12,947 nucleotides of DNA from an uncultured bacterium. GTDB taxonomy: Bacteria; Schekmanbacteria; GWA2-38-11; J061. The notes under the pieces were generated by a model. That model did no database searches, was not told the origin of the DNA, and was given only the letters and a program-made list of their open reading frames with translations. The stretch spans positions 1 through 12,947 of the forward strand of contig CAZJVM010000067.1 of NCBI GenBank assembly GCA_964549305.1, written 5' to 3'. Below, piece by piece: positions 1 to 12,947 of this stretch (positions are counted from its first letter, which is position 1; every line of letters starts with the position of its first letter). The position numbers and the translations under genes were made by a program.

Positions 1-53
1 GATGTTAAGTATACAATATTCCTTATGCCAAACATTTCAGGAGATGTTTTTAT

Positions 54-2804
54 ATGAAAATCAGGGGAGCAAGAGTAAATAATCTCAGGAACATTTCCTG
101 CACTGTGCCTGATGGCAAAATAACGGTAATAACGGGTCTTTCCGGTTCGGGGAAATCCTCGCTTGCCTTTGATACCATATTCGCCGAAGGACAACGCCGC
201 TATGTTGACTGTCTTTCGACCTATGCAAGGCAGTTTATCGAGAAGATGAAAAAGCCCGATGTAGATGAAATAACGGGAGTTCAGCCGGCAATCGCTGTTG
301 AGCAGAAAAACACAGTTAGAAATTCCCGTTCGACGGTAGGAAGCTTAAGCGAAATAAATGATTATCTGAAGCTTCTCTTCTCAAGGTGCGGCGTTACGGT
401 TTGTCCACGGTGTAATGTTGAAGCACGGAAGTTTTCTCCTCAAAGTCTCTCCGATTATCTACTTGCCGGTTTCGGGGGCACAAATGCCGTTTCTTTCATT
501 CCGCTATTGTCAAGTGACTTCGAAGACGGCGAAGAGGCGCGCAGACGCATAGAGGAAAAAGGGTTTACGCGTGTTATTGCGGGCGGAAAAGTAGTGTATA
601 TCGATGAGATTGAAGCGGATGCGCTGAAATCAGGCGACATGATATATGTCGTTTCCGACAGGTTTGATATTTGCTTCGGGAAACGAAAGAGAATAGTTGA
701 AAGCATCGAGTCGGCAGAAGTGTTTGAAAGCGATGAGTGGGGAATAATGACGGAAGACTCGAAGGTTAAAATATTTACTTTTGCATTTGCCTGTCCCGAA
801 TGCGGGGAAAAATTTGATAAATTGTCACCGGCGCATTTCTCTTCTAATTCACCGGCAGGTGCCTGCGACTCCTGCCATGGTTTCGGAAGAGTCATTGATT
901 ACGACATTGACAAGATAATTCCCGACAAAACCCTCCCTTTTAACAAAGGTGCCGTCGCGCCGTGGAATTCCCCCGCCTATGAGGAGTTTTACATTCCTTT
1001 AAGGCGTGAATTTTTAAACAAAGGCATTTCATTCTCATCATCCTTCAATGACCTTTCTCCCGAAGACAGAAAACTGCTTATCGACGGCAATGATGATTTT
1101 TGGGGAATAAAGGGGTTTTTCGCCTATCTCGAAGAACGAAGATACAAGATGCATATTCGGGTTTTGCTTTCGAAATACAGAATGTACAGGCGGTGTCCGG
1201 AATGCCGCGGAAGCAGACTGAAGAGAAAATCACTGGAAGTAAAAATTCTCGGGAAAAATATATTTGAGATTCAGACAATGCCGGTACGGACGCTTGGTGA
1301 TTTTTTCAATTCCTCATCATTTGACGGCGAATGCTTCAAATCCGGCGAGGTCGTATTGAGGGAGGTAAGAAGCAGGGTAGGGTATCTTCTCGATGTGGGG
1401 CTTGGATATCTGACTCTTGACAGGCAGGCAAGGACATTGAGCGGTGGAGAGATGCAGAGGATAAACCTGTCAAAAGCTCTTGGCTCCCTTCTTACGGAAA
1501 CCTTGTATGTCCTCGATGAGCCTACGGTAGGACTTCATCCGCGCGATACGGACAAGTTGAAAGGCGTGCTTTCCGCTTTAAGCGGACGAGGTAATACTGT
1601 TGTCATAGTCGAGCACGATGAATCGGTGATAAAAATGGCCGGACATATAATTGACCTTGGTCCAGGCGCAGGTGAAAAGGGAGGCGAGGTTGTTTTTGAG
1701 GGGACTTTCGATGAATTGAAAGAAGATAAAAAATCCGTAACCGCGAAATACATAGATATGCCTCCGTCATTTGCCAGGAGGAATGTGATAAACAAATCGA
1801 AAGAAGCGATTGTCGTGCGGGCAGCGAGGAGAAATAACATCAGGGGAGAGGATTTCAGGGTTCCGCTTGGCAGATTTTCCTGCGTTACGGGAGTTTCAGG
1901 TTCGGGGAAGTCAACATTTATGAAGGGAATACTGTATCCCGCGCTGAAAGCGGTCAAAGAAGGAAAGCCAAACGGTAAAAAACACTGCGCCAAAATTGAT
2001 GGCAGTGAATACATCGATGACGTAATTCTCATTGACCAGTCTCCGCCGGCAAAATCGAAGCGTTCCAATCCCGTGACTTATGTTAAGGCATACAATGAAA
2101 TAAGGAAAATAATGGCGGATTGCAGAGTTGCGCGTATCGAGGGAGTGACGGAAAGCCATTTTTCCTTTAACGCGGGCGAGGGAAGGTGTCCCAGGTGCGC
2201 GGGTTTGGGATTTGAAAGAATCGAGATGCAGTTTCTGGCGGATATCGATATGGTCTGCGAGGAGTGTGAGGGCAGACGTTTTACGAAGAAGGTTTTGTCA
2301 GTAAAATACCGCGGGAAGAATATAGCGGAAATTCTCGATATGACAGTGAGCGAGGCGGAAATATTTTTTGAAGACTCTAAAAAGGTATTAAGGAAACTTT
2401 CGTTTTTATCTGATATGGGACTTGGATATCTTCGTCTTGGGCAGAGGACATCCACACTGAGCGGAGGAGAGGCACAACGCCTTAAACTTGCCGGTATGCT
2501 TGCTGAGCAGAAAAAATCGTCGAAATATCTTTTTCTCTTCGATGAACCCACTACGGGACTTCATATGGCGGACATCGAAAACCTCGTAGTTGTATTCAGA
2601 AGAATGGTCAGTCAGGGACATTCAGTGCTTGCTGTGGAGCATAACCCCGATTTTATTCTTCAGTGCGATTATGTTATAGATATGGGACCAGAAGGAGGCG
2701 ATGGGGGAGGAAAAATTGTGTGCCAGGGAAGCATTGATGATATAATTGTCTGCGGAAGGTCGCATACAGGAAGATATCTTGTGGAAAGGTTGAATTTTTA
2801 CTAA
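54..2804 (+). CDS. uvrA: Excinuclease ABC subunit A (UvrA), probably a second-copy/UvrA2-type paralog
   Basis: 916 aa. N-terminal [12 protein letters not shown], two Walker A motifs ([18 protein letters not shown]), two ABC signatures ([16 protein letters not shown]), Walker B motifs ([22 protein letters not shown]), CxxC zinc modules (CPRC/CPEC, CDSC/CPEC, CPRC/CEEC), EGQRRYV and EMQFL hairpin. AGGAG at 39-43 precedes ATG 54. Confidence 0.97.
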
Positions 2805-2859
2805 CTTTTTTTTAGCTTATGAAACTTGTGTGAAAAGTTATATATTGACTCTGATTGAT

Positions 2860-3879
2860 ATGAGGAATTTTTTAAAAATACAGATAATTGCCGTTATTTT
2901 GCTGATTTTTCCACTCCTGTCAGTATACGCGGAAAACAAAGACGGTTCGAATTCGGGAAAAAAGGTAAACGATACAATAGCGGAACTTCTTACCATAAAT
3001 ATTGACGGCACCGGACTCACGCGACTTACCTTCAACAGTTATTATGAAAACCACGCTCACGTTTCTCCAGACGGGACGAAGATACTTTTTACTGTTTTTA
3101 CGAAAGATACAAACGGCACCGGAGTGGGCGAAGACGATATGAATGCTTCTGAAATAGGAATAATGGATATTGACGGCAGTAATTATACTTTGCTTACAGA
3201 TAATGATTACGCCGATTTCGGCGCGGTGTGGAGTCCTGACGGGGGAAGCATAATATTTTCCACAAACCGTCATAAAAAGCAGTTTGACATTGCTACGATA
3301 AATATCGACGGCAGTGGTTTTACCCGCCTTACTTCCACAAAAAAACGCTATGAAATGGACCCTCACCGGATAGGCGATATAATAGTGTTTACAAAGTGGA
3401 ATCCATACAAAAAATCAAATGTAAAAATCTGGAAAATGAACAGTGACGGAAGCAATAAGAAAAGATTGACGTATCCAAAGTTAAAAAAGACAATCGAGGG
3501 AACACCCCTGGGGGATATGGATCCTAAAATTTCACCTGACGGAACGATGGTCGCTTTTGAAAGGCATAAAAATAACAAGAGAAACCACGGTCTTGGCAAA
3601 TATGATATCTATACAATCAACATTGACGGCACCGGACTCAGGAAAATCACGGGGAGAAAGTCCGCTGAAGCAGTGCCGACCTGGTCGCCTGACGGAAGCA
3701 AGCTGACCTATTGGTCGGTAAACAATAAAACGTTCAATGCGTTCGGAATTTTTATAATTAACACAGACGGCAGTGGACGGGTTAAAATATCCAAGGGGCT
3801 TTTCCCCCTTTACGTGGAAATGCCAAGCTGGATAGATGAAGACACTTTAATCTTCAGCGGAAAATCTCCGGAATGGTAG
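2860..3879 (+). CDS. Secreted TolB-like (PD40-repeat) six-bladed beta-propeller protein
   Basis: Signal-peptide-like N-terminus from ATG 2860 (MRNFLKIQIIAVILLIFPLLSVYA); the ORF track starts at GTG 2830. Repeated (W/V/I)SPDG..I.F motifs and six repeats of type INIDGTGLTRLT, MDIDGSNYTLLT, INIDGSGFTRLT, MNSDGSNKKRLT, INIDGTGLRKIT, INTDGSGRVKIS. No TolB N-terminal domain and no tol-pal neighbours, so not true TolB. Confidence 0.88.
   Translation: MRNFLKIQIIAVILLIFPLLSVYAENKDGSNSGKKVNDTIAELLTINIDGTGLTRLTFNSYYENHAHVSPDGTKILFTVFTKDTNGTGVGEDDMNASEIGIMDIDGSNYTLLTDNDYADFGAVWSPDGGSIIFSTNRHKKQFDIATINIDGSGFTRLTSTKKRYEMDPHRIGDIIVFTKWNPYKKSNVKIWKMNSDGSNKKRLTYPKLKKTIEGTPLGDMDPKISPDGTMVAFERHKNNKRNHGLGKYDIYTINIDGTGLRKITGRKSAEAVPTWSPDGSKLTYWSVNNKTFNAFGIFIINTDGSGRVKISKGLFPLYVEMPSWIDEDTLIFSGKSPEW
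3001..3640 (+). repeat. Intragenic 19-nt exact direct repeat ATTGACGGCACCGGACTCA (3001-3019 and 3622-3640)
   Basis: Read directly; both copies encode IDGTGL in two propeller repeats. Confidence 0.85.
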
Positions 3880-3926
3880 CGCCAAAAATAAAAGGGAAGC
3901 TTTTCAAATAGGGAAGGGGAAAGTGA

Positions 3927-4340
3927 ATGAAATCCTATAACGAATACCTTACATTCAATACTGAAAAAAAACTGGAACTTGTGAATATAACCGCGGATGT
4001 TGAAAAAGCGATTCATAAAAGCGCGATTAAGGAAGGTATGGCGCTTGTTTCGGCAATGCACATAACGGCAGGGGTTTTTATAAACGATGAGGAGTCGGGA
4101 ATAAAAAAGGATATAGAGGAATGGCTTCAAAAGCTTGCTCCTGACGGACCCGATTACCGCCATCACAGGACAGGCGAAGTCAACGGAGATTCACATCTTA
4201 AAAGTCTTCTCATCGGAAATCAGGTCATCATACCTGTAACAAACGGCAAAGCGGACTTCGGTCCCTGGCAACAGGTTTTTTACGCGGAGTTTGACGGCAG
4301 GAGAAATAAACGGCTTCTGATAAAAGTAATCGGTGAATGA
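3927..4340 (+). CDS. yjbQ: YjbQ/UPF0047 family protein (secondary thiamine-phosphate synthase enzyme)
   Basis: 137 aa with NIT..V, MHITAGVFINDEE, YRHH..GE.NGDSHLKS, GPWQQVFYAEFDGRR motifs typical of UPF0047. Purine-rich RBS (GGGAAGGGG) upstream. Confidence 0.95.
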   Translation: MKSYNEYLTFNTEKKLELVNITADVEKAIHKSAIKEGMALVSAMHITAGVFINDEESGIKKDIEEWLQKLAPDGPDYRHHRTGEVNGDSHLKSLLIGNQVIIPVTNGKADFGPWQQVFYAEFDGRRNKRLLIKVIGE

Positions 4341-4347
4341 TGTTTTT

Positions 4348-4941
4348 CTACTTATTGGTCAATGCGGCATAGATTGCCCTGGCGAAATCCTTTGAAGCAT
4401 AAGGTCCGTCGGCAGTGATGATATTTCCGTCAACGACTACCGGTTTGTCAACATACCTGGCTTTTCCTTTTTTAAGAAATATTGTGGCGCTGTTAAACAC
4501 TGTTGCCGATTTTCCCTTGAGAATCCCCGCATTGGCAAGTGTAACGGGGGCAAGGCATATTGCGGCAATGATTTTTTTTGAGCTGTTTGCTTCCCTCGCA
4601 AAGGCGTACACTCTCTTATCGCTGTAGTATTGGCTTGCGCCTATTCCTCCTACAAGGATTAGAGCGTCATATTTTTTCATATCAACTTCATCGATTGTTA
4701 TGTCCGGAGTTACCTCTTTGCCGAACATTCCCCGCGCCGTGGATTTTGAACTGCAGGCAACAGTAACGGAAATACCCTTTGACTCAAGGAATTCTCTGGG
4801 GACAAACAGTTCTTCGTCACGGAAATTATTTTGGGCGATAATCATTACTACGGCAAGTTTTTGCTCCTGCGCGAAAGAAAAGGGAATTACAAATGTGGAA
4901 AAAATAATCAGAAAGGCAAGGAGAAGTATCATCTTTTTCAT
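4348..4941 (-). CDS. DJ-1/PfpI (ThiJ) family protein with N-terminal signal peptide
   Basis: 197 aa. NFRDEE (conserved Glu), YDALILVGG.GA, nucleophile elbow IAAICLAPVTLANAGILKGKSAT, VVVDGNIITADGP. N-terminus MKKMILLLAFLIIFSTFVIPFSFA-QEQ is Sec-like. SD AAGGAG upstream. Confidence 0.93.
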   Translation of the reverse strand: MKKMILLLAFLIIFSTFVIPFSFAQEQKLAVVMIIAQNNFRDEELFVPREFLESKGISVTVACSSKSTARGMFGKEVTPDITIDEVDMKKYDALILVGGIGASQYYSDKRVYAFAREANSSKKIIAAICLAPVTLANAGILKGKSATVFNSATIFLKKGKARYVDKPVVVDGNIITADGPYASKDFARAIYAALTNK

Positions 4942-4942
4942 T

Positions 4943-4972
4943 TTTCTACACTCCTTCAGGATTTAGTAGAAA
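4943..4972 (-). promoter_or_regulatory. Putative RBS-sequestering hairpin in the 5' leader of the DJ-1/PfpI gene
   Basis: mRNA reads UUUCUAC-UAAA-UCC-UGAA-GGA-GU-GUAGAAA immediately before the AUG: 7-bp outer stem plus UCC pairing with GGA of the SD. Confidence 0.3.
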
Positions 4973-5004
4973 TGCTAAAAGATAAATCTCACTACTATTT
5001 TAGT

Positions 5005-5898
5005 TTATAGTTCATCGAGATAATCTTCAAGAGTTTTAAATGAGAAACTGAATATATTTGCAGGGGTTTCTCCGGAAACCTGATTTTTTTCATCGAGCAT
5101 TATCAACTGCTCTCTCGTAAGAAGCGGTGCGGGCATTGTGAACTCCGAGAGGAGTGCGGCGATTCCTGCCGCAAGGCGAGGCATTGGAAAAATCAATCTT
5201 TTGAATTTCATTTTTGCGCATATCGTGTTCAACAATTCCGCCTGCGAATAAACCTTTCCTCCTCCAAGTTCGATTGTTTTGCCGTCACTTGCACCGTTAT
5301 CTATTGATTCGATAAAGCATCTTGCCACATCGCCTGCCCATACAGGTTCGAGAGTACCTTTCCCAATTGCAGGGAAAAAAGGAGAGAATTTAAGAATTTT
5401 AACGAATAAATTTATGAATTTATCTTCCCTGCCAAAAACAACGGAAGGCCTGAAAATTGTATATTTCAAGCCGGTATTTCTTAAATATTCTTCCGCCTTC
5501 CATTTTGTAATCTGGTAGCGAGTTTTGCCGTTTTCCCTTACTCCCAGTGCGCTCATTTGAATGAATTTTTCCACTCCCGATGATTTTGCCGCGTCGATGA
5601 TGTTTTTTGCTCCTTTGTAATGAATATTTTCAAATGTTACATTTTTCCTCTCTGCAATGATTCCCACAAGATTGATTACTGTTTTTTCTCCCCTTATGGC
5701 ATTCCAGAGGGTTTCCTTTTTTGTAATATCTCCACCGATAAAGGAGCATTGCTCAAAGGGGAGAAGGGATTTCGCCTTTAACGGGTCTCTTACAAGACAG
5801 GTGAAGGAATATCCTTGTTTTATGCCTTCTGAGACTATACACCTGCCTATGAAACCCGTTGCCCCCGTTATGAATATCTTTCTTCCCTTTTCAGACAT
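5005..5898 (-). CDS. NAD(P)-binding atypical SDR, complex I NDUFA9-like / NAD-dependent epimerase family
   Basis: 297 aa. IFITGATGFIG Rossmann motif, VINLVGII.E, F..IH..GA.NII.AAK..GV..FIQMSALG, YQITK (YxxxK), YTIFRPSVVFG, PV..GDVA. SD GAGG upstream. Confidence 0.92.
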   Translation of the reverse strand: MSEKGRKIFITGATGFIGRCIVSEGIKQGYSFTCLVRDPLKAKSLLPFEQCSFIGGDITKKETLWNAIRGEKTVINLVGIIAERKNVTFENIHYKGAKNIIDAAKSSGVEKFIQMSALGVRENGKTRYQITKWKAEEYLRNTGLKYTIFRPSVVFGREDKFINLFVKILKFSPFFPAIGKGTLEPVWAGDVARCFIESIDNGASDGKTIELGGGKVYSQAELLNTICAKMKFKRLIFPMPRLAAGIAALLSEFTMPAPLLTREQLIMLDEKNQVSGETPANIFSFSFKTLEDYLDEL

Positions 5899-5930
5899 AT
5901 TGTTTTCCTCTTTTACCTCCTGTAATCTAT

Positions 5931-6017
5931 CACCTTTTAAAAAAGAAGTTCAAATTTCTTCTGGTTTTTCTGAAAAAATTCAGTATAAAAAATCATACTT
6001 TTAATTTTAAAAAGGGG
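5931..6017. promoter_or_regulatory. AT-rich divergent promoter region with nested inverted repeats
   Basis: Lies between the divergent starts at 5898(-) and 6027(+). TTTTTC-T-GAAAAA (5965-5977), CTGAA-N4-TTCAG (5970-5983), AGTAT-N8-ATACT (5982-5999). Confidence 0.4.
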
Positions 6018-6026
6018 AATTTTGAA

Positions 6027-6719
6027 ATGAGCGAAAAGATAATCGACCAGATTTTCAAGAAGGTCTCTCAGGTTACAAATCTCGAATTGATAGAGGAATA
6101 TAAAGACCTTGAAAGCTTTAAAGCGCTTGACGGCAGGGATGCCGGAAGTTTCAGGGGATATAAAAGCGATAAAATAGATAAATACTCCATTGCCGAAATT
6201 AATGTGGCGCCCGGAATGACCTATTTCAACACGGGACTGAAACCAAAAACCAATTACAATATCTCCACATTTGCCATTAACTATATGGAGATGCCGGAAA
6301 TTATCCAGTTTGATGTGGACCTCTATCCGGCAGTTGACCTTGTAGAGCATCAGGATTACATTGACAAATACTATGAGCAGTTGACGGATGTTTTTTTGGA
6401 GGCCAGAAATTCCGGGGATTTCAAGTGGAAACCTTCCGATTATTCGTGGGTGAGAGTCCGCACATCGCCTTATTTCTTTATGTCACCCATTGCCAGGGAC
6501 AAGGCGGAAGAGGTGCATAAACTGATTCACGCGTATCTCGATGTATGGCTTCAGATGTTTCAGGAAGAGAAACCCGTTTCCGATGACCGGGCGAAAGCAA
6601 TCGCGTACAGAAAAAAATGTATGGTCGAGGTTATGCGCGAAAAAGAGCCCGATAAAACGGTTATTCAAAAAGTATTCGGCAACGAGTTAACTGAAAAACT
6701 TGCTCACGCTATGATGTAG
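6027..6719 (+). CDS. Ferredoxin-dependent bilin reductase (FDBR; HY2/PebAB/PcyA/RCCR)-fold protein, copy 1
   Basis: 230 aa, the size expected for the family. Motifs in FDBR order: KSDKIDK, P...YNISTFAIN (cf. P...YDLP.FG.D), DVDLYPAVDLVEHQDYIDKYYEQL (cf. HY2/RCCR LDL.P.....DY...YY), WVR..TSPYF, AYLDVWLQM, REKEP...IQKVFG (cf. (E/K)DP...L...FG). Reference motifs recalled from memory. Confidence 0.8.
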   Translation: MSEKIIDQIFKKVSQVTNLELIEEYKDLESFKALDGRDAGSFRGYKSDKIDKYSIAEINVAPGMTYFNTGLKPKTNYNISTFAINYMEMPEIIQFDVDLYPAVDLVEHQDYIDKYYEQLTDVFLEARNSGDFKWKPSDYSWVRVRTSPYFFMSPIARDKAEEVHKLIHAYLDVWLQMFQEEKPVSDDRAKAIAYRKKCMVEVMREKEPDKTVIQKVFGNELTEKLAHAMM

Positions 6720-7341
6720 CGCCTTCAAGGGTTTTGCTTTTCTTCCACAGAAAATAGCATCCGATTGCCCAGATTATTCTCGATGATACATTGAGAGTCT
6801 GCTCGAGGAAAACCGCGTAGTTTGAAGTAAAGTCAAACTGCCTGCCTATGTAACCGAGACTGAATGTCATTAGTATATCGAGGATAAAGAATATTGTTGC
6901 GCCTGTTGCTTTTCTGCGTATTGACAGGAGAATCAGGCATATTGTCATCCCCAGACCCGCGAGTATCATCATTGGAAGAAAAATCTTTTTTGAAGAAGCC
7001 ATTCCGACAGCATTTAACTTTGTCATTTCTCCTCCGCCCTTTTTCAGAAGCACCATAAGAAGAACGAAAAAGATGATTAAGAAACCGATGCCCATTAGGG
7101 GAAACTGCACATCCGAAAGTATTCTGATGTCTTTATCTACAAGAGCAATCAGGAGTTTCCACGTTGCCTTGAGCGTGCCTGCCGTTACCACAAATACGGA
7201 TGCGACTATCATTGCAATATAATAACCGTTGTTTATTTCCTTCCTTATGCTGGCGATTATGAAATATATTCCAATGATGAAAACTATATTCGGGAGATAG
7301 TCATAAAGGGCAACTCCCAAAGAAACATCCGGTGCGCTCAT
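6709..7341 (-). CDS. Hypothetical integral membrane protein (~7 TM helices)
   Basis: 210 aa with about seven hydrophobic segments and polar residues in or next to them (DYLP, GTLKATWK, QFP, EQTLN). SD TAAGGAG overlaps the upstream stop, 9-nt gap to the preceding gene. Confidence 0.8.
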   Translation of the reverse strand: MSAPDVSLGVALYDYLPNIVFIIGIYFIIASIRKEINNGYYIAMIVASVFVVTAGTLKATWKLLIALVDKDIRILSDVQFPLMGIGFLIIFFVLLMVLLKKGGGEMTKLNAVGMASSKKIFLPMMILAGLGMTICLILLSIRRKATGATIFFILDILMTFSLGYIGRQFDFTSNYAVFLEQTLNVSSRIIWAIGCYFLWKKSKTLEGATS

Positions 7342-7350
7342 TTTTTCTCC

Positions 7351-8043
7351 TTATTTAAAAAGGTAAGGCAGTATTGAGTATTTTGCCGCGATGACTCCCC
7401 CTATATCCTGCAGAAAATGAAGTATGGCAAGTGGCCACATACTCCGTGTTTTGCGGTAGATTACGAGGTAGCCTATTGTTATGGGATATTGGAGAAACAT
7501 AAATATCTGGAAATAGGGAGATACCGGTTCCATCCCGAGAAGAAACTTTGTCCAGAAAATGACGTGAATGAGTCCTATGAATCCCCAGAAGAAAATGAGC
7601 CCAAGTCCGTGTCCTAAAATTTTGGTCCATTTTCCCTCGAAGCGGTTTGCAAAGGCATCATATATATAAACCCAGATTAACTGCTCTGTGAAAGCATTTA
7701 CAGTACACCAGACGAGAAGCGTGAATGCGAAACCTCCGAAAGTCGTTTCTTCTTCAGGTGTCAGCGGTGTAATGTATGCCGCGGAGGCAATCAGTATCAT
7801 CATAAGAACAAAGAGAAATACAAAAAGCGGAGTAATCAGCTTTTCCGGGAAGTTGTAATCGACGGTACCTCTTCGCCATTTTACCACGCCCCAGCAGATG
7901 CCGTAGTAGACGAGAATAGGAAGCAGTGCGCCCGATAAATCATAAAGCCCCTTGCACAAAAAAGGCAGTCCCGCGGTGATTGCAACAGCCAGAACAATAT
8001 CCAGATTTGTCGCTTTGAAATCAACTCCCGATACTTTTGCCAT
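7351..8043 (-). CDS. CPBP (CAAX protease/Abi, type II)-like intramembrane protein with degenerate motif 1
   Basis: 230 aa, multi-TM. NAFTEQLIWV at the position of EExxxR, FIGLIH at motif FxxxH, YRKTRSMWPLAILHFLQD at motif S.W..I..HxxxN/D. SD GGAGG upstream. Confidence 0.72.
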   Translation of the reverse strand: MAKVSGVDFKATNLDIVLAVAITAGLPFLCKGLYDLSGALLPILVYYGICWGVVKWRRGTVDYNFPEKLITPLFVFLFVLMMILIASAAYITPLTPEEETTFGGFAFTLLVWCTVNAFTEQLIWVYIYDAFANRFEGKWTKILGHGLGLIFFWGFIGLIHVIFWTKFLLGMEPVSPYFQIFMFLQYPITIGYLVIYRKTRSMWPLAILHFLQDIGGVIAAKYSILPYLFK

Positions 8044-8064
8044 TGTTTCCTCCAGTTATTATAA

Positions 8065-8772
8065 TTATATCATAGCGTCGGTGATTCTCTGAATGATGTT
8101 TTTATCTTCGAGGATTTTGTCAAAATATCTCGCTTTTCCCGGGTCGCCTTCCGCGGTGACTTTTCTTATCATTGATTTCCGTTTTTTAATGAGCCCGATT
8201 TCCGCTTTATCCGCAACAGGTGCTGAAGACTTATACAAATCAAGCCAGAGAAGCAGTCTTTTAAAACTCAGGTTTACGAAATCTTCGCAATCAGATTCGG
8301 GGCAAAGTCCTTTAACCCAGTAGGGCGACCTCATTGTCCTTGACCAGAAGAAGTCCGACTCAAGTGGTATTACCTGTTCAAAGGCGAGAAATTCGTCATA
8401 TGTTGCCTTGAGGGGCGTATAGTATTTGTCAAGGTAATCGTAATTTAAAACAGGGTCTTTTGTGCCGTAAAAATCAACATCCATATTTATGCCTTTGGGC
8501 GTTGAACTCAGGTTGCAGGCAAAGATGGGAATATCGTAATTATCCGCGGGTATGATGCTTATGCCGTTTATCTCAGCGCCGCTCATAGTGTAATTGCCGT
8601 AGGCAATCTTTTCGATTTTGTCCGATTTGAAATGCTTTACCTGACCGCTCAGAACAACCTCGCCGTTTTTTCCCTTTGCCTTGAAGTCCGTCAAATCCTC
8701 AAAAGGAAATATTTCCCCGACAGTCAACTCCTTACCGATTTCCTTAAATAACTTATCAAGATAATGTTTCAT
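8065..8772 (-). CDS. Ferredoxin-dependent bilin reductase (FDBR; HY2/PebAB/PcyA/RCCR)-fold protein, copy 2
   Basis: 235 aa. KSDKIEK, IIPADNYDIPIFACNL, DVDFYGTKDPVLNYDYLDKYYTPL, WSR.MRSPYW, LLLWLDLY, AEGDPG (cf. HY2/PebB (E/K)DP(G/A)). Colinear with 6027..6719. SD AGGGAG upstream. Confidence 0.82.
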   Translation of the reverse strand: MKHYLDKLFKEIGKELTVGEIFPFEDLTDFKAKGKNGEVVLSGQVKHFKSDKIEKIAYGNYTMSGAEINGISIIPADNYDIPIFACNLSSTPKGINMDVDFYGTKDPVLNYDYLDKYYTPLKATYDEFLAFEQVIPLESDFFWSRTMRSPYWVKGLCPESDCEDFVNLSFKRLLLWLDLYKSSAPVADKAEIGLIKKRKSMIRKVTAEGDPGKARYFDKILEDKNIIQRITDAMI

Positions 8773-8798
8773 TACGTTACTCCCTGTTTAACGATTTT

Positions 8799-10052
8799 TT
8801 AAAAAGAATCCTTCAGCGACATCTCATCGAGTTTTTCGATTTTTTTAAATAAATCCGGACGTTCGCTTTTTATTTTATCCTTCTTCTCAAGAAACGCGCC
8901 CCAAATGAGCTCGGGGGTCTTGTATTGGCTGAAAGTGCCGGGGAATATCCTGTCCTCTGCAAGGGAGAAAAGGTAGTCTATCTCATCATCGGTATATGTG
9001 GGAATCAGCGCGTATCCCTGTGCCACACGAAGGAATTTGTCTGAATTGAATTCAAATTCGGACATCCACCATTTTTCGTAATCGCCGAACCCGTTTTTGC
9101 CTTCAAATTCATCCATAACCGCTTTCGCGCCTCTGTATCCGCACATCATAGCGCCCTGAGTCTCCACTTCCACATAAGATGCGGCATCGCCGAGCGCGAT
9201 AGCATTGCCTTTGTATGGTTTTTTTAGAGATGTAAAAACTTTTATGGAACAACCCGTTTTCCTTACGATTGACGCGTTTTCAAAAATATTGGAAAGACGG
9301 CTTTTTTTTGTAAAACTTTCAAAGCTCTGGGCGTCACATACTAACTCCGTCACATCATCTTCGAGACCTATTCCCATAAAAACCGGAACATTGGAGAAAT
9401 AGTTTCTGCCGAAATGTCCTATCCACGAAGCATTGACATAATCCTTTACGCCTTTAAGCTCGTAAATCGTGGAAAGCGCTGTTGCAAAATACTTTCTCTC
9501 TTTGTTCAGTCCCAGAGTCTCGGAAATAATGGAATTAGCGCCGTCTGCAATGATTATTTTTTTGGCTTTTACCGTTTCTCTTTTTCTGTGTGATACAGTC
9601 TTTATTTCAACTTCGCTGCCGGAGTCTTTTGCGCCGTATGCAACCGTCTTATCTCTCATCTCAACGCCAAGGGAAGAGCACTCTTGCCATAAACTTTTTA
9701 AAAGTGCGCCCTTGTCAAATTTAAAGACTATTGGCTTCTTTGTCTCGGTATTTGAAAATGTGAGTTTGTGTCCCGATGGTGATATATAGAATTTGTCATA
9801 AACAGGTTTTATGATTCCGTTGTAGTGGACTCTGAATCCGTTTTCCGGAAAAATGAACTCACCCTTTTCGTAGTTTACGCTTTCCCCCATATATCCTTCA
9901 TCGAGGATAAGGTGCATACAACAGCAACGGGTGATGTTTCCTACATCGGCGCGTTTTTCGACGAGAATCGTCTTTACGCCCTTTGAGGCAAGCTCTCTGC
10001 CTGCGATTAATCCGGCGGGACCTCCGCCTATGATTGCAACATCATAAATCAT
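8799..10052 (-). CDS. FAD-dependent oxidoreductase, geranylgeranyl reductase/FixC family, copy B
   Basis: 417 aa. YDVAIIGGGPAG..A dinucleotide motif, LVEK, RC (here RCCC), IIIADGANS, LGDAAS, C-terminal TDDEIDYLF. Paralog of 10392..11666. Confidence 0.9.
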   Translation of the reverse strand: MIYDVAIIGGGPAGLIAGRELASKGVKTILVEKRADVGNITRCCCMHLILDEGYMGESVNYEKGEFIFPENGFRVHYNGIIKPVYDKFYISPSGHKLTFSNTETKKPIVFKFDKGALLKSLWQECSSLGVEMRDKTVAYGAKDSGSEVEIKTVSHRKRETVKAKKIIIADGANSIISETLGLNKERKYFATALSTIYELKGVKDYVNASWIGHFGRNYFSNVPVFMGIGLEDDVTELVCDAQSFESFTKKSRLSNIFENASIVRKTGCSIKVFTSLKKPYKGNAIALGDAASYVEVETQGAMMCGYRGAKAVMDEFEGKNGFGDYEKWWMSEFEFNSDKFLRVAQGYALIPTYTDDEIDYLFSLAEDRIFPGTFSQYKTPELIWGAFLEKKDKIKSERPDLFKKIEKLDEMSLKDSF

Positions 10053-10086
10053 ATTTCTGACCTGATAAACGGGATGTGCGCGTTAC

Positions 10087-10187
10087 GGCGAAATTCAAGA
10101 GATTTCGTCCGGAAGAAATAAAAAAATAGGGGTCGTTAAAGACAAAACGAATTTTGATTTCGGTTCCTCCCCCCTGCCTTTCCGGCA
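10087..10187 (-). promoter_or_regulatory. Structured intra-operon spacer: hairpins plus U-tract (partial terminator, attenuator or processing site)
   Basis: Inverted repeats at 10175-10187 (TGCC-N5-GGCA), 10133-10150 (TCGTT-N8-AACGA, extendable by AGGGG 10128-10132 / CCCCT 10171-10175) and 10089-10107 (CGAAAT-N7-ATTTCG). The A7 run at 10120-10126 is a U-tract on the mRNA just after the middle stem. Confidence 0.45.
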
Positions 10188-10209
10188 TTTAATAGAGCTA
10201 TATTTTTTC

Positions 10210-10380
10210 CTATTGCGAAATTGCTTTAACGGGGCACATATCTATGCAGGCGAGACATTCGATGCACGTTTCCTCGTCAATAACCGCGTTGTTTTCTTCC
10301 AGTTCAAGGGCGCCCTGAGTGCATGCGTCGATACAGCATCCGCAGGCGATACAGGTTTCATTATCTATCGTGATTGCCAT
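10210..10380 (-). CDS. 2[4Fe-4S] bacterial (clostridial-type) ferredoxin, 56 aa; absent from the ORF track
   Basis: Translated by hand: MAITIDNETCIACGCCIDACTQGALELEENNAVIDEETCIECLACIDMCPVKAISQ*. Two CxxCxxCxxxC motifs, acidic composition, SD AAGGA upstream, starts 11 nt after the stop of 10392..11666. Confidence 0.96.
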   Translation of the reverse strand: MAITIDNETCIACGCCIDACTQGALELEENNAVIDEETCIECLACIDMCPVKAISQ

Positions 10381-10391
10381 AATTTTATCCT

Positions 10392-11666
10392 TTAAAAAGT
10401 GCCTTTCAGAGTTACGCTGCTTCTTTTTTCGATTTTCGCGTAAAGCTCGGGTTTTTCCTTCTTAATTCTTTCGGGGTCCTGAAGGAATGCTTCCCACATA
10501 AGCTTAGGAGTTTTATATTGGCTGTAGGTTCCGGGCAATTCCATTGTCGAACCCAAAGCGAAGAGATAATCGAGCTCTTCGTCGGTGTATGTGGGAATAA
10601 GGGCATACCCCTGAGCAACCTGAAGAAAGTCCTCACCGTTAAATTCAAAGGACTCGAGCCACCATTTCGTGTATTCTTCAAAACCGTTTTTACCTTCGAA
10701 TTCATCTGCAAGCGCTTCGACTGCCCTGTACGCGCACATAAAAGCACCCTGAGTTTCAACTTCCACATATGCCGCTGAATCCGCGATTGCTATGAAGTTT
10801 CCTTTATAGGGTTTTTTCATTCCGGTGTATGCTTTTGCGGAGCATCCCGTTGAGCGGACGACCTTCGCTTTTTTAAAATCATCCGCAAGTCTTCCCTTTG
10901 TCATAAAATTTTTGCAGATTTCGGAGGGATAACAATTCTTTCCGCCCAAAGCCACGATTTCGACTATGCCTTCCTCGAGGGTTATTCCCATAAGTACCGC
11001 GGCATTGGAATAATAAGTCCTTCCGAAATGGCCTATCCACGACGCTTCGGGAAAATTCTCTACACCTTCGATTTCGAAAATCATTGCAAGTCCCGTGGCG
11101 AAATATGTCCTTCCTTCATTGAGACCAATTGCCTCTGAAATTCTCGAATTCACGCCGTCTGCTATTATCGCTTTCTTTGCCGTGATTTTGTCGTGTTTTT
11201 TCTTGCTTACGATATCTATTTCCACGCTGTTGCCAAGGTCTCTCGCGTTATATGCCGATGTTTCTCCCAGGAGAGTTACTCCTTTATTCGCGCATTCATT
11301 CCACAGGTCTTTTAAAAGAAGTCCCTTGTCAAACCTGTATGATATCGGTTTTCCGGTTTTTCTGTTTTGAAAGGTTAACTCGTTGCCTGAAGGCGAGCGA
11401 TAGATTTTTGTATTTACCGGTTTGATTTTTCCTTTGTAATCAACTTCAAAACCGGTTTTCGGAAATAACATTTTACCGTCTTTGTATTGAGCGTCATCTC
11501 CCATATATCCTTCGTCGAGGATAAAATTCATACAGCAACAGCGGGTAATTGTCTCAACATCTTTTCTTTTTTCAACGAGGACTGTCTTCAATCCCTTTTC
11601 AGCCGCCCGTTTTGCGGCCATAAGTCCCGCCGGTCCGGCGCCTATTATAGCAACATCGTAACTCAT
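10392..11666 (-). CDS. FAD-dependent oxidoreductase, geranylgeranyl reductase/FixC family, copy A
   Basis: 424 aa. YDVAIIGAGPAGLMAA, LVEK, ITRCCC, IIADGVNS, IADSAA (variant of GDAA), TDEELDYLF. ATGA overlap with the amidohydrolase stop (11663-11666) and SD AAGGAG. Confidence 0.9.
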   Translation of the reverse strand: MSYDVAIIGAGPAGLMAAKRAAEKGLKTVLVEKRKDVETITRCCCMNFILDEGYMGDDAQYKDGKMLFPKTGFEVDYKGKIKPVNTKIYRSPSGNELTFQNRKTGKPISYRFDKGLLLKDLWNECANKGVTLLGETSAYNARDLGNSVEIDIVSKKKHDKITAKKAIIADGVNSRISEAIGLNEGRTYFATGLAMIFEIEGVENFPEASWIGHFGRTYYSNAAVLMGITLEEGIVEIVALGGKNCYPSEICKNFMTKGRLADDFKKAKVVRSTGCSAKAYTGMKKPYKGNFIAIADSAAYVEVETQGAFMCAYRAVEALADEFEGKNGFEEYTKWWLESFEFNGEDFLQVAQGYALIPTYTDEELDYLFALGSTMELPGTYSQYKTPKLMWEAFLQDPERIKKEKPELYAKIEKRSSVTLKGTF

Positions 11667-12700
11667 TTCTTCTCCTTGTTTTTAGCCGCCTGTTTGTCCC
11701 TCCAGTCACCGCAGTAGAAATTATAAGCATTGTCAAAAAGAAGCATTTTCTTGAATTGCGGTGAAATGGGAAGAAGTTTAATGTACTCGAGAGCGGTTTT
11801 GTAAATGGGTAAAATCAGGGGAGAATCAGTGCCAAAAAATACTTTATGAGGAACAATCTGCTCTAACATTCTTATATGGTCAAGGTTCATATAATAGTTG
11901 AATTGCATCAGCATTGGATGAGGCACGGTTATGTCGGTGTATACATTCGGATGCCTGATTACATTCCATATGGCAAGTCTCGGATTGTTCATCGCTCCGC
12001 AGTGAAGCTGAAGTATTCTTAAATCCGGGAAATCCACCGCAACATCATCGATGTAAACGGGGTCCTGATACTTCGCCCTTGTGCCGGGAATTTCTTCCAC
12101 TCCCGTATGGATTTCAACGTGAAGTCCCAGTTCCACGCATTTTTCGTAAATGGGATAGCATCTTTCCCTGTCATTCGGATATCCCGCCGTAGGCGTGTGA
12201 ATCTTTACTCCCTTGAATCCAAGTTCTTTTGCCTTGTGCACTGTTTCGATCTTTTGGCTCAACTCAGCTTTCGGATTCACTCCGGCGGTCCCAACATACC
12301 GGTTCGGGTATTTGTCGAGGAATTCCTCCTTTACATATTCCATAGGCACGTGCCAGTAATCATTGTAGGGCGGGTCTGAAATGGTGTCCATTCCCGTTAC
12401 CAGCGCCATTTGGACACCGGCATCATTGAAAATATTAATCATCGTTTCGACGCTGAAGTCAGGGATGTCTTCAACCTTTGTGATCGGTTTCACGGGGTCA
12501 GGGTCTCCGAGCATAACGCGAAGCGCCATCTGAGTCTGTGAAGTTACACCGTCTCTTGCCATCCAAAGGCGACTGCAACCGGGTCTTTTCTCGATGTCTT
12601 TTTTCTCGAATCCCGCGTGTGTGTGGCTGTCAAAAACCTTTAATCCCATCTTCGGCGGGGGTTGTACATTCCCATCTACAGGCGAATTGCTGTTCGGCAT
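11663..12700 (-). CDS. Amidohydrolase_2 family metal-dependent TIM-barrel protein
   Basis: 345 aa. FDSHTH (HxH), KYPNRYVG, GFKGVKIH, YPIYEKC.ELGL.VEIHTG, DDVAVDFPDLRI..LHCG, HPNVYTDI, KVFFGTDSP, L.DNA. SD AAAGGAG upstream. Confidence 0.94.
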   Translation of the reverse strand: MPNSNSPVDGNVQPPPKMGLKVFDSHTHAGFEKKDIEKRPGCSRLWMARDGVTSQTQMALRVMLGDPDPVKPITKVEDIPDFSVETMINIFNDAGVQMALVTGMDTISDPPYNDYWHVPMEYVKEEFLDKYPNRYVGTAGVNPKAELSQKIETVHKAKELGFKGVKIHTPTAGYPNDRERCYPIYEKCVELGLHVEIHTGVEEIPGTRAKYQDPVYIDDVAVDFPDLRILQLHCGAMNNPRLAIWNVIRHPNVYTDITVPHPMLMQFNYYMNLDHIRMLEQIVPHKVFFGTDSPLILPIYKTALEYIKLLPISPQFKKMLLFDNAYNFYCGDWRDKQAAKNKEKK

Positions 12701-12779
12701 TTTATTCTCCTTTCAAGAAATAATCGCATTCAATTTTTGGTATAAATATGGAATATATTTTCTCTTAAAAAACTATTAT

Positions 12780-12828
12780 TACTTATTAATCAATGATGTC
12801 ATTGTCAACATCAATTTGAACATTTCAA
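12780..12828 (-). promoter_or_regulatory. Probable operon promoter/operator: -35 TTGACA overlapped by inverted repeats
   Basis: Minus-strand TTGACA at 12803-12808. CAATGA-TG-TCATTG (12791-12804), TGATGT-N8-ACATCA (12794-12813), tandem TTG-N7-CAA boxes (12802-12814, 12816-12828). The -10 element is only imperfect (AT-rich TAAGTA/AATAAT). Confidence 0.55.
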
Positions 12829-12879
12829 TAAATTGTCCATACAGGGATTTTTATTATGTTGAAGGCGGTATTCCGATAT

Positions 12880-12907
12880 TTGAAATCCTTTGCCAATTTT
12901 ATATAAT
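12880..12907 (+). promoter_or_regulatory. Sigma70-type promoter for a divergent gene
   Basis: TTGAAA (12880-12885) - N16 - TATAAT (12902-12907); ATG follows at 12914. Confidence 0.55.
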
Positions 12908-12913
12908 GATTCT

Positions 12914-12947
12914 ATGAAAAGATTCATTACGCTTATTGGTACCTTTG
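12914..12947 (+). CDS. 5' fragment of a probable exported/membrane protein, truncated by the window edge
   Basis: ATG AAA AGA TTC ATT ACG CTT ATT GGT ACC TTT = MKRFITLIGTF, a signal-peptide-like start (basic n-region then hydrophobic), directly after TATAAT. Only 11 codons are visible. Confidence 0.45.
   Translation, partial: MKRFITLIGTF

Follow-up and report, generated by a model that had tools for sequence, protein, structure and literature searches.

We analysed a 12,947-nucleotide stretch of DNA (the window; contig CAZJVM010000067.1, GenBank assembly GCA_964549305.1) from an uncultured bacterium most closely related, among named lineages, to Ca. Schekmanbacteria MAGs. Eight open reading frames were found exactly where an earlier, sequence-only reading had placed them, seven on the minus strand and one on the plus strand (Table 1). 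The gaps within the minus-strand run, calculated from the coordinates, are -4, 11, 157, 26, 21 and 9 nt, reproducing the seven co-oriented genes of that reading; the first value is a 4-nt overlap between the flavoprotein 1 and amidohydrolase genes. Purine-rich stretches of the GGAG/AGGA type lie 5' of seven of the eight starts (that of the amidohydrolase gene is a strong SD, and the 417-aa gene is the sole weak case), in agreement with the claim that most of these genes have a clear SD. The second FDBR-fold gene, encoding protein A, does overlap the end of the run; it is convergent with the last gene and shares 11 nt with the 3' end of that gene. Because A lies on the strand opposite to the run, it is not co-transcribed with it and forms a separate transcription unit.

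Table 1. Genes and intergenic gap described in this study
Feature	Position	Strand	Remarks
Amidohydrolase-2 family metal-dependent hydrolase/decarboxylase	11663..12700	-	345 aa, first gene of the run
GGR-superfamily FAD flavoprotein 1	10392..11666	-	424 aa
2x[4Fe-4S] clostridial-type ferredoxin	10210..10380	-	56 aa
157-nt gap, ferredoxin gene to flavoprotein 2	10053..10209	.	intergenic
GGR-superfamily FAD flavoprotein 2	8799..10052	-	417 aa
FDBR/RCCR-fold protein B	8065..8772	-	235 aa, within the co-oriented run
CPBP/Rce1-like polytopic membrane protein	7351..8043	-	230 aa
Polytopic membrane protein, matching no known family	6709..7341	-	210 aa, last gene of the run
FDBR/RCCR-fold protein A	6027..6719	+	230 aa, convergent with the run
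Atypical SDR (NAD_binding_10 / NDUFA9-like)	5005..5898	-	297 aa, divergent neighbour of A

In the 157-nt gap no Rfam family was matched and no terminator-like site was listed; an internal promoter or a processing site is possible there. No operator-like repeat common to the three promoter-candidate regions was found. None of the 13 window proteins scanned has a heme oxygenase, phytochrome, phycobiliprotein/globin or V4R domain, so the usual partners of FDBR genes are indeed missing from the window, as had been claimed. Furthermore, heme oxygenase, a radical-SAM ChuW-like gene, phytochrome and bilin-binding globin are absent from both the window and the five genome loci compared with it.

Proteins A and B and their known relatives

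According to confident AF2 models (pLDDT 86.2 and pTM 0.86 for A; 88.4 and 0.88 for B), the two proteins share the FDBR/RCCR alpha/beta/alpha fold. In Foldseek the best match of A was tomato HY2 (6kmd, TMq 0.83), followed by PebB, RCCR and PcyA, and B best matched RCCR (TMq 0.73-0.82), PebB (0.80) and HY2 (0.79). All matches listed at E<=0.001 (48 for A and 45 for B) were FDBR, RCCR, CPO or PcyA-like chains, and profile-to-PDB alignments of both proteins agree with Foldseek. The sequence-only reading had staked its FDBR fold for both ~230-aa proteins on such modelling, and the fold stood. Its expectation of a match to PF05996 or PF06405 held for A, which scores 56.7 bits against PF05996 (Fe_bilin_red; cut-off 31) but falls below the PF06405 cut-off of 24.9 (23.7 bits); B is below both cut-offs (27.4 and 20.1 bits). 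A and B are 29% identical to each other (E 9e-27), and we found 36 homologues of A and 10 of B, mostly in uncultured bacteria. Both were rejected as orthologues of PcyA, PebA, PebB or HY2: trees place them on the RCCR-like side (SH-aLRT 91), and they score 30-42 bits with the NCBIfam FDBR equivalogs, whose cut-offs are 206-327.

Both proteins have Asn (Asn87 in B) in place of Asp105, the central catalytic acid of PcyA. In B, Asp210-Pro occupies the position of HY2 Asp256, and in the alignment the A family keeps Asn68, Asn85, Asp96, Asp98 and Glu207-Pro208. The C-terminal acid-Pro motif (Asp-Pro in B, Glu-Pro in A) and Asp98 vary little or not at all across both families.

RCCR, a plant enzyme that acts after an O2-dependent oxygenase, depends on ferredoxin and reduces a linear tetrapyrrole without a cofactor. 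B has the same fold (TMq up to 0.82, 3aga_B) and both proteins lie on its side of the tree, but their PF06405 scores are below the cut-off, their Asn aligns with the central Glu of RCCR (which we take to be Glu154), and no counterpart of the oxygenase is present here. A and B match HY2 and PebB (6kmd, 6qwq) best, by sequence profile and by structure, and have the acid-Pro motif in common with them, although identity is only 16-21% and the Asp116-type acid of HY2 is absent from A and B. The ferredoxin of HY2/PebB-type bilin reductases is of the plant-type [2Fe-2S] kind, whereas the run encodes a 2x[4Fe-4S] ferredoxin and has neither heme oxygenase nor phytochrome. Land-plant HY2, like A and B, has Asn at the PcyA-Asp105 position and is still active, and Pre-1 enzymes reduce biliverdin without the PcyA triad, as stated in the abstract and Table 2 of PMC13446030.

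The pre-PcyA proteins (Pre-1/2/3) resemble A and B in being FDBR homologues of non-photosynthetic bacteria encoded beside an Fe-S protein gene (PMC10151467). However, the clusters described in the cited part of that paper contain heme oxygenase, V4R proteins and BBAG globins, or a B12-binding protein with a globin; none of these partners is in the window or the five loci, and A and B lie across the tree from the canonical FDBRs. In the same paper, Rockwell and Lagarias placed Ca. Schekmanbacteria sequences 'between FDBRs and RCCRs', 'within the outgroup'. Our trees match this RCCR-side placement, and for A, B and flavoprotein 2 alike the best named match comes from a Ca. Schekmanbacteria MAG; A and B probably belong to that lineage. 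The sections of PMC10151467 cited here give neither a function nor a genomic setting for these sequences and make no distinction between A-type and B-type paralogues; the context and the active-site pattern are described in the present work. The earlier claim of an undescribed system thus stands for the gene combination, for which a literature search found no paper, but not for the FDBR-like lineage, which those sections already mention.

Flavoproteins, ferredoxin and accompanying genes

The two flavoproteins are 57% identical, and their best NCBIfam match is TIGR02032 (GG-red-SF), at 65.8 bits for flavoprotein 1 and 87.8 bits for flavoprotein 2, both below the cut-off of 158.8. The closest solved structure to the flavoprotein 2 family profile is Thermoplasma GGR (3oz2; E 2e-13, positions 4-380). 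Their earlier description as GGR-family proteins is upheld at the superfamily level but has to be loosened below it, as the GGR catalytic-cavity motif PxxYxWxFP is also absent. Flavoprotein 1 has GxGxxG at 9-14 and RCCCM at 42-46, and Arg42 and Cys44 of flavoprotein 2 are invariant in 28 aligned sequences. Like M. acetivorans GGR and the archaeal and plant GGRs, both combine the FAD fold and GxGxxG with a conserved Cys by the flavin; unlike those enzymes, they have a family-specific, strongly conserved C-terminal region and are tandem paralogues from a bacterium. Flavoprotein 2 has 405 homologues at E<=1e-3, including Clostridia (Ruminiclostridium, Clostridium butyricum) at 45-50% identity, so the family is far wider than those of A and B and works mostly without FDBR-like proteins.

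The ferredoxin (Fer4 50.6 bits, FdxA_fam 45.9 bits; pI 4.05) has the eight canonical Cys of a clostridial-type dicluster protein, at 10, 13, 16 and 20 and at 39, 42, 45 and 49, plus Cys15, and its initial assignment as 2[4Fe-4S] was correct. The precedent given with it, a Methanosarcina GGR with an adjacent ferredoxin as reductant, agrees with the relevant passage of a review, according to which M. acetivorans GGR cannot do without the ferredoxin of the neighbouring gene (PMC10821996); the same pairing of genes is seen here. In three of 113 full-length relatives (P0187, P0191, P0213), the FDBR-like domain is fused to a 2x[4Fe-4S] domain at the N-terminus, which shares 29-35% identity with the window ferredoxin. 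These fusions belong to another clade than A and B, on the canonical-FDBR side of the tree, but they make a shared ferredoxin reasonable, and on these sequence grounds it is plausible that the ferredoxin feeds the FDBR-like proteins here.

The amidohydrolase belongs to PF04909 (Amidohydro_2; 116.3 bits, cut-off 26.4) and matched no NCBIfam family. Its nearest solved structures are BB4693 (3irs, E 2.6e-11; uncharacterised), LigW 5-carboxyvanillate decarboxylase, ACMSD and 4-oxalomesaconate hydratase, and its motifs comprise HxH at 26/28, the His of KIHTP, EIHTG and LHCGA and the Asp of GTDSP. Both membrane proteins (encoded at 6709-8043) have several hydrophobic segments. The 230-aa protein scores 20 bits against PF02517, below the cut-off of 22.4; PF02517 is on 26 of its 30 Atlas feature matches, and we located motifs TEQLIW, LIHVIF and HFLQD, for which we take EExxxR/FxxxH/HxxxD to be the consensus. 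The 210-aa protein matched no Pfam or NCBIfam family; its Atlas matches at 0.95 are unnamed Bacillota membrane-protein clusters, and one cluster at 0.92 has DUF6962 on 48% of members.

Gene neighbourhoods in relatives

Five genome loci with an A homologue (L001-L005) were compared with the window, and the contigs of the A, B and flavoprotein matches were compared by eye. There is little conserved synteny. Only contigs of close relatives (75-81% identity) show the arrangement again: equal-sized contigs of 39,282 bp carry A and B homologues (both 81%) and a flavoprotein 2 homologue (79%), those of 4,105 bp carry A and B homologues, and those of 4,548 bp carry B and flavoprotein homologues. Among the five loci there is one clear case, L004, where the A homologue (53%) converges on a gene fragment whose product shares 59% identity with flavoprotein 2, and one loose case, L001, where a 27%-identical GGR-like gene lies 6.6 kb from the A homologue in an AFOR/polyferredoxin operon. 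Against these, L002, L003 and L005 have other contexts with no GGR-like neighbour, and the longest contig with a B homologue (516,472 bp; Ca. Schekmanbacteria) has a size matched by none of the A-family or 120 listed flavoprotein matches, as is also true of the 11,194-bp and 8,241-bp contigs with B homologues. Conversely, a Ca. Schekmanbacteria contig size of 25,380 bp is common to both flavoprotein paralogues (72%, 57%) and to no A or B match. The amidohydrolase, the ferredoxin and both membrane proteins have no homologue in the five loci at E<=1e-5. In L003 and L005, an orthologous pair of GAF-domain sigma-54 activators (61% identity) divergently adjoins the A homologue.

A candidate reductive pathway and its alternatives

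We tentatively propose that these genes of an uncultured, apparently anaerobic bacterium form a ferredoxin-driven multi-reductase cluster, whose substrate would be derived from a tetrapyrrole or be a similar conjugated molecule; it is the unity of the pathway and the class of substrate that we infer. In favour of a joint cluster are the operon-like spacing of the run and its SD sites, the ferredoxin gene within it and the recurrences described above; the thin synteny, the breadth of the flavoprotein family, the strand of A, the Asn at the central position and the absence of a shared operator-like repeat weigh against it. The 56-aa ferredoxin would carry low-potential electrons to the cofactor-less A and B and to the two paralogous flavoproteins, the only two steps with direct support. 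A and B may then act on conjugated C=C bonds through one-electron reductions, drawing protons from the C-terminal acid (Asp210 in B, Glu207 in A), like HY2/PebB, while the flavoproteins may saturate isolated or vinyl-type C=C bonds with hydride from FAD near the conserved Cys44. To our knowledge, every characterised member of the FDBR/RCCR fold acts on tetrapyrroles, and for this reason a tetrapyrrole-derived substrate, perhaps an imported bilin or an O2-independent heme or chlorophyll breakdown product, seems the most likely one. This choice is conjectural, as is the suggestion that the Amidohydro_2 enzyme might hydrolyse or decarboxylate the reduced product; the CPBP-like and unclassified membrane proteins are given no specific step, and any role for them would be equally speculative.

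Does the locus instead hold two unrelated modules side by side? A route of the amidohydrolase, both flavoproteins and the ferredoxin, perhaps a ferredoxin-dependent C=C saturation of an isoprenoid, quinone, lipid or aromatic-derived substrate, as in Clostridia, would then adjoin a separate tetrapyrrole-related task of A and B. Such a division would fit the breadth of the flavoprotein family, the 157-nt gap that splits the run 3' of the ferredoxin gene, the three loci with no GGR-like neighbour and the 25,380-bp contigs. It nevertheless seems somewhat less likely than a joint cluster, as a gap of 26 nt separates flavoprotein 2 from B, which follows it on the same strand with its own SD, the adjacency of A and a flavoprotein reappears in L004 at only 53-59% identity, beyond close kin, and the fusions make a shared ferredoxin reasonable. 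We consider it quite improbable that A and B serve biosynthesis rather than catabolism, supplying a reduced bilin-like chromophore or cofactor to a sensor or other apoprotein, like HY2, PcyA and pre-PcyA. Characterised FDBRs, including pre-PcyA of heterotrophs, all make chromophores according to the cited sections of PMC10151467 and PMC13446030, and the GAF-domain activators of L003 and L005 could point the same way. However, these regulators may merely control the A gene, and the window contains no GAF protein in the domain scan, nor heme oxygenase, BBAG globin, V4R or phytochrome; its nine matches to sigma-54 promoter motifs, with 8.1 expected, are not above chance. The hosts, furthermore, appear to be anaerobes, and the known biliverdin route needs O2 (PMC10151467).

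A non-catalytic A and/or B, acting as an FDBR-fold binder or scaffold for a hydrophobic ligand or for flavoprotein docking while the flavoproteins do all the chemistry, is to our minds very improbable. The Asn at the central position and the Pfam scores of B would suit such a role, as would Foldseek matches to PcyA-like subunits of the Ycf2-FtsHi motor complex (8xqw_H, 8xks_P), which show that the fold also has uses other than bilin reduction. Yet the activity of land-plant HY2 and Pre-1, the near-invariant acid-Pro motif and Asp98, and the redox function that ferredoxin-fused relatives suggest for the wider group all argue against it.

The proposed reductive cluster also resembles anaerobic heme degradation by ChuW/ChuY, in which a linear tetrapyrrole is produced independently of O2 and then reduced (PMC10151467), and here an atypical SDR with a distant biliverdin IX-beta reductase match adjoins A; with no ChuW-like gene in the window or the five loci, the likeness is one of analogy only. 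This SDR (PF13460, 88.5 bits; best PDB match NDUFA9, E 1.6e-28; biliverdin IX-beta reductase 1hdo, E 7e-10) is a possible associate of the cluster. In L004, the gene immediately upstream of the A homologue encodes an NmrA-type SDR with 28% identity to the window protein; in L001, an adh_short SDR is encoded two genes downstream of the A homologue.

Gene layout and flanking genes

The open reading frames listed in the sequence-only reading are exactly those that the window contains. Seven co-oriented minus-strand genes are packed tightly between 12700 and 6709, with intergenic gaps of -4, 11, 157, 26, 21 and 9 nt, and the plus-strand gene for protein A converges on the last of them, overlapping its end by 11 nt. 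A GGAG/AGGA-type stretch precedes seven of the eight starts, the one at the gene for the 417-aa flavoprotein being no more than weak, and composition is even throughout the region (GC 0.39-0.47). The four genes furthest upstream appear unconnected to the cluster; the encoded UvrA scores 969 bits, below the NF001503 cut-off of 1147 and above that of TIGR00630, and the TolB-like PD40 protein misses the full TolB score. The SDR gene, divergent from that of protein A, is the sole upstream gene that may have a connection to the cluster.

Genes of the cluster and its upstream neighbours (FDBR, ferredoxin-dependent bilin reductase; RCCR, red chlorophyll catabolite reductase; GGR, geranylgeranyl reductase)
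Feature	Position	Strand	Description
UvrA, TolB-like PD40 protein, YjbQ/UPF0047, DJ-1/PfpI protein	within 54-4941		upstream of cluster
Atypical SDR			upstream of cluster
Protein A	6027-6719	+	FDBR/RCCR-fold protein, 230 aa
Membrane protein	6709-7341	-	polytopic, without family
Membrane protein	7351-8043	-	CPBP/Rce1-like; PF02517 20 bits, below cut-off 22.4
Protein B	8065-8772	-	FDBR/RCCR-fold protein, 235 aa
Flavoprotein 2	8799-10052	-	FAD flavoprotein, 417 aa; 57% identical to flavoprotein 1
Ferredoxin	10210-10380	-	56 aa, acidic, two complete CxxCxxCxxxC motifs
Flavoprotein 1	10392-11666	-	FAD flavoprotein, 424 aa
Amidohydrolase	11663-12700	-	Amidohydro_2 (PF04909), 116.3 bits against cut-off 26.4

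Across the window no Rfam family was found, the nine matches to the sigma-54 promoter consensus were not above chance (8.1 expected), and the nine terminator-like sites (7.6 expected) included none inside the 157-nt gap. A search for operator-like repeats common to the three candidate promoter regions returned just three 9-mers in AT-rich DNA and no inverted repeats of 7 or longer. A defence-system reading was excluded, as PADLOC returned no defence family and its sole match was the ferredoxin at 15.6 bits, which is chance level.

The amidohydrolase has its ligand residues in place, namely the HxH pair (H26/H28), later His residues and the Asp of GTDSP; we take the metal-ligand pattern of Amidohydrolase-2 to be HxH, His, His, Asp. 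Among solved structures it is closest to an uncharacterised Bordetella protein, LigW, ACMSD and 4-oxalomesaconate hydratase. A 17-residue N-terminal extension lies ahead of a second in-frame Met (M18), which shortly precedes HxH, and since the upstream start has the stronger SD, the start of this gene is uncertain (upstream Met or M18). PF02517 is carried by 26 of the 30 Atlas matches of the CPBP/Rce1-like membrane protein. Proteases of this type have the consensus motifs EExxxR, FxxxH and HxxxD, and the window protein has TEQLIW, in which the first Glu and the Arg are lost, LIHVIF and HFLQD.

Fold, active site and relatives of proteins A and B

Proteins A and B align along their whole length with 29% identity (E 9e-27), and both had been expected to match PF05996 or PF06405 (RCCR). 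This held for A, which scores 56.7 bits against the PF05996 gathering cut-off of 31 bits, but not for B, which reaches 27.4 bits; both fall short of PF06405 (cut-off 24.9 bits), at 23.7 and 20.1 bits, respectively. The NCBIfam equivalogs PcyA, PebA and PebB are not reached by either protein, A scoring 42 bits and B 29.7 bits at best where the cut-offs are 206-327. AlphaFold2 models built from the family alignments were confident (pLDDT 86.2 for A and 88.4 for B), and in Foldseek searches of the PDB they gave 48 and 45 matches, respectively, at E<=0.001, those listed being HY2, PebB, RCCR, PcyA, PebA, PebS, CPO and a PcyA-like motor subunit. The highest TM-scores were 0.83 for A, to tomato HY2 (6kmd), and 0.82 for B, to RCCR, with B scoring 0.79-0.82 across RCCR, PebB and HY2. 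By these models, A and B share the alpha/beta/alpha sandwich fold of FDBR, RCCR and CPO, and the FDBR fold on which the sequence-only reading had staked its proposal for these two proteins of about 230 aa still stands. Both models also match the PcyA-like subunits of the Chlamydomonas Ycf2/Orf2971-FtsHi motor complex (PDB 8xqw_H and 8xks_P), a reminder that non-enzymatic uses of the fold exist too.

Catalytic positions were mapped by profile-to-PDB alignments and a joint alignment of the A and B families. At the position of PcyA Asp105, the acidic proton donor of the central strand, both proteins carry Asn (Asn85 in A, Asn87 in B), which aligns with the central Asp of PebB and the central Glu of RCCR. 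The C-terminal acid before Pro, at the position of HY2 Asp256 and PebS Asp206, is found as Glu207-Pro208 in A and Asp210-Pro211 in B, and over both families the Pro does not vary and the acid scarcely does; thus, one of the two canonical proton-donor positions is kept. A further invariant residue, Asp98, lies within the FDVDLYP strand. Asn at the Asp105 position does not exclude activity, because land-plant HY2 likewise has Asn there (PMC13446030, Table 2). Similarly, according to the available text of that paper, the Pre-1 enzymes reduce biliverdin although they, too, are without the PcyA triad, so the residue pattern of A and B is compatible with catalytic activity and is no proof of it.

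Homologues numbered 36 of the A type among 127 candidates and 10 of the B type among 197 (the window protein counted in each). Nearly all are metagenomic, and those that are named come from Ca. Schekmanbacteria and 'Deltaproteobacteria' MAGs. When 1.84 billion representatives were searched with a profile, 287 matched at E<=1e-3, 21 of them at E<=1e-30; from the 147 new proteins listed, 113 (195-350 aa) were kept and 34 were dropped for length. Just three of these 113 relatives reach the curated PebA or PebB cut-off. In an IQ-TREE quick tree of a hand-picked 55-row subset, unrooted and with the CPO outgroup absent, one side of a branch (SH-aLRT 91) holds A with its nearest uncharacterised relatives, B and an RCCR-like clade, and the opposite side holds the canonical FDBRs and another uncharacterised clade. 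The FastTree topology agrees (support 83-87; 120 rows, unrooted); it comprises 107 of the 113 relatives and 13 window, locus or family rows, with six fragmentary or chimeric rows omitted (P0213, P0238, P0272, P0277, P0280 and P0311). In both trees A and B are separate, non-sister lineages. The PF06405 cut-off, which they miss, is reached by 22 of the 23 members of the adjoining RCCR-like clade.

Schekmanbacteria sequences were reportedly first noted in a paper of 2017. The available text of PMC10151467 places Ca. Schekmanbacteria sequences 'between FDBRs and RCCRs', where they 'clearly fall within the outgroup', and mentions them there without function or gene context; our placement of A and B agrees with this. 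Unplaced, uncharacterised lineages are also mentioned in the accessible portions of later papers (PMC13193486; PMC13446030, section 2.2), and these exact sequences may already be present in published trees. P0273 (826 aa) combines an RCCR-like region (approximately residues 98-279) and a C-terminal NAD_binding_10 SDR domain in one protein, echoing the SDR genes beside the gene for A in the window and beside its homologues in two genome loci, L001 and L004. In the giant protein P0227 (2354 aa), from the profile search, 13 segments match the 29 positions 60-88 of the FDBR-like profile; they are probably copies of a beta-hairpin-like unit that has no relation to the enzyme family.

Ferredoxin, flavoproteins and recurrence of the gene set

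An N-terminal 2x[4Fe-4S] domain is fused to the FDBR-like domain in three of the 113 relatives (P0187, P0191 and P0213), with both cluster motifs complete in two of them. The fused ferredoxin domains are 29-35% identical to the window ferredoxin, and B shares 31% identity with the FDBR-like part of P0187; the fusions sit in the other uncharacterised clade, apart from A and B. No mention of such fusions was found in the available text of the literature searched. Judged by their predicted domains, the fusions indicate that FDBR-like proteins of the wider group are served by ferredoxins of bacterial type. For the window cluster itself, they support by analogy only the earlier proposal that one ferredoxin could feed both reductase families; together with the ferredoxin gene in the run, they are indirect support that A and B may take their electrons from ferredoxin. 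That a Methanosarcina GGR uses an adjacent ferredoxin, as the sequence-only reading had stated, is borne out by a review, according to the available text of which the GGR of M. acetivorans requires the ferredoxin of the neighbouring gene (PMC10821996).

The profile of the flavoprotein family aligns with Thermoplasma GGR (3oz2) over the full length (E 2e-13), and flavoproteins 1 and 2 belong to the GGR superfamily; both miss the TIGR02032 cut-off of 158.8 bits (65.8 and 87.8 bits, respectively). The GGR motifs given in the available text of PMC10821996 are GxGxxG, an FAD-adjacent Cys (Cys47 of the archaeal enzymes) and PxxYxWxFP. In the window proteins GxGxxG is present as GGGPAG/GAGPAG at 9-14, and RCCCM at 42-46 aligns with RCGE of 3oz2, its flavin-proximal Cys44 being invariant in 28 sequences. 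The catalytic-cavity motif PxxYxWxFP is absent, both paralogues having NASWIGHFG (family consensus PxSWxxxxG). We have filed both as putative GGR-like C=C reductases and not as GGR. A FixC identity was rejected, since the match to 7koe_C covers the first 36 residues only, and a tblastn search of a plasmid collection with flavoprotein 2 gave no matches at E 1e-20 or 1e-5.

A genome scan, in which gene content was read by tblastn and Pfam, identified five loci (L001-L005) with a homologue of A at 47-53% identity, four in Thermodesulfobacteriota MAGs and one in a further bacterium. At E<=1e-5 the amidohydrolase, the ferredoxin and the two membrane proteins had no homologue in any of them. The order in L004 is an NmrA-type SDR (28% identical to the window SDR), the A homologue and, at the contig end, a convergent flavoprotein fragment (59% identical to flavoprotein 2). 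In L001 a PNPOx-like protein and then an SDR come after the A homologue, which is flanked by two PNPOx-like genes; a gene for a GGR-like flavoprotein, 27% identical to the window's, lies 6.6 kb away. It belongs to the operon L001:6908-10615 (-), 4.2 kb from the A homologue, which also encodes a 149-aa polyferredoxin and an aldehyde:ferredoxin oxidoreductase (AFOR), an arrangement that may resemble the three-subunit AorABC enzymes; L004 has an AFOR gene too. The L001 GGR-like protein could not be identified as a solved AFOR-complex subunit, the best PDB match being the FixC N-terminal FAD motif. Tandem FDBR-like paralogues occur in L002:5960-7654 (+), one A-type and the other from the ferredoxin-fusion clade, with a PNPOx-like gene nearby. 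For the PNPOx-like neighbours in L001 and L002, an identity as heme- or biliverdin-related enzymes was rejected, as the PDB gave uncharacterised flavin-binding proteins or nothing. In the remaining two loci, orthologous GAF-domain sigma-54 activators (61% identity; L003:3139-4764 (-) and L005:217-1854 (-)) are divergent from the A homologue and could regulate its gene or sense its product.

Judged by eye from the equal sizes of the homologues' contigs, homologues of A, B and flavoprotein 2 (79-81% identity) share a 39,282-bp contig, homologues of A and B share one of 4,105 bp, and B and flavoprotein homologues share one of 4,548 bp. Among the matches listed, B homologues on contigs of 516,472 bp (Schekmanbacteria), 11,194 bp and 8,241 bp had no A or flavoprotein match of equal contig size, and A homologues on contigs of 76,260, 23,996, 16,526 and 10,039 bp had no such flavoprotein match. 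From this comparison of contigs and loci, the full arrangement is seen in close relatives only, and the link between A and a flavoprotein recurs once beyond them.

Possible function of the cluster

The best-supported reading, which we hold tentatively, is that the cluster encodes a single reductive module fed by ferredoxin, and that its substrate is most likely tetrapyrrole-derived, no other substrate class being known for the fold. In the order of steps that we infer, electrons would flow from the window ferredoxin to both enzyme classes, the FDBR-fold proteins would perform radical-type reduction of a conjugated system, the GGR-like flavoproteins would reduce isolated double bonds by hydride transfer, and the amidohydrolase would act after the reductases. 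Observed are the folds, the identities of the domains, the close packing of the genes and their recurrence in part; the electron flow, the step order and the substrate are inferred. The main rival, which seems to us somewhat unlikely, is that two modules are merely adjacent. It draws on the flavoprotein family, which is large and reaches cultured Clostridia (405 matches among 6,784 candidates, the clostridial members at 45-50% identity), so most members work without FDBR-like partners; the tight packing and the recurrence of the A-flavoprotein link point to a single module.

Two lesser rivals concern the FDBR-like proteins themselves. A chromophore-biosynthetic role is very unlikely in our view: no heme oxygenase domain was found in the 13 window proteins or the 54 ORFs of the five related loci, and no V4R, globin or B12-binding domains among the window proteins. 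According to the available text of PMC10151467, the pre-PcyA cluster comprises an FDBR with heme oxygenase, an Fe-S protein, two V4R proteins and a BBAG globin (or a B12-binding protein and globin); in contrast, the window has the Fe-S protein only and none of the other partners. We consider it less probable again that A and B are non-catalytic binding proteins. The literature searched held no published description of the gene cluster, returning only general reviews, proteomics or unrelated papers, and a literature search for bacterial RCCR homologues gave no relevant result.

The single-module reading can be extended to a broader proposal, which we regard as distinctly unlikely. A and B would belong to an oxygen-independent FDBR/RCCR-fold branch of strict anaerobes, partnered by a clostridial-type 2x[4Fe-4S] ferredoxin and GGR-like flavoproteins, and these would reduce and, with the amidohydrolase, degrade linear tetrapyrroles or chlorophyll/heme catabolites, whether formed independently of heme oxygenase or scavenged from cyanobacterial and algal debris. 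If true, this would be a first anaerobic bilin or chlorophyll-catabolite pathway, and a candidate for an ancestral, pre-oxygenic use of the fold, that is, an 'archae-FDBR', the finding of which would be interesting according to the available text of PMC13446030.

Each characterised enzyme of the FDBR/RCCR/CPO fold ultimately depends on O2-requiring steps (PMC10151467, available text), and the origin of this fold is an open question in bilin evolution. As an apparently RCCR-side lineage in Ca. Schekmanbacteria-like and Thermodesulfobacteriota MAGs, with an ancient-type ferredoxin and without heme oxygenase nearby, the cluster makes that question directly testable, and it offers a concrete gene set of two FDBR-like proteins, a likely electron donor and candidate downstream enzymes.

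The cluster also points to a large uncharacterised family of GGR-like flavoproteins, some of them in Clostridia, that is marked by the RCCCM motif. Both window flavoproteins have its three consecutive Cys residues and, over 28 family members, Cys268 is invariant along with Cys44, and Cys125 and Cys304 are present in at least 90%.

Follow-up and report, generated by a model that had tools for sequence, protein, structure and literature searches.

A paralogous pair of FDBR/RCCR-fold proteins with a natural central Asn, encoded in and beside a ferredoxin- and flavoprotein-encoding operon of an uncultured bacterium

A small, long-branched and isolated clade of the FDBR/RCCR superfamily includes a protein encoded in a seven-gene operon of an uncultured bacterium. 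The window, by which we mean the whole stretch of DNA analyzed (12,947 nucleotides), encodes this protein, here called A, and a paralog, B. We tentatively propose that A is most likely a ferredoxin-dependent reductase of a linear tetrapyrrole, either biliverdin or another ring-opened one, perhaps paired with B. The two genes are as follows.
8065..8772, minus strand: protein A, FDBR/RCCR fold, 235 aa (from the open reading frame list)
6027..6719, plus strand: paralog B, FDBR/RCCR fold, 230 aa (Pfam, AlphaFold2 and Foldseek)

The open reading frame of A is a real gene. Nine further proteins with 61-81% identity align over all 235 of its residues, giving a clade of 10, a GGGAG Shine-Dalgarno motif lies 7 nt 5' of its ATG, and AlphaFold2 returned a model with a mean pLDDT of 92.6 and a pTM of 0.90. 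Across the 10 members, 96 of 235 positions are invariant, including N87, D210 and the whole EGDPG loop. In Pfam, A scored 27.4 bits against Fe_bilin_red (PF05996; gathering cutoff 31) and 20.1 bits against RCC_reductase (PF06405; gathering cutoff 24.9), in both cases under the cutoff. Precomputed database annotation assigned PF05996.18 to 10/10 members of the clade, and the 10 best named atlas clusters for A were all Fe_bilin_red. None of the NCBIfam PcyA, PebA or PebB equivalog cutoffs was reached by A, which scored 29.7 against the 327 of NF009723 (PebB), 18.8 against the 283 of NF009722 and 17.1 against the 263 of NF009720, and did not match the NCBIfam PcyA model. The closest relative beyond the clade was 30% identical in a search of 1.84 billion representatives. 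These two results show that A does not nest within a characterized FDBR clade, in agreement with an earlier sequence-only reading that it could belong to a deep-branching lineage; that idea was not new, having already appeared in Rockwell et al. 2023 (PMC10151467). Named relatives of A are Ca. Schekmanbacteria metagenome-assembled genomes, one of which encodes a protein 76% identical to A (P0004).

The predicted structure of A has the features of an FDBR, an alpha/beta/alpha sandwich whose central sheet is antiparallel and whose pocket is covered by C-terminal helices. In Foldseek, the model matched RCCR, PebB, HY2, PcyA and PebA with TMq values of 0.76-0.82, and all 45 PDB matches listed at E<=0.001 were tetrapyrrole-handling FDBR/RCCR proteins or the PcyA-like subunit of a plastid motor complex. 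Similarity to HemF was remote (TMq 0.45, E 7e-3). As a single-sequence query A matched PebB best (GtPEBB, E 3.5e-5), and the clade-only profile, A1, matched HY2 (1.3e-6), PEBB (2.1e-6) and RCCR (2.7e-4) in the PDB, with no PcyA match at E<=1. The A1 E values, together with invariance in 10/10 members, indicate that at the sequence level the HY2-like residue mapping described below exceeds chance.

Active-site equivalences were read from three independent alignments, namely a comparison of PDB chains with a 58-sequence profile (A2), one of A1 with tomato HY2, G. theta PEBB and RCCR, and a MAFFT alignment of 88 sequences in which phage P-SSM4 PcyA was the anchor. The codons concerned are these.
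8563..8565, minus strand: Gly70 codon, at the PcyA His88 / AtHY2 Asp116 position (three alignments; invariant in 10/10)
8512..8514, minus strand: Asn87 codon (AAC), at the PcyA Asp105 / GtPEBB Asp-99 / AtHY2 Asn133 position (three alignments)
8143..8145, minus strand: Asp210 codon (GAC) in EGDPG, at the AtHY2 Asp256 / GtPEBB Asp-219 position (alignments; invariant in 10/10)

The three alignments agreed. Gly70 was paired with the His of PcyA HCV(L/M)FP and with the Asp of HY2, the partners of Asn87 were the Asp of PcyA FGCD(I/L) and the Asn of HY2 PIFCAN, and Asp210 matched the (K/R)DP Asp of HY2, PebB and PebA. The motifs read in A are GISIIPADNYDIPIFACN, DYLDKYY and EGDPG. The sequence-only reading had noted the last two strings in this frame, proposed an FDBR fold, and by eye put Gly at the His88 position and Asn at the Asp105 position with the DPG Asp kept, all of which is borne out here. 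The HY2 features that it named, namely the Asn of PIFCAN, the DY segment and the Asp of KDPG, agree with the tomato HY2 chain and with a published table (PMC13446030). Its description of the pattern as HY2-like holds for the central Asn and the distal DPG Asp, but not for the Asp116 position, which is Gly70, or for the Arg position, which is Thr206.

In the model, Asp210 separates helix 189-209 from helix 211-216, and the distal-Asp hallmark of A-ring reducers, located in a helix-helix loop and reported to be essential in those enzymes (PMC6755814, PMC13446030), is present. The central acidic residue of FDBRs (PcyA Asp105 / GtPEBB Asp-99), which is held to be 'critical in all FDBRs' save vascular-plant HY2, is absent, with Asn87 in its place. 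In the MAFFT alignment, this position is Asn in 10/10 A-clade rows and 33/33 B-clade rows and Asp or Glu in 29/43 other relatives. Four residues before the distal Asp, at the GtPEBB Arg-215 / AtHY2 Arg252 position, A has Thr206, which across the clade is Thr or, in 3/10, Val or Ile. Arg203, one helical turn before Thr206 and invariant in the clade, might substitute for the missing Arg, as judged from its position. Two of the three A-ring-reducer hallmarks are thus missing in A, these being an acid at the central or Asp116 position and the Arg-215 equivalent, and the SPY segment, common to HY2, PebB and RCCR, is invariant.

Published work on these residues provides some context. In GtPEBB, the central Asp-99 and Arg-215 are both reported to be essential, and the Arg to be strictly conserved in PebB and HY2 (PMC6755814). 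For AtHY2, the residues listed are Asp116 (His88 position), Asn133 (Asp105 position) and Asp256 (PMC13446030); in vascular plants the central Asn is described as offset by Asp116 (PMC6755814, PMC13446030), and moss and fern HY2 as keeping the Asp pair (PMC6755814). The Pre-1 E91Q and Pre-2 D91N variants are reported to still convert biliverdin to phytochromobilin (PMC13446030), and by this precedent loss of the central acid need not be fatal to activity. The Asn/Asn/Asp pattern of the engineered Pre-2 D91N is close to the natural Gly/Asn/Asp of A and Asn/Asn/Glu of B.

The remaining genes of the operon, in the direction of transcription and with A lying between flavoprotein 1 and the first membrane protein, are listed here.
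11663..12700, minus strand: Amidohydrolase_2 family protein, 345 aa, operon gene 1 (Pfam PF04909, 116.3 bits)
10392..11666, minus strand: flavoprotein 2, geranylgeranyl-reductase-like, 424 aa (Pfam, NCBIfam)
10210..10380, minus strand: ferredoxin, 2x[4Fe-4S], 56 aa, between the flavoprotein genes (Pfam Fer4 50.6 bits, in two stretches; Fer4_10 43.4 bits)
8799..10052, minus strand: flavoprotein 1, geranylgeranyl-reductase-like, 417 aa (Pfam FAD_binding_3, 63.5 bits)
7351..8043, minus strand: membrane protein, weakly CPBP/Rce1-like, 230 aa (Pfam Rce1-like 20.0 bits, below the cutoff of 22.4)
6709..7341, minus strand: membrane protein, 210 aa, last operon gene (no family match)

Gaps of 26 nt to flavoprotein 1 upstream and 21 nt to the membrane protein gene downstream, along with the Shine-Dalgarno motif of A and a GGAGG 5 nt 5' of the ATG of 7351..8043, agree with the sequence-only reading in placing A in an operon. 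That reading overlooked paralog B, the ferredoxin (which came up here at a minimum open reading frame size of 25 aa), the two flavoproteins and the amidohydrolase. The setting is non-photosynthetic, as had also been suggested, because Pfam found no heme oxygenase, bilin-binding globin, V4R or phytochrome domain in the 12 large open reading frames of the window. The amidohydrolase gene overlaps that of flavoprotein 2 by 4 nt, and its best PDB matches were the uncharacterized BB4693 (2.6e-11) and a LigW-type 5-carboxyvanillate decarboxylase (3.4e-6), with ACMSD decarboxylases among the nearest. The last membrane protein matched nothing in Pfam or NCBIfam; its nearest atlas clusters were unnamed Bacillota proteins, with a score of 0.92 for DUF6962. 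A short-chain dehydrogenase at 5005-5898 was considered as a BLVRB-like or anaerobilin-reductase-like enzyme and rejected, as it is NDUFA9-like (E 1.6e-28) and matched BLVRB only at 7e-10. Rfam found no RNA family in the window, and counts of promoter-like sites (25 vs 14.3 expected) and terminator-like sites (9 vs 7.6 expected) were not decisive.

The two flavoproteins are 57% identical to each other and scored 87.8 (flavoprotein 1) and 65.8 bits against the TIGR02032 GG-red-SF model, under its cutoff of 158.8, with the GGR 3oz2 as the top PDB match of flavoprotein 1 (E 2.4e-8). The GGR motif set is described as a catalytic PxxYxWxFP and a conserved Cys near the FAD (PMC10821996); here, Cys43-45 is present and PxxYxWxFP is absent, and GxGxxG is present in flavoprotein 1. 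A GGR has been reported to require the ferredoxin encoded at its locus (PMC10821996), and the operon ferredoxin, being located between GGR-like flavoprotein genes, may therefore serve the flavoproteins rather than A. Among 44 distant relatives scanned, three carry an N-terminal ferredoxin domain of the operon's type fused to the FDBR-like domain, and the operon ferredoxin is 29% identical to the fused domains of two FDBR-like proteins (P0016 and P0030). Such fusions offer a circumstantial, Rosetta-stone type of link to a candidate electron donor.

Paralog B is convergent with the operon, its 3' end overlapping the last operon gene by 11 nt. It is 29% identical to A (E 9e-27) and scored 56.7 bits for Fe_bilin_red, over the Pfam cutoff of 31. 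The AlphaFold2 model of B (pLDDT 86.6) matched HY2 in Foldseek at E 2.3e-11, and the three active-site positions read Asn/Asn/Glu in the MAFFT alignment. We found 36 relatives of B, the nearest named one being 47% identical (P0014, Ca. Schekmanbacteria), and the plasmid collection held no relative of B or of flavoprotein 1. Complex prediction for A and B scored 0.78 against 0.00 for the best control; 116 of 157 solved complexes reached that mark, as did 2 of 215 mismatched pairs. Contact agreement between runs was at least 98% and partner pLDDT at least 90, and the predicted interface on A comprises residues 106-122, 142-151 and 197-205. The modelling thus supports a predicted A-B pairing. RCCR has been described as a homodimer, and the A-B score may reflect likeness to a solved homodimer.

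Conservation of gene context around A is weak. Searches of genome contigs with A alone and with the A-clade alignment found no locus. Cross-genome synteny was approximated by matching contigs of equal size across search lists, which is crude; by this measure, among the nine other A-clade proteins, homologs of A and B share contig sizes of 39,282 and 4,105 bases (two contigs), and homologs of A and the flavoprotein share sizes of 39,282 and 4,548 bases. Homologs of A on contigs of 516,472, 11,194 and 8,241 bases had no matching B or flavoprotein among the matches listed. Most relatives of B are on contigs without an A match, most of these being about 1-5 kb long, and the flavoprotein family, with 405 matches, extends to Clostridia.

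Trees recovered A (SH-aLRT 100) and B (95-100) as monophyletic, with an unsupported placement of A (47), a long A stem of 1.19 substitutions per site, and a single clade of A plus B not rejected (AU p 0.066). The trees show only the monophyly of A and B and an unsupported placement because their references were two phage sequences, P-SSM4 PcyA and an S-PRM1 FDBR. A phage search with one relative (P0048) as the query found nothing. Rockwell et al. 2023 describe Ca. Schekmanbacteria sequences, left uncharacterized and placed in the outgroup, as 'in between FDBRs and RCCRs' (PMC10151467).

In the mechanism that we propose, A would hold a linear tetrapyrrole with the central beta-sheet on one side and the C-terminal helices on the other, and add two electrons and two protons to one of its C=C double bonds. 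A 2x[4Fe-4S] ferredoxin, plausibly that of the operon, would supply the electrons singly. The distal Asp210, positioned in the helix-helix loop like HY2 Asp256, PebB Asp-219 and PebS Asp206, would deliver protons. With no central acid of the usual kind present, Asn87 would do no more than hydrogen-bond the substrate. Judging from the complex model, A probably acts as a pseudo-symmetric pair with B, either through two consecutive two-electron reductions, as PebA/PebB do, or with one catalytic and one auxiliary subunit. A more elaborate version, which we regard as a long shot, is that A and B together make up a heterodimeric reductase, driven by ferredoxin, in an undescribed anaerobic pathway for reducing or dismantling ring-opened tetrapyrroles in a non-photosynthetic bacterium, with its own ferredoxin, GGR-like C=C reductases and a decarboxylase-type amidohydrolase. 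Such an enzyme would be an 'archae-FDBR' linking RCCR to PebB/HY2, described as what the field wants to find (PMC13446030).

The operon itself raises a somewhat unlikely alternative, in which A and B use the FDBR/RCCR fold on a non-bilin substrate, for example a polyene, a prenylated aromatic or a quinone-like compound, and reduce or bind an intermediate of a flavoprotein/ferredoxin/amidohydrolase reductive pathway. Five of the seven operon genes (the amidohydrolase, two flavoproteins and two membrane proteins) have no bilin link, the 12 large open reading frames lack a heme oxygenase or bilin-binding protein, and the central acid is missing from both A and B. The ferredoxin gene lies between flavoprotein genes, whose GGR relatives can depend on a locus ferredoxin (PMC10821996). 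The large flavoprotein family (405 matches) is found in Clostridia too. We know of no FDBR link for this family in Clostridia. Against this reading, every structural neighbor of A with a known ligand binds a tetrapyrrole, even the distant HemF, and the distal DPG Asp and SPY segment common to HY2, PebB and RCCR are invariant. The flavoproteins also lack the catalytic PxxYxWxFP of GGRs, and for this reason nothing points to a prenyl substrate either.

It is quite unlikely that A is instead a non-catalytic, degenerate FDBR-fold protein that binds B and provides a scaffold, carries substrate or docks ferredoxin. Such a role would fit the loss of acids at the Asp105 and His88/Asp116 positions and of the Arg-215 equivalent, a score under the Pfam gathering cutoff where B is over it, the long stem of A, and the predicted complex with B (0.78 vs 0.00 for the best control). 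It would also fit a narrow clade of 10 proteins beside the 36 relatives of B, which are mostly on contigs without an A match, but most of those contigs (about 1-5 kb) are too short to call A absent. The invariance of 96/235 positions, with N87, D210 and EGDPG among them, is more in keeping with a functional site than with a relic, and B has the same central Asn and is therefore no more canonical than A. Descent with plant HY2, making A a true bacterial phytochromobilin synthase, is highly improbable. HY2 is what the clade profile matches best in the PDB (1.3e-6), gives the top TMq (0.82), and shares the strings PIF(A/C)(C/A)N, DY.(D/E)KYY and DPG with A, but the PEBB and RCCR scores are nearly equal to those of HY2, identity to HY2 is 16-18%, and the Asp116 and Arg252 positions are Gly and Thr. 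The central Asn is reported to have arisen within vascular-plant HY2 (PMC6755814), and published trees set the Schekmanbacteria sequences with the RCCR outgroup (PMC10151467).

Specialists in FDBRs trace the origin of bilin biosynthesis to before the cyanobacteria and report uncharacterized clades with unstable placement (PMC13193486). This locus gives one such lineage a testable form, as two co-encoded paralogs with a predicted pairing, a natural central Asn in both members, a retained distal Asp and an operon ferredoxin. Bilin reduction by A-B would mean that bacteria, like vascular-plant HY2, have a natural form of catalysis that does without the central acid, and it would put a defined enzyme close to the RCCR/FDBR split. 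If A-B acts on another substrate, it would be the first known non-tetrapyrrole use of the FDBR/RCCR fold.

Among known systems, HY2 (tomato 6KMD/6KME; Arabidopsis) resembles A in its alpha/beta/alpha fold (TMq 0.81-0.82), as the top A1 profile match, and in its central Asn and distal Asp in a DPG loop. Tomato HY2 has the strings DLPIFCANFF, EDYKEKYY and SEKDPGHG, with HY2 PIFCAN pairing locally with PIFACN of A and HY2 DY.EKYY with DYLDKYY. HY2 differs in its low identity to A (16-18%) and in having Asp116 where A has Gly70 and Arg252 where A has Thr206, and it is a plastid enzyme of photosynthetic eukaryotes whereas A is found in a non-photosynthetic setting. Going by the distribution of residues, A and HY2 acquired the central Asn convergently; common descent is excluded because the residue arose within vascular-plant HY2, while mosses and ferns keep Asp. 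PebB (GtPEBB; 6QWQ, 6QX6) shares the fold (TMq 0.76-0.78) and the distal Asp-219 equivalent, but its Asp-99 and Arg-215 correspond to Asn87 and Thr206 of A.

RCCR (2ZXK, 3AGA) was the top Foldseek match of A (E 2.2e-11, TMq 0.76-0.81), and it shares the long DL..N.DYL..YY segment and the (V)SP motif. Unlike A, RCCR has Glu at the Asn87 position and acts on a chlorophyll catabolite in plastids. In the A2 alignment, Asn87 was paired with the Glu of RCCR FVVEL and Asp210 with the second Asp of EDDLD. With an inferred numbering offset, these may be the catalytic residues of RCCR, Glu154 on the sheet and Asp291 on the C-terminal helix, which flank the substrate. Published trees place the Schekmanbacteria sequences with RCCR (PMC10151467). 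The Pre-PcyA proteins (Pre-1, Pre-2, Pre-3) resemble A in having the FDBR fold, in coming from heterotrophic bacteria, and in lacking the PcyA His88, with Asn or Thr there, but their central residue is Asp or Glu where A has Asn. Pre-PcyAs branch with PcyA, whereas the A1 profile had no PcyA match at E<=1. Clusters encoding Pre-1 and Pre-3 are described with a heme oxygenase, a BBAG globin, a V4R pair and an Fe-S protein, and Pre-2 with a globin and a B12-binding protein (PMC10151467); Pfam found none of these cluster domains among the 12 large open reading frames of the window. The Schekmanbacteria FDBR/RCCR-like sequences that Rockwell et al. 2023 reported, together with 'Unknown D6734_12105', a query in Frascogna et al. 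2026, belong to the same candidate phylum as the nearest named relatives of A and B, and all of these are probably the same or sister lineages.

The FDBR/RCCR-fold protein A is a member of an orphan clade of the FDBR/RCCR superfamily with a variant active site, and its gene lies with those of a paralog and a ferredoxin. The open reading frame (8065..8772, minus strand, 235 residues) and the strings GISIIPADNYDIPIFACN, DYLDKYY and EGDPG, all quoted in the sequence-only reading, were present in translation and DNA, and a GGGAG motif lies 7 nt 5' of the ATG. Nine further database proteins, each exactly 235 residues long, were 61-81% identical to A over the full length. The ten-sequence alignment had 96 invariant columns, including (10/10) N69, G70, S72, N87, D98, D100, R145, R148, S149, P150, Y151, R203 and the entire E208-G209-D210-P211-G212 loop. 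Judged from sequence, the gene is real and strongly constrained.

Both Pfam matches of A fell below threshold: Fe_bilin_red scored 27.4 bits against a cutoff of 31, and RCC_reductase 20.1 bits against 24.9. NCBIfam gave just the PebB and PebA equivalogs, far sub-threshold (best 29.7 bits, cutoff 327). The AlphaFold2 model suggested earlier, built on a 58-sequence alignment (profile A2), was confident (mean pLDDT 92.6, pTM 0.90). In Foldseek comparisons with the PDB its TMq was 0.81-0.82 for tomato HY2, 0.76-0.81 for RCCR, 0.76-0.78 for GtPEBB, 0.70-0.77 for PcyA, 0.76 for PebA and 0.58-0.65 for PebS; HemF reached 0.45 (E 7e-3). A profile of the A clade only (A1, 10 sequences) matched PDB chains of HY2 (1.3e-6), PEBB (2.1e-6), RCCR (2.7e-4) and, marginally, PebA (0.62), with no match to PcyA at E<=1. 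A is therefore a member of the FDBR/RCCR superfamily, nearest to the PebB/HY2 branch and RCCR and belonging to neither.

The operon setting claimed for A was borne out, with seven minus-strand genes; the ferredoxin ORF, both flavoproteins, the amidohydrolase and the paralog B had been missed. The operon, listed 5' to 3', is followed here by the remaining genes:

12700-11663, minus strand: amidohydrolase_2, 4-nt overlap with flavoprotein 2
11666-10392, minus strand: flavoprotein 2, then an 11-nt gap
10380-10210, minus strand: 2x[4Fe-4S] ferredoxin, 56 aa (Fer4 50.6 bits, two stretches), then a 157-nt gap
10052-8799, minus strand: flavoprotein 1, then a 26-nt gap
8772-8065, minus strand: A, then a 21-nt gap
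8043-7351, minus strand: membrane protein, weakly CPBP-like, then a 9-nt gap
7341-6709, minus strand: membrane protein, 210 aa, last operon gene
6027-6719, plus strand: B, 230 aa (Pfam FDBR 56.7 bits, above threshold), convergent with the operon and overlapping its last gene by 11 nt
5005-5898, minus strand: NDUFA9-like NAD(P)H-binding SDR
4348-4941, minus strand: DJ-1/PfpI protein, apparent signal peptide
3927-4340, plus strand: UPF0047 (YjbQ-like) protein, from the domain scan
2830-3879, plus strand: PD40 beta-propeller protein, N-terminal hydrophobic segment
54-2804, plus strand: UvrA-like ABC ATPase, 916 aa, UvrA DNA-binding and interaction domains

The sole long gap in the operon (10053-10209), which separates flavoprotein 1 from the ferredoxin gene, could hold an internal promoter or regulatory RNA; a 48-aa ORF there (10042-10188, minus strand) had no Pfam match, and no Rfam family was found. 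The SDR gene is divergent from B, with 128 nt between them. It was rejected as a biliverdin-IX-beta reductase, to which it is a weak relative (7e-10), compared with 1.6e-28 to the complex I 39-kDa subunit. The UvrA-like protein is probably a housekeeping gene product or UvrA paralog unrelated to A, and ORF and domain annotation gave no link between the operon and the genes at 2830-3879, 3927-4340 and 4348-4941.

Both flavoproteins, 57% identical to each other, are on sequence grounds distant relatives of geranylgeranyl reductases (GGRs). They scored 87.8 and 65.8 against TIGR02032 (cutoff 158.8), the best PDB match was 3oz2 (2.4e-8), and GxGxxG is present in each; PxxYxWxFP, listed as a GGR motif in excerpts from PMC10821996, is absent. 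At residues 43-45 each carries Cys-Cys-Cys (TRCCCM) in place of the lone catalytic Cys of GGRs, and their family (405 matches, Clostridia among them) appears uncharacterised. The closest matches of the amidohydrolase were an uncharacterised protein and decarboxylases of the LigW and ACMSD types. With such neighbors, and with no heme oxygenase, globin, V4R or phytochrome domain in a Pfam scan of the window, A might act on something other than a bilin, in a pathway that involves the flavoproteins and the amidohydrolase. Set beside the fold of A, this reading is somewhat unlikely.

Gene context was compared through equal base counts across the A, B and flavoprotein match lists, an indirect test for shared contigs. 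One contig of 39,282 bases carries homologs of A (P0002), B (P0068) and flavoprotein 1 (P0101), one of 4,105 bases A and B homologs, and one of 4,548 bases an A homolog and a flavoprotein homolog. A-homolog contigs of 516,472, 11,194 and 8,241 bases had no B match and no flavoprotein among the 120 of 405 matches listed, and the remaining three are shorter than 2 kb. Only the closest relatives therefore show the association, and they do so through indirect contig matching.

The operon ferredoxin as donor to A is countered by its gene position between the flavoprotein genes and by the M. acetivorans GGR, which requires the ferredoxin from its own locus (PMC10821996, in excerpts). In 44 of the 56 representative matches (seven giant repeat proteins, the clade's own representative and four fragments were omitted), three relatives, P0016, P0030 and P0052, had an N-terminal ferredoxin fused to the FDBR-like domain. 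The fused domains are of the same type as the operon's (29% identity, pairwise E 3e-8 and 3e-10), which supports ferredoxin as a likely partner for this part of the superfamily. These natural fusions, of 272-327 aa and ~30% identical to A, join a 2x[4Fe-4S] domain through a low-complexity linker; a full-text literature search found no published report of ferredoxin-FDBR fusions. Each of the seven giant proteins (P0022, P0023, P0027, P0032, P0044, P0045 and P0056; 1,182-5,311 aa) matches residues ~36-113 of A repeatedly, in 8-15 separate stretches and with 27-44% identity; a beta-hairpin module that resembles the FDBR sheet and occurs in repeats could account for this, as could a compositional artefact.

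B is 29% identical to A (E 9e-27) and has 36 relatives, among them Ca. Schekmanbacteria and Deltaproteobacteria MAG proteins; its model (pLDDT 86.6) was closest to HY2 (E 2.3e-11), RCCR and PebB. In a quick ML tree of 81 rows, with seven odd or partial rows left out, A was monophyletic (SH-aLRT 100, stem 1.19 substitutions per site), as was B (support 95). A was not sister to B there, with support for its placement just 47, and an AU test on 54 rows did not reject a single A+B clade (p 0.066). A may have arisen from B.

Complex prediction from the two clade alignments supports binding of A to B, with a median score over three runs of 0.78 versus 0.00 for the best control; 116 of 157 solved complexes attained this mark, as did 2 of 215 mismatched pairs. 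Contact agreement among runs was at least 98%, partner pLDDT was at least 90, and the predicted interface is pseudo-symmetric (A 106-122, 142-151 and 197-205; B 104-123, 136-149 and 194-202). RCCR is described as a homodimer, so this pass may mirror likeness to a solved homodimer. A non-catalytic A serving as partner of B would suit the predicted interface; given the invariant loop around Asp210, we consider it unlikely.

Ca. Schekmanbacteria sequences have been placed 'in between FDBRs and RCCRs', where they 'clearly fall within the outgroup' (Rockwell et al. 2023, PMC10151467), and two uncharacterised clades of unstable placement appear in excerpts from Frascogna et al. 2026 (FEBS J, PMC13193486). 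Table S1 of the latter lists the query 'Unknown D6734_12105', whose MAG prefix is that of P0014 (D6734_10340), a B relative. Full-text searches for Schekmanbacteria with bilin reductase returned nothing beyond Rockwell et al. 2023, those for a bilin reductase and geranylgeranyl reductase in a gene cluster nothing beyond two broad reviews, and the literature searched gave no description of the lineage's active site, paralog pair or operon. The lineage is thus already noticed in print and still uncharacterised. The same table gives D6734_12105, from a Schekmanbacteria MAG, a match to Galdieria PEBA at 2e-13, much stronger than that of A to a PEBB chain (3.5e-5); as a third FDBR-like protein, it means that such MAGs may encode at least three distinct FDBR-fold proteins.

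Active-site residues were mapped with A2 against PDB chains, A1 against HY2, PEBB and RCCR, and a MAFFT alignment of 88 sequences with phage P-SSM4 PcyA as anchor; all three agreed. Gly70 aligns with PcyA His88 and HY2 Asp, Asn87 with the central Asp105 of PcyA, GtPEBB Asp, RCCR Glu and HY2 Asn, and Asp210 with the distal Asp in the (K/R)DP motif of HY2, PEBB and PebA. AtHY2 carries Asp116 and Asn133 at the first two positions, plus Asp256 (Frascogna et al. 2026, Table 2, PMC13446030), so the by-eye alignment and the HY2 residues given in the sequence-only reading were right. B has Asn/Asn/Glu where A has Gly/Asn/Asp; in the MAFFT alignment, central Asn and distal Glu occurred in 33/33 B-clade rows and Asn at the His88 position in 31/33, and the central residue of 43 other relatives was Asp/Glu in 29 and Asn in five, including one B-like fragment and one spurious match. 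Excerpts from the GtPEBB paper call the central Asp critical in all FDBRs (PMC6755814). Pre-1 E91Q and Pre-2 D91N, in both of which the central acid is neutralised, still convert biliverdin to phytochromobilin, and Pre-2 D91N has Asn/Asn/Asp (PMC13446030, Table 2 and excerpts). A natural central Asn therefore fits a mechanism in which the distal acid drives A-ring reduction. We tentatively favour A as a ferredoxin-dependent linear-tetrapyrrole reductase using Asp210, probably paired with B.

The HY2 analogy held for the central Asn and the distal DPG Asp. The earlier observation stands with its fold and residue mapping, and its interpretation stands in part; the full HY2 pattern does not. The position of HY2 Asp116, an acid that makes up for the central Asn in vascular-plant HY2, is Gly70 in A. 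The Arg found four positions ahead of the distal Asp (GtPEBB Arg-215, HY2 Arg252), essential and strictly conserved in PebB and HY2 according to excerpts from PMC6755814, is Thr206 in A and Val or Ile in three of the ten clade members, leaving one of three A-ring-reducer hallmarks, the distal Asp. The Asn common to A and HY2 cannot be by descent, because HY2 of mosses and ferns retains the Asp pair (PMC6755814, in excerpts), and a true HY2 relative is a very improbable identity for A. Arg203, which is invariant and lies one turn of the helix ahead of the Arg-215 position, might replace that Arg. In the model Asp210 sits exactly where helices 189-209 and 211-216 break, matching GtPEBB, whose Asp-219 is carried on a 'short loop' joining two distal helices (PMC6755814, in excerpts).
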